Origin: Cyanophora paradoxa CCMP329
Taxonomy: Eukaryota > Plantae > Glaucophyta
Reading direction: 5' to 3'
DNA: 64,000 bases
NCBI GenBank assembly: GCA_004431415.1
Contig: QPMI01000484.1
Coordinates: 186,001 to 250,000 of the forward strand
Below are positions 1 to 64,000 of the stretch, one piece after another. Each line of letters begins with the position of its first letter. The first letter of the stretch is position 1. The position numbers were made by a program, and so were the translations under genes. The notes beneath the pieces were generated by a model. The model was not told where the DNA came from, made no database searches, and was given only the letters and a program-made list of their open reading frames with translations.

Positions 1-3000
1 GCTCCAGCGGGAACCTTAAATTATAAATTAAACATATAAAATAAATAGTAAATGGAAGGATCAGAACAGATAGGAGGCTTAGGTGATTTAATATTAAAAT
101 TACCCGAGGGCGTGGTCCCAGACGAGCTGAGCCAGCGTCCCCACCGCCCGCGAGAGCCCGAAGAGGACCGTGAAGTAGTTCTGCGGAAACGGATCCGATT
201 AAATCAGTTAGGGCCTTGATCGCTTTTTAGTTAGAATAAATTAGAGCGAATAAGGAGCCTTGATGAGAAGTTAAATCAGATAGAGACTTGATTGCTTTGA
301 TTAGGACAGATTATCGATCGAGCCTTAAGCTTGATTGTATTGCCAGGCTAGATAGCTGGCAAGGTGGTGTATTAGGGGTACAGGTGGACTGACTATATGG
401 GTACAGGGCTACAGGGACTTGGGAAGGTATATGCCTACTGCAACAATTGCAAAGAAATCCAATGAAATCAGATAGCTATAGGGCCTTGATTGATTCTAAG
501 TTAGATTCAAATAGAGCGGATAAGGACCTGCTGGGTGAGGCCGTAGTGGACGAGGTTGACGCCGCCTGCGGAGGAACATCGATGTGAATTGGAAAAGCCG
601 AAGGAAGACACTTCGAAGACTCGAAGATCACTTCTAAGATTCAGCGAGCCAGTGGGTACGGTTCTGTTTAGCCTAGTAGGAGGATTCGAAGCTCGGACCC
701 GGGCCGGGGCGAAGCGCACTGTGGGCGTCGACGTTGGGCCAGGGATTCTTAGACAGTAAATCTTAAATTTAAATTAAGCGGACCGTCGGACCCCTAGGGA
801 CAGCTAGCCCCTGACCCCGAGGGATATATTTCGAGGGCGAAGCCCGAGCCCGAGCCCGAGGGACAGATAGCCCTAAAAAGTAAATAGAAGAAAATAGAGG
901 GATCAGATCAGATAGGAGGCTTAGGTGATTCAATCTTAAATTTAAATAAGCGGACCCCGATCATGATCATGAGGGACAGCTAGCTAGCCCTGGCCATATG
1001 CATGGGCTAGCCCCGAAGGCGGGGCGGGGCGGGGCGGGACGCACTGTGGGCGTCGACGTTGGGCCAGGGGTTCTTGACCTTGCCCTGCTCCATCAGCACC
1101 CGCGGCACCACCTACGCCCGCGGAGCGTGGGTCAAGAATCGAAGTAGGGCGGGGCCGGTTCGAGCACGCGCAGAGTGCGGTTAGGGGCCGGAAGTAGAGT
1201 ATACATAGGGCCGGATAGAGCACGCGCAGCACTAGCTGCAGCCTGGCAGTAACGTACCTCGTACATGGCGGAGCAGAGCTTGAAGAGGGGGTCGTGGGGG
1301 AGGTGCCTCAGGGCGAACTCCCGCAGGCACTTGTACCGCGGGTCCGTCCTGCTGACGAGATGATGTGTGAGATTTGATCAAGCTCTTTAATCATGATCAT
1401 GACATTCTGTAAGCGTTTTCAAGATTTGATCTCGAGCATCGGCTTTAATTTCCTCCATCTTAGAGGGGCGGGCGCGCCTGCGGAGGACGGCGTGGCCGTA
1501 GCCCGGGATGACGCGCCCCGCCCGCAGCTGCTCCCAGCACAGCGCCTCCAGCCGTTCCGCCGTCGGCTCCTGCAGAGATGAGTCAGAATTTAAGCTCGAG
1601 CTCCATTAAACTTTTAAAATTTAGCTTGTCGGATCAAAATAATATGTATGTGTGATCGAATCTCGCACCTGGCCGGCGAGCTGCTTTTGGACGGCGTGGA
1701 GGTGCGCGAGGACCTCCTGGTTCGCCAGCCCGTGCAGCGGGCCCGCCAGGCCGCTGCGCGCGGGGCGGGCGCGGGAGGGGCGGGCGTCAGAGCGAGACGG
1801 TGGAGGGGGGAGGGAGGGCGGGGCCGGTCGCTCTGGGATCTAGATCTAGGCTCTGGGGAGACGGGCGGGCGGGGCGGGATCCGGAGGGCGGCGCCAGCCG
1901 CTCTGAAATTGAGAGGGGCGCGCGGAGGCCTAGAATCTCCGATCTATATTTAGGCTCTGAGGAGCGGGCCGGGGGGGGCGGGGAGGGAAGCGGTAGGGCG
2001 GGGCGGGGGCGGAGGGAGGCGTCGGCCGGTGAGAGGGGCTCGCGAGATCTAGAATCTCTCGATCGAAATCCAGGCTCTAGATCCATGGCCAGGGCGGGCG
2101 CCGGGGCGGGCGGAAAATCCCCGATCTAGATCTAGATCTAGATCTAGGTCTAGGCTCTGCGGAGACGTGTGCGGGCACGGCGGGGTCGGGCGGGGCGGGG
2201 GCGGGGGCGGCGGCGGGCTCCGATCTAGATACAGGCTCCGAGGAGATATACAATTGCAAGCAGGGCGGCCGCGGGACGGGAGGGAGGGGGCGGGACAAGG
2301 AGAGGGGCATTTAGGCTTCGGGGGGCGCGCGGGGGCGGGGCGGGGCGGGGGCAGCGCGCTTCATGCCGGCGGCGACGGAGAGGAAGGGGTCCGAGAGCGC
2401 CGACCCCACCCTGCGATCCAAGGGCGTCAGAGATATCAATATATATGATATATGAAGCTTAATACGGCGGGGAAGCTTAAGTTTTATAGATTCAGGCTTG
2501 GTCTCAAGGTTTAAGTTTTATAGAGATTAAGCTTAGTTTAAGTTAAGTTTTATAGAGATTCTTGAGGAAAGCTCAAGGCGGCTGCCGCTGGGGCGCGCGG
2601 GGCCGGGGCCGGGCCGGGGGGGCCGGGGGCCTCACAGGTGGACGGTGTGGGCGGAGACGTTTCCCCCCTCGTGGTCCGCGTGGATCGTCTGCCGGCCGGC
2701 CCGTGAGGAGAGGGGGGAGGGGGGGGAGGGGAGGGGGGGGGGATGGAGGGCGAGGCGCGGGAGGGGGAGGGGCCGGGGGAGGGGGCCGGGGGCGCCGGGG
2801 TACGCACGAGGTATAGGCGCATGAGGTCGCGGAACTCGGCGGACTCGAACCCGAGCATGTGCGCGAAGTTGGCCGCCCAGTCCAGCTTCGGGTCGAGGGG
2901 TACGAGGCTCCCGCCGTGGTACTGGTTCCTGAAGATGTGCGCCGCGACCTGTGCCGGTTCCGTTTACTTTGGGAGGGGTACTCGGTGCGAGGGGGGTACG

Positions 3001-4523
3001 CGAACGCGCCTGGGGCATCTGGGCGAGTATGGTCATGGCGTCCTCGTACGTCGCATCCCAGTACTCCCCCTTCTTCATCCCCTCCTGCGACCCGCAAGTT
3101 AGGGGGGTACAGCGTCAAAGGGATCGGAGCTAATTATAGCGGCGCACGGAGTAGCGGCGGGCGAAGGCGGAGTGCGGCTGGAGAGCCAGCAGCCCCATCG
3201 AGAGCTGCGTCATGGGGTGCATCGTTTTCGGCAGCCCCGCCAGCAGCTCCGGTACCCCCTCCGGCAGCCTCGACCGCGCGTGCCACTCCGCGGCCACCTG
3301 ATCATGAAGCCTACAGTAAGCGAGCCGCTGTGCACGTGTACATGTCCGGGGGGTACGCGATATCGATTACCTCGGCGGCCTGATCGGGGGTGGGGACCTC
3401 GCCGGTGAGGAGGAGCCACCAGAGGGCCTCGGGGAGCGGCTCGGATCCGCCCGGGGCCTTCGGCAGCGCCGCCTGGACCTCGGGGATCGTCTTCCCCCGG
3501 AAACGGATGCCCTGCGCGCGTACAGGCGCGGAATTTGGATTTCAATTATTTTTCGAAGCTAAGGGTTAGATTAAAGCTTCGGGCGGGCAGAGCGAGGCTT
3601 TAATTTCCTTTGCGCCCTAGATCTAGAGCGCGCCTGCAGCTGGACCCCAGGCTGAGAGCGTCCTGTAATTTGCGCTCTATAGCCAAAAGCTAGCTTTATA
3701 TAATATATATACAGCCTCGAGCTGAGGTCGAGCCCAGGCGCCAGCTTAGAATTAAGCTCGGGGGCACCTCCTCGGGGTCGAGGAGCGACGTCTCCCACAC
3801 CATCGTCTGCGCTCGAGATCGAGATCGGGGGCGCACGCCGATCGCGAGCAGGGCGAATCAAATCAGATTTGGGATCTGGATCCGGATCGCGCGCACCTTG
3901 ATGCTGCGCGAGCCGCCGTAGATCTGAGGCCCCCCCGATCAGATCTGATCTGAGCCGCCGGAATCTAAATCCCCACACGTCTAGCGCAGTTCTTGCTGAA
4001 GTGATCATGATCATGATCATGACCGCGCATGCTCGGACGTCGACGGGAATCACCTGCTCGATGGTGACCGTGTCGATCTTCTCCGCGCCGTACCGCTTCT
4101 GAATTTCTTTCACCTCCGCGACCTGCACGCGTACGTTCGTACGCGTGCGCGGCCGCCGTTCAGATCAGAAAATCGGATGATCCGATCGGCGAACGAGGGC
4201 GTGGGCCGGGACCTTTGCAGGGATGATCTGCTGAAGGCGGGTTTTGAGGGCCGACGTCGGCGGGCGCGCCGCGCCGCTCGAAGAGAGGCCCCTCGAACTC
4301 CTCGAGATCGAGCGCCGGGCGACGCTGAACGCCGCCATGGACGCGAGCCGCTGCAGCGTACGTATTATACGGAATCAGTACGTGCGATCGATCTGAGAAC
4401 AGGCGCGGATCTTGAGGGGACCGACGGCGCGCGCGCGAACGCGAACAAGGGCACCTGCACATGCGTGTTTGCTGCTCCGACGCCAGAGAGGAGCTGCCGC
4501 GCGACGGTGAGCGACGTCGACAT
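1..4523 (-). CDS. CS: Mitochondrial-type citrate synthase, multi-exon, 3' end runs off the window start
   Basis: Spliced exons give [147 protein letters not shown] and [13 protein letters not shown]. The Arg/Ser-rich presequence starts at ATG 4523 or at in-frame ATG 4338. Confidence 0.96.
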
Positions 4524-5174
4524 CCTCGGCGCCGAGAGTGAGTGCGCCGATCGGCGCCGAGCTTGGCCGCGCGCCCCTGACGAATTCGAATGGGCGGAAG
4601 ACGACGAGACGCGCCGCCCCTTCTCGTTTTTGGGGAGGGGGGAGGGGGGGGGGAGGGGGGAGGGGGGATGTGGGAGGGGAGGAGTGGGACTTGGCCGCGT
4701 GCGAGAGCCTCGGAGACACAATCGATCCGCAGCATGCACTCAGAATTCGAATAACACCACTTCTACACCATAAGACAGATAGGGACACGTAGATACATAA
4801 GCTACAGTAATTACATAAGAGCCATAATACAATTGGCTCGACACACCCAGCCCGGCGGTCCGAATAGATACGTATACTATGATAAGAGAAGAATAGAACC
4901 AGGAATGCAATGTCATTATGGAAGGGAAGACTAGTGTACTATACCCGACGCTACGGGGAAGTGCGTTGACGTCACAAAACTGTGGGCTTGTACTTCAACT
5001 TGGCAAAGCAGGGGAATTCGAAGTGTAAGCGGAAAGGGATGGGCGGAGCTAGATTACAAATTATTGAATGAAAAACTGACTTTAATACTATGATATCAGA
5101 GTGTGGTCGAGTACGAATGAGGAAAGGAAGAAAGAGGGAGATCGATCCGAGTGATCCACACGGCAGCTCCGCGG

Positions 5175-8100
5175 CTAGACGAGCGCCACCATGGACTGGT
5201 GCACTTCCCGCCAGCGCTCTATGTTGGACCGGATGGATGCCACGAGGGGCGAGCCGACCTCGGGCACCAGCTCCGCGACCGCCTCGTAGAGGGGTAGGAT
5301 CACGCCGGAGAGGAAGAAGACCTGGAGGAAAAAACAAAATTAGAGGAGGAACAGGGGGGGGGGGGGGGGGAAAGAAGCGAGTACCTGGCGGCCCGAGGAG
5401 CCCATGTCGGGCTCGTTCGTGGGAGACATCCCGGGCGAGACCTCGAGCCCCAGCTCCTGCTCCAGGGCGCCCTGAGCAAAGAACTCCTGCTGGATCGCCG
5501 ACGACCAGTGCTGGCTGTTCTCGAAGGTGCGCGCCCCGTTCGCCAGGTCCGCGCACTTCATAAGCATCGCCGCGAAGAGCGTCTGAAGCGAACGAAAGTG
5601 AGCGGCGCGCGCTCATTTTCCGGAAGCAAAAACTGCGCACCCGATCGTCCAGATGCGCGAGGCGCGCGCCGGGGGCGCCCAGCGCGACGCTCCGGGCCGG
5701 CTCGTCGTCCAAGAACCGCGCCTTGAACGCCGCCATGTAGTCCCCGTGCAGCATCATGTCCGTCGCTGAGATGGATAGATTAGATTAGATTAGACTAGAT
5801 GATTCTCTTATAAGATTTTCGGATTTGATCACCCATGATGACGTCGACCGCGAGCTGCGAGAAGCGTTGCCGCTCCTCCGGACTTAGCCCAACGAGGATG
5901 TCGACGTCCTCTCTCTGCAGGAGCGAGAGAAAGCGGCTCGCGTGGTGCCGCTCCAGCGGGCTGCTGTTGCAGTAGAGGACCGCCATGGGCGCCTTGGACT
6001 TGATGAGGAAGAGGTTCGTGAGGCCGGGGTGGTCGAGGTCTGCTCGGATCGGATCAGATGGCTCAGATCAGATGGCTCAGATCAGATCAGGTTGGATCTG
6101 AGCGGACCGTGGCAGAGGGCGGCGACGAGGATGGCGTACATGTCGATATGGTCGAGGGGGGGTACGCGCCGGAACCCGCCGGCGCGGGGGGGCGGGGCGG
6201 CGGGGGAGAGGGCGAGTTCGTCTTGGGGGGGCTGGGGCGTGGCGGAGCGGAGGGAGAGGAGCTGCGGCGGAGGAAACCCGTCAGATTGAATGATATAATA
6301 TAAGATTCTTAGATGCGTAAGCTAGATTGGTTAGCTTTTTTATATAAGAAATCGGACCTGGAAGAAAACCATTTGGCAGACGTCCAAAGCGTGCGCGGCG
6401 TTGTGGAAGGGAGAGGAGGGGCGGTACGAGGCGAGGGCCTCCCGCACGAACGCCGAGAGCTCCGCTGCGCCGGGCCGGCAGGCCTCCAGCAGGCCCATGC
6501 GCGCCAGCATGCGCTGGACGAGGAGGGGGTACGCCGCGTGCGGGACGTGGGCGACCGAGAACTCGTGGGACTCGAGGGGCGGGCCACCCTTGAAGGATAT
6601 GGAGGCGAGGGAGCGGGAGCGGGGCGGGCGGGAGAGGGCGACGCCGCCGCCGCCGCCGCCGCCGCCCGAGGGCGAGTTTGGGAGTATGGCGCCGCCGCCG
6701 CCGCCGCCGCCGGATTCCCTTAACGAATCGACGAGGGCGGAGAGGCCGGAGGGTGCTAGGCGGCTGGTGCCGGCGGCGGCGCCACCGACGGACGGCGACA
6801 TCATCGGGACGGGCGACTGGATCGGCGCGGGCGAGACGGCCCCGCCGCCGCCGAGGTCGATGGTCGCCTCGGAGACCGTTCGCCTGGTGCCTCTGCTGCT
6901 CGCCGCCTCCTCTTCCGCCTCTGCCTTCTCCAGCGCCTCGACGGCCTGCCGCTCCTCCTCGTCCATCTCGGGAGAGACTTCGTCCGGGTCCATCAGGAAG
7001 TACCTGGGCCGGGCTAAGCGGACAGACAGATGGAAAGTGGATAGGAGACTATGGGCAGAAATGAGCCGAGAGAAGAAGAACATAGATGGAAGCTAGATAG
7101 AATGACGTGCTGATAGGTAGATAGAAGCGGATAGAAGACTAAGCTAGGAAGAATGTAGAATTTAAGATGTTTTAGACAGGGAGCGCACGTGTGCATGTGG
7201 CCCTTGCCCTTGATGAAAACCTCGCCTCGGTCCTCGAAGCGGAACTGAGACTTGGCGCCCTCGTGCTTCGCCAGCTCCTCGTAGACGGCGCGGGAGACCT
7301 GCGGGCGGGCGGGTGGACGGGATGGATCGGATCAAATTTCGATGTTTCGATGTTTCGATGCGAGAGCTTAGATTAGATCTGCTGCGTCGAGGCGTCCGTT
7401 GCGGACCTGCGTGCGGCCGGGCAGCCCGCTGCTCTCCATGCGCGACGCGATGTTCACCGTGTCGCCCCTGCGCCGAAAACGTTAACATCATTCGATCGGA
7501 TCGAATCCGAGAACATCAGATCCGCTATCCGTTCCGGCGCACCAGAGGTCGTAGAGGTACTTTTTCTTTCCGATGACGCCGGCGATAACCGTGCCGACGT
7601 GGATGCCGATTCGGATGCGGAAGGGGCGCCCGTCGAACGCGCGGTACGCGTCTATCGCCTCGTGCATCTCTAATGCCATCTTCGCCATCCTCACCTGGCG
7701 CGAGACGCGAGTTCGATTCCGCACAGCGCCGTTTCTTTTTTTGGGGGGGGGGGGAAAGGGGGGTACCAGGTGCGGCTCGTCCGAGTCGCAGGCATCGACG
7801 GGTACGCCGCCCGCGCACATGAAGGCGTCGCCCAGCGTCTTGATCTTCTCGAGCTTGTACTTTTCCGCCAACGAATCGAACTCGGAGAAGATGTCTGTAC
7901 CCCGGGACCGAGTCAGAAAGGCCGGAGGAGCGACGGGACGGGCCGGGCCGGGCCGGCGGCGTCGGATCGCACCGTTCAGAAGGGCGACGAGGTGGGCAGC
8001 GTCCATAGAGCCGGCCAAAGGCGTGAAGTTCACGATGTCCGCGAACATCACCGAGACGTTCTGCGCTCAGGCGGCTCAGACAGATAGATTGGGCGGCTCA

Positions 8101-9078
8101 GATCGCTCGAACTCGCTCGCCTCGATGCGGTCGGCGATGGCCCGCCGCAGGACGGATCCGCGGCGCGTGGCCCCGCCGCCCTGCCGTTCGATCAGATGAA
8201 CCGGATCAAATTTCAAAACTTCGGATCAAATCTTCGGGTGGGCGGACCGGCATGGCGCCCGGGAGGGGCAGCGGGGCGGCCCGGCGAACGGTCACGTTGG
8301 GCAGGGGCGCCCCCTCGAAGTTGTTCTGCTTCAGGCGCCTGCGGGGGCGAGGAGCAGCGGCGCGCGTCAGACGAAGCCGAAGGGCGCCTGGAGGAGCGGA
8401 GAAGAGCGCTTAGAAGAAGATCCTAGAGGAAGACAACAAGGATCCTAGAAGAAGACAACAAGGATCCTAGAGGAAGACAACAAGGATCCTAGAAGAAGAC
8501 AACAAGGATCCTAGAAGAAGACAACAAGGATCCTAGAAGAAGGAAGATTCAAGCATCTCTCGGAGGAAAGAGCGGGCGGGCGGGCGGGCCGGGCGCACTC
8601 TGCGATGCCGACGGGGAGCATGTTGCGCAGCAGCGCCTCCGTCCGCTGCCGCTCGTACTCCAGCGCGCCCTCCATCGCCTTGCGGCTCGTGATGTCCCGG
8701 ATCCTGCCAACGAAGGAGGCTAGGCTCAGGGGCGGAGGGGCGAAGACCGGGGCGAGGCGGGGCGGGGCCGGGCGGGGCGGGGCGAGGCGGGGGCGGGGGT
8801 GCGGGCGGGGCCCGGCGGGGCGGTATTCTCTAGCTTGGCTGTGATAGCCAGATCGAATACGGCTTAGTTTAACTAGGCTGCGATCTTAAGAAGCTTAGCT
8901 GTGATCTTAAAAAGCTTCCGACGAGTCCGGTGCCGTTTAAGGATCGACGAAAGCTCATTAGAAGCAGATAGATAGATAGATAGATAGATATTGGTGGATT
9001 AAATCTCTTAGAAGCTCCTTAAGAAGAAGCTCGGAAACGACTCCTAGAAGGGCGCACATTCCGACGAAGAAGACCTCG

Positions 9079-9110
<32 letters not shown>

Positions 9111-10349
9111 AGACTCCTAAGTTAAAAGGGCGCACATGCCGACGAAGAAGACCTCGCCGTTGATGCGCATCTCGGAGATGGAGAGCTCGACGGGGAACTC
9201 CTCCCCGCTCTTGCGGCGCCCCACCTCCTCCCGCAGCGTCCCCAGCAGCCGCGCCTGCGCGAGGAGAGCGGGTCGTGAGGCGCGGGCGGTCTTAGCTCAC
9301 GCACGGCCTAGACCCCCCATCTCTTAGCGAGAGCGCGGGCGCTCTTGGCTCCGCTCTCGTCTGCTCCGGTCCCTCGCTGGACCCCCCTCCCCCCGCCCCG
9401 CCACCGCTTCGTTCGCACCTGGCCGGTGTGGAGGTAGCGCCGGACGATGGAGTCGTGCTGCGACGCGATCGCGGGCGGCATGATCGCCTGCGCGGCCGGG
9501 CGCAGCGGCGTCAGCGCGACCGAAGGCAAAGGCGAAGCTAAATAGATAGATAGAAGCTTTCATGGATCGACTTGGAAAGCTTAGAAGCTTAGAAGAAGCT
9601 TAAGGCGGCGTCAGCTAAGCTGAGAAGACGGAGGCGAAGGAGAAGGAGAAGCACGGCGGGACGAGGCTAAAGAGCTGGCCGGCTAGATCACGCTATCAGC
9701 GGAACTCATAGACTAGCTAGCATTAGCTAGCGGCGCGAGCGCGCGCGGCAGCGTCGGCGAAGCGCGAGGGCGAGAGGCGGGACGAGGCGGAGGGAACCCC
9801 CGCTCCCTAGCTAGCTAGCTAGCTGGCTAGCTGGCTAGCTGGCTAGCTGGCTAGGCCCCTCGCTAGAATCTAGACCCGGCCCCGGGCGAGCTAGCTCTAG
9901 CTAGCTAGGATCGAATCGAATCGGAGGGGCGGGGGCGGGGCCTAGCTAACAGGCCAGCAAGTCTAGCGAGCCAACTAGCTTTGGCTCGCTTGGATCGAAT
10001 CGAATCGGATCGGATCGGAGGGGCGGGGGCGGGGGCGGGGCGGACGGAGATGTTCTCACCGAGGAGGTCCTCTAGGATGCTGGAATCTAGACCCGGCCCT
10101 GAATCTAGAATCTATCTATCTAGACCCCGCCAGACCCCACCAGACCCCACAGGACGGGCGCACGGAGATGTTCTCGCCGAGGAGGTCCTCGGGGGAGTAC
10201 CCGAACATCGTCTCCGCCATCTTGTTCATCGACCGCACCACGCACTGCCGGGGGGGGAGGGGGGGGGGGGGGGGTTCAGAGGAGCCGGGCGGCGGGGCGC
10301 GCTGGAATGGGCGCCCGGGAGCGGCGCCCGATAGTTCTAGCATCCTGTC

Positions 10350-10422
<73 letters not shown>

Positions 10423-13230
10423 CTCCCTCTTCCGCCCATTCCGCTCGCCCCGCGCGGGTCGCCCCGGGCCCACCCGGGCCCACCCCGCCAGCCCCGCGCC
10501 CCCCTCCCTGCCCACCCCGCGGGGAGCCTCAGCGGACCTGGGCGTTGATGAGGAAGATGCCGTCGGCGGCCGCGTCCATGATCCGCCGCGTCCGGTACGC
10601 CTCCGTCGCCACCTCCTGCTGCGCGAACTCCTGCGCCGAAAGAAGAAATCCAAGGGGGATCAGATTAGATTAGATCAGATCAGAGAGAGCAGACAAGATA
10701 AGGGTGGACGGAGCAGGATGGTGGGATAAGTGACTTGGAGGAGGGCGAATAGAGGAGCAGGATGGAGGGATGGGGCTACGAGGGCGATCGATGGGGCTAT
10801 TCAAGTGGATTGGGGCGCTCAAAATGGCTTTATGTAAGATCAAATAATCGGATCGGCCTAGATTGGATCCCAGCGGAGCGGCTCGCCTGCTCCTGGTAGA
10901 CGTGCTTGACGCGCTCCGCCATGCGCCCGAAGGCCCGCGCCAGCTTCCCCACCTCGTCCCGGCCCTGAAGAAGACGGGGGCAGGCGCGTTCAGGAGAGCC
11001 TCAGGGCGGGGGTCGGGCGAGGCTCGCCTGGTTGCGCAGCTTCCCGAGGTCCTCGACGGCGCCGGAGCGGAGGAAGCCCTCGATCGACTTCTGGAGCTCG
11101 CGGATCGGCGCCGCGATGTGCCGCGCCAGCAGCGCGGCGAGTAGGAGGGCGACGACGAGCGTTCCCCCGGCCGCCAGGAGCGTCGTCACGAGGGCGTCCC
11201 GCAGGAGAACGTTCGCCTGGGACTCGGGCTTGCCGCGGACGAACAGTCCCACCTTCGCGCCGCCCGGGCCGACGATGGGCTCGGTGGACCAGGTCATTAC
11301 GGTACCCCGCAGGTCGAAGCGGGCCCGCCGGTGGTGCGCGTCCTGCTGCGCGGCGCGGAGGAGATCCATGCCGGCGGGCGCCTCCCCGATCGAGACGCCC
11401 ACGAGGGGCGGACCTGCGCGCGCGCGCGGGCCGTCCGTCGGTCGGCCGAAGGACGAAGCGAGAACTCGGAACGGCCGCGGCGAGGCGAGGCGGGGCGAAC
11501 CTTCGCCTACGCGGAGGGAGGACCCCGAGAGGGTAAAGCTGCCGTCCAGGCCCGCGACGTACAGGCCCGTGTACCCCTCCTTCAGGTACGAGATGAACTC
11601 CGTGATGGATTCCTCGGCCCCTAGGGCCGCCTTCGCCGCCACGAGGGCGGCGGCGGCCACTGCTCCGCCGCCGGGAAGGAAGACGGGTACGGCGACGAGC
11701 TGGAGGAGTACCCGGGACTGCTGGGCGGCGCCGGAGGCGAGGCCCCCGCCGCCCTCCCGCAGGGCATCCTCAGATGACACGGTCGCGCTCGCCGACACAA
11801 CCTTTCCCGAATCCATCGCGCGGCTCGCGACGGATCCGGGGTCGAATCCGGCCTCGCCCGTCCGGTCCGAGTTGCATCCCGCCGCGATCCGGAGCCCCTC
11901 CCGTAGCACGAGCTGCGCGTACGTGTGCTTCAGCTGAGAACGGGGGGCGAGGTCTGGAGGGGTACACGCGCACCGTGCCGTAGGCGAGGTGGAGGCGTGC
12001 GCATTCTTCCCGAAGGAACGCGGCGGCGGCGGCGCGCGCCGAGGCGGCCGCGGGCGACTCGGACAGTCCCGCGGAGACGGCCGACAGGACCGCTTCCCGA
12101 GTGGCCTGCCCGCCCATCGACGCGGCCGCCGGCTCTCTGCGCTCGGGCCAGTGAGTGGGCGGGTGGGCGGAAATGAGATATGGGGAGGGGTAGAGGCGCA
12201 CAGCTCCTTGTCGAAAATTAACCTCTGCTCGCGGGGCGGGGCGGGGCGGGCGGGTCAGACGGAAAGAGGCGCGGGTAGAGGGGGGGAGGGAGGAAGACGG
12301 GTACCATCACGTTCGCCCTGCGCGGCGGGGTGCCGCGTTCAGACCGGCGCGGGCGGGAAGGGGCAGGGGGCCCGAGGGGGAATGCGGCACGCACTCGCTG
12401 TCGGCGTCGATTTCGAGCTCCCGCCTGTTGTTCGTTACGAGGAGCCCGATGTGGATGCCGATGAGCGTGCCCGCCATGAGAAGCATCAGCAGCGCCGCCG
12501 CAAAGAGTTGCTTCGTGCGGATCTGTCCCCGCGCGCGCCCGTCAGACACATCTGAGCTCAGCTGCACAGCGCGGGCGGGGGCCGGTCCGCGCACGTTTAC
12601 GTTCTTCCACCAGCCCCAGCACCAGTGGAGTCGCCGCGCGAGACGGCGGCGGCGCGAGCTCTTCTCAGACGCCCGCGCCGACTCCAGCGACGCGCTGCTT
12701 GCCGGCCGCGATGTCTGGGGGCCGGCGCCGCCGCCGCCGTCGCCGCCGCCGCCGCCGCCGAAAGAGTTGGCGTGGCCGCCGGGGAGGCTGTCCCACGACA
12801 AAGGGTGCTGCTGGAAATGAAGCCCTGGCAGCCTGTTCAGCGGCATCATGGCGACCGAGGCCCTGGGTCCCTCCAGCTTGTCCGGCGATATCCTGTTGTT
12901 TCGGAAGCTCTCTGGCCGCGCCGACGCTGGTGCTGCGACGGGCCGCGCGTGCGCGCTGGTCCCGTCGCTGTGCTGCTCATGGTCGCTGGCCCCGGCGCTG
13001 TTCGAGGCCTGCTCCTCCGGCGCTCGGTGCAGGTCTATGATGCGCAGCGAAGGCGGCTCCATGATGCCACCGATGCCGCCCGGCGTGAGCCCCGCCAGTG
13101 AAGTGGTCGGCGGGTCCCGGTCCGGCGGGGGGACTGCGGCTGGCGGCTCGCCAGTCGCCGGGAACACCCGCGTGTCCGGGCGCAGCGGCCCCAGAAACTG
13201 GACAGCGGCCCCGGCCCCGCTGCTCCCCAT
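5175..13230 (-). CDS. Multi-exon membrane receptor: TM-Cache-like-TM-HAMP-PAS(FixL-like)-class III adenylyl cyclase-class I phosphodiesterase
   Basis: TM1 LFAAALLMLLMAGTLIGIHIGLL. Cache-like EPIVGPGGAKVGLFVRG. TM2/HAMP LLARHIAAPIRELQ...RDEVGKLARAFGRM. PAS DAAADGIFLINA...NKMAETMFGYSPEDLLGENIS..MPPAIASQHD...IRDIT. Cyclase MFADIVNFT, EKIKTLGDAFM, YLYDLWGDTVNIASRMES. PDE FHNAAHALDV, ALCHDLDHPGLTN, LERHH, TDM, KCADLAN, EFFAQG. Stop TAG at 5175-5177. Confidence 0.92.
8419..8541. repeat. Intronic 22-bp tandem repeat (gatcctagaRgaagacaacaag, 5 copies plus a partial)
   Basis: Units read directly at 8419, 8441, 8463, 8485, 8507, with a partial at 8529. Confidence 0.95.
10353..10419. repeat. Intronic poly-C/poly-G homopolymer (~67 nt)
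   Basis: Uninterrupted C run inside an intron of the PAS-encoding region. Confidence 0.9.
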
Positions 13231-14289
13231 CTCGCTCGCCCCCCTACGCGTGCGCAGGCTGCGGCTCGTGGTTCATCGGCGGCGCGCGGCCGACCGCGGT
13301 CCGAGATGATGATACGGCACGATCGGCCAAACGAATGCCAAAGACGCTTCGAATGCGCCGGGCCTCGCCCACCGCGCCGAATGTGCCGCCCGCGCCCACC
13401 CGGCCCGGAGCAATAATGCTAGCGGGGCTGAATCGCGGAGGCTGAACGGAAGCTTTAAGTAAGCAGCACTGCCGTTACTAAGCTTCAAGCAGGGCCGATG
13501 AGCTGCCGAGGCGCTGCGCGCACCGTGGCACACTGCGGGCCTCTAGATCTGCAGCTGCGGGAAATCGAGCTCTGCGGGGCCTGGAAGTGGAGAACGGAGG
13601 CCTAGCCGGGTACAATAGACGAAGGAGCTTACCAGTATATCGACGTCAACGGACTCGGACGCAACGGCAGCAACGTCGACGTCGACGGAGCCCCGCGCTG
13701 CCCCGGAAGGGCCGGAACCTCCTAAAAAACTCTTTTATAAAAAATCATTTACGAAATTAACGGCCGGAATTAACGGCTTATATATAAATATGGCTTGGAT
13801 TTCGAAGTTCGTTATATATTAGCATCATATTCGTTGGCCGTTATATTTAGAGAACACGTGCACGTGCAGTTAATTTGAGCCTTCTCATTGCTCGGCGATC
13901 GCTTTGTGTTCGGCGCCATACCCAGCGAGTCCGACCTCTAACAAAGAGCTGCTGGGCCGGCGATCGCTTCTGGGTTCTCAGTTCTAACGGTCGCCGCGGG
14001 CTTGACGTCCACCGCCTTCTCATTGGCCAAGCGATCGCTGCTTTTCGGTGTCTTATGCCCGACTCCGCAGCATGTCGACCCCAGGAGCACTCTCTTTGGG
14101 GAGGAAGAGATGGAGTGGACCTCCAGCTCATCTCCCAATCCCCTTCTGGCGGGCCGCACGGCGGGTGGTGGCCTCGGGGGCGGCCTCGGGGCAGCACGGC
14201 AAGCGGCGGCGCTCGCTCCAGCCTTGAGCTTGTCCCCACGCTGACCGGCGCGGCGGGGGCCGGTGCGACGCGGGGGAGAGGGGTACTGC

Positions 14290-14505
14290 CCGCCCCTCCC
14301 CCGGCCCCGCCCTCCCCCGACCCCGCCCATCCCCGGGCCCCGCCCCTCCATCTCCCCCGACCCCGCCCCTCCCCCGGCCCCGCCCCTCCCCCGACCCCGC
14401 CCATCCCCGGGCCCCGCCCCTCCATCTCCCCCGACCCGCCCCTCCCCCGGCCCTGCCCTCCCCCGGCCCTGCCCCTCCCCCGGCCCTGCCCTCCCCCGGC
14501 CCCGG
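14290..14505. repeat. C-rich compound tandem repeat (G4-prone on the minus strand)
   Basis: A duplicated ~55-bp unit cctcccccgaccccgcccatccccgggccccgcccctccatctcccccgaccc is followed by repeated ccctcccccggccctg units. Confidence 0.8.
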
Positions 14506-14528
14506 ACCCAGTGTACACCGCCGCCACG

Positions 14529-17500
14529 ATGTTGGTGCACGAGCCCGGAGGCCTAACTGCTGCATCTCTCATATGTTGTGCAGCTTTGGACCCCATGCTG
14601 CACTACGTAGAGGGCGTTCTCATCAACTTGCCCCACCTCAAGCCTTGCAAGCGCTGCGGGACTTGTTCGTGGAAACGAATGGAGAACAGCGAGGCGACAT
14701 ATTTCAAAGTTGTGTTGATTGGCTCGATCTGGTGCACGGATTTGTCAGAGTACCTATGATGTCAGCTCATGCTCGTGTAGATAACAGCACAGGCGGCTCA
14801 AGCTCAGGCTAGGTCTTGCCGAGTGCGGTTTCGCGGCGAACCGGCCCGGGACCGGACCCTGGACGAGCTCAATGCTCTGAAGCAATTCTTGAGCTCGGTG
14901 CAGTTCTTACTGCAACTTATCTTGCGATTCTGTTCTGAATATGATCTTAGGTGGCGCTCGAGTCGACACGCCAGCAAGAGGCTGCACGCAATGTAAACGA
15001 CGGCAACGGTGACGAGACAAAGAGTTCTTCGCATTACGAGGAACTCATTGACATTGATGTGAGCTTCTATTGTTCTTCCATCGTGTGAATGTACTGAATG
15101 CCGATGCAGTGCGCATTTCTTGGCCTTGGTTCTGTAGGCGAGCACGGGCAATTCGAAGTGGACAAGGAAATGCGAGACAAGCATCACGATTGGCTAAAGG
15201 AGCGAGCCAAGTGGTTCTACAAGAACAAGATCTACGCCCGTGAGAGGAGATTGCGTGAAATAGACCTGGCAAGTTTGACATGCTTGCTGCTTGCTGCATC
15301 TGCTGATTGTGTCTTTGTGTGCAGGTAATCTTGGCTCTGGAGTTCCAGGAACCCGCAGCGCCTCGTGCAGATAGCCGCTCGTATGCTGTACAATCGAAGC
15401 TGTACCTCTCCCAATGGATCGAGCTGTACTTCTTTGGTCAGTCAGGCGGCGAGTCGCTTGATTTCTACTGTGAGTTGCATTTGAATGACTGCTAAGTGGC
15501 GCTTCGTTGTGGTCTAACTGCATTGCAGCTCCTGTCGATGGCGATATCCGGTCAGCTGCAGCGGTGCTCACACAACTTCTTGCCTGGCGACCTGCAGAGG
15601 CAGATATGGAGCGCGAGCCAGCTCGAGCTCAGTCTCTTGCTGATGCATTCCTGGAGGTGACATTCTTCATCTAAATCTTGTACTTCGTCGAGCTCAACTT
15701 CACGCTCAGGTTAAGAATGGTCAGGCCCAAGTCAATCTGCCACGCATGCAGGCAACTCTCGGGCTCAGCCAGCAAGCTTTAAATCTAGGCACAACAGAAG
15801 AAGCAAAGGAGCAGCTCCGAAGTCTGATCCGCTTACTTCAGTCAGCGCAACAGCAGACAAGCGAAGGCGAGTCACTCCAACTTTGGTGCGCGGGGGCCGC
15901 GGGGGGGGGGGGTACGCCATCGTTTCTGATCTGATCTTCCTGTCACAGGTTGCATGCATGTATCGAGCTTACGGCAGCGGCTGTGGAGGACATGTTGGCG
16001 CAAGAGATGCCAAGAGAGAAGGGGCGTAAGAGAAAGGCGCGGGCGGGTCTCTCGGAGTTCGAAGAAGTCAAGAGGCTGGTGGAGAAGTGCCAGTCGGGAA
16101 CAGGAAACAAGAACGTCAACAGCGGCGCCGGCAGACCAATCGACGAAAAGGCTTTGCAGCGCATCCGCACGAGTGGGATGGAGGTCCTGCGCCTGCTTGC
16201 CGGGCCAGCGAGCAGCATCTCCATTGGCATCTTCTTCTCAAGCCTTGTCCGCATCGCTCGATTCCGACGGTGGGCAACAACCATCAACCAGCTCATCTTC
16301 AAGGGCCTCGTCGATCTCGCACTGGCAATCGACGAGGATGAACACGGAGATGCAAGGAGGGCCCGAGCTCAGTGGGAGGCAAGGCGGGATGCCGGGGAGG
16401 ACCCCGGAGCAGCCCCCCACCCAGCACCGAGGCCGCTGAAGGTACAGAATCTTCGATACCCCTAGCGATTAACCCACAACCGAACCGTGCCTGCCTTTCG
16501 GTCTCTTGGCAGGCGTGCCACGAGGCGCTCGCGAATCCGGCGGCTGTCTATCGCGAGGACCCGGAGAACGAGGCCTTCACAAGGATACGCTCCAAGCCCG
16601 AGATAGTGGTGCGCCCGGGGGGTAAGGGAGCGTGGGGGGGGTACGTACATGAACTGAACTTCGACGCAGGAGAAGTACGGGACAGGCCGTGTATCACACA
16701 ACAGCATGCCAGCGCTGAAGCAAGTCACAGCGGCGCTGGAGCAGATCGGTGCAAAGTCGGACGTCCCCAATCACCGCCTCTTGAACCGCGGGGACCGATC
16801 CCACAGCTCCGGAGAGGAGTATCCGGAGGTGGACGAACTGGGGGCGACCGCGTTCAAGGTGAGGGTCGACAAAGTACAGGAGGTGAGCACGTTCCTGGCG
16901 CCATCGTCGTCGCGGCGGCTCACGCAATTCGCAGCCAAATGCGCAGGGGATTATGGAGGAGGTGGAGCAAGAGGTCGAGCTGTACGTCCGCCCACCGTAC
17001 ACGCGACGGAACAAGGCCGTGTGGATGGGAACAGCCGAGCGCCCCATTCCAATACCCTCCTCTCCTTGCTCTACAGACGGTATGTGTACCCCCGCCCGTC
17101 ATGTCCTCTGTCAGCGGTCTTTTCTGATTTCTCGTCGCAGAGTCGCGAACACCGAGAACCGCTTCCTTAACCAGATGAGCACCACCCTGAAGGCGAAGCT
17201 GCACATGTTTCCCGCAATGACGCGGGAGGAGAACGGCTATCGTTCAGTGCGCGACAGCGTTGCGGAAATCGCAACTGCGGTGCGCGGGGCGAGAGCCTCG
17301 AGCCCTGCAGTGCGCGCATACGTGGAGGTTCTTGCCCGACTCCCACCCAACGACGGAGACCTGGCGTGCACGGCCCGGCAAGGCCTAGGTGCATGCACCG
17401 TCGCATGCGAAGTCCGACGGCTCGACGACGTGACGCCGGAGGCGATCATGCACATCCTGAAGAGCTTCAAGAACCTGGAGTGGGACCACTGGCCGTGCGT

Positions 17501-17944
17501 CCTTTCCTTTCTTTTCTTTCATTCTGTCTTTCTTCCCCCCTTCTCTTTCTTACTTTCTCTTCCTTTCCTTTCCTTTTTCTATCTGTAACGGTGTCGTTGC
17601 GCAGCGTGCCGATCATGACACTGGTTGCAGGGGTGGTGCATGCGATCGTCGAGCTCTCTGATCCAGCATACCAGATGAACGCGCGCACGACCGCTGGGTC
17701 TACTTTCAAAGCGAAGTGCCGGGTCGACCGCGTCCTGGAGGTCCTGTTTTCCCCGCGCTGGGGCCGGGTGGTGTGCAGTGGCCACCACCTGCGCGATCCC
17801 ACAGCATGCGCACCATTTGTGGCCGCCTCCACAGAGTGGTTCCGCGCGCCCCGCGCGGGGCATCCTGACATCTTCGCGAACGAAGAGCAGGCAAAAGGGC
17901 TCCTGCAGCGGTGCAAGGCTTTCGTAGGACTGCAGATTGCCTGA
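14529..17944 (+). CDS. Multi-exon orphan protein of unknown function; 5' end uncertain
   Basis: A chain of codon-like, lower-GC segments bounded by GT/GC..AG, e.g. GEHGQFEVDKEMRDKHHDWLKERAKWFYKNK, ELTAAAVEDMLAQEM..., ENRFLNQMSTTLKAKLHMF..., ending RCKAFVGLQIA*. No family recognised. Confidence 0.55.
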
Positions 17945-18918
17945 TTCCGCTTGCAGATAGTGTAGGGTTCTACGACAGCGTTGGTTTTGTAAGAGATCAA
18001 TTTCAGGAGGGTGATCCCTGTACCCTTCGATCGCAAGTTAGCCACCGGTGGCTAACTTCGGGGGGAATGAAGGGGGGGGAGAAGCGCAGGGGGGACGAAT
18101 AGCAAAAAAAACCAACTTCCGCGCGCCCGGCCGGCGCCATGCATGCAGCTGCAGCGCGCGAACGTCAACACCGCCCGATGCGCATGTGCACTGCCGTGCG
18201 CGCGCCGTGCTCAGCCCCGCGGCGCCACGCCCGCCCGGCAGGCGACGTCGCCGCGCCCGCGCACGCGAGGAGTACACATCGCTGGCTTCATCGGCTCACC
18301 CGCGGCGCCGGCGGCGCGCTAGCTACGCGCTTTCGCTTGTCCGAGGTGCACATCATCGAATTCTGCAGCCTTCGCCCCATCCTCGGCCGCTGTAAGGCGG
18401 CGCGCAGGGATTCGAGCTCTCAACCGGGTCTCATGGCGTCGGCCGGCGGGCCCAGCGCAAGCAGCTCTGAGTCAGTAGGTACGTGCCGGAACCGCCCCTC
18501 GGTCCTGCTTGGGCGCGCTTTCTTCCGATCCTTCTAAAAACCGTGATTTCGGGGCGACATTTTGGCACTATGTTCACTATGCCCGCCGGCCATGGGCTCG
18601 GATCGGGCCGGGGCCTTTTTTAAGCGATCGCCGGCGCCGCGTCCGTCGTCCGACGGTTCGCGCTAGCGATTGCCCCGGAGTACTCGGTACCAGGGCCTGG
18701 CGGTCGCCGAAGCGATGAGAAGGCTCAAAGTTTAACAGCTCTATGTACATTCACATGAATTTTTCTGAATTCGAATTCCATGCATCATGAAGTGTTCGTT
18801 CATCCTCGAACCATCGTCTACCTCTACCCCCGGGCCGGCCCCGGCCCCCGGTCTGAAACGGGTACAGCCCTCCAGGGTCTTGGCCGTCGTCGGGGCACCC
18901 GAAGGCTTGGCGCGCGCG

Positions 18919-20101
18919 ATGGCGACTGTCCCGGCAATCCGGCGTGCTGCCGCTGCCACCGGGGCCGGTCCGCCACCCGCGCCGTCGCCATCGGCCCATC
19001 CTCGCACGCCCGCGCTCACCGGTCGTTCCTGCAGGTCTTCGGACGATCCAGGCAGCGGCGCCAGTCCACAGCACAGCATCCCGGGCGCCTTCCCTCGCTC
19101 TCGGCCTTGGGCCGCTTCCGGCGCGTCCGGCGGCGCTCTTCTCGCGGGCTCTCAGCGGCCTCGCCGTGTCGATGCACGCGGCGTCCCTGTCTCCCGCCGC
19201 GGGGCCTGCAGCGGCGGCGGCGAGCGTAGCGGCGAACAGGCAGATCGGGGGCGTGCGCGGCATGTCCATCCTGGACAAGTTCCTCGGCACAAAGGAGCAG
19301 CCGACCGTGAAGCGAGTCTCTGCTGACGACGCGATGCCGAGCGGCATCCTCGCCAAGCTGGGCGACATCGCCGAGGAAGACGACGGGACTGTCTACGTCC
19401 CGAAGCCCGGCGAGCGCCTCGCGCCCTTCGCGAAGCGCAACTACGCGGCGATCGAGACGCGCGACATCAGATGCAGCCCCTACAAGCTCAACGACGTCGC
19501 GAAGATGATCCGCGGCCTGTCGGCGGACGTCGCGCTCAGGCAGCTCACGCTCTGCCCGCGGCGAGTCGGCCGCGAGGTCGTCCTGCACACGCTTCGGGAG
19601 GCGCTCAAGCTCGCCGCCGAGAGCTACAAGCTGGAGCGTTCCCGCCTCTTCGTCTGTGCGCGCCCACGGCCCCGGCCCGCCGCGCCCCGGCTTCGAGCGC
19701 TTCCGCGCCGCGCCGGCCGCCGCCGACCCCGCGGCCGCAGGGCAAGCGTTCGTGGGCAAGGGAGTGTACCTCAAGCGCATCACGTACCACAACAAGGTGC
19801 CGCCGGGTACCCCCGGTCGCCCTCCTCGCGCCAACTTCGCCGCGCAGGGCCGCCACGGGAAGCGGTTCCGCTACTTCTCGCGCCTCACCCTCGTCCTGGC
19901 GCTGCGGCCGACCGAGGAGCAGAAGGCCGCCGCCGCCGCCGCCGTGCGCCGCCGCGCCCGCCGCCGCCGCCCTCGCGGCGTCGTAACCGTTTCGATCCGC
20001 AGGAGAAGGCGAAGAAGGCGGCACCAAAGAAGAAGCGCATGCTGGTTCGGATATTCGGCGGCAAGCCCGCGCCGACCATCCGCGCCTCTCTGTCCCGGTA
20101 G
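18919..20101 (+). CDS. MRPL22: Mitochondrial ribosomal protein uL22m, multi-exon
   Basis: Presequence MATVPAIRRAAA..., then IRCSPYKLNDVAKMIRGLSADVALRQL, RLFV-GQAFVGKGVYLKRITYHNK-GRHGKRFRYFSRLTLVL, matching the L22 signature. Confidence 0.88.
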
Positions 20102-20166
20102 GTAGCCAGCTAGCTAGCAAGACTGTAGGAATTCTTTTCAGCGAGGAGAAGCGCGGGACGCTATTT

Positions 20167-22529
20167 TTAGGGCGGGAGTGCGAGCGGCCGGCCCGCGAGG
20201 AGGGCGAGGAGAAGGGGTGGGGGGTACAGCCAGGCGAGGGGGGGCCGGAGGGCGCGGGCCCATGGCTCGAGAGCGCAGGCGAGGCGGCAGGGGGCGTGCT
20301 GCGCGGCGCCCGTAAGTAAAGGCGCGGGGACAGGGCGGGGCGCGGGCGCGGGCGGGAGGGGGGCGGCGTGCCTGCAGGTGCACCGCGCCGCTCGGGGAGA
20401 GGGCGAGGCGGAGCCCGCCTGGGGGGGAATGAGAGGCAGAAGGGGACGAGGACGCGGGGACAGGCGAACCGGGGTACAGGGCCGGCCAAACGATGAGGGA
20501 CACGAGGCGGAGGAGGGGTACGGCGGCGGCCGCGCGGGCGGCTGCGGGAGGGGGGGGGGGGGGGGGGGGGCGGGTCGGGGAAGGAAAGGGGGTACCGGGG
20601 AACGAGCGGCGCCGAGCGGACAGGCGCACCGGCCGAGAGGGCGCAGCGGGCGGCGCCGAGAGCGACGTGAAGGAGGGCGAAGGATAGGTAGTAGGCGAGC
20701 TGCGTGTACCCCCCTCAGGGACGTCCCGGGGGCGCGGAAGGACGGGGGTGGGGGAGGGGGGCAAGTACGGTGGTGGGTACGGTGAAAGAGACGACGGTGA
20801 AGACGACGGCTCCCAGGAGGACGGCGTCGAGCCCGGGGCGGGCGCTGTCGACGCGGCGGCGCAGCGGGTTCCACTTCTTCCCTCGGAAGAGCCGCCACAG
20901 CCCCGCCAGGAGCCCCAGCTGCCGGACGCTCAAAAGAAGCGGGGGGCAAGAGGGGGAGGGGGTACGTGCCTGGGCGGCGTAGAGGCGGCGAACGAAGGCG
21001 TAGGCGGCGGCGGTGGGTACGCCATAGAGCCTCGCGGCGTCCGAGGCGATCGCCAGAAGGCCCGAGGCGCCTGTGGCCGCGCCGAGGGCCGCCGACAAGG
21101 CCGGGGGGGGCAGCCAAGGCTGGGGGAGGGATCCGGAGAGGGCCTCCCGCGCGACTGAGGGGGAAGTAGGTGAGGGGTAGAGGGGCTGGGGTGCGGAACC
21201 TATCCGGGCGAGCGCGCACGGGTACAGGCGCGGAGGAGGGAGAGGAAGATGCCGCCCAGGGTACGCGATAGGTCGGCGTTGAGCTTGAAGCCGGCGGGGG
21301 CGCCCATGAGCCACCTGCGCAACCCCGTCAGTTAGGAGGGGCGGAGCGCTGGGGACGCGCGAGAGGCGGCCGCACTCGACGTGGGCAGAGACGGCGCCCT
21401 CCGAAGCGACGGAGAAGGGCGCAAGGCACGCCGCGAGGCTGCGAAGGCTAGCGCTTTAGACGAGCGGCGGAGAGGAGCGAGAGGAACGTTCGCCCAGCGC
21501 TCGCTCACAGGCCGCGTCCCGGGGGGTAGTGGAGGAGGAGAACGGCGGCGGCGGCCCCCAGGGCCGAGTCCAGCGCGAGGGACGCGGCGGCTTCGGCGCG
21601 GCGGATTCTTCGGCGCGCGGGGCACGCGGCGGCGCCCCCGCCCCCGTCCACAGAGGCCGCCGCGAGCCGCTCAAGACGCCCGCAGCAGGAATCCACTGCG
21701 CGCCTGCGTCAGCCGCGAGCGACGCACCGGCGCGAATCGAGAGCGGCGGCGCGAGGCGACCAGCGCACCCAAGGCCAAGTAGGTTCGAAGGAGAGGCGCG
21801 GGTCCCGTCTCGGCCGAGGCGAGCGCGGCGAGGAAGACGAGGAGCCGGCCGAGAAGCGACTTCGACGGCGCCCGGCTCCGCTGTTGTTCTTGTTGTTCGT
21901 GCGCCGTTTTGGGGAGAGGATCGAGCGTCGAGCGGGGGGCGGGCCGATCGCTCTCCCGGCCCTGCAGCGCGGCCTGGACCTCTGCCGCCCGATTCGCCTG
22001 TGCGCATTTGAATTCACGGATGATGCCGAGCGAGCGGGGCCAGCGCACGCATTCGACGGCTGCGGCGAGCTGCGTGTCTGGCGCCTCGTCATCGACGCCC
22101 GAGTGCCAGTAGCGCTGCCTCGCATCGTACGTAACCACAGCGATCTCCTGCCCGTCCTCGCCCATGGCTCGCAGCTCGCCAGCATCGACCCAGGCGCGAA
22201 CGCAGCTCGCCGCTGCGGGCGAATGCGCGTGAGCGGAGCGGTGCGCGACGCGCGTCCGGCGAACCGCGCGAGGGATCGTCTTCAGCCGCCCAGCGTCCGA
22301 GCACGCAGAGGCCGGGCACGGCGATCTGCTGGGCAACCCACTGCGTCTTGCGCTCCGCTTCCTTCGCACGCACAGCGCTCAGCGGACGTTCGGGGGGTTC
22401 GAAGCTCCGCACCTCGAACCCAAGGCCGATCGGGAGCATGCCAAGCACGACTCTCCAGCGGCTCTCGGGGCTGTGCACGCCAACCAGCCACGCCGGCCGG
22501 CCGGGGAGGCCGCGCGGGAGGAGTAGCAT
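20167..22529 (-). CDS. PIGQ: GPI-GlcNAc transferase subunit PIG-Q/GPI1, multi-exon
   Basis: WLMGAPAGFKLNADLSRTLGGIFL and LWRLFRGKKWNPLRRRVDS...LLGAVVFTVVSFTVPTT are Gpi1 hallmarks. Start inferred at ATG 22529 (MLLLPRGLPGRPAWLVG); alternative 22165. Confidence 0.88.
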
Positions 22530-22570
22530 CCCTAAGAATTGCGGTGCCCCTGGGACCGAGATCAAATTGG

Positions 22571-25317
22571 ATGGCGCAGGCGCAGTACAACGTCGTGGCG
22601 CTGATATCGGGAGGCAAAGACTCCTGTTTCAACGTCCTGAAGTGCATCGAGTACGGGCATCGGGTCGTCGCGCTCGCGAACCTGCACCCGGCGGAGGAGG
22701 GTCGCGGTGCGCCAGGCGCCAGCGCGGGTCGCGGCGCGGTCGAAGGCTAACGTCTCTACTCGCTCGCGCTTCGCCTGCACCACAGATGAGCTTGACAGCT
22801 TCATGTTCCAGACAGTCGGGCACAACGTGATCGAGGGCCTTGCGCAGTGCTTCGACCTGCCGCTCTTCCGGCGGGCAATCCGCGGCAGCTCGCAGAACCA
22901 ATCGCTCTCGTACGTGCCGACCAAGGAGGACGAGGTCGAGGACCTGTACGAGCTCCTCAAGGATGTCAAGGTGCGCCCCACTTAGCTGCGCCCGCGCCCC
23001 GTCTCGCCCCGCTCTCCTCGCGTTAGCTACGTGCACGTAGAAGCCGCCTGACGCCGCTCGGCGGCCTGTTCCGCAGGCGCGCATGCCCGAGGTCACCGCC
23101 GTCTCTTCGGGCGCCATTCTCTCCGACTACCAGCGGCTGCGCGTCGAGAACGTGTACGCGATTCGATCCGCGGTCTTTCTTCCAATCCTTTCGCTCACGG
23201 GGCGCCCGTGCGCAGGTGCTCGCGGCTGGGCCTGGTCTCGCTGGCGTACCTGTGGCGCTGCGACCAGCCGACGTTACTCCGCGAGATGATCGACGCGGGC
23301 CTCCACGCCGTCCTCATCAAAGTGGCGGCCATGGGCGCGCCCGTCCCGCCCCGCCCCGCCCCGCCCCGCCCCGCGCCCAGAACTGACCGGCGCCCGGCCG
23401 GGCCCGCCGCAGGGCTCGACCCCCGCCGGCACCTCGGCAAGTCTCTCGCCGAGATGTACCCCGAGCTTTGCCGACTGGTGCGCGCGAGATCGCGTACCCC
23501 CCTCGCCTTTCTATCCTGAAGCCGGTACCCCCGCAGAGGGCGCGGTACGGGTGCAACGAGTGCGGGGAGGGCGGGGAGTACGAGACGCTGGTGCTGGATT
23601 CCCCCGTCTTCCGCCGGCGCCTCGTCATCGAGGAGGCGGAGACGATCTCCCACAGCGACGACGCGTTCGCTCCGGTGGCCTTCCTTCGCATCCGCCGCTT
23701 CCGCCTCGAGGAGAAGGAGGGGTACACGCCACTCCCGCCCCCGCTCCCCCCCGCCGCCCCCTCCGCCCCCGCCCCGCCGGCTCCCCCGCCGCCCGCCGAG
23801 GCCCCGCCCTCGCCGGCGCCCATTCGCGTGGCGCGCGCGGGGTACCCCCCTCGGGAGCTGCTCCACGTGGCGGGGATCGCCTCGGAGGGGGGTACCGGCC
23901 CCTCGGCCTCCCCCGGGGAGGAGACGCGCCGGCTCCTGGCCCGCCTGGAGGCGGCCCTGGGGGGGTACGGCGCCTCCCTCTCGGACGCCTACTTCGTTCG
24001 CCTCTACGTGCGCCGCATGGCGGACTTCGCGGCCGTGAACGCCGCGTACGCCCCCTTCTTCCCCTCCTCTCCCCCCTCCCGGTGCGCGCGTACCCCCCTC
24101 CTCCTCCATCCCCCCTTCTGACGGCCCCTCAGTTCCTGCGTAGAGGCGCCCATAGACTGTGCGCTGCGGCTGGAGTGCCTGGCCGTGCGGGGCGGCGGCG
24201 GGGGCGGGGAGGAAGGAGAGGCCCGTCGGGCGCTGCACGTGCAGAGCGTCTCGCGCTGGGCCTCTGCCTGCATCGGGCCCTACAGCCAGGCCAACGTCGT
24301 CGGCTCCACCGTGCACCTCTCGGGGGTACTGGGCCTCGTCCCCGAGACGATGCTGCTGGAGGCCGGCGGGGCCGGTCCGCAGGCGGCGCGCGCGCTCCGC
24401 AACGCGGCGCGCGTCCTCGAGGCGCTGGGCTCGGGCGTCGCCCGCCTGGTCTCATGCGTCGCGTTCGTGGCGGACCGCGGCGCGGCGGCGAGGGAGCAAG
24501 TGCGCGCCGCGGTGGACGCGGTCTTGGAGGAAGAGGGCCTCTCCCCCGTGCGTCCGACCTTCGCGAAGGCCTCATAGCTTTGCTTCTGACGCCTCCACAC
24601 ACGTACAGGGCTCGGCGGCGACGGCGGCGTGGGCGTGGGTGGAGGTGCCGGCGCTGCCCCGGGGCGCCCTCGTCGAGCTCGAGCTCACCGCCGCCGCCGG
24701 CGACGGGCGCGTGGGCGAGCCCGTCCGCGTCTCTGCTTCTTCTTCTTCGTCTTCGGGGGCCGGTGCGCTATGAGAGCTCACGCTTGAGCTTAAACTTGAG
24801 CTTGAGCTTTACCTCTAGATCCCCTAAGCTTAAGCTTTACCTTGGCTTTATTTCGAGCTCACCTCGCACGCCCCGCCCCGCCTCAGGAGCCGCCGCCGGG
24901 CCGCTCCAGACTCGCTCCGCGGCCTGCGCGGCGGGCGGGGCCTCGGGCGCCGCCTTCGTCACCCTCTCCTCTCCGCCCGCCGGGCCCGCGCCCGTGCCTC
25001 CGCCCTCCCCCGCGGCCCTCGCGGCGGCCCTCGCGGGGGCGCTGGCGGCCCTAAGGGGGCCCCTCGCCTCGGCCCTCGCCCCGCCGCCCCCGGAAGGGGA
25101 CGACGCCCCTCCGCCCGTTCCGCCCACGGCCGAGCTTACGTCGGCGCGCCTCTTCTACCTGCCCGGAGCCCTGGGCCCGGACTTGGACCGGGCGGCTCTA
25201 TTTTTAGAGCTGGAGGGGGCGCTGGGGGGGCCCGTCGCCCTGGCGCCGGCGCGCGCCCTCGAGCGCCCGGGGGACCTCTGCTGCCTCAACGCCGCCTTCG
25301 CGCCCGTTAGCAGATAG
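22571..25317 (+). CDS. DPH6: Diphthine--ammonia ligase with C-terminal RidA/YjgF-like domains, multi-exon
   Basis: VVALISGGKDSCFN, DELDSFMFQTVGH, SSGAILSDYQRLRVENVCSRLGLVSLAYLW and CGEGGEYETLVLDSP. RidA-like parts: LHVQSVSRWASACIGPYSQA and VPALPRGALVELE. Confidence 0.95.
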
Positions 25318-25958
25318 CTGAATTTATTCGAAGCTGCAACATGAGTACTGCGACGAGGGAAAAGGGGCAAGGGGAGAGAAGACGCAGAAAAATTAAAAGA
25401 GGCAACCGAACTTCGTCAAGAAATAGCCGCAGGAAAGGGCCGGGGGGGCGCCGCGGCGGGGGGAAGGGGGGGGGGGGGGGGGGGGGAGGGGGGGGAGGAG
25501 GAGAGAAAGGGGCCCGGGGAAAGGGGGGGGAAACAGACGGGGAGCCTGCAGCTGCGTGGGGGGAGCTTATTCTATGAAAACGAACTCACTCGCAGATCGC
25601 ACGCCTCGCGATCCTACAGCATTGCTAGCAGCCCAAGCTCGAGTCCGCGCTCGAGCTCGTCGAATTCGTCGACGTCTCCAGTGGATGCAGTCCGATGCGC
25701 CGGATGCAGAGTGCGGGCGCGGCGGAAGCTTTAAGATCTAGCTATAGACGCAGATTCAATGCTTGAATTAATATTCGAAAAATGGCTGAAATGGAAACAT
25801 GGTTGCCTAGAAAAATGCTTGAGATTGAATACGAGGTCTAGCTTATAGGTAACAAGCTGTTTAGCTAAAGCACGCTTTCGCATGGGTTCAGAGTGATTAT
25901 GAGGGCGGCGAAGAATTTGATCGAATGCGATCATGACTGATCAAGATTATGATGACTG

Positions 25959-27822
25959 CACAGCAGAGTATGGGGGGGGTACCCATGGTAGCATTAGTTT
26001 GTATGGGACTGCGGCCCCCCCCCTGACCATTCTGTGCAGTAACCATCAGCGCGCCGGGCGACGCGCTAGCACGCTCGTCGTCCTTAGCTAGGCCTTCCGG
26101 GCAGTGTGAAAGCAGTCCGGCCGACGGGGGCGCTCTGGCTCGGGAGATCGACTTGTAGCTAGTGCGGGTCGGCCGGGCCATCGGGAAGGCGCCCAGCGAC
26201 CAGCTCACCGCATCATTAGTGAGCCTGGCATGCCGCAGACGAGCGGGCGCGCCACGCCCCGCCGCCTCTGGTCCGCTGGACTCTCCGAAAAGGTAACCGC
26301 CGCGCACTGCGAACGAAGGATCGGCGGAAGCTGACCACCGGCGTCGCAGCGCCGACGCAGGACGTTACGAACGTAATGTGCATCTGATGAGAGTCTGCTG
26401 GTGCGCTGGGCTGGTCGCCGCGCGACCGGCCTGACCGACGCCCCCGCCAGGAGGCCGTGCACCAGCCGCGCATCTCGCCGGCGGGGCGCAGGTGCAGTCT
26501 CGCCTAGCATATGCGACTTAGCTAAGCTAACAGTGCTGATCAATGCTCGCAGCGCGCGCCGGGCGCCGCTCCTGGGCCGCCCGCTCTTGGTGGTGGTCGC
26601 CGCCCCTACGGAGTCGCCGTGGTGCGGGCGCGACCTTTTGCGTCCTTTCCTCAGCTTTGTTTTGATGTATACTACATGCAGGCAACCTGGGCGCACGGTG
26701 GGGCTCTTCGGGGCGGGCGTTTCTGGCGGAGAACGCCACCTGGTCCCCCTTCTGGGCCAGATCCCGCTGCTCCCCGTCGCTCTCCGCGTCTCCCTTGGAT
26801 AGCGCATCGTCTAGATGGTTATGTACAATGAATCTACGCGTTTCCCCGCTGCCGCGCCCGCGCCCCCGTCCCAGGATTTGGGTGTCACCACTGCACTGCT
26901 CCAGCAGAGCGCCCTGTGCGCCCAGCACGTCCTAGGGCGGCCGAGATGGATGAAAACATAGTATATTACATAGAAGCACATTCGGGAACGATCCAACGCG
27001 TCCGGGAAGCGCGGGCAAGGGGTCCGAGCCTGACCCCAAGTCCTTGCCACCACCACCGCCAGCCACCGAACGCAGCACGGCGCCCTGCACAGCGTGCGCG
27101 TGGTGCGAAACATAGTTAGTCTTGTGTAGGAACGCAGCTGGCGCGTGGGCTCTGCCGGGATGCGCACCGGAAGCGACCAGCACTGCGGCAGTGGCGGGCA
27201 CCAAGCCAGAACGCGCGGCGGAGCCGCCCTGTGCTCCCGGCGTAAGCTGTTGACACAGCTGATGCCGCCTATGTGCTGCGGGCGACCGGCGAGGTCACAG
27301 GTGACCGGCGGCGGGCGAGCGGGCGGGCGCAGCGGGCGGACGGGACGGACTTCACTCCCGAGAGCGGACGATGGCGCCGATCGTCATGAAGCATGTTCAA
27401 CATCTAAGAACACTGTTGAAGCACGTTAGGCCCACGCAGCAAGAGCGCCCGGGTCGCCGCACCTTCGAGAGCACGCCGCTCGGCGGGCGAGCGGGGCGGG
27501 CGGGCTGTAGCACCGCCAGTGCTGTTTGTATGACCTATGCGTTGCTCCTGATACGCTGGCTGGTAGCCCGGCCGCCGCCGCCGCCATCCGACCTCGCTGG
27601 GCGCGCGACAAAGTCCGAAGTCCGACCCAGACGGACAGGGCTGAGAGCAGACGACCAACTAGAGCTCGACGCGCTACATGGAAAAGCGATGCTCGCCGGA
27701 AGCGCTGATGCAGGGGTTTCACGGCGGACGCTGCCGAAGTTGTTTTTTTCAGCCCACCGGGGGTGCCACTTTTCCCATACAAACTGATGCTACCATGGGT
27801 ACCCCCCCCATACTCTGCTGTG
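25959..27822. mobile_element. Non-autonomous DNA transposon (1864 bp) with 50-bp TIRs starting CACAG and a 3-bp TSD (CTG); CACTA/CMC-like
   Basis: 25959-26008 is the reverse complement of 27773-27822 with one mismatch. CTG lies at 25956-25958 and 27823-27825. No intact transposase seen inside. Confidence 0.88.
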
Positions 27823-27896
27823 CTGGATTCGAATTCAGGCGGCCAGCAGCGCAGCCTGCAGCCGCCAAAGCACGCGCGCGCACACCGAGGTTATAA

Positions 27897-29755
27897 TTAG
27901 CAACCGTTTAACGAGGCGTCGACGATTTGACAAAAAGCCTTTGCAGCTTGGCGCACCTGGCCGCGGCGGTACGCCGCGAAGGCTTCCCCCAGGCGCCCTT
28001 GGAAGCGGGGAGGGTCATCGAACTGCGTTTCGCGCACGAAGCGCACGATACGGTGGAGCGGGGGGCAGGCCGCCAGCCCAGCGAACAGGGCGAGGAGCTC
28101 GTGCTCGAAGCAGGAGATGACCCGGAGGCGCACGCTCGCGAGGTCCGGGTTGCGCGCCTGGAGCCGACACAGGGCCGGCAGGGCGTCTGCATGCATGCGC
28201 GGGGGCGTCAAGTTCGAGCTGCAGGCAGATCACGATCGTGATTCGAACGCACGGCTCACGAGGGGCACCGCCGCTTCTGACTCGCGGACGCGGTGGCCAT
28301 CGGCAGAGAGGTCGAGCTCGATGCATTTTAGGGACGTCGGCGCGCCTGACGAGCGGATCCGGAGGACCGGAGGCCGGAACGTTAACGATGCGAAGTCAAG
28401 TTTTTTTAATACAGTTAAATTAAATGCAGCGTTGATCATGATGTGCGCACGTCCAAGCCACTCGAAGAAGGCTGGTGACAGCTGCGCATCGTAAATTGCC
28501 AGGCTGCACAACAAAAAAACTCTAATTTCAGCACATGATCAACAGAATCGATGCAAGCTCTCAAAAGATTTTCATTACCTGTCCGCTCCGGCGAAGAGGT
28601 TGTCGGACCAAATTTTGGGCAGGGCACACGACTCCAGCACAACCTGGCAATCGAGGCTGCAGCCGAAGGTCGTGCTAAGAATGTCGCCGGTGGCTGCGGG
28701 GCCGCAGCCGAAGCGGAAGTCTGTGATGCGGGGGAGCGTCGCCTCCACGGCCGGCCGCTTGGCTGCAAGATTCGCGCCAAACAGGAAGAGCTGCCGCGCT
28801 TGGAGCCCGCGCCTGCCGAACTCGACGACGGCCGCCGCCGTGTCCTTCGAGCGGAACGAACGGTCCTCCTCATCGTCGAAGCTTGCCGTACGAATGATTT
28901 CGAGGCGAGGAAACAGCCGCGCGAGCTCCTCCACATCCTCCTTGCCCTTGAACTGGATCGGAAGACCGAGGCACCTCAGCGTCTCGATGGGCGGCAGCTG
29001 CGCATGAGATTTCGCGCTCGCGATCAGAATCCTTGCAATGGGCTAGAGAAAGTTGCTTGGCAATTCAAAATCGAATCACCGTGTCGTGCAGGTCATCAAT
29101 TTCCAGCGGCTTGAAAAGGAGCCCGGAATCGTAGCAAATGCTAATCGCGACAAGGCTGGGAAGCGCGTTGCTGAAGTCCAGATTGGCGAGCTTGAGCGAT
29201 CGGTGCAGGCCCCGATCGCAGCTCCTCAGCGCGATGTTCAGCGAAGCGAGGCTCTTCGGCAGGGCCGGCCACAAATTGCGCATACAGCACCGCGGCTCTT
29301 CGAAAGAATGAAAGACGAAATTTAACTTCAGGTTCTGCAGAGCTTGGTTTTCAGGGGCTTGAAGAAGCGCTGCGGCGTCTGCGATGCTGACAGCGTCGGA
29401 GGGCGGCGCTTCGGGCGCAAACCCTAGGCTTCGAAATGCCTCCGATGCCGCTCGCGCAGCTGCGCGCATTTCCTCGCTTAAAATCGCGCTGGAATTCTCG
29501 CGCTGGACCACGAAGTTCCCTTTCTGGCGACCGACATCTCCGAAAACACTGAGCGCGCAGCGGCGCGCGAAATTTAGAAAAAGACGCATACATGAAGAAG
29601 AGCGCGCGGGCGAGCGCGCACGTGATCTCCAGCTGCGACGTCGACATTTTCTCGAGCTCGAAGATACGTCCTTTCCGTACGCGTGCGCTTACAGCGCTAG
29701 AGCTTCCGAGATCTATACCTTCGAATTCCGGGAGGCAATGCGCATGCACGATCAT
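27897..29755 (-). CDS. Multi-exon uncharacterised protein with LRR-like segments
   Basis: Exons LWPALPKSLASLNIAL...LPSLVAISI, LARLFPRLEII, LKKLDFASL and SLKCIELDL resemble RNI/F-box-type LRRs. Stop at 27897. Confidence 0.5.
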
Positions 29756-30047
29756 GAGAGATCGGACGAGAAGAGAAAATTAAGTGAAGAGAGGGCATTA
29801 TATGGAATTCGAAAGGGGTGATCGAAGTCTAGAGGAGAAGATTATATATAATTAACTCGTAGATCGAGTAGAACGGGAACCTAGCTATATATATATATAG
29901 CGCTAGCGCTTGCATGATCGAGGCGTCTAGAGACTGTACATGTGTCCGGTAATTCACCAAAAAAAAAGAGGCGAATTCGAAGGAATTCTTTGAATTTAGG
30001 AGAAACACGTGCACGTGCACGTAGCGAACTTCGACGGGATGCGCTGC

Positions 30048-30360
30048 AGCTGGAATTCTGGCGCGCTGGACCACGGGTCCCTCATTCTCGCTGCGATCGA
30101 CATCTCCGAAAACACTATAGCTAGTACTGAGCGCGCGGTTGCGCATGCGCGCAGAAATTAGAAAAAGCTTAAGGTGCATGCATGAAGAAGAGCGCGCGAA
30201 CGAGCGCGCACGTGCACGTGATCTCCAGCTGCGACGTCGATCGACGTCAACGTCGATATTTTCTCGAGCTCAGCTAGCTACGTCCTTCAAGGCTTCCCGC
30301 GCGCCTGCAGCGCTAGGGCTTCGTTGCGAAAATTAATTATAAGCGAAGAGAGGGCATTAT
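30048..30360 (-). pseudogene. Degenerate tandem copy of the 5' part of the LRR-like gene
   Basis: gctggaattc..gcgctggaccacg, gacatctccgaaaacact, catgaagaagagcgcgcg, cacgtgatctccagctgcgacgtcga and gaagagagggcattat recur from ~29488-29801, with indels. Confidence 0.75.
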
Positions 30361-30770
30361 AATAAAGGAGGGAGTGGGGGAAGTGACCGGGCCGGCCGGT
30401 GCACGTTCAGGGTCTAGAGGGGAAGGTGGAACAAGATCTAGAAGGGGAATTCTAGAGGGGACAATTGCAAGGGATCTAGAGGAGACAATATAGCACATTG
30501 GGCCATCCCCCCCCCCCCCCCCCCCCCCCCCCCCGCACTCACGCACATTAAGAGATAACAGAGCAATCACAAATCAAAGATATAGCAGACAGTCGCAGAA
30601 TACATAATCATAAGGTACAATATATCACGGTAAATTTAAGGGCACGGTCATAAGAACGAGAACTAGCACGAAAAGAAGTAGTAGAAGAGCTGATATTTGA
30701 TTTGAGCACGTGACTCGAAGTGATTGCTATAAATAATGCAGTAACGCCTCCGCAGGCCTCGCCGCGCGGG

Positions 30771-33700
30771 CTAGACCCAGAGCGAGACGAACGAAGCCGA
30801 TGCGGGGCCGCCGCCTCCTCCGGCGCCGGCGGCGAGCGGGGCGCGGAGGCCGGCCTCGCGCGCCACGCGGGCGGCCGCCTCCGCCGCCTCTGCCGCCGCC
30901 GCCGCGTCGCCGGCCCAGCGGGCGAGCTGCAGGCCCGCCGCCGCCTCCCACGGCCGCAGACCGCTCCGCCCGAACGCGTCGCGCGCCGCCCGCAGCCGCG
31001 CGGCGCGGCGGCCCGGCGGGCCGAGGTGCGCGGCCGCCAGCTCCACGAATGGCGCAAGCGCCGGCACGCGTCGCCGGGAGGCTTCGGAGAGCAGCGCGGC
31101 CGCCCGCCGGGCGAACGCCTCGGCCCGCTGCACGTCCGACAGCTCCGCCGGGAGCGCTGGCGCCGCCGCCGCCGCCGCGGGATCGAGATGCGAGAAGCCC
31201 ACTCGGGGGCCGCCGCGTCCGCAGAGGCGGCTCCAGAGGCCGGCGGGCGGGGCCGGGGCGTCTCGTCGGCCGGCCTCCGCCGCGCGGGCGCTGTCCCGCC
31301 ACCACAACGCAAATTCACAGATGAGGATCGGGAGGACTGCCGCGACGCGTGCAAGCGCGCGCGGCACCGGGATCGGTCAGCCAAAGGCTTGACGAAAGAC
31401 AGCGAATCAACGTTATTTAGATTCGAGGGCTTGCTTTAAGGAAGCTTTAATTTAGACAAGCTTTGGGCTCGAAGGAAGACAAAGAAAGAAATTCTAATTC
31501 GAAGCTCACGGATTCGGTTCCAGAGGAACTAGCTTAGAGATCATAGATAGATATTTAGTTAGATTCAAGCTCATTAGTTAGATTATGTTAGTTAGTTAGT
31601 TAGATCATAGAAGCTAAAAGATAGATAGATCATAGTTAGATAAGTTAGTTAGATCATAAATAGATAGTTAGGAAGATTCGAGCTCACGGATTCGGTGCCA
31701 GAGGAGGGCCTGCATTTCGATGGCGAGGGAGGCAGCCGCGCCCTCAAAGAAGCGGAGAGCAGAGAGGGCGTCCCCGGCGCGCCAAGCCAGCACCTAAGGC
31801 CGCGCGGCGTTCAAAATTAATGCGCGCGCGCGCATGAAACAAAGCAAACGCACAGCGCCGGCCAGTCCGGTGGTCTGCATGTACCACGAGCGGCCGATGC
31901 GCTCCTCGGAGAAGCTCTGGACGGGGAAGGTTCAGAGTCAGAACTCGAGTCAAACTACTAGAACTGTAGCCCGGCAATTCGCGCTCACGGCGCGGGAGCG
32001 CTGGAAGAGGGCGTCCGCCCGGTCGTGGTGCCCCTGCAGCAGCGCCGCCATGCACTTGACCGCCGTGCACGTCGCCACGACTGCGCAGCGCGCGCGCGCG
32101 GGCGGCTCAGAGGCCGCCGCGGGGCGCGCGGGGGCGGGGGCGGGGGCGGGGGCGGCGGGGCGGACAGATAGATAGATAAAAAAGATAGATAGATGTTTAG
32201 ATAGATAGATAGACAGATAGATAGATAGAATATGTCGCGGCTCGCGGAAATTGCACTGGGCGCACAGGTCTCGGAGAGGCCGAGGCGCGAGTTCATGTTC
32301 GCGGCCTCCTCGCACACGCGCTCCGACGCCGCCAGATTGCCCTGCGCGCGCGCCCAAGCGTTATAATTAGCGCAAGCTCAAGTCAAGGTCGAGGTCGCCC
32401 CTGGAGCTTTGGTAGGCGAAGGGGGCGCGCGGACCGTGAGGAAGAGTGCAATGGCGAAGGAGGAGCGGTTGTTGAGGTTGTCGGGGTGGTCCCCCCCCAG
32501 CCGCACCGTCCGCGCCCACGCCTCCACGCCCTCCACGAACCTGATACTTATGCGTAAGAGGCGGCGATACATATATCGATGGATTGGCAGCAGGCCGGTT
32601 CTCAGAGTCTTCGAGGCGCACTTATGTACTTATGTGCAAGGGGCAATAGTAATAGTACTGAAGGCAAGCTGAAGGCAATAGTACTTATGTGCAAGGGGCG
32701 GCGATATGGGCAGCTGGCCGGTCCTTTTCTAGAGGCGCACCGGCCCTCACGGCAGAGCTGCATGCCGCGCTGGTGGGCCGCCGAGCTGCTCGGGATGCCG
32801 CCCCCCAGGCGCTCCGCCAGCTCCTCGACCCCCTCCAGGAGCGCCTGCGCCCTCTTCTGGTTCCCAGTGATTGCGTCCAGCACCACTGCATAGAAAATAG
32901 AAGGCTTAGATTAGCCAAGAACTATTCAAATTAAAGCTCAGAATCGGGTAACACAAGAGGCAGGCAGACGGACCCGTGAAGTTCCCGCGCACTCGGACGT
33001 CCGCTAGGGCCAGGGCCTCGGCGGGGGTACCCAGGCTGATCTCGTACGCCCGCGAGATGGGTACGATGAGCCGCGCCAGGTGCTCCTTCGAGCGCGCGGG
33101 GGTCGCCCCAATGCGCGAGAGCGACCTGGGCCGGCGGTGACGTCACGGCGTTGGCGGTGACGTCACGGCATTGGTTGGCGGGGCGCCGGATTCGAACCAC
33201 ATGACGATGAGGGAGCAATCTAGGATGGCCAAGCGTCGGGCGAGGAGCGTCGGGCTGGCCAGGAGGTCGGCGGCCGCGGCCGCCGGGGGAGCCGCATCGG
33301 ACGCCCGGCCGAGGCGCCAGACCCGGAACAGCGCCCGGGCGAGCGCCAGGGGTGACCCCGTGTTCTGCGCGAGCGGCTCGCCCAGGGTCCCCAGGCTCGC
33401 CGCCTACCCACACGTCAAGCAAGAAGGGGTAAGCTCAGGGGGGTACAGCGCACGGCGAGCTCCTGAGCGATGTGGTACTTCCCCTCGTAGTAGCGCACCC
33501 GCGCCCAGCTCCGCAGCGCGCAGCCGCGCACGACAGCCCACGCCGCCTGCTTGGAGGGGCCGCCCGGCGTCGCGGAGGGGTCGACTTCGCTTGGACGGCG
33601 GCCGGCGGGGGCCTCGGCCTCCGCGCGGGCGGCCCGGGGCACGGGCGGCGCGTCGGGCCCCGCCAGCCCGAGCCCGTCGATCGCCTCCACGACCTCCGCG

Positions 33701-36700
33701 TTCAGCCGAGCTGCCGAAGCGCGTGGGCGGGCAAGCGGGCGCAGCGGGGCGGAAATTCGATGGAAATGCACGCACCGGCCTCGGCCAGTGCGTTGGTGGC
33801 CATCGCGTGCTCGGCGGCGCGCACGAGGTACCCCAGCGCCTTCTCCGGCATCCCGCCGAGCCGGTAGTGCATCCTGCGCACACGCGCCGATCGCGCGCGG
33901 CCCGTCGGAAATGTGTGGAAATTGGAGACGTGCAGGGCGGGGCCGGGGCGCACGCGAGGGCGGCGAGGTCGTGGCCATCGTCTTTGGAGCGGGCCTCGAG
34001 CCAGCGGCCGGCGGCCGCGTGCAGCTCCCGCCGCTGCGTCCTCAGCATCGCATTGTACACCGCGTCCTGTCGCCGAGCCCGCCCCATTAGCTAAAGCACC
34101 TACATTCACAAAGGAGCGCTGGCGGACCCGCGTGAGGGCGTGGAAGAACGAGAAGGGCAGGTCCAGCGGGGGCCAGTCCGCCGCCGGCTGTCCCCCGTCC
34201 TCCTCGTCGTCCTCGTCCTCGTCCCCCTCGTCAAGGTCTTCGATCTCTTTGGGCGGCGCCGGGCCCCCCTCCCGCTCCTGCCACCGCCGTCAGCGAACGT
34301 GCGGAGGCGCGGCGAGCGGCTGCGATAGGCACCAGGATGAGGTTGGCGGCGCGGAGGGTGCGGAAGGCCCGCCGGACGCGCTCGGGGCTGCTGGCGCCGC
34401 CCGCGACGGCCCACACCGACTCGGCCGTGAAGCCCGAGCCCAGCGTGGCGGCCACCTTCAGCACCGCCTGCGCGCGCGCCGGCAGCCGGTCCGTCCTCGC
34501 CAGCACGATTTGCTGCGCGCCGCGTCACGGCGGGGCGGGGGCGGGGGCCGGTCGGGGCGGGGGGACCTGGATGGAGTCCGGGACGACGAAGTCGGGGGCG
34601 GCGGGGCCGGCGAGGGAGTGGCGGCAGAGCTCGACGAGAAAGAGCGGCACGCCGGCCGCCTTCGCCAGCACCGACTCCGCCGCCGCCTGCCGGCCGCCGG
34701 CATCGGCGACGGATCCGGAGCAGCGGCGCGCTGGGGCGAGGGAGGGCGCGCGCGCACCGGCGGGAGCTGCACGGACATGCGCTCCGCGAGGCTCTGCGCG
34801 AGCGGCGTCAGGTCAGATCTGATCCGATCTGATCTGAGCTGAGGGGGCGCACGAGGAAGAGGGCGCGAGCCGCGTCGGGCGGGAGGGGCCCGAGGCGGAT
34901 GAGGGAGACCTGTGGGGACGGTTGAGGCCGGGCGGGGCGCAGCGAGTGGAAGCGAGGGCCGGGCGGGGCGGGGCGGGGCGGGGCGGAGGCAGCAGCGGGC
35001 GCGCCTGCACGGGGTGGCGGAGGGGCGGGAGCATCCCGTCGCGGAAGAGCGGCTCGCGCTTGGGCGTTCCGGCCTCGGATGGCGTTCGGGTGGTGTTGAG
35101 CTTGGGCGATGCTTCGGCCCCGGTTCCGCTGCCGTTGACGTTCCGGCGGTCCGATTTCGAATCCGGATCGGCGAGGGCAGCCAAACCGCCGGCGGCTGCC
35201 TTCATCCGGACTGGAGGCTCGCCTTCGCCCCCGACGCCCTCGCCCCCCCTTTTCTGGCTATGGGGGCTGGCGTCCCCCAGGTCTCCTCCCCGGGCCGGTA
35301 GAGGCGGCCTCGGCCCTTCCTCCCCGCCTCCGCCGCCCGCGAGGTGGACCGCCGTGTCGTCCAGCTGTACCCGGCCAGCTTCGCGTGAGGGGCGAGGCCC
35401 AACGAACGCAAGCAGCGCTCGTTCGATCGATATCGCACCTGCCCCGACAGGATGAGGTAGTCGCGGGGGACGGTGGCGGGCGGCATGGGCCGCGACGCGA
35501 TGACGAGCAGCGCCGAGCGGACAGTGTCGCGCACGCAGCGGATCACGAACCAGCTCGCCGAGTCCAGCCTGCGAGAAGCAGCGTTACATTGCAGCTCAAG
35601 GACGGGGCGCGGGGTTTCGCCGAACAAACAAACGGACCAGTGGGCGTCCTGCGCGGCGGACGGCGTCGGCGGTCAGCGGACAAAATAGAAATGTGGCCGC
35701 ACGACGCGAACCTCGAGCACTATGGCGACGCGCTTGGCGGGTGCCGGCGCCGGTGCCGGTGCCGGTGCCGCGAGAGCTGCAGGCCCGGCCGCGGACCCCG
35801 CCACTGGAAAGAACCCGTCTTGCTCCAAGGCCAGGACCAACCTTCGGCGGAGTCCCTGGAATGAGGCGCGCGCGCGTGCGCGGCACAAGTGGGGGCGGGC
35901 GGGCGGGCGGGCCCGAGGGCCACGGCTCACCGAGAGAAGGCGTTCGACACGCGGGCTATCGGCCCCGCGCCGAAGAGGGGTAGAAGGCCACGTCCGGATG
36001 CGGCCTTGCCCCCCGACAGGGACGCGGCGCCGCCGTAAAAAGACATCGCGTTTCGGCTGTGTCGGCCCCTGAAGGAATCCTGGCCCCGAGCCGCCTCATC
36101 GTCCGCGGCAGGAGCCGCTTCGCTCTCTGTCGGCGCCCAACGCGTCAGCGGCGGCGGCGGCGGCGGCGGCGGCTCGGCTCGGGATCGACGACGCGAGAAA
36201 CGGGGCGCACCGAAGGCGCCGAAGAGGCAGTCCCAGAAGAGCTTGGCGTCGGCGGCGCTGGCGAGGCCGCGGCCGGCGAGGTCCCGCCGCAGCGCCTCCC
36301 CGCTCGACACGTCGGCCACGGACGCGAGGAGGCCCCGCAGGCCCCACAGCGGCGTCGACTCCTGCCGCGCAGCCGCCGTCGGTCGGCGCCGGCGGCGGCG
36401 GCGGGCGGGGCGCAGCGGGCCGGGCGGCGGCCCCCGCGGACCTCGACGGCCGTGGCGTCGGCGCGCAGGACGCGGACGCCCCGCGCCGCGCACTCCCGCG
36501 TCACCTCCTGCAGCAGCCGCGACTTGCCGTACCCTGCGCGCCGCAGCGGCGCTCGGCAGACGCTCCGGCAAAGCAGAGCGATTGGGGGCGCGCGCGCGCC
36601 GGCGGGGCCTTCGATGACGACGGTGCCGCCCTCGCCCTCGGCGCAGAGGCGATCCACAGCCGCCAGCGCCCGCCCCAGCTCCTCCCCGCTGCGTCGGAAA

Positions 36701-39700
36701 CTCAGTCGGAAGTTCGCATATCGACACGGGCCCGCGCGCGCGCGAGCGCGCACCGTCCGACGCAGGCGTGCGGCGCCCTCCGACCACCGTTCCCCGAGGG
36801 AGTCACCGGGTCGTCCGAGGCCGCTCCCAGTAATCCTAGGCCTCCGATTGCCTCCGGCTGCGTTCGAATGAGCCTTGAATTTGCAGTCGGGGCGACGACG
36901 GAAACAGCGTACCCCATCCGGGTCCGCCACCGTTCCTCTCGGGGGGCGATACGTGACCAGCGGCCTGCGGAACACGCGTTCGGGCAAAACAAATCAGAAA
37001 AGCCGCAGGGCAGAATTGGCGCATGCTCGACTCGCCTCTCGGCGTTGTGCGCGGGGTGCGGATCGCTGCGCGACGGGCTGTACGCGTGGAGCGGGTCTTG
37101 GAAGCCTTTCGCGAGCACCGGCGGCAGGCCCGCAAAAGAGAGACCCTGCGATCGCGAGCACTCAGCGCAAGCCGAATCCGGGGCCTTCGGGATTCGAACC
37201 GACGGCCTGCCACGGTCCTTGATGGAGGCCACGACGCTGGCGTCGCAGAAGACCCGCTGCTGCGCCGCGGCCGGGCCCGGGCCCCGCTCCGCGGCGACCG
37301 CCTCCCGCGCGGCGCTCATGAGGCGCGCGGCGATGATCTGCGCCCCGAGGCTCGGCGGCGGGCGAGGGAGAGGGCGGGCCGGGGGCGCCCGCACCACGCA
37401 GTCGCCGATTACGGCGTACTCCTTCCTGCACGGCGCGCCGAGGCTCCCGCAGAAGGACCGCCCAGCCGCCACCTGCGCCCCGCCGCGCCCGACGGTCGGG
37501 CCGGCAGACGGGAGGCGAGCGGGGCGGGGGCGTGGCGCACGCCGCAGGCGAAGGGGGCGGAGGAGGCGGCGAACCACTCCTGGAGCGCCAGCGCCAGCCG
37601 CACCGCCCGCTCTGCTCGCGGCCGCGTCGATCAGCGCCGGCGGCGCCGCAGAGAGCGCAGGGCGAGAAGCTAGAGCCAAGGGCGCACCGTCGTCGTCCTC
37701 GTGGCTGTGCTGGTTGATCCCGAACGCGAGCAGCGCGCTCGCCCCTTGTCGTCGCTGCCCGAAGCGCGTCAGAGGCCCGGGGGGGGGGGGGGGGGGGGGG
37801 GGGGCGAGGGGGGGAGTGCGTGAAGGGGAAGGGGGGGGGGCGAAGGCGAGGGCGGCAAGGGGCGAAAGATGGTGGGGAGACGGGGGGGGGAGGGGTGGAT
37901 GGGGTGGATTGCGTGAAGGGAGGGCGGAGAAGCGGGATGGGCAAAAGGGGGGTAACGTAATGAAGAAGGGGGCGGGGTATGGTACTGGAGTGATGGGGGG
38001 TTGGAGGAGGGGGGGTGGGGGTGGGGTGGGGGGGGGCGGGGAAGGGGGCCCAGAGCGCACATGACGATCTTGTTGACGCTGCCCTCGTACTCGGCCGTCG
38101 CCCGGTGCACGGAGCGCACGACCTGAGCGAAGCGCGCCGCGTGCCGCGCGGAGCGCCCGCTGTGCTTCCCCTCGCCGGCCGCGACCGCCAGGTCCAGCTC
38201 GGGGAACGACGCTGCGCGGGGTACGGACTCGTCACCCAAGTCCACAGACGGGCCGGGGCCGGGACGGGGCGCGCTGGGGGCGGCGCGCGGACCGAAGAGG
38301 ACGACGATGCGGCGGATGTCGTCGCCGAAGAAGCTGGCGCCCCGCCCGCCCCGGCCGCTGCGGGCCCGCCCGCGTGAGGCCGGCGCGGCGCCCCGCGGCG
38401 CGGCGCGGCGCGTGCGGCGGGCACCGGGTGCGAGGGAGAGGAGCTCGCCGGCGAAGGGCGCGAGGGCCGCCGCGTCGGCCTCCGCCGAGGCCCGCAGCGG
38501 CGCCCCGCAGCCGCACACGCCCCCGGCCGGGGCGCCGGCGCCGCCGCCGGGAGGGGCGTCCGCCGAGGCGGCGAGCGGCATCGAGGACACGATTCGGGCT
38601 TGCCGTGCGGGATGGAGAGGCGGTAGAGGGATCGGCCGGCGACGGGCGGGACGGGCTCCGCGTCGTACCCCTCCAGCAGGGCGTACATCTCCGCGGAGAC
38701 GACGATCTCCTCGTCCTTGCTCGCCCGCTGCGCCGCCGCCACCTGCGCGCCGCCAGCTCGGCTCAGATCGGATCGGATCAGATCAGATCTGAGGGGCGGC
38801 GCGCCTGGGCGACGAGGTCGCCGGCGAAGAGCAGCTGGCCCGCCCGCTCGCCGCCCGCACGAGGTACGTCTGCAGCTCGCCGGCCCCTGCGCCCGCGTCA
38901 GCGCCGGCGGGCGGGGCGGGGCGGGCCGGGCGGGGCGGGGCGGGGCGGGGCGGGGCGAGGCGGACCGCAGCCGGTGTGGGAGCGGAGGGCGACGCCGGCG
39001 CGCTCGAAGGCGATGCCGCGGACGTCGAGTGCGGCCTCGACGGCGAGCCGCGCCGCGTCGCGCAGCGCCGCCGCGCCGCCCGCCGCCGCCGCTGGCACGA
39101 ACGCCACCAGCGCGTCCCCGAGGAAGAGCAGCACCTCCGCCCCGCGCGCGTGCAGCCGCGAGATGAGCTGCTGCAGGAAGAGGTTCAGCTGCGACGTCAG
39201 CTGCGCGCGCGCGCGCGCTCCGTCAGCCTTCGCGCGGGTCCGGGCGGCAGCGCCGTGCGCGGGGCCGCACCTTCTCCGCGCCGTGGGCGGCGTCGGAGCG
39301 GGCGAGGGAGCGCGCGAGCTGCGAGAAGCCGGCGACGTCGACGAAGAGGGCCGCGCCGCGCTCCGACGCGATGGCGGAGCGGGCGCCGCCCTGCAGCTCG
39401 CCGAGCGCGGGGAGGCTCCGCGCCAGGAGCGACGCCGGCACGTACGGCAGCGCCGCTGAAAGCTCCTGCTGCGCGTGGCCGTGGTTCTTCTGTGCGAGAT
39501 TCAGATTCACATAGCTGGGCCGGCCGCGGCGGCTGGTGCTCATGCTCTCGCGGATGTCTCCGATCGCTGATAGCACAAGATCCTTCCGGCTGCTGCGCAT
39601 GCTCTCGCGGGTCTCCCCGCCCGTTGACGACGGCGTTGCGAGGTCTTTCCGCGAAAGTATTGCAATCGCGGCACTTGCCGCTTCCGCTTCGCTCTCAGAA

Positions 39701-39822
39701 CTGCTCCGCACGAGCGATTGCAAGCTCAAGTGATGCACATGTCGACCAGCGGCTGCGGCTGGCGCCGCTGCCGCAGCTTGTTGCTTGCCTGTTAGGCCTA
39801 CAGCCGCCCCAGACCTCGGCAT
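30771..39822 (-). CDS. Soluble-adenylyl-cyclase-like STAND protein copy A (two class III cyclase domains, AAA/STAND NTPase, TPR); apparent 1-nt frameshift
   Basis: ALFVDVAGFS, FLGDAL, EGSVNKIV-DDKG, HEDDDERAV, RKEYAVIGD, Walker A IEGPAGYGKS, Walker B IVLEDAHWLDSASW, GVPLFLVELC, FHALTRDAVY, LHAAAGRWLE, then TPR-like helices. Only 4 G at 37742-37745 against 5 in copy B. Confidence 0.88.
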
Positions 39823-40423
39823 TTCGTGTGGCGCACAAGCAGGCCTAGTGAGCGAGAATCCGTAAGGCTGCGGCCCTGGCTGCGGCTGTGTCCGACTGCC
39901 GCATTTGCATGCGCAGTCCGCGCGCGCGGCTGCAAGCGCCGGACCAGCCTGGCAGCTCGCCGACCAACTGCCTTATACTGCCAGTGCGGCTGCGGCCGCG
40001 GCTACCGAAGCGCTGCGGCAGTGCGCTGCGTCGCGCATGCATGCGCAAGCTGCGGCATGACGCTCTAGAGGCCGGGGGGGGGGGGGGGGCGGGGGGGGGA
40101 CGGTCCAAAGTTCTATATTTAGACGTACATGCAGATCCCAATTGCAATTCGTTATAAGCCCGGTCCCCAGCCCAATATATATATGCATGCGTATATGCAC
40201 ATACCTTTGCCGTACCCACCATAGCTACCTCGCGGCCCTCCTCGCTGCTGCAGCGCCGGCTAGCTGCGCACTGGCATGACTAGTACTGCGCGTACGTATA
40301 CGTAGTATACCGATCGCGCGATGATCATGACCAGGCCAAGGCCTGCAGCAGCTGACGTTGTCCGGCAAGCGGGTCCTGCTGTCTGGCCGCCTCTCGCTCG
40401 CTAGGCCTGTTTGTTCCAGACCG
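39823..40423. promoter_or_regulatory. Putative bidirectional promoter between the divergent cyclase-STAND paralogues
   Basis: ~600-bp unique spacer between ATG 39822(-) and ATG 40424(+), with a TA-rich, palindrome-rich core at 40100-40330. Confidence 0.5.
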
Positions 40424-43400
40424 ATGCCGAGGCCTGGAGTGGTCCCGGGCCAAGGCGGCGGTCCAGCCGCAGCAGCGACAGCGGCCGGCGCCGGCGCTGC
40501 AGCGGCTGCACGACACAACCTGCAATCGCTCGGGCGGAGCAGTTCTGACAGCGACGCGGGACCTGCAAATGCCGCGATTGCAATACTTTCGCGGAAAGAC
40601 CTTGCAACGCCCTCATCAACGGGCGAGAGCGCTAGCATGCGCAGCAGCGCTAGCCGGAAAGTGCTTGCGAAGTCACCATCGATGGTCGGGGACAGCCGCG
40701 GGGGCAACTGCGTGAACCTCGAACTCGCGTCCAAGACCCACGCGCAGCAGGAGCGATCAGCGGCGCTGCCGTACGTGCCGGCGTCGCTCCTGGCGCGGAG
40801 CCTCCCCGCGCTCGGCGAGCTGCAGGGCGGCGCCCGCTCCGCCATCGCGTCGGAGCGCGGCGCGGCCCTCTTCGTCGACGTCGCCGGCTTCTCGCAGCTC
40901 GCGCGCTCCCTCGCCCGCTCCGACGCCGCCCACGGCGCGGAGAAGGTGCGGCCCCGCGCACGGCGCTGCCGCCCGGACCCGCGCGAAGGCTGACGGAGCA
41001 CGCGCGCGCGCGCAGCTGACGTCGCAGCTGAACCTCTTCCTGCAGCAGCTCATCTCGCGGCTGCACGCGCGCGGGGCGGAGGTGCTGCTCTTCCTCGGGG
41101 ACGCGCTGGTGGCGTTCGTGCCAGCGGCGGCGGCGGGCGGCGCGGCGGCGCTGCGCGACGCGGCGCGGCTCGCCGTCGAGGCCGCCCTCGACGTCCGCGG
41201 CATCGCCTTCGAGCGCGCCGGCGTCGCCCTCCGCTCCCACACCGGCTGCGGTCCGCCCCGCCCCGCCCGCCCCGCCCCGCCCGCCCCGCCCCGCCCCGCC
41301 CCGCCGGCGCCGACGCGGGCGCAGGGGCCGGCGAGCTGCAGACGTACCTCGTGCGGGCGGGCGAGCGGGCGGGCCAGCTGCTCTTTGCCGGCGACCTCGT
41401 CGCCCAGGCGCGCCGCCCCTCAGATCTGATCTGATCCGATCCGATCTGAGCTGAGCGGGGCGGCGCGCAGGTGGCGGCGGCGCAGCGGGCGAGCAAGGAC
41501 GAGGAGATCGTCGTCTCCGCGGAGATGTACGCCCTGCTGGAGGGGTACGACGCGGAGCCCGTCCCGCCCGTCGCCGGCCGATCCCTCTACCGCCTCTCCA
41601 TCCCGCACGGCAAGCCCGATCGCGAATCTTCTCCTCGATGCCGCTCGCCGCCTCGGCGGACGCCCCTCCCGGCGGCGGCGGCGGCGCCCCGGCCGGGGGC
41701 GTGTGCGGCTGCGGGGCGCCGCTGCGGGCCTCGACGGAGGCCGACGCGGCGGCCCTCGCGCCCTTCGCCGGCGAGCTCCTCTCCCTCGCACCCGGTGCCC
41801 GCCGCACGCGCCGCGCCGCGCCGCGGGGCGCCGCGCCGGCCTCACGCGGGCGGGCCCGCAGCGGCCGGGGCGGGGCGGGGCGCCAGCTTCTTCGGCGACG
41901 ACATCCGCCGCATCGTCGTCCTCTTCGGTCCGCGCGCCGCCCCAGCGCGCCCGTCCCGGCCCCGGCCCGTCTGTGGACTTGGGTGACGAGTCCGTACCCC
42001 GCGCAGCGTCGTTCCCCGAGCTGGACCTGGCGGTCGCGGCCGGCGAGGGGAAGCACAGCGGGCGCTCCGCGCGGCACGCGGCGCGCTTCGCTCAGGTCGT
42101 GCGCTCCGTGCACCGGGCGACGGCCGAGTACGAGGGCAGCGTCAACAAGATCGTCATGTGCGCATGCGCCCTTTCCCGCCACCCCCCTGCCCCCCTCCCC
42201 CCCCCTCCCCCCCGCCCCCCCTTTATCCCTCCCCATCCCAACCCTCCTTGCCCATCCCGCTTTCCCTCCCCCCCTCTCTTGCCCCAGTACGTTACCCCCA
42301 CTTGCCCATCCCGCTTCCCCCCTCCCCCCATTCACGCAATCCCCCTATCCCCCCTCCCATTCCTTCCTCTACCCCCCCTCCCCCCCCCGGCCCCTGACGC
42401 CCTTCGGGCAGCGACGACAAGGGGGCGAGCGCGCTGCTCGCGTTCGGGATCAACCAGCACAGCCACGAGGACGACGACGGCGCGCCCTTGGCTCTAGCTT
42501 CTCGCCCTGCGCTCTCTGCGGCGCCGCCGGCGCTGATCGACGCGGCCGGCGGGCAGAGCGGGCGGTGCGGCTGGCGCTGGCGCTCCAGGAGTGGTTCGCC
42601 GCCTCCTCCGCCCCCTTCGCCTGCGGCGTGCGCCACGCCCCCGCCCCGCTCGCCTCCCCTCTGCCGCCCCGACCGTCGGGCGGGGTGGGGCGCAGGTGGC
42701 GGCTGGGCGGTCCTTCTGCGGGAGCCTCGGCGCGCCGTGCAGGAAGGAGTACGCCGTGATCGGCGATTGCGTAGTGCGGGCGCCCCGGGCCCGCCCCGTC
42801 CCTCGCCCGCCGCCGAGCCTCGGAGCGCAGATCATCGCCGCGCGCCTCATGAGCGCCGCGCGGGAGGCGGTCGCCGCGGAGCGGGACCCGGGCCCGGCCG
42901 CGGCGCAGCAGCGGGTCTTCTGCGACGCCAGCGTCGTGGCCGCCATCAAGGACCGCGGCAGGCCGTCGGTTCGAATCCCGACGGCCCCGGATTTGGCTTG
43001 CGCTGAGCGCTCGCGATCGCAGGGCCTCTCGTTCGCGGGCCTGCCGCCGGTGCTCGCTAAAGGCTTCCAAGACCCGCTCCACGCGTACAGCCCGTCGCGC
43101 AGCGATCAGCATCCCGCGCGAAACGCGGAGAGGCGAGTCGAGCATGCTCCGCGTGCTCTGCGCCTCTCTGGACCTGTTCACGAGGCCTTTAGGCGCTCAC
43201 TTGCGCTTCGCCTCGCAGGCCGCTCGCCACGGATCGAGAAGGGGCAGGAGATCCGGATGGGGTACGCTGTTTCCTTCGTCGCCTCGACTGCAAATCCAAG
43301 GCTCATTCGAACGCAGCCGGAGGCAATCGGAGGCCTAGGATTACTGGGAGCGGCCTCGGACGACCCGGTGACTCCCTCGGGGAACGGTGGTCGGAGGGCG

Positions 43401-46400
43401 CCGCACGCCTGCGTCGGACGGTGCGCCCTCGCGCGCGCGCGGGCCCGTGTCGATATGCGAACTTCCGACTGAATTTCCGACGCAGCGGGGAGGAGCTGGG
43501 GCGGGCGCTGGCGGCTGTGGATCGCCTCTGCGCCGAGGGCGAGGGCGGCACGGTCGTCATCGAAGGCCCCGCCGGCGCGCGCGCGCCCCCAATCGCTCTG
43601 CTTTGCCGGAGCGTCTGCCGAGCGCCGCTGCGGCGCGCAGGGTACGGCAAGTCGCGGCTGCTGCAGGAGGTGACGCGGGAGTGCGCGGCGCGGGGCGTCC
43701 GCGTCCTGCGCGCCGACGCCACGGCCGTCGAGGTCCGCCGGGGCCGCCGCCGCCCGGCCCGCTGCGCCCCGCCCGCCGCCGCCGCCGGCGCCGACCGACG
43801 CCGACGGCGGGGCAGGAGTCGACGCCGCTGTGGGGCCTGCGGGGCCTCCTCGCGTCCGTGGCCGACGTGTCGAGCGGGGAGGCGCTACGGAGGGACCTCG
43901 CCGGCCGCGGCCTCGCCAGCGCCGCCGACGCCAAGCTCTTCTGGGACTGCCTCTTCGGCGCCTTCGGTGCGCCCCGTTTCTCGCGTCGTCGATCCCGAGC
44001 CGAGCCGCCGCCGCCGCCAACGCGGCCGCGTCGGGGTCGCCAGCGAGCGGCGCGGGGCCGGCCGCGAGCATCGACGGCAAGGCTGCTTCGGTTCAGATGT
44101 CCTTCAGGGTCCGGAACAAGCTGCCTCTGTACGGCCCGCTTCCCTTCTTCGGCGCGGGGTCGGTCGCCCGCCTGTCCAACGCGTTCTCGCGGTGAGCTGC
44201 AGCCCCCCGGCCCGCCCCCGCTCGCAAACTCCATCGTGCATCTCGTTTCGCGAACTCTGCGGCTCGAAGGCTTGTTCTGGCTTTGGAGCAAGGAGGAACC
44301 TCGTCAGCGGTTGGTGCCGAGCGTGAGCCCGTTGACACTGCGGAGCCTGCACCGCTAGCTGTAGCTGTCGCGCACCCCGCACCCGCCAAGCGCGTCGCCA
44401 TAGTGCTCGAGGTTCGCGTCGTGCTGCCGCATCTCTATCTGGTCCACTAACCGCCGTCGCCGTCCGCCGCGCAGGACGCCCACTGGTCCGTTTGTTTGAT
44501 CACGGGAACCCCGCGTCCCCGCCTCTGTGCTGTCTAAGGATGCTTCTCGCAGGCTGGACTCGGCGAGCTGGTTCGTGGTGCGCTGCGTGCGCGACACCGT
44601 CCGCTCGGCGCTGCTCGTCATCGCGTCGCGGCCCATGCCGCCTGCCTCCGTCCCCCGCGACTACCTCATCCTATCAGGGCAGGTGCGATCGTATTAGCGC
44701 TGCTTGCGTTTGTTGGGCCTCGGCACTGAACGGGACGGGTACAGCTGGACGACACGGCGGTCCATCTTACGGGCGGCGGAGGCGGGGAGGAAGGGCCGAG
44801 GCTGCCTCTAGCCGCAGCAGCCAGCAACGGCAGCCCTCAGAGAATTATGGACGATGGCGAGCAGCCGGTCCGGATGAAGGCGGCCGCTCTCCCAAGCGCG
44901 GGCTCGGGCCGCGAGGACAACGCCATCGGACACGCGTACGGAGCCAGGAGGCCATCCAGAGCTAGAACGCCGACCGAATCCAGAATGCAAAGCGAGCAGG
45001 CGGCGCAGATGATGAAAGAGGGAACCGGTATGGCCACTCTCTCGCTGCAGCTGGGCTCGGATCGGTTGGAAGAGGGCGGCGATGGGGTCGGATCCGGGGC
45101 AAGAACGCCATCCGGGCGCACAGCGTCAACCGGTCCCAAGACTCCAACCGGGCGCAAAGCGTCAACCGGACGCAAAACGCCAACCGGGTCCAAAACGCCA
45201 ACTGGAACCGAAACGCCACCCGAGGCCAAACTGCCATCTCCCTCAATGCCCAAGCTCGACCCGATCTTCCACGACGGGATGCTCCCGCCCCTTCGCCACC
45301 CCGTGCAGGCGCGCCCGCTGCTGCCTCCGCCCCGCCCCGCCCCGCCCGGCCCTCGCTTCCACTCGCTGCGCCCCGCCCGGCCTCAACCGTCCCCACAGGT
45401 CTCCCTCATCCGCCTCGGGCCCCTCCCGCCCGACGCGGCTCGCGCCCTCTTCCTCGTGCGCCCCCTCAGCTCAGATCAGATCGGATCAGATCTGACCTGA
45501 CGCCGCTCGCGCAGAGCCTCGCGGAGCGCATGTCCGTGCGGCTCCCGCCGGTGCGCGCGCGCCCTCCCTCGCCCCAGCGCGCCGCTGCTCCGGATCCGTC
45601 GCCAATGCCGGTGGCGGCAGGCGGCGGCGGAGTCGGTGCTGGCGAAGGCGGCCGGCGTGCCTCTCTTTCTCGTCGAGCTCTGCCGCCACTCCCTCGCCGG
45701 CCCCGCCGCCCCCGACTTCGTCGTCCCGGACTCCATCCAGGTACCCCCCCCCCCCCCCCCCGCCCCGCCTGATCGCAACGCGGCGCGCAGCAAATCGTGC
45801 TGGCGAGGACGGACCGGCTGCCGGCGCGCGCGCAGGCGGTGCTGAAGGTGGCCGCCACGCTGGGCTCGGGCTTCACGGCCGAGTCCGTGTGGGCCGTCGC
45901 GGGCGGCGCCAGCAGCCCCGAGCGCGTCCGCCGCGCCTTCCGCACCCTCCGCGCCGCCAACCTCATCCTGGTGCCTATCGCAGCCGCTCGCCGCGCCTCC
46001 GCGCGTTTGTTGACGGCGGCGGCAGGAGCGGGAGGGGGGCCCGGCGCCGCCCAAAGAGATCGAAGACCTCGACGAGGGGGACGAGGACGACGAGGAGGAC
46101 GGGGGACAGCCGGCGGCGGCCTGGCCCCCGCTGGACCTGCCCTTCTCGTTCTTTCACGCCCTCACGCGGGTCCGCACGCGCTCCTTTGTGAATGTAGGTG
46201 CTTTAGCTAAACGGGCGGGCTCGGCGGCAGGACGCGGTGTACAACGCGATGCTGAGGACGCAGCGGCGGGAGCTGCACGCGGCCGCCGGCCGCTGGCTCG
46301 AGGCGCGCTCCAAAGACGACGGCCACGACCTCGCCGCCCTCGCGTGCGCCCTGGCCCCGCCCTGCGCGCCCCCAATTTCCACATTTCCGACGAGCCGCGC

Positions 46401-49400
46401 GCGGCCGGTGCGCGTGTGCAGGATGCACTACCGGCTCGGCGGGATGCCGGAGAAGGCGCTGGGGTACCTCGTGCGCGCCGCCGAGCACGCGATGGCCACC
46501 AACGCACTGGCCGAGGCCGGTGCGCGAATTTCCCTCGAATTTCCGCCCGCCCCGCCCGCCCGCCCGCCCACGCGCTTCGGCAGCGCGGCTCAACGCGGAG
46601 GTCGTGGAGGCGATCGACGGGCTGGGGCTGGCGGGGCCCGACGCGCCGCCCGTGCCCCGGGCCGCCCGCGCGGAGGCCGAGGCCCCCGCCGGCCGCCGTC
46701 CAAGCGAAGTCGACCCCTCCGCGACGCCGGGCGGCCCCGGCAAGCAGGCGGCGTGGGCTGTCGTGCGTGGTTGCGCCCTTCGAAGCTGGGCCCTTGTGTG
46801 CTACTACGAGGGCAAGTTCCAAGCCGCCCAGGAGCTCGCCGTGCGCTGTACCCCCCTCGAGCCTGCCGCTTCTTTTTTGACGTGTGGGCAGGCGGCGAGC
46901 CTGGAGACTCTTGGGGAGCCGCTCGCGCAGAACATGCGGTCGCCGCTGGCGCTCGCCCGGGCGCTGTTCAAGGTCTGGCGCCTCGGCCAGCAGAAATCCG
47001 ACGCGGCGCCCCCGACGAAAGCTGCCGCCGACCTCCTCGCGAGCCCGACGCTCCTCGCCCGGCGCCAGGCAATCCTCGAGTCCTCTCTAATTGTCCTCTG
47101 GTGCGAATTTGGAGCTCTCCATCTCGCCCCTTCCTTCCCGTCGCGGCGCTAACGTCGAGATCATAGCGCCGTCCTTATAAATCACTTAGTCCTAAGCTTC
47201 CTTATAAATCACTCAGTCCTAAACCCTTTTTATGTTCAGGTCGCTCTCTCGCATCGGGGCGAACCACGCGCGTTCGAAGGAGCAGCACGCTCGGCTCATC
47301 ACGCCCATATCGCGGGCGTACGAGATCAGCCTCGGCACGCCCGGCGAGGCCCTCGGTCTCGCCGACGTTCGTGTCCGCGGGAACTTCACAGGTCCGACTC
47401 TCTTGCAAAGAAAGACCTAGAGCTCTGGTTTGAGATAATTGAAGTCTTCTATGTCCTACTCTTCAACGAGAGTCTTGAAGACCATCTAATTTATAATTAT
47501 AACCCGTCTAACCCATCTACCTACGCTGCTGCATCGACCTTCGCTATCTGAGATCGCCTGACTCGTATGGATACTATTACTCCAGTGATGCTGGACGCGA
47601 TACGATACTATTCTGCCGATTCTTAGCTTTAATTTTAGTAGTTCTTAGCTAATCTGAGCCTTCTATTTATTTATGCAGTGATGCTGGACGCGCTGGGAGG
47701 CCGCGGGCGGGCGCGCGCCCTCCTCGACGGGGTCGGGGCGCTGGCGGAGCGGCTCGGCGGCGGCCTCGCGAGCATGTCCGTGTGCCACCAGCGCGGCATG
47801 CAGCTCTGCCGCGAGGGCCGGTGCGCCTTGTAGAACTGCCAGCTGCCCAAATAAACCGCCGCCTCTTGCAAGCACATATCGCCGCTCCTTGCACATAAGT
47901 ATCATATCGACCGTAGACACAACACATTCGACCCCGGCCCAGCCCGCGCCGGCTCGCCCCTAGCTGCGCCTCACCGCTCACCTTCGACTATGGCCAGGTT
48001 CACGGAGGGCGTGGAGGCGTTTGCACGGACGGTGGGGCTCGGAGGGGACCACCCCGACAACCTCAACAACCGCTCTTCCCTCGGCCTTGCCCTCCTCCTC
48101 ACGGTCCCCGAACCCGAAGGCTTAAACTTCGACCTCGATTTCAGCGCTGAGTTTTCAGCGCAGGGCAACCTCGCGGCGTCGGAGCGCACGTACGAGGAGG
48201 CCGCCACCTTCAACTCGCGCCTCGGCCTCTCCGAGACCTGTGCGCCCAGTGCAATTTTCGCAAGCCGCGACATGAATGTCTAGACATATTCTATCTATCT
48301 ATCTATCTATCTATCGATCGATCGATCGATCGATCTATCTATCTATCGCCTCTCCGAGACCTGTCCGCCCCGCCTCCGCCCCCGATACGGAGCCGCCGCG
48401 GCCTCTGATTCTTGACACGTGCGCGCAGTTGTGGCGACGTGCACCGCGGTCAAGTGCCTCGCGGCGCTCCTGCAGGGCCACTAAGACCGGGCCGACGCCC
48501 TCTTCCAGCGCTCCCGCGCCGTGCGCCCCTTCAGTTACTTCAAAGTCCAGCCTTGACTTTAATCATGAGAGTTCTGACTCTGAACTTTCCCCGTCTCAGA
48601 CTCTGTCCGAGGAGCGCATCGGCCGCGCGTGGTACATGCAGACCACCGGACTGGCCGGCGCCGTGCGTTCGCTTCGTTTCATGCGCGCGCGCCGCGCCGC
48701 GCGCGGAATTCATTCTAAACGCAACTATATATGAGGGCCATTATATGAGATAGGTGCTGGCGTGGCGCGCCGGGGACACTCTTCCATTACTATTAGACAA
48801 TACTATAAGATTACCATTACTATACAGGCAACCTATACGGTGCAACCTACTATACTACTACTAACTGATTGCTATCTCTCTCTGTAGGTGCTGGCGTGGC
48901 ACGCCGGGGACGCCCTCGCCGCCCTCCGCTTCTTCGAGGGGGCAGCCGCCTTCCTCGCCAACGAGATGCGGACCCTCCTCTGGCACCGGATCCGTGAGCT
49001 CTGATTTCGAACTTCCTGTCTAAGCTTCCTGTTCCAACTACGATTCCATGATCTAAATTTAGCTAGCTATAGTTCCCTCGCCTCCATCCTACCTCTGGCA
49101 CCGGATCCGTGAGCTCTACTCTCCCTCTGTCTTCTAGATCTTCTAGCTTCCTATGCCTGTCTAAAGATCTATCTATCTCTTAGCTTCTATGATCTAACTA
49201 ACCAACATAATCTAACTAATGAGCTTGAATCTAACTAAATTAAATATCTATCTATGATCTCTAAGCTAGTTCCTCTGGCACCGAATCCGTGAGCTTCGAA
49301 TTAGAATTTCTTTCTATGTCTTCCTTCGAGCCTAAAGCTTGTCTAAATTAAAGCTTCCTTGATTTGAATTTGCAGTCTTCCCCCTCGCTGTCTTCCTTCA

Positions 49401-50193
49401 GGCTTTTCGCCGACTGACCCCGGCGCCCCGCGCGCGCGCGCGCGCGCGCTGCGGCAGTCCTCCCGATCCTCCTGAGTGACTTCGCTCTAACTAACTTATC
49501 TATTTATGATCCAACTGACTAATCTTTCTAACTAACTATTTATATATGATCTAAGTAGCTAATCTAATCTAACTATCTAACTCATCCCCGGCAGTCCTCC
49601 CGATCCTCCTCTGTGACTTCGCTCTGTGGTGGCTGGACAGCGCCCGCGCGGCGGAGGCGGAGGCGGAGGCGGGGGCGGGGGCGGGCCGCGCCCGACGCCC
49701 CGCCCCGCCCGCCGGCCTCTGGGGCCGCCTCTGCGGCCGCTCGCGTGCACGTGGCGGCCCTCGCGTGGACCCCTGGCAGCTCGACCCGGCGGCGCCTGCG
49801 CCGGCGCCGGCGCCGGCGCTCCCCGCGGAGCTGTCGGACGTGCGGCGGGCCGAGGCGTTCGCCCGGCGGGCGGCCGCGCTGCTCTCCGAAGCCTCCCGGC
49901 GGCGCCTGTCCGCTCTGGCGCCCTTTGTGGAGCTGGCGGCCGCGCACCTCGGCCGCCCGGGCCGCCGCGCCGGGCGGCTTCGGGCGGCGAGGGACGCGTT
50001 CGGGCGGAGCGGTCTGCGGCCGTGGGAGGCGGCGGCGGGCCTGCAGCTCGCCCGCTGGGCCGGCGACGCGGCGGAGGCGGCGGCGGCGTCGGAGGCGGCC
50101 GCCCGCGTGGCGCGCGAGGCCGGCCTCCGCGCCCCGCTCGCCGCGGGAGAAAGTGGCCCTTCGCCGGCCGCGGTCGTCTCACTCTGGGTCTAG
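40424..50193 (+). CDS. Soluble-adenylyl-cyclase-like STAND protein copy B; in-frame TAA in the TPR region
   Basis: Same exon set and motifs as copy A in inverted orientation. TAA at 48482-48484 where copy A has CAC (LLQGHHDRAD). Confidence 0.88.
45096..45221 (+). repeat. Coding 18-bp repeat, 7 copies (GARTPS GRTAST GPKTPT GRKAST GRKTPT GSKTPT GTETPP)
   Basis: Seven 18-nt units read directly; absent from the matching region of copy A. Confidence 0.85.
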
Positions 50194-52426
50194 CCCGCCC
50201 GAGGAGGCATTACGCCATTATCAATATATATGTATCCGGTTTGAATGCATCTGGAGGAATACTACTATTATGTAATCCTATGAATCTGCTCTGGCTCGGC
50301 TATGTTCAGCAAGCTTAAGCTCAATATATATAGGGGAGAGAGAAGCCGGCGTCGGCCCCAGCGCCAGCTGCATCGCTGCATTGCCCGCCGCTGCGGAATT
50401 CGAACCCGTGCAGGTAGCGCTAGCCTAGTAGCGCTGTGGGCGACGTCGACTTGATACACCAAAATTAAAGCCGCGCATGCAGCTGCGCATGCACGGCGCA
50501 TGTTAACGTTGAAGCTTAAGTATCAATCAACATGCATCGCGGCGGCTGCAGGCGATCTCACAATCGACGACAGCGCGCGCCCGTGAGGTGCAAGGTGCGA
50601 GCCTCGGGGGTGCCCCGCCGCTTCGAATTCTTGAACGGAAGCACGCCTAGCGCCTCCGCCACACCCGCGATCGCGAGGGATCCAAATCTAGATTGAGATC
50701 CCTCATTTCCTTCATCATTTCCTTGGCCTTGGCTGTAGCTAAGAAGCTAAGAATGCTAGCTAATTGTTGTCGGCCGTGATATGGCCATGGGTCGCTCATC
50801 AAAATGCCCATGATGGCCCAATGGGAGGTTTTTCACCAGAGGGGCCCATCTATATCTATATAATTAACTACTAGGCTTAGGCTTGATCTAGAAACTAGAA
50901 ACAAGACTTTGTGGCCAACTGATCATGAGCACGTTTGATTTAATCATTATAATTTATGTATTCAGCGATAATCGTACGTATACAGTAGTTCTGAGCGAGC
51001 GAAACTGGAACGAAAGTGGGCGATCCTGAGGACGCGTGAATACAAATGCGCAAGATCTGCGTATATATTTATTCTAGAGCCTCGGAGTGATCCGAGGCCT
51101 AGGCGCCAACATTAATAAATATATTGGGGAAGGGAAAATCACTTCCCCTGTCCCTGTCCCTCGGGCCCAACCCTACCCCAAATCCCATTTCCCCGACCTC
51201 CGCAAAACCCGGGCCGCGCGGTATATCCTGAAAGCCCATCACAAGGGGATCCCGAAACCATGTCTCCCGGTCCCGTCCGACCAAAGGGTGATCCAGGAAC
51301 AGGCACCAACACCCGGGACAAAAACGGGTCCAGCAACGCACAGGGAGCAGATGTACGAGTCAGACCAGTTCGAGGTTGTTGCCCGTATCATGCCCGACAT
51401 TCCGTTCTGCGGGAGCGAGGCCGGGCGCGTGCGCGGTCGCGTAGGAGGACGCCGCGTGCGCTAGCCAATCACATTGGAGAGTGCGTTAACTTACCCTGCG
51501 AAACCTCTTAAAGTACCCCCCGGCCGCTTTCTCCCTCCCCCCAGCGCTTCCTCTTCAGCTCGGCGCCGGCCGCGGCTCCAACTGTCACGCCTCTCTCGCG
51601 CGCGTGGCAGTTGCTCTAGCTAGCCGCGCCAGCCGCGCACACCGGCCACGCGCGCAAGCGGGCCACGCCGGCCGTGCGCTCATGGCCACGACCGGCCGTG
51701 CTAGTTGCAACAAGTCCGACGGTCGCTGCCCGCGCCCCCCCTGCCACTTCCTACACCCGCGCCGCCGGCCCCGCCCGACCGCTTTCCGAAGTTCTCGAGC
51801 TCACTCCCGCACAGCTCGCGATCCGATGATCGGATAGCGCTCTCAGCGCTTGGCAGTCTGCTGCAGCTGTACATGTCGCTAGCCGCGCGCGCCAGCCGCG
51901 CACGCCACAGCCGCTCCAACCGCGCGCGCGCATGCAGATCGCGCGCGCTTTGCCCGCGCATGCGCATGCAGATCGCGCGCGCGCGGAGGCCAGCCTCCAA
52001 GGCAATTGCAAGCCTCGGCCGCGCGCCTCCCCGAGTCAAGTGCACGTGCAGGCACATAAGGTTCGATTTGTGATCATATATATATATGCGCATGCATGAG
52101 CTCGAGCTATGGCCATCGCGGGCCGCGCCCCGGGCCCGGCGCCCGGGGCCCGCGACCTACCTCTAGCTATATAGATCTGGCCTAGCCTCGAGCTCGAGCT
52201 CGCGTAGGCCTCGAAGACAGCTCGCCTGGCATGGCCGCCTTAAATTCTGCATTTCAAGTTTCTTCCTCCAGCTCCGAGGCTCAGCGGCTTTGTTCCTTTT
52301 CCGGCCCGCCGGCCGAAGTCTCTAGATCTGCTCTCTAGCATCTAGATCTACATCTTTGGATTCGCCGAGGTTAAATTCCCTTCCCCGGACCCAACTGACG
52401 CGCACGGCAAGTCAGTGGCCCTTTAT

Positions 52427-54623
52427 TTAATGGTGAAGCGGCAGCCCCGCGAGAAGGGCGGCGGTGCACGTGGCCGCCGCGAGGGCGCCGAGGAGAGCCC
52501 CGAGCGCCGACGGCGAGCTCGGAAGGGCGCCCGAGATGTGAGGCCACGCGTACGGCACCACGGCCGCGGCGGGCGCGCTGGCCCCCGTCCACACCAGCGC
52601 CTGCAGTTAAAACACAGTTTAAAAACGTTATGATTACCTACATATTTCTGAGCGAGCGAGAGAGGCGCCGATCGCGAGGCACACGTATACGTACGTTGGT
52701 GAGTGTGATGGGGGGGAACGCGTCGGTGAGGCTGATGACTCGGATGGAGTAGCCCGTCGAGGTCCCCGCAGCAAAGGGCCCCGAGGTCTGAGCGGAGGCG
52801 CAAATGATTATTAAAAAGTTATCAAGTTTCACCCCATCGACATCTCTCGCTGCTTTGAGCTCGAGTTTATCATAGTATCGACATTAACGTTGAATTGCAC
52901 GGCTCGCACCGGGATCGCGAGGAGCGAGCGGGAAGCCTTGCGCGCGATCGATCGCGAGGGTGTGGGGCTCGGAAGGCCCGAGCTCGTTTTGTTCGCGTTG
53001 CACGTGTCCAGAGCGGGCACCGCTGCGCATGCGCCCCGATGAGACTTGAGTCGCGGAGCTAGCGCTCTAGATCTGAATCGGCTGGAGCGCGCGCACTGAA
53101 CCGAATCTCAAGCTCCGTGCTGCGCGTGACGGCGGGGTCACTCGCCTCGCAGGACGCGCCCGTCGCCGGGTCGACGATCAGAATCCGCAGCCGCGCCCCC
53201 GTTTCGAAGGGGAAGCCTTCCCCAAAGATCTGCGCGACGCCTCCGCTCTGCAGCCGGCGCGTGGGGTTATAACTACGCGTGGCTGGCTGCAGCTGGCGCC
53301 GCGGCCGGGGCCGGCGACCGCGACGGCCGAGGCGCGAGGGGAGCGCACAAGGGGCGACTGGATGAAGGGAGCCGGCGCCTGCAAAGCGTTCGACTCGTCC
53401 AGTGTGGCATTGTAGCCGCTGAGGCTCTTGGAAACCCCGCCCATGGCGGCGCGCGTGATCGTCTGCAGAAACGCAGGCCGCCGCGGCCGCCACGATTATA
53501 ATTAGCTGCGCAGTGAAAGAAACTAAAAATATATCGAATTTCAACAGTACTTGCCGGCTTGGAAGGCTTCGAGGGGGAGGGGCTGCGCAGACAAACACTC
53601 GTTCAGATGATCACCGGCCGCGGCTATATTAATTGTCGAGCTGGGCGGAATTCGAAGCCCATGCTAGCTGATTATGTAAACAAGCGATTTAGAGCTATCA
53701 TGCCCACTCCATTGGGTCAAACCTATGTCCTTCAGACGGGCCGCCCGTTTCCCCCGCCGCGCGGCCTTTCAGGCCGAATAGTTTTGCAACTGGGCCAGCC
53801 GTTGGAGCCCCCTTTAATTTAACGCGCGATAGCGGACTCACGTCGGGGACGGGGTCACCGCCAGGCAGACCCCGCTTACGTTCTTGAAGCCGGCGGTCTC
53901 GTTGCAGAAGCACGCTGGCCTCTTCTGGTACCGGAACCCGGGGGACGGCGCCGGCCTCGGCTGAGCCTGCTGGTTGGGCAAGCTGGTCGACACTTGCTCT
54001 TCCTTGATGATTGTCTCTCCGCCTGAGAAAGGGGCAAACGAAATCAGAAATGAAAAGCACGTGCATCTCGAATTCGAATAACAGCGACCGCGCGCCCAGC
54101 CCGGCCAATTGCAACTCACCCACACACGTTCGGACACAGAAGTGATTGAACCCCAAGGGCGGATCGAACGTTTCGAATCTGCGCATACCGTTACCCCCTA
54201 ATTATATAAAAACATCGACACAGGATGTGCAATTAATATTGATATTGGAGGCAACCCATAGCTAGAGATAAATATTAATATTGACGGCGCGCACGAATAC
54301 GGGACGACTGTCAGTTCCGGCGGGCAAATACATAGAGGTGCCGCACTGGCTCCATTGTAATACAGCTGACCGTACATGTAATCTCCTGCAACCGAACGCT
54401 ATTCAGTCGTCGAAACGTAATTATTTTATAGACAGGGAATCGGCGAATGCGCACCCTCGGCGCAAGTGCGCACGCAGTAATCCGCAGTAGTGGGTGAGAA
54501 CGCCGCCCCAGGAGATGGTGAGTCCTTCCGCACAAGCCGGCTGGCATTGTACAAGATGCGATTGCCGTAATTGAAGGACCCGTCGTGCACAGAAAGCCCC
54601 GGTTCGAGATCTCTGCGGCATAC
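52427..54623 (-). CDS. Multi-exon cell-surface glycoprotein with an IPT/TIG-like domain and a hydrophobic GPI-signal-like C-terminus; 5' exons not found
   Basis: YNPTRRLQSGGVAQIFGEGF...CEASDPAVTRSTELE is TIG-like. Cys-rich exons carry N-x-S/T sites (CFCNETAGFKNVSGVC, YNAT, NKTS). C-terminus ALGALLGALAATCTAALLAGLPLHH*. The most 5' exon found starts at an acceptor (ctcacag) near 54623. Confidence 0.55.
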
Positions 54624-55213
54624 TGTGAGTTTATGTGCGAATTTAGCCATAGATATTTAAGATCTCTGCGCATGCGGCAGGCTCGCTGGGAGGTGAACCC
54701 CACTAATTCCCGCCGACCTATTTCAGTGAGCAAATATAAACCATCCTTTATTCTCAGTCACAAATTAATAAAATCGCTCTATTCCGCACTGAGCCACACT
54801 GTCTTTTATAAACCTCTCATGCATCCTTACTAAAACCAATCACGAAAACCTACATTTCATCTTCTCTCCGATCTCTTACCATTCTCAGTAAGCCCTAAAC
54901 CCGTCCCCCGATCTCTCAGTAAGGCACAGTAAGACCCCATTATTACGAAATGTTCCCGATCGTTGCCGGACTGTTTTCAGTAATCCAAAAAGAAAACCGA
55001 GGTGAACCCCACTGAGAGAGTACGATGATAAGTACGAGATCGATTGCGTTCGCAAGTTTGTGCATCTGCAAGCATGCCGAAAATGCCCACCTGCACAAAC
55101 TTGCGAACTCAATCGAAATGTACTGGAACCACTCGCGCCCCGCCCACTATGCAAGATACATGCGAACAACATGCGAGATACATATATAAATTGTTTTTCT
55201 CTTCCTATAATAA

Positions 55214-56023
55214 ATGAAGACTCACTTTTACCATAAATATACCGGCAACAAGTATAATGAAATGGATACGATCTATCCATATATCGATTTAGAAGGAATT
55301 AATAAAGTTATAGAACCGTTTTGTGGTTCAGGTGCTTGTAGTTTCTATCTTTGGGAAAAGCATAAAGACCGGTTTGATTATTATATGAATGATAACGACG
55401 AAACCCATACCCTTTTTTTGAATACAATGAAAGACCCAGACAATAAAGTTAAACTCTTAGAGAGTCTTAAACAGTTCGAAGCAGTAAGCAATATAGAAGA
55501 GCATAAAGAAGTCTATAAGAAGTTTCTACAACATGATCGTAAAGATGCAATGGATTACTTAGCTCACCATTTCTATCTTCTTAAAAACAGCGTTTTAAAT
55601 GTTAAAACCCTCCGTGATTTCAAAAAACGAAACGTGAAGGTGAGTCCATATACAACTCTTAAAAAGAAGATGCCTTACGATGATTTCATAAAAGGAGTCA
55701 ACCTATCCCATGGGGATTTTCGCGATATTGTAGCCAAATATAGAGATGACGAAGCGGCTTTTATATTTCTCGATCCTCCATACGTAAACAGCAATAATGA
55801 CTTTTACGAAAATGTAGAATTCGATTTAGAAACCTTCTTTTTGGATTTGGAAGACCTATTTAAGACAGCGAAATGCAAGGTTATGATGGTTGTAAATGAT
55901 GCTCTTTTAATGAAACTCCTATTTAAACCCTATATTCGCCATACGTATGGCAAAGTGTATGGTATAACAAAACGAAAAAGGAACCATATCATAATGACTA
56001 ACTATGAACTTGGTGAAAAATAA
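55214..56023 (+). CDS. Dam-like (D12 class) N6-adenine DNA methyltransferase
   Basis: Motif X/I YTGNK...IEPFCGSGA, then MND, and catalytic motif IV FIFLDPPY. 269 aa, intronless. Confidence 0.92.
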   Translation: MKTHFYHKYTGNKYNEMDTIYPYIDLEGINKVIEPFCGSGACSFYLWEKHKDRFDYYMNDNDETHTLFLNTMKDPDNKVKLLESLKQFEAVSNIEEHKEVYKKFLQHDRKDAMDYLAHHFYLLKNSVLNVKTLRDFKKRNVKVSPYTTLKKKMPYDDFIKGVNLSHGDFRDIVAKYRDDEAAFIFLDPPYVNSNNDFYENVEFDLETFFLDLEDLFKTAKCKVMMVVNDALLMKLLFKPYIRHTYGKVYGITKRKRNHIIMTNYELGEK

Positions 56024-56154
56024 CGACTCAGTCGTATATATATTTCGTATATATGTCCGAACCTCCGTATGTATGATCCCGCCCAACTTCCGATTTTTTA
56101 CTTTACTTTTTTACTATATTTTTTGGTTTTTTCACTTTTTTTCGCATATGACGA

Positions 56155-56463
56155 CATATACATATATACCGACGTCACCGACATATTCGGGGTCATCACA
56201 TCGCGGCGATTCCGAAAACATATAGCATGCCACAAAGTAGTTTTTTGTGTTTGTTTCCGATATTTGACCAATCACAGTGAGGTTGTAATGGTTTAAAAAT
56301 TACAACCCAAAAACATTACAACCCAAAAACATTACAACCCAAAAAATTACAACTCAAAAAAACGAAAAAAACCGCATATACATATATACACCGGCGTCAC
56401 CGACATATTCGGGGTCATCACATCGCGGCGATTCCGAAAACATATAGCATGCCACAAAGTAGT
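56155..56463. repeat. Direct repeat pair (~87 bp, 69-bp identical core) enclosing a 16-bp tandem (attacaacccaaaaac, 4 copies)
   Basis: 56173-56241 equals 56395-56463. Tandem units at 56299, 56315, 56331 and 56346. Confidence 0.93.
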
Positions 56464-56540
56464 GTTTGTCGCTTGTATATATATGTATGCATATGTCGTC
56501 GTCGCGGTGAGAACTTCGGAAGTGCTCAGCGGCTATGCCA

Positions 56541-56668
56541 TTTTCGAGGACACGCTGTCCATTTCGGGGACACGCTGTCCTTTTCGGGGACACGCTGTCC
56601 TTTTCGGGGACACTGGGATGCCGCCAGCCGGGCGCCGGCGCCATGTCCATTTCGGGGACATCGTGTCC
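56541..56668. repeat. 20-bp tandem repeat with internal dyad GGACA-cgc-TGTCC (3.5 copies plus one dispersed copy)
   Basis: Units at 56541, 56561, 56581, partial at 56601, and a variant at ~56649. Confidence 0.9.
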
Positions 56669-57428
56669 ACGAAAGTCAAGAAAATCCACACATTTTATGT
56701 AATTGTATTTCCTCGGGATTAACTTTTTTAATTTTATTTATGTATTTGCAAGTTGTGGACTCGCAACGTCTCGCATAGTACTAAATTGTACCCGGTGCAT
56801 GTAATTACTGCGGGCAAAGCAATAAAATTATCGTGTATAAATCAAACAATAAATTAAACGACTCAGAATTGGACTCGGCGAGTCAAATGCTCGTAGACTC
56901 GGGCGTTCTGCGTTCCAAGTCAAATGTGACCCTGCATACGTAAATGATCTTGCATATCTAATCGCGAATACGTGTAGGGCAAGCTACGACGATCACGGCA
57001 ATGTAAAACAAGCTACCGAGATTCGCAAGCGCAAGCGCTACAAGTCCGGCGCCGCGCAAATCGAGACCCCCTTCGGATTTCGCTTGATAAGTTAACAGGA
57101 AATCACGATCTCCGGGCGCGGAAAAATGTCTCGTGTTCGTTGCTTGCTTCCGGGCATTCTGGTAGCTACGGCAATCTCTGTAACCGAGTTGGCGCGGCGG
57201 GGCAGCTACAAACGTGTAGCGACCCCGAAAGTCACGTAGTAGCTACTACGGCGCGCGCGATTTCTCGCGATACAAGATAGCCAAGCTACTCATACTTTGC
57301 ATCCGCGCGCGTATAGCGTAGTTCTACGCTACTACAAAGCGGCGCGGTCTGATTCGCAAAGATCGCGATTTGGCGGCTACAAAAGCACACACAGCTCGTA
57401 GCTCACAAAAATATCGACTTAATTAATA

Positions 57429-57821
57429 ATGGATTCCCGATACCGCGGCTACCGCGTAATGCTCGACTATATAACCGACCCGTTCACCGACTCCCCGGAG
57501 GGATGCGCCGAGTGGATCACAGCGAACCTATCGCAATATATAACAGATCGCAAGATGCGCATCGTGCATCAGCACACTTGCATTTTCGATGGCTCTATTT
57601 CCCCTCCTGGTTTCGCGATTGGCTTTCTATTGGATGAGTCGCATGCGACAGCTCACTCTTACAGCGACCAGGGGCTATTAGCGATCGATATCTTTACATG
57701 CGGCTCAAATGCCGAAGCGAAGACAATGGGTATAGCACGGGACATTAACGAACTCATACAAGAAAGGCTGAAAGTTCGAAAGTGGGACTTACAGGTCGAG
57801 CAAAGGTTCCCAATTTCATAA
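57429..57821 (+). CDS. Prokaryotic-type pyruvoyl S-adenosylmethionine decarboxylase family proenzyme (SpeD/SpeH-like)
   Basis: PPGFAIGFLLDESHATAHSY carries the E-S self-cleavage site, and AIDIFTCG the catalytic Cys. 130 aa, typical class 1b size. Confidence 0.9.
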   Translation: MDSRYRGYRVMLDYITDPFTDSPEGCAEWITANLSQYITDRKMRIVHQHTCIFDGSISPPGFAIGFLLDESHATAHSYSDQGLLAIDIFTCGSNAEAKTMGIARDINELIQERLKVRKWDLQVEQRFPIS

Positions 57822-57846
57822 AAAATGAAAAAAGCGACATATACAT

Positions 57847-58161
57847 TTAATGTTCCTTGATCGGAAACTTGCCCATTAGCGGGTGATCGAGACCCATGAC
57901 ATACCAGCATCGCATGACGGGATCCCAGCGGGCTCTCTCAGCCTTCGCTTGATCCTTAAATTCATAAGGAATATCGAGGTAAACCTTCACGTTTCTTTGA
58001 TACACTTGCTCATAGCTTAGAGTTTTGAACTGAGAGCATAGGGGGTGATCTTTCTTCGTGACATACCAGCATGAATTCTCACGATCCCACTTTCCACCGA
58101 GGGATTTCGCAACGTCTTTTTTATCATACGGAATGTCAACGAAATGCTTTTCACCCTCCAT
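57847..58161 (-). CDS. Small protein with two DUF5710-like repeats
   Basis: DIPYDKKDVAKSLGGKWDRENSCWYV and DIPYEFKDQAKAERARWDPVMRCWYV. Confidence 0.85.
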   Translation of the reverse strand: MEGEKHFVDIPYDKKDVAKSLGGKWDRENSCWYVTKKDHPLCSQFKTLSYEQVYQRNVKVYLDIPYEFKDQAKAERARWDPVMRCWYVMGLDHPLMGKFPIKEH

Positions 58162-58174
58162 CGCTTTTATATTT

Positions 58175-58194
58175 ACCGGAGAAAATAATTTCGG
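58175..58194 (-). promoter_or_regulatory. Conserved 20-bp element promoter motif (minus strand ccgaaattattttctccggt), copy 1
   Basis: Identical to 63941-63960. Lies 13 nt upstream of the DUF5710 ATG. Confidence 0.7.
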
Positions 58195-58200
58195 GGTTTG

Positions 58201-59583
58201 TTATGAACGAGATGACCGAAGAATGCGCGTAGTAGGGGCTGTGTAGCTTGCGCTCTGATTCTTGAATGATTTATACCACCGCTGACTGTTTACCTCTGAG
58301 AGCTTCTCGGTTCCTGCGATCGTTAATTTGGCGAGCTCTCTCAGCGCTCTCTTCGTCTTTTCTGCGCGATCTTCCAGTAGGTCGCCTTTGGGAACGCTTG
58401 CGGCAACATCTATACCTTCCTTTTGAACCTGTCGGATAGAAGCGGCTTCTATTTCGGCTGCTTTGATTGCGTTGCCTGATGGTTCCACCACAGCTTCGAC
58501 CTCTGTAATGATCTGCAATTCGTGCGGCTTAAAAAGCTTCGGCATTACGTTTCCGGATGCATCTTGCACCTCTATTGCGTTTCCTCTCCTTCCCGCAATT
58601 TTGTAGACCTCTCGGCTATACCTTTGAGTCGCCCCTTTATCGAACTTCGATCTCGGCAATAACAGGCGGACGTGGAGACCCGGCGTAAAGTCGCTGAATA
58701 TATCCTTGACGATCGTATTCTTTTTCGAAATAATAGCCGCTCGGATCCGATCCATATCAGTAAGCTTAACATCTGCGGGCTTCATTCCTATTGTTCTGTG
58801 AATGGTGTTGTTATAATTGAAAACGAAGTCGTCCAATTTGTCCATGAATCGAACTGTATTATAAGCGACACAGTAATTGTTTATCATCGTTTTTAAGGTC
58901 AAATGAAAGCGATTCATAATTCCCAGCGATGTGTGATCTCCGACCTGTTTAAAGCGGTGCTCTATCGCATTATTTTTCACGATCTCCTGAAACTCCTTTG
59001 CGATGAACTCAGAGCCATTGTCTGTCTCTAATCGAACCATTGGAGCCGGGAGCTCTGTTAGCATCTCCGCAAAAGCGGCGGCAACGCTCGCCCCCTCTTT
59101 GTTCTTTAATTTCTTGGCATACGCTTTTCGGCTTGTCATCTCGATGAGAGTAAGGACTGCAATGTAGCCGGAATTATAATTGCCATATGAGAGATAAAAG
59201 ATGAGATCGGCTTGGTAGCACCACGGCGGGGCTGTGATAGGAATAAAGGCTGTTTGGGTCGGTGCGGGGGGCTTCTTGTTGATCTGCATAAATTCTTGTT
59301 TCGCTGCGACGTCTTGCACTTCTTTCAAAGTGAGGGTCTTGTCCTCTTTTCTCAGCTCTTCGTACAATGCCGATGGGTTCTTAAAACCTGTCTTTGGGTC
59401 ATACATGCGTCGCACGATCTTAGAGGACGGGTTAGCAATGCTAAAAGGAACATCTCCTAATAAATTGGATTTTGCTTGGCGTTTTGTAATTTTTTGGGGG
59501 ACTTGCTCAGTTTCAGGAACCGCGATAGGTAATAGGGTCGTCTCCGTTTCCTCGCCCGCTACCCTTCTAACGATCCGTGACAT
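58201..59583 (-). CDS. Polinton-type rve (retroviral-like) integrase with a D,D(35)N triad
   Basis: WCYQADL, IEMTSRKAYA, LETDNGSEF, LGIMNRFHLTLK, YNNTIHRTIGMKP and FDKG...YSREVYKI. No chromodomain evident. Confidence 0.93.
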   Translation of the reverse strand: MSRIVRRVAGEETETTLLPIAVPETEQVPQKITKRQAKSNLLGDVPFSIANPSSKIVRRMYDPKTGFKNPSALYEELRKEDKTLTLKEVQDVAAKQEFMQINKKPPAPTQTAFIPITAPPWCYQADLIFYLSYGNYNSGYIAVLTLIEMTSRKAYAKKLKNKEGASVAAAFAEMLTELPAPMVRLETDNGSEFIAKEFQEIVKNNAIEHRFKQVGDHTSLGIMNRFHLTLKTMINNYCVAYNTVRFMDKLDDFVFNYNNTIHRTIGMKPADVKLTDMDRIRAAIISKKNTIVKDIFSDFTPGLHVRLLLPRSKFDKGATQRYSREVYKIAGRRGNAIEVQDASGNVMPKLFKPHELQIITEVEAVVEPSGNAIKAAEIEAASIRQVQKEGIDVAASVPKGDLLEDRAEKTKRALRELAKLTIAGTEKLSEVNSQRWYKSFKNQSASYTAPTTRILRSSRS

Positions 59584-59601
59584 TCTTCTAATTAAACCTG
59601 T

Positions 59602-62600
59602 TTATTTTTTGCTGCAATTGCACCCGTGATGCACGAGCTGGCAATTGTCTTGAAGGTGTGGGCGCCTGTTGTTAATGCGATCCACGACGAGCTTGTAATT
59701 TGGATCTTGTGGCTCAGTCGGAATAGGAAGGGAACAGAGCGCACAGGCGCCCTTCTGTTGCTTTTTGCGCTCTAATATCCACTCCGGCGTAATATAATCC
59801 GCCTCGTCGAAATCGCGCCCGGCACGCTGATCCTGGCATTTATAACCGCGGATCTTCGTTTTCAGATATTCGATGTAGTCATGCTTTCCTTGGAACTTGT
59901 GAATCGGTGTATAAATCAGCACAGTAGACAGATCGCGGTTACGAGTGAGCGCGGTATAGAACCATTCGCGAGTGGTATAGCGGAACGTAGCCTCACAAAT
60001 GGCAATGCCCGAATCAAGTGTGAGACCTTGCGTTGAATGACCTGTTCCTGCATAAGGGAGAGAAAAATGTTCTAACATCGCGCACGGAACCTCGAACGTG
60101 ACGCCATCGAAAACGTCCGTTAATGTGACCATTTGCTTGGTGATTTTGGTGATTCGATAGGTGTAATTCGTGTATGCATTAACAGACTCGCCCTCAGTCC
60201 GCGAAATGCGTAGATACCTGCGGCAAACGACTTCCAGACCCTTGTAGAATTTAATGCCATTGACCTCTACGGTTGGGATATTTACTTTTCGTCTATCGTG
60301 CATCAATTTGTTATAGGCTAAGGTCATTTCGTTTCTGTAAGCGATGCCAAAGTAGCCGTCGGGAATAGCGTTTAGATCATTAATTGTCGGCAACCCGTAT
60401 TTCGAGATAATCTGTGCGGCTTCCAGTCCGTTCTCGAAGAGATCCTCTTTAATCGCCCGAATTAATTCACGGTCTGTCTCCTTCTTGTGCCGCTTGTTAT
60501 TGCGTAGACTCAGAACGTTAGGGAACATACTCTGCACCGCGCGCTTATAGTAGCCCTTGCGATCAGAAACCGAGAGGTCGTCATTAATTGGTTCGTTCTG
60601 ATAGGTATCGCCATTAGCCAAATATTTGATATCCGGATAGCGATCGATAAACGACTTGATCTTAGCGAGATCTTTTACGGAATACGCGAATATCTCGTCG
60701 AACATAATGTGACTGAACTCGGAGACGAACGCCCTCTGGTCTTTTTCGCTCATAGCCTCTTCGTAGGTCTGATCATTTGAGACACGGATCCCGAGAACAT
60801 TATACAAAGTACGAACGGTAATATTCTCGATGCCGCGGACTTTGAGAGAGTCCCTCAGCTCCGCGCACTGTTTGTTATAGGGGCAAATAATCAAGCAATT
60901 CGATTTTTGGGAGGCGAAACAGTTAACTCCGAGGGTCGATTTTCCACTACCGGGCATGTCAGCAAGGACAAGCATACGATTATGGAGCTCCGCAACCCGA
61001 TTAAAGCACTCCGGATTAAATTCGTCCCTTAGCGAGAACCGGTTAATGAGTGTGTCGGGATCCTGAAATTCGAGAGTTACACCCCGTGGTGGGCGGAGTG
61101 CATTCTCAGGGCATCTTTTCCCGGGAATATAGCTGAATTTGCCCATGTTCTCAAACGCATTTCGGTCGAACTCTTTCTTACTTGTCCATGAACCTTCGAT
61201 ATATAGGCAATCCGTTCTGATCCCGGCAACCTTGTGCCCGCGCGCTGTCAGGCGCTTGTATTGCGCAAACATATTAGCGCGGTTGCGATCGTAAATATGA
61301 AAGTGGATAGGAAGGAACCCATTAACAAGCTCGCGGTGAGAGCTGATCTTAACGAAATAGATGTGACCTTCGAATTCGCTGAGAGCTTTGACACGTTTCG
61401 AATTCTTAGGATTGAAAGTAAACACCTCTACTGTTCCTCCGCATTCTTGGGCGAACCTTTCAGCCTCGGCACGGTTGTAGAACATTTTCGTGGATGTTTG
61501 CGAGTCTTGAAATTTGCCGAGCATTCCGATCTCTTTCACTAAAATGTGCTTCTTGTCCGTGGTTTGAATGTCACTTGAAAGTACTTTCTTCATCTCGGAG
61601 ATCGACGTATTGGGCACCAAATGCGAAGGCTCCGCGACCGCGATAATCTCTATCTTGTCCTTTACGTCCGCCCAATGCATGGAGAGAGTGTAGCCTGTGA
61701 TGAAATTGTAGCACCGACCACTCACGGAAAATGCGCGATCCAGAACAATTTCGATTCCGTCAATCTTGCGGGAAACGGCGGCATCATAATCTATGTCCTC
61801 ATCGTCGGCGAAAGTCGCTTGCTCTCTCTCAAACGCGACCACACGCACGTAGTAGATCGCGTATTCGAGAATTTCGCTTCCCTCTTTAAAGGGAACGAAG
61901 TCATCGAACACATTGTACTTCGGAAGATATTGCATGCCTTTCAGTATCGAAGGGTAGCACTTCGCCATATCGACAGCTGTGTAGGTGGTGTTTGGGTTTG
62001 GCTTATAGAAATAGCCGCTAAGTGCGGATCGCTTGTAGTGCGTGAGAATTTCGCGCATGTTCGGGCTGTAATGTGAGATATTCGTCGCATTTAGTAGTGA
62101 CTCGCGGAAACCCTTACCGATTTCACAGACCTTATTATAATACTCCTCTGTTTCGAAATCTTGCTCAATGAAGTGGTCGGTTGTGCGTGGGTCTTTGATC
62201 GAGAACATCGAGCCATTGGCTTTGAATGTAATGCTTTCGATCTGTTTCGACGGTGTTAACTTCACAGCGGGCTCATATCGCATTTTCAGGAACGTAAATA
62301 GAAGACCTTCCAGACCTTCACGCCCAGTGTAAAGAATGCGAATGAAACTGCGCTCGTCAGGTGATAGTTTTAATTGCGTGATCTTTAACAGATCCTTGGA
62401 TGTGTGCGCGAAGATATCGTGAGTAAGACACGTCGGAATTTTATAGAGTGCTAACGAAGAGTTCGACTTAGGAACATGATTATCAAGCTCTTCGACCTCC
62501 ATCTTTGCCATGCGCATTTCGAGCGACTTGATGTTATCGTTGAATATATAGATATGCTTGTTGTGAATCATGAAGTGAATATTGCGGGGATTGATATTTT

Positions 62601-63918
62601 TGTTAATCGAGTCCGCCGCGAATTTGTATATTAACTTTCCGTCGATATCAAAGACGCGGAAGCCTGTCTGAATTCTCTTACAGAATTTCTCGATATGGCG
62701 GAGGGTGAGAGCCAGAGAGTCGCCAGGTGTGCGTTCACGACCGTGAAAGAATTTATAGAGACCGTCGTACGACATAGTTAAGTCAGCATATCGCGGTTTT
62801 GGCGCCTCCTGACACTTCTTAATGGACGCTCCCCATGTGGAGATGATCATATCATAGCCGCAAGCGTTAGATGTCGATGACTTGGGAAGCTCAATAACAT
62901 CTTCGAACTCAGACGCGTTTGGATTTAATGTGTAGTCTGTGAATTTGCTCATAATCGCGGTGCATCGCATACTGTCCATTAGCTCCTCATCCAGAAACTC
63001 ATAGCGATTGCCAGGGATAGCACCGGCTCCGTCATCTTCGACACCTTCGTCCCCATCGATCGCGATCTCATGAACAGTTATAAAGGCATCATCGATACTG
63101 CCGCCATAATCATCAAAAATTTGGCGTAGTTTTCTCTGTTCCGCGGTTGGTGGTGTCTTAAAGAAGAACTCTTCGTATGCTTCGCCGAAAGTTTGAAGTC
63201 CTATAGCCAATTCATCGTAGTTTTCGAGTAAATAGAAGATTGATTCTCTCTCTTCCGAATAATAACGATTTTGATCGGGTCGAATGAGAACTCCATACGC
63301 TTTATCGATTTTTGCCAGAGCAAAGTTTCGCAACACCCTCACCGAAACTGTCTCTCTTATATTGCGGTAGGTGACAAAGGTTCTATCTGGTATGTTTAAT
63401 TCGGGAATTCCGGGAAGAACAATTACCTCCGACGACCGAGCACCGGATCCGGGCGCCCATAGCTTGAACGTAATTGTTGCGAGAGTTTCCGGATCGTATG
63501 CGGCGATTGGATCGAGAATAGTGCGTTTAATCGCATCTTCTACCGCTTTTAGTTGTCCTCTCAGTTGCTTCGCTTCGAGCTTCGCTTCTTTCGCCCGTTT
63601 CTGTTCTTGTTTGCGATCGAAGCGCTGTAAACGCTTCGCCTCTTGTTCTTTTTGCCTTTGCTTTTCTATATTAACTTGGGTGCGAGCGGCGCGCTTTTCT
63701 TTCCGCTCTGCCCTGCGGAAAACGCGGGGATTAATGATTCCATTCAGAGTATCCCGAATGTCGATCAGCGTTTGGAGCTTGGGCTTCCGATTCATTGTGT
63801 TGTGCATCGCCCAATGCGCCTGTTCCTCGGTCAGCAAATCCTGACTCAATCCCTGCATAATGTATCCGATAATCTCCTCCCGAACATTGTTAGCGATTCT
63901 GTTGGCTGCGCGCGGCAT
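59602..63918 (-). CDS. 1438-aa fusion: divergent family-B polymerase palm, SF1 (Pif1/RecD-like) helicase, C-terminal zinc/HNH-like nuclease
   Basis: PolB-like motif A AVDMAKCYP, motif B KKHILVKEIGMLGK and motif C GIRTDCLY. Helicase DMPGSGKST, FDEIF, GDTYQNEPI, TGHSTQGLTL, YTALTR. C-terminus CALC...DRINNRRPHLQDNC...CN. Confidence 0.85.
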   Translation of the reverse strand: MPRAANRIANNVREEIIGYIMQGLSQDLLTEEQAHWAMHNTMNRKPKLQTLIDIRDTLNGIINPRVFRRAERKEKRAARTQVNIEKQRQKEQEAKRLQRFDRKQEQKRAKEAKLEAKQLRGQLKAVEDAIKRTILDPIAAYDPETLATITFKLWAPGSGARSSEVIVLPGIPELNIPDRTFVTYRNIRETVSVRVLRNFALAKIDKAYGVLIRPDQNRYYSEERESIFYLLENYDELAIGLQTFGEAYEEFFFKTPPTAEQRKLRQIFDDYGGSIDDAFITVHEIAIDGDEGVEDDGAGAIPGNRYEFLDEELMDSMRCTAIMSKFTDYTLNPNASEFEDVIELPKSSTSNACGYDMIISTWGASIKKCQEAPKPRYADLTMSYDGLYKFFHGRERTPGDSLALTLRHIEKFCKRIQTGFRVFDIDGKLIYKFAADSINKNINPRNIHFMIHNKHIYIFNDNIKSLEMRMAKMEVEELDNHVPKSNSSLALYKIPTCLTHDIFAHTSKDLLKITQLKLSPDERSFIRILYTGREGLEGLLFTFLKMRYEPAVKLTPSKQIESITFKANGSMFSIKDPRTTDHFIEQDFETEEYYNKVCEIGKGFRESLLNATNISHYSPNMREILTHYKRSALSGYFYKPNPNTTYTAVDMAKCYPSILKGMQYLPKYNVFDDFVPFKEGSEILEYAIYYVRVVAFEREQATFADDEDIDYDAAVSRKIDGIEIVLDRAFSVSGRCYNFITGYTLSMHWADVKDKIEIIAVAEPSHLVPNTSISEMKKVLSSDIQTTDKKHILVKEIGMLGKFQDSQTSTKMFYNRAEAERFAQECGGTVEVFTFNPKNSKRVKALSEFEGHIYFVKISSHRELVNGFLPIHFHIYDRNRANMFAQYKRLTARGHKVAGIRTDCLYIEGSWTSKKEFDRNAFENMGKFSYIPGKRCPENALRPPRGVTLEFQDPDTLINRFSLRDEFNPECFNRVAELHNRMLVLADMPGSGKSTLGVNCFASQKSNCLIICPYNKQCAELRDSLKVRGIENITVRTLYNVLGIRVSNDQTYEEAMSEKDQRAFVSEFSHIMFDEIFAYSVKDLAKIKSFIDRYPDIKYLANGDTYQNEPINDDLSVSDRKGYYKRAVQSMFPNVLSLRNNKRHKKETDRELIRAIKEDLFENGLEAAQIISKYGLPTINDLNAIPDGYFGIAYRNEMTLAYNKLMHDRRKVNIPTVEVNGIKFYKGLEVVCRRYLRISRTEGESVNAYTNYTYRITKITKQMVTLTDVFDGVTFEVPCAMLEHFSLPYAGTGHSTQGLTLDSGIAICEATFRYTTREWFYTALTRNRDLSTVLIYTPIHKFQGKHDYIEYLKTKIRGYKCQDQRAGRDFDEADYITPEWILERKKQQKGACALCSLPIPTEPQDPNYKLVVDRINNRRPHLQDNCQLVHHGCNCSKK

Positions 63919-63940
63919 CTCTATTAGTTCTTTTAAAATA

Positions 63941-63960
63941 ACCGGAGAAAATAATTTCGG
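63941..63960 (-). promoter_or_regulatory. Conserved 20-bp element promoter motif, copy 2
   Basis: accggagaaaataatttcgg, identical to 58175-58194. Lies 22 nt upstream of the PolB-helicase ATG. Confidence 0.7.
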
Positions 63961-64000
63961 CGCAATCTACCAAATCCTCCTTTTCATACCCTTGTTGTTA

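What the first reader, a model, noticed from the sequence alone, without database searches (positions are those of the whole stretch)
5175..13230. One polypeptide that senses, makes and destroys cAMP: Cache-HAMP-heme PAS-cyclase-PDE
Seen: the cyclase keeps both metal Asp residues (FAD, GD), the adenine-specifying Lys/Asp (EKIK, YDLW) and the Asn/Arg (VNIASR). The PDE keeps all metal motifs and the invariant Gln. The PAS resembles FixL, including the proximal His (ASQHD) and the distal Arg (LLGTLR). Known: the streptophyte CAPE proteins have the order PDE-cyclase, the reverse of this. Inference: a bacterial-style receptor cyclase fused to a eukaryotic class I PDE, forming an extracellular-ligand plus O2/redox-gated cAMP pulse generator.
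Basis: partly seen in the sequence, partly recalled or inferred. Interest (0 to 1): 0.72.

Follow-up and report, generated by a model that had tools for sequence, protein, structure and literature searches.

The report
Glaucophyte receptor makes and destroys cAMP
The swimming alga Cyanophora paradoxa transcribes one spliced gene that joins a surface sensor related to cyanobacterial chemotaxis receptors, a likely oxygen-binding heme domain, and enzyme domains predicted to make and to destroy the messenger cAMP; make-and-break fusions are known from mosses and diatoms, but I found none with these two sensors in the papers searched.

Summary
Confirmed. Window 13230-5175 (minus strand) is one 26-exon gene of 1,490 aa in Cyanophora paradoxa; public models split it in two (g14660 + g14659). 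Spliced contigs of two studies bridge cyclase to PDE and sensor to PAS. Order: TM-dCache-TM-HAMP-PAS-class III cyclase-136-aa low-complexity linker-class I PDE. All six adenylyl cyclase residues, the PDE metal ligands and invariant Gln, and all seven named FixL heme-pocket positions are kept or conservatively changed. The ectodomain has no Pfam hit but folds as dCache (Z 16.8) and belongs to a family otherwise found on cyanobacterial chemoreceptors and histidine kinases, and on Entosiphon cyclases. Cyclase-then-PDE fusions occupy about nine Cyanophora loci and occur in Gloeochaete. It is not CAPE (reverse order); diatom GC/PDEs already have a two-TM receptor plus both enzymes, and this scan noted related fusions on other DNA. 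'Pulse generator' is overstated: the sensors likely gate the cyclase, while the tethered PDE likely acts as a local sink. No activity, heme binding or ligand was tested. New variant of a known kind.

The parts
5175..13230 (-). 26-exon gene, 1,490 aa. Exons: 13230-12595, 12522-12395, 12317-12305, 12224-12202, 12136-11974, 11912-11501, 11413-11028, 10964-10887, 10630-10538, 10244-10164, 9487-9419, 9254-9136, 8703-8599, 8338-8248, 8180-8121, 8060-7973, 7894-7767, 7694-7543, 7467-7407, 7298-7189, 7003-6358, 6261-6108, 6039-5833, 5765-5641, 5582-5385, 5321-5175
   Evidence: Open frame; spliced contigs; public split models P0147 and P0001
12595..13230 (-). Cytoplasmic N-terminus, aa 1-212, mostly predicted disordered, ending in a basic helix before TM1
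   Evidence: pLDDT < 50 for aa 1-172; 51% G/S/P/A in aa 1-200
12436..12510 (-). Transmembrane helix 1, about aa 217-241 (predicted)
   Evidence: Kyte-Doolittle 19-residue mean up to 2.36; helix in model
11199..12432 (-). Extracellular double-Cache (dCache) domain, aa 243-530, of the family on cyanobacterial PilJ-type chemoreceptors and histidine kinases
   Evidence: Profile of 53 bacterial rows scores it 79 bits, E 7e-17; best of 200 shuffles 0.7 bits; model pLDDT mostly 80-97; best match DctB sensor 3by9, Z 16.8, rmsd 4.4, 225 aligned
11121..11192 (-). Transmembrane helix 2, about aa 533-556 (predicted)
   Evidence: Hydropathy up to 2.53; helix in model
10902..11120 (-). HAMP domain, about aa 556-608
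   Evidence: PF00672 E 1.6e-5 on exon 8; matches to HAMP regions of bacterial receptors
8679..10594 (-). FixL-type PAS domain, aa 626-742; H682 (9457-9455), R688, L697, L698, R702 (9233-9231), L718, I720
   Evidence: Gapless alignment to FixL heme domains, E 1.4e-11; S. meliloti His194, Arg200, Ile209, Ile210, Arg214, Leu230, Val232 named in PMC10765370 map onto these at a constant offset of 488
8329..8678 (-). Signalling helix leading into the cyclase, aa 743-772; exon 13 is missing from public model g14659
   Evidence: HNOBA E 0.014 on exon 13; RNA joint 8337/8598
8139..8328 (-). Low-complexity insert, aa 773-813, with an RRGS basic kinase-type site (8165-8154)
   Evidence: RNA joints 8179/8247 and 8060/8121
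6988..8138 (-). Class III adenylyl cyclase domain, aa 814-1004, with all six canonical residues in one chain
   Evidence: PF00211 E 2.2e-61; alignment to both halves of AC9 and AC8; family alignment
6580..6987 (-). Gly/Ser/Pro/Ala-rich linker, aa 1005-1140, in the same exon as the cyclase end and the PDE start
   Evidence: 56% G/S/P/A; RNA pieces 6720-7001 and 6358-6598 in one contig
5196..6573 (-). Class I cyclic-nucleotide phosphodiesterase domain, aa 1143-1484
   Evidence: PF00233 E 2.8e-62, profile 1-232 of 238; best solved PDE relatives PDE4B/D; paralog P0149 aligned to PDE4A
4734..5174 (-). Transcribed 3' untranslated region (minimum)
   Evidence: Spliced contigs reach 4734-4796 in three runs
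13231..13529 (-). Likely 5' untranslated region (contig cover; the start is not defined)
   Evidence: Contigs reach 13529 in X15 and X18

Best explanation
This is one transcribed Cyanophora paradoxa gene for a two-pass membrane protein that likely works as a homodimeric receptor adenylyl cyclase: an outside ligand (dCache domain) and likely O2 or a related gas (predicted heme-PAS) would act in series through HAMP and a signalling helix on the cyclase, while the tethered PDE would remove cAMP close by. Shown: single spliced gene, domain order and motif conservation. Predicted from models and alignments: dCache fold, two TM helices, heme pocket. Inferred from established class III and HAMP biology: homodimer with two active sites and conformational relay along the coiled coil. 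Inferred and weakest: the PDE is not gated by the sensors (long flexible linker) but confines and resets the signal, possibly with kinase feedback at RRxS sites in the loops beside the cyclase; the likely output is control of flagellar swimming, by analogy with CAPE. My odds: single protein 0.95, both enzymes active 0.8, heme bound 0.7, ectodomain of this copy still binds a ligand 0.55.
For: Open frame and RNA joints. Cyclase residues match AC9/AC8 with adenine-type K and D, unlike the GC-type fusion P0271. PDE metal ligands, Asn, Trp, Gln and Phe align with PDE4, whereas paralog P0007 has lost two metal histidines, so retention here is informative. The proximal His is kept in 9 of 9 glaucophyte PAS domains aligned, and the Arg at the exact FixL distal position in 5 of 9, this one included; all seven FixL pocket positions are kept or conservative. 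The ectodomain folds as dCache in this protein and in paralog P0014 (Z 16.8 and 16.6). Two paralogs (P0014, P0005) have the same full architecture and Gloeochaete has PAS-cyclase-PDE. RRx[S/T] sites in the loops flanking the cyclase: 6 seen against a mean of 1.1 in shuffles, 2 of 2,000 as high. CAPE controls flagellar beating with PKA regulatory subunits (PMC11032487, abstract and passages).
Against: No activity, heme binding, localisation or ligand was measured. The PDE departs from PDE4 at two usually kept spots (QGA for QGD; no Asp in the MCD position). The ectodomain has the longest branch in its tree (3.6), only 24% median identity to bacterial rows, and has lost the family's Y-x-I-K-x-N-Q-M-G-F-G and D-x-x-N-G-K stretches that its paralogs largely keep, although it keeps 25 of 39 conserved columns against 27 for the paralogs. 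Three of nine glaucophyte PAS domains have a remodelled FG loop, so heme-O2 sensing is dispensable in the family. The kinase-site test is post hoc, the paralogs are not independent, 6 of 10 proteins have no site in those loops, and PKA in Cyanophora was not checked. No single molecule spanning the whole gene was seen.
Confidence: 0.6

Rival explanations
1. In this copy the ectodomain is a decayed or structural relic; the protein is a membrane-anchored O2/redox-only cAMP sensor, or borrows its ligand input from a paralog in a heterodimer.
For: Longest branch and loss of the family's polar signature stretches; paralogs P0007 and P0018 and Gloeochaete P0291 have PAS-cyclase-PDE without this ectodomain; this copy has the most FixL-like PAS among the three ectodomain-bearing paralogs.
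Against: The whole fold is kept with high confidence, 25 of 39 conserved columns remain, and the exons are open and transcribed; divergence may mean a new ligand.
Confidence: 0.15
2. The PAS domain binds no heme, or heme without regulatory effect, and only relays the receptor signal; the protein is a ligand-gated cyclase/PDE like the diatom GC/PDEs.
For: P0014, P0004 and P0005 keep the same architecture or part of it with a remodelled FG loop; FixL-like PAS repeats are common on protist cyclases (P0150 has seven), so the motif alone does not prove O2 control.
Against: Gapless match to FixL with His194, Arg200 and Arg214 equivalents and four hydrophobic distal positions all kept.
Confidence: 0.12
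3. The PDE domain is weak, inactive or prefers cGMP, so the protein is a cAMP source with a cross-talk or nucleotide-binding tail and not a cAMP make-and-break unit.
For: Two departures from PDE4 near the M-loop; degenerate PDE domains in paralogs P0007, P0018 and P0156 show that the domain can persist without a full active site; CAPE-PDE hydrolyses both nucleotides (PMC5159850, passage).
Against: All metal ligands, the catalytic His, Gln and Phe are intact; best solved PDE matches are cAMP-specific PDE4, which is only weak evidence of specificity.
Confidence: 0.11
4. Two separate genes, as in the public annotation (g14660 receptor part, g14659 catalytic part), or a read-through of neighbours.
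For: The public models are split at intron 9; no full-length transcript was seen.
Against: The split cuts the PAS domain in half; a 1,736-nt contig crosses it with base-exact exon arithmetic in two studies; the last cyclase strand and the first PDE motif share exon 21; paralogs P0014 and P0005 are annotated whole.
Confidence: 0.02

Closest known systems
CAPE (COMBINED AC with PDE) of Marchantia and other streptophytes with motile sperm (PMC5159850, PMC8115329, PMC11032487; passages read)
   Same: Class III adenylyl cyclase and class I PDE in one membrane protein of a flagellated archaeplastid cell; two TM helices; both enzymes on the cytoplasmic side.
   Different: CAPE has the PDE N-terminal, the cyclase C-terminal and the TM pair between them. 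Here both TM helices precede cyclase then PDE, with dCache, HAMP and a FixL-type PAS in between. An independent fusion is inferred from the order; no tree with CAPE sequences was built.
Diatom bifunctional GC/PDE, e.g. Seminavis robusta Sro991_g228730 (PMC4726125, PMC8027222; passages read)
   Same: Closest topology: short cytoplasmic N-terminus, extracellular stretch between two TM helices, long C-terminal part with cyclase and PDE; an expanded family (8 pheromone-induced genes).
   Different: Predicted guanylyl cyclase and cGMP PDE; no dCache, HAMP or heme-PAS described in the passages read. The cyclase-before-PDE order in diatoms is recalled and implied by the name, not stated in those passages.
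FixL heme-PAS O2 sensors (S. meliloti, B. japonicum; PDB 1d06, 1xj2; PMC10765370, passages)
   Same: PAS with proximal His, both functional Arg residues and hydrophobic distal residues in exact register.
   Different: Output is a cyclase, not a histidine kinase; heme binding untested.
Cyanobacterial PilJ-type chemoreceptors in patA-cheY-cheW-MCP-cheA clusters, and histidine kinases with the same ectodomain
   Same: Homologous TM-dCache-TM-HAMP front end, including the juxtamembrane W..(N/D)..I..KQ stretch.
   Different: Bacterial members end in MCP or kinase domains: 60 MCP, 12 kinase-type, 0 cyclase among 81 metagenomic ORFs, the other 9 cut or ending early; 0 cyclase of 52 genome-derived ORFs.
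Oxygen-sensing adenylate cyclases of Leishmania (PMC7719234, passages)
   Same: Heme sensor fused to a class III adenylyl cyclase in a flagellated protist.
   Different: Globin sensor, soluble, no PDE, no ectodomain.

Membership tests
CAPE | N-terminal class I PDE, C-terminal class III cyclase | tested here: not met
   Order is cyclase (aa 814-1004) then PDE (aa 1143-1484)
CAPE | Two TM helices between the catalytic domains | tested here: not met
   Both hydrophobic helices lie N-terminal to both domains
CAPE | Cyclase and PDE group with CAPE orthologues in trees | not tested
   No CAPE sequence was among the fetched proteins
Diatom GC/PDE | Two N-terminal TM helices around an extracellular stretch, both enzymes C-terminal | tested here: met
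   topology as in PMC8027222
Diatom GC/PDE | Guanine-specifying cyclase residues | tested here: not met
   K867 and D940 are the adenine-type pair; the Glu/Cys rule for GCs is recalled
Diatom GC/PDE | Common ancestry of the fusion | not tested
   No named diatom GC/PDE was fetched
Class III adenylyl cyclase (homodimeric) | Two metal Asp, substrate Lys and Asp, transition-state Asn and Arg in one chain | tested here: met
   D827, D871, K867, D940, N947, R951 against AC9/AC8 C1 and C2; residue roles recalled
Class III adenylyl cyclase (homodimeric) | ATP to cAMP activity | not testable with these tools
   Needs assay
Class I PDE | HNxxH, HDxxH, TD and D-L-x-N motifs, invariant Gln and Phe clamp | tested here: met
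Class I PDE | EFFxQGD Asp and M-loop Asp as in PDE4 | tested here: not met
   QGA and MSP here; Gloeochaete P0291 keeps QGD and MDR. Conserved but not catalytic positions (recalled)
Class I PDE | Cyclic nucleotide hydrolysis and specificity | not testable with these tools
   Needs assay
FixL-type heme-PAS | Proximal His, proximal Arg, distal Arg, hydrophobic distal triad in register | tested here: met
   H682, R688, R702, L697, L698, L718, I720
FixL-type heme-PAS | Binds heme b and O2 reversibly | not testable with these tools
   Needs spectroscopy
dCache extracellular sensor | Long N-terminal helix plus two PAS-like modules between two TM helices | tested here: met
   Model aa 243-524 matches dCache domains at Z 13-17; prediction only
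dCache extracellular sensor | Match to a Pfam Cache family above its cut-off | tested here: not met
   No hit for this protein's stretch or P0014; bacterial relatives give sub-cut-off dCache_1/dCache_3 hits, E 4e-5; Atlas look-alikes of relative P0146 are Cache clusters
dCache_1AA amino-acid sensor | YxxxxRxWY...Y...D motif (PMC8915833, passages) | tested here: not met
   No RxW in the three Cyanophora ectodomains

The most novel reading that the evidence does not exclude
Glaucophyte algae rebuilt a cyanobacterial chemotaxis receptor, possibly inherited from the plastid ancestor, into a eukaryotic two-input cAMP device: the receptor's dCache-HAMP front end and a FixL-type O2 sensor drive an adenylyl cyclase whose own tethered PDE and kinase feedback shape the signal that steers flagella. 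It would be an O2-gated cyclase built on heme-PAS and a case of a prokaryotic chemoreceptor ectodomain rewired to eukaryotic motility control.
Probability: 0.25. Interest if true: 0.78.

Novelty: new variant of a known kind. Interest (0 to 1): 0.55.

Why it matters
Cyclase/PDE fusions have arisen more than once in flagellated eukaryotes, but the signal that controls them is unknown for CAPE and for diatom GC/PDEs in the passages read. This family carries readable inputs: a heme-PAS that can be tested in days and a dCache domain open to ligand screens. It therefore makes the question of why a cell would tether cAMP synthesis to breakdown directly testable. It also exposes an unmodelled dCache family shared by cyanobacteria, a glaucophyte and a euglenid, and corrects a split gene model. 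If O2 gating holds, the PAS-cyclase-PDE part could serve as a self-resetting O2-to-cAMP tool.

Tried and rejected
Pfam found no Cache family on the ectodomain; the call rests on fold prediction and a profile of relatives. A bacterial donor with this ectodomain already fused to a cyclase was not found (0 of 52 genome ORFs, 13 of them without an MCP match and probably cut by locus ends; 0 of 81 metagenomic ORFs); both sets were seeded with cyanobacterial motifs, so other phyla are poorly tested. Eight cyanobacterial-type dCache_1 cyclases do not match the family profile (at most 4.9 bits), so they are not the source of the ectodomain. Endosymbiotic origin is not shown: in a quick tree the five eukaryotic ectodomains sit on one side of a branch (SH-aLRT 90), not nested in cyanobacteria, with long branches and biased composition, and the careful search did not finish; the non-photosynthetic euglenid Entosiphon also has the domain. 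The cyclase tree is unresolved at depth. No PDE-then-cyclase protein and no named diatom GC/PDE appeared among the top 150 of 75,170 representative hits; the list is crowded by double-cyclase proteins, so this is no evidence of absence. No run was on record as RNA; the four 'RNA?' holders were judged RNA from their spliced joints (three laid). Paper searches gave no description of these Cyanophora proteins; the genome paper PMC6704402 has 0 occurrences of cyclase, phosphodiesterase, cAMP or chemotaxis in its main text. Supplements of that paper and of the CAPE and diatom papers were not read and could list these genes. The search for Chlamydomonas FixL-like heme proteins found nothing; that precedent is only recalled. 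PMC9959416 and PMC12558739 (passages) were irrelevant. No complex prediction was run, as a cyclase homodimer would pass by likeness to solved structures. No further cyclase or PDE piece lies elsewhere in the window.
Full report
Observation. The window is GC-rich, intron-rich eukaryotic DNA. Reading three frames of the minus strand gave 26 exons from 13230 to 5175 that translate to one open frame. Contigs of three probable RNA runs from two studies skip the introns; they corrected one donor (8247), giving 1,490 aa. Twelve of 25 introns are listed joints; most others follow from loose ends, piece coordinates or contig arithmetic; intron 22 was not shown in the cut output. The key junction, 7001/7187, is seen in both studies, and an 864-nt contig runs from the cyclase's Asn/Arg exon to beyond the PDE's first metal motif. 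A 1,736-nt contig places exon 12 at the exact base predicted from exons 6-11. No full-length molecule was seen.

Identity. The best hit of the cyclase exons is P0001, a public model of this same gene, labelled Cyanophora paradoxa g14659. The N-terminal half is the neighbouring model g14660, P0147, identical to my model over aa 1-608. The annotation splits the gene inside the PAS domain and omits exon 13; the genome paper warns that its models need curation (PMC6704402, passages).

Catalytic domains. The cyclase (PF00211, E 2.2e-61) aligns with both halves of AC9 and AC8 and carries the two metal aspartates of C1 and the Lys, Asp, Asn and Arg of C2 in one chain, which fits a homodimeric adenylyl cyclase (roles recalled). 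The PDE (PF00233, E 2.8e-62) keeps the catalytic His, four metal ligands, Asn, Trp, Gln and Phe; it differs from PDE4 at the QGD Asp and the M-loop Asp. A 136-aa linker, 56% G/S/P/A, separates the two.

Sensors. The second half of the PAS aligns without gaps to FixL heme domains (E 1.4e-11). The seven pocket residues named for S. meliloti FixL in PMC10765370 (passages) map to H682, R688, L697, L698, R702, L718 and I720. The His is kept in 9 of 9 glaucophyte PAS domains, the distal Arg in exact register in 5 of 9. The ectodomain has no Pfam hit. Paralog P0014's ectodomain found a PilJ-type chemoreceptor (P0121, E 1.6e-29); of 80 genome loci kept for that protein, 75 carry cyanobacterial names, 4 read 'uncultured bacterium' and 1 Gracilibacteria. 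A profile of 53 bacterial rows scores this gene's ectodomain at 79 bits against at most 0.7 for 200 shuffles (90 reported). AlphaFold models of both ectodomains match dCache structures (Z 16.8 and 16.6 to the DctB sensor). The family was found in 34 of 201 genomes of the cyanobacterial phylum. In bacteria it sits on chemoreceptors and histidine kinases and on no cyclase among 133 ORFs examined. It also occurs twice in an Entosiphon cyclase. The amino-acid-binding motif is absent, so the ligand is unknown. This gene's copy is the most diverged.

Distribution. Seven of the top 150 representative hits have both enzymes, all cyclase first: four Cyanophora, one Gloeochaete cluster (multi-TM-PAS-cyclase-PDE), two unnamed. 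With this makes about nine Cyanophora loci; three carry the dCache front end. Eight Cyanophora cyclases form one clade (SH-aLRT 97); Gloeochaete's place is unresolved. The PAS-cyclase-PDE core therefore likely predates the split of these two glaucophytes, though separate fusions are not excluded; the dCache front end may be a later graft.

Mechanism. The chain from TM2 through HAMP, PAS and the signalling helix to the cyclase is continuous and of the kind that relays conformational change in dimeric receptors (established knowledge), so both inputs likely converge on synthesis. The PDE is likely uncoupled mechanically and would limit the range and lifetime of cAMP. That gives a fast, local, self-resetting signal. 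A true pulse needs delayed feedback; RRx[S/T] sites are enriched in the loops beside the cyclase (6 against 1.1; 2 of 2,000 shuffles), but this test was chosen after seeing the motif and paralogs are not independent. Control of swimming is inferred from CAPE (PMC11032487; abstract and passages) and from the biflagellate cell.

Comparison. It is not CAPE: order and TM position differ (PMC5159850, PMC8115329; passages). O2-sensing cyclases are known in Leishmania with a globin (PMC7719234; passages). So the make-and-break idea and the receptor topology are known; the adenylyl version with dCache, HAMP and heme-PAS, and its glaucophyte family, were not found in ten paper searches. Supplements were not read, and most subscription papers are outside the library.

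Verdict. Real, transcribed and well formed; a new variant of a known kind. Interest 0.55. The origin of the ectodomain from the plastid ancestor is attractive but unproven, since the tree is unrooted, long-branched and includes a non-photosynthetic euglenid.

Noticed in passing
window 10163-9488 (intron 10) and 9135-8704 (intron 12): Both long introns hold a near-exact internal copy of the upstream exon end plus donor site (35 nt at 94%, 31 nt at 97%); the 3' end of intron 12 also resembles the end of exon 12 (12 letters, 2 differences). Looks like local tandem duplication at splice junctions, leaving cryptic donors.
   Followed up: partly
introns 7, 8, 15; exons 12317-12305 and 12224-12202: Three of 25 introns use GC donors (one RNA-confirmed, 8060/8121) and two exons are only 13 and 23 nt long.
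   Followed up: partly
P0002 + P0149 (g14634, g14635): A second likely split cyclase-PDE gene model on the same source contig, 25 gene numbers away.
   Followed up: no
P0007, P0018, P0156, P0014: Paralogs with degenerate PDE domains (P0007 lacks two metal histidines; P0018 and P0156 lack the N and QGD stretches; P0014 has HD for HN), suggesting division of labour within the family.
   Followed up: partly
P0122 / P0016 (Entosiphon sulcatum): A euglenid protein with two tandem dCache-HAMP-cyclase units carrying the same ectodomain family.
   Followed up: partly
loci L001-L192: The ectodomain family has no Pfam model of its own; found in 34 of 201 genomes of the cyanobacterial phylum searched, on chemoreceptors in patA-cheY-cheW-MCP-cheA clusters and on histidine kinases.
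   Followed up: partly
P0150 (cluster includes Conticribra weissflogii), P0195, P0168: Diatom-cluster and unnamed cyclases with 3 to 7 tandem FixL-like PAS repeats, most with the His-Asp and Arg motif.
   Followed up: no
P0151 (MMETSP) and P0271 (ENA): Two further unnamed cyclase-then-PDE fusions, one adenylyl-type and one guanylyl-type.
   Followed up: partly
window about 950-4340, minus strand: Intron-rich neighbour whose translated pieces resemble citrate synthase (recalled motifs; not searched).
   Followed up: no
window about 18860-20100, plus strand: Frame with a stretch resembling ribosomal protein uL22 (recalled; not searched).
   Followed up: no
window 10352-10419: Run of about 65 C in intron 9, where the public annotation splits the gene.
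   Followed up: no
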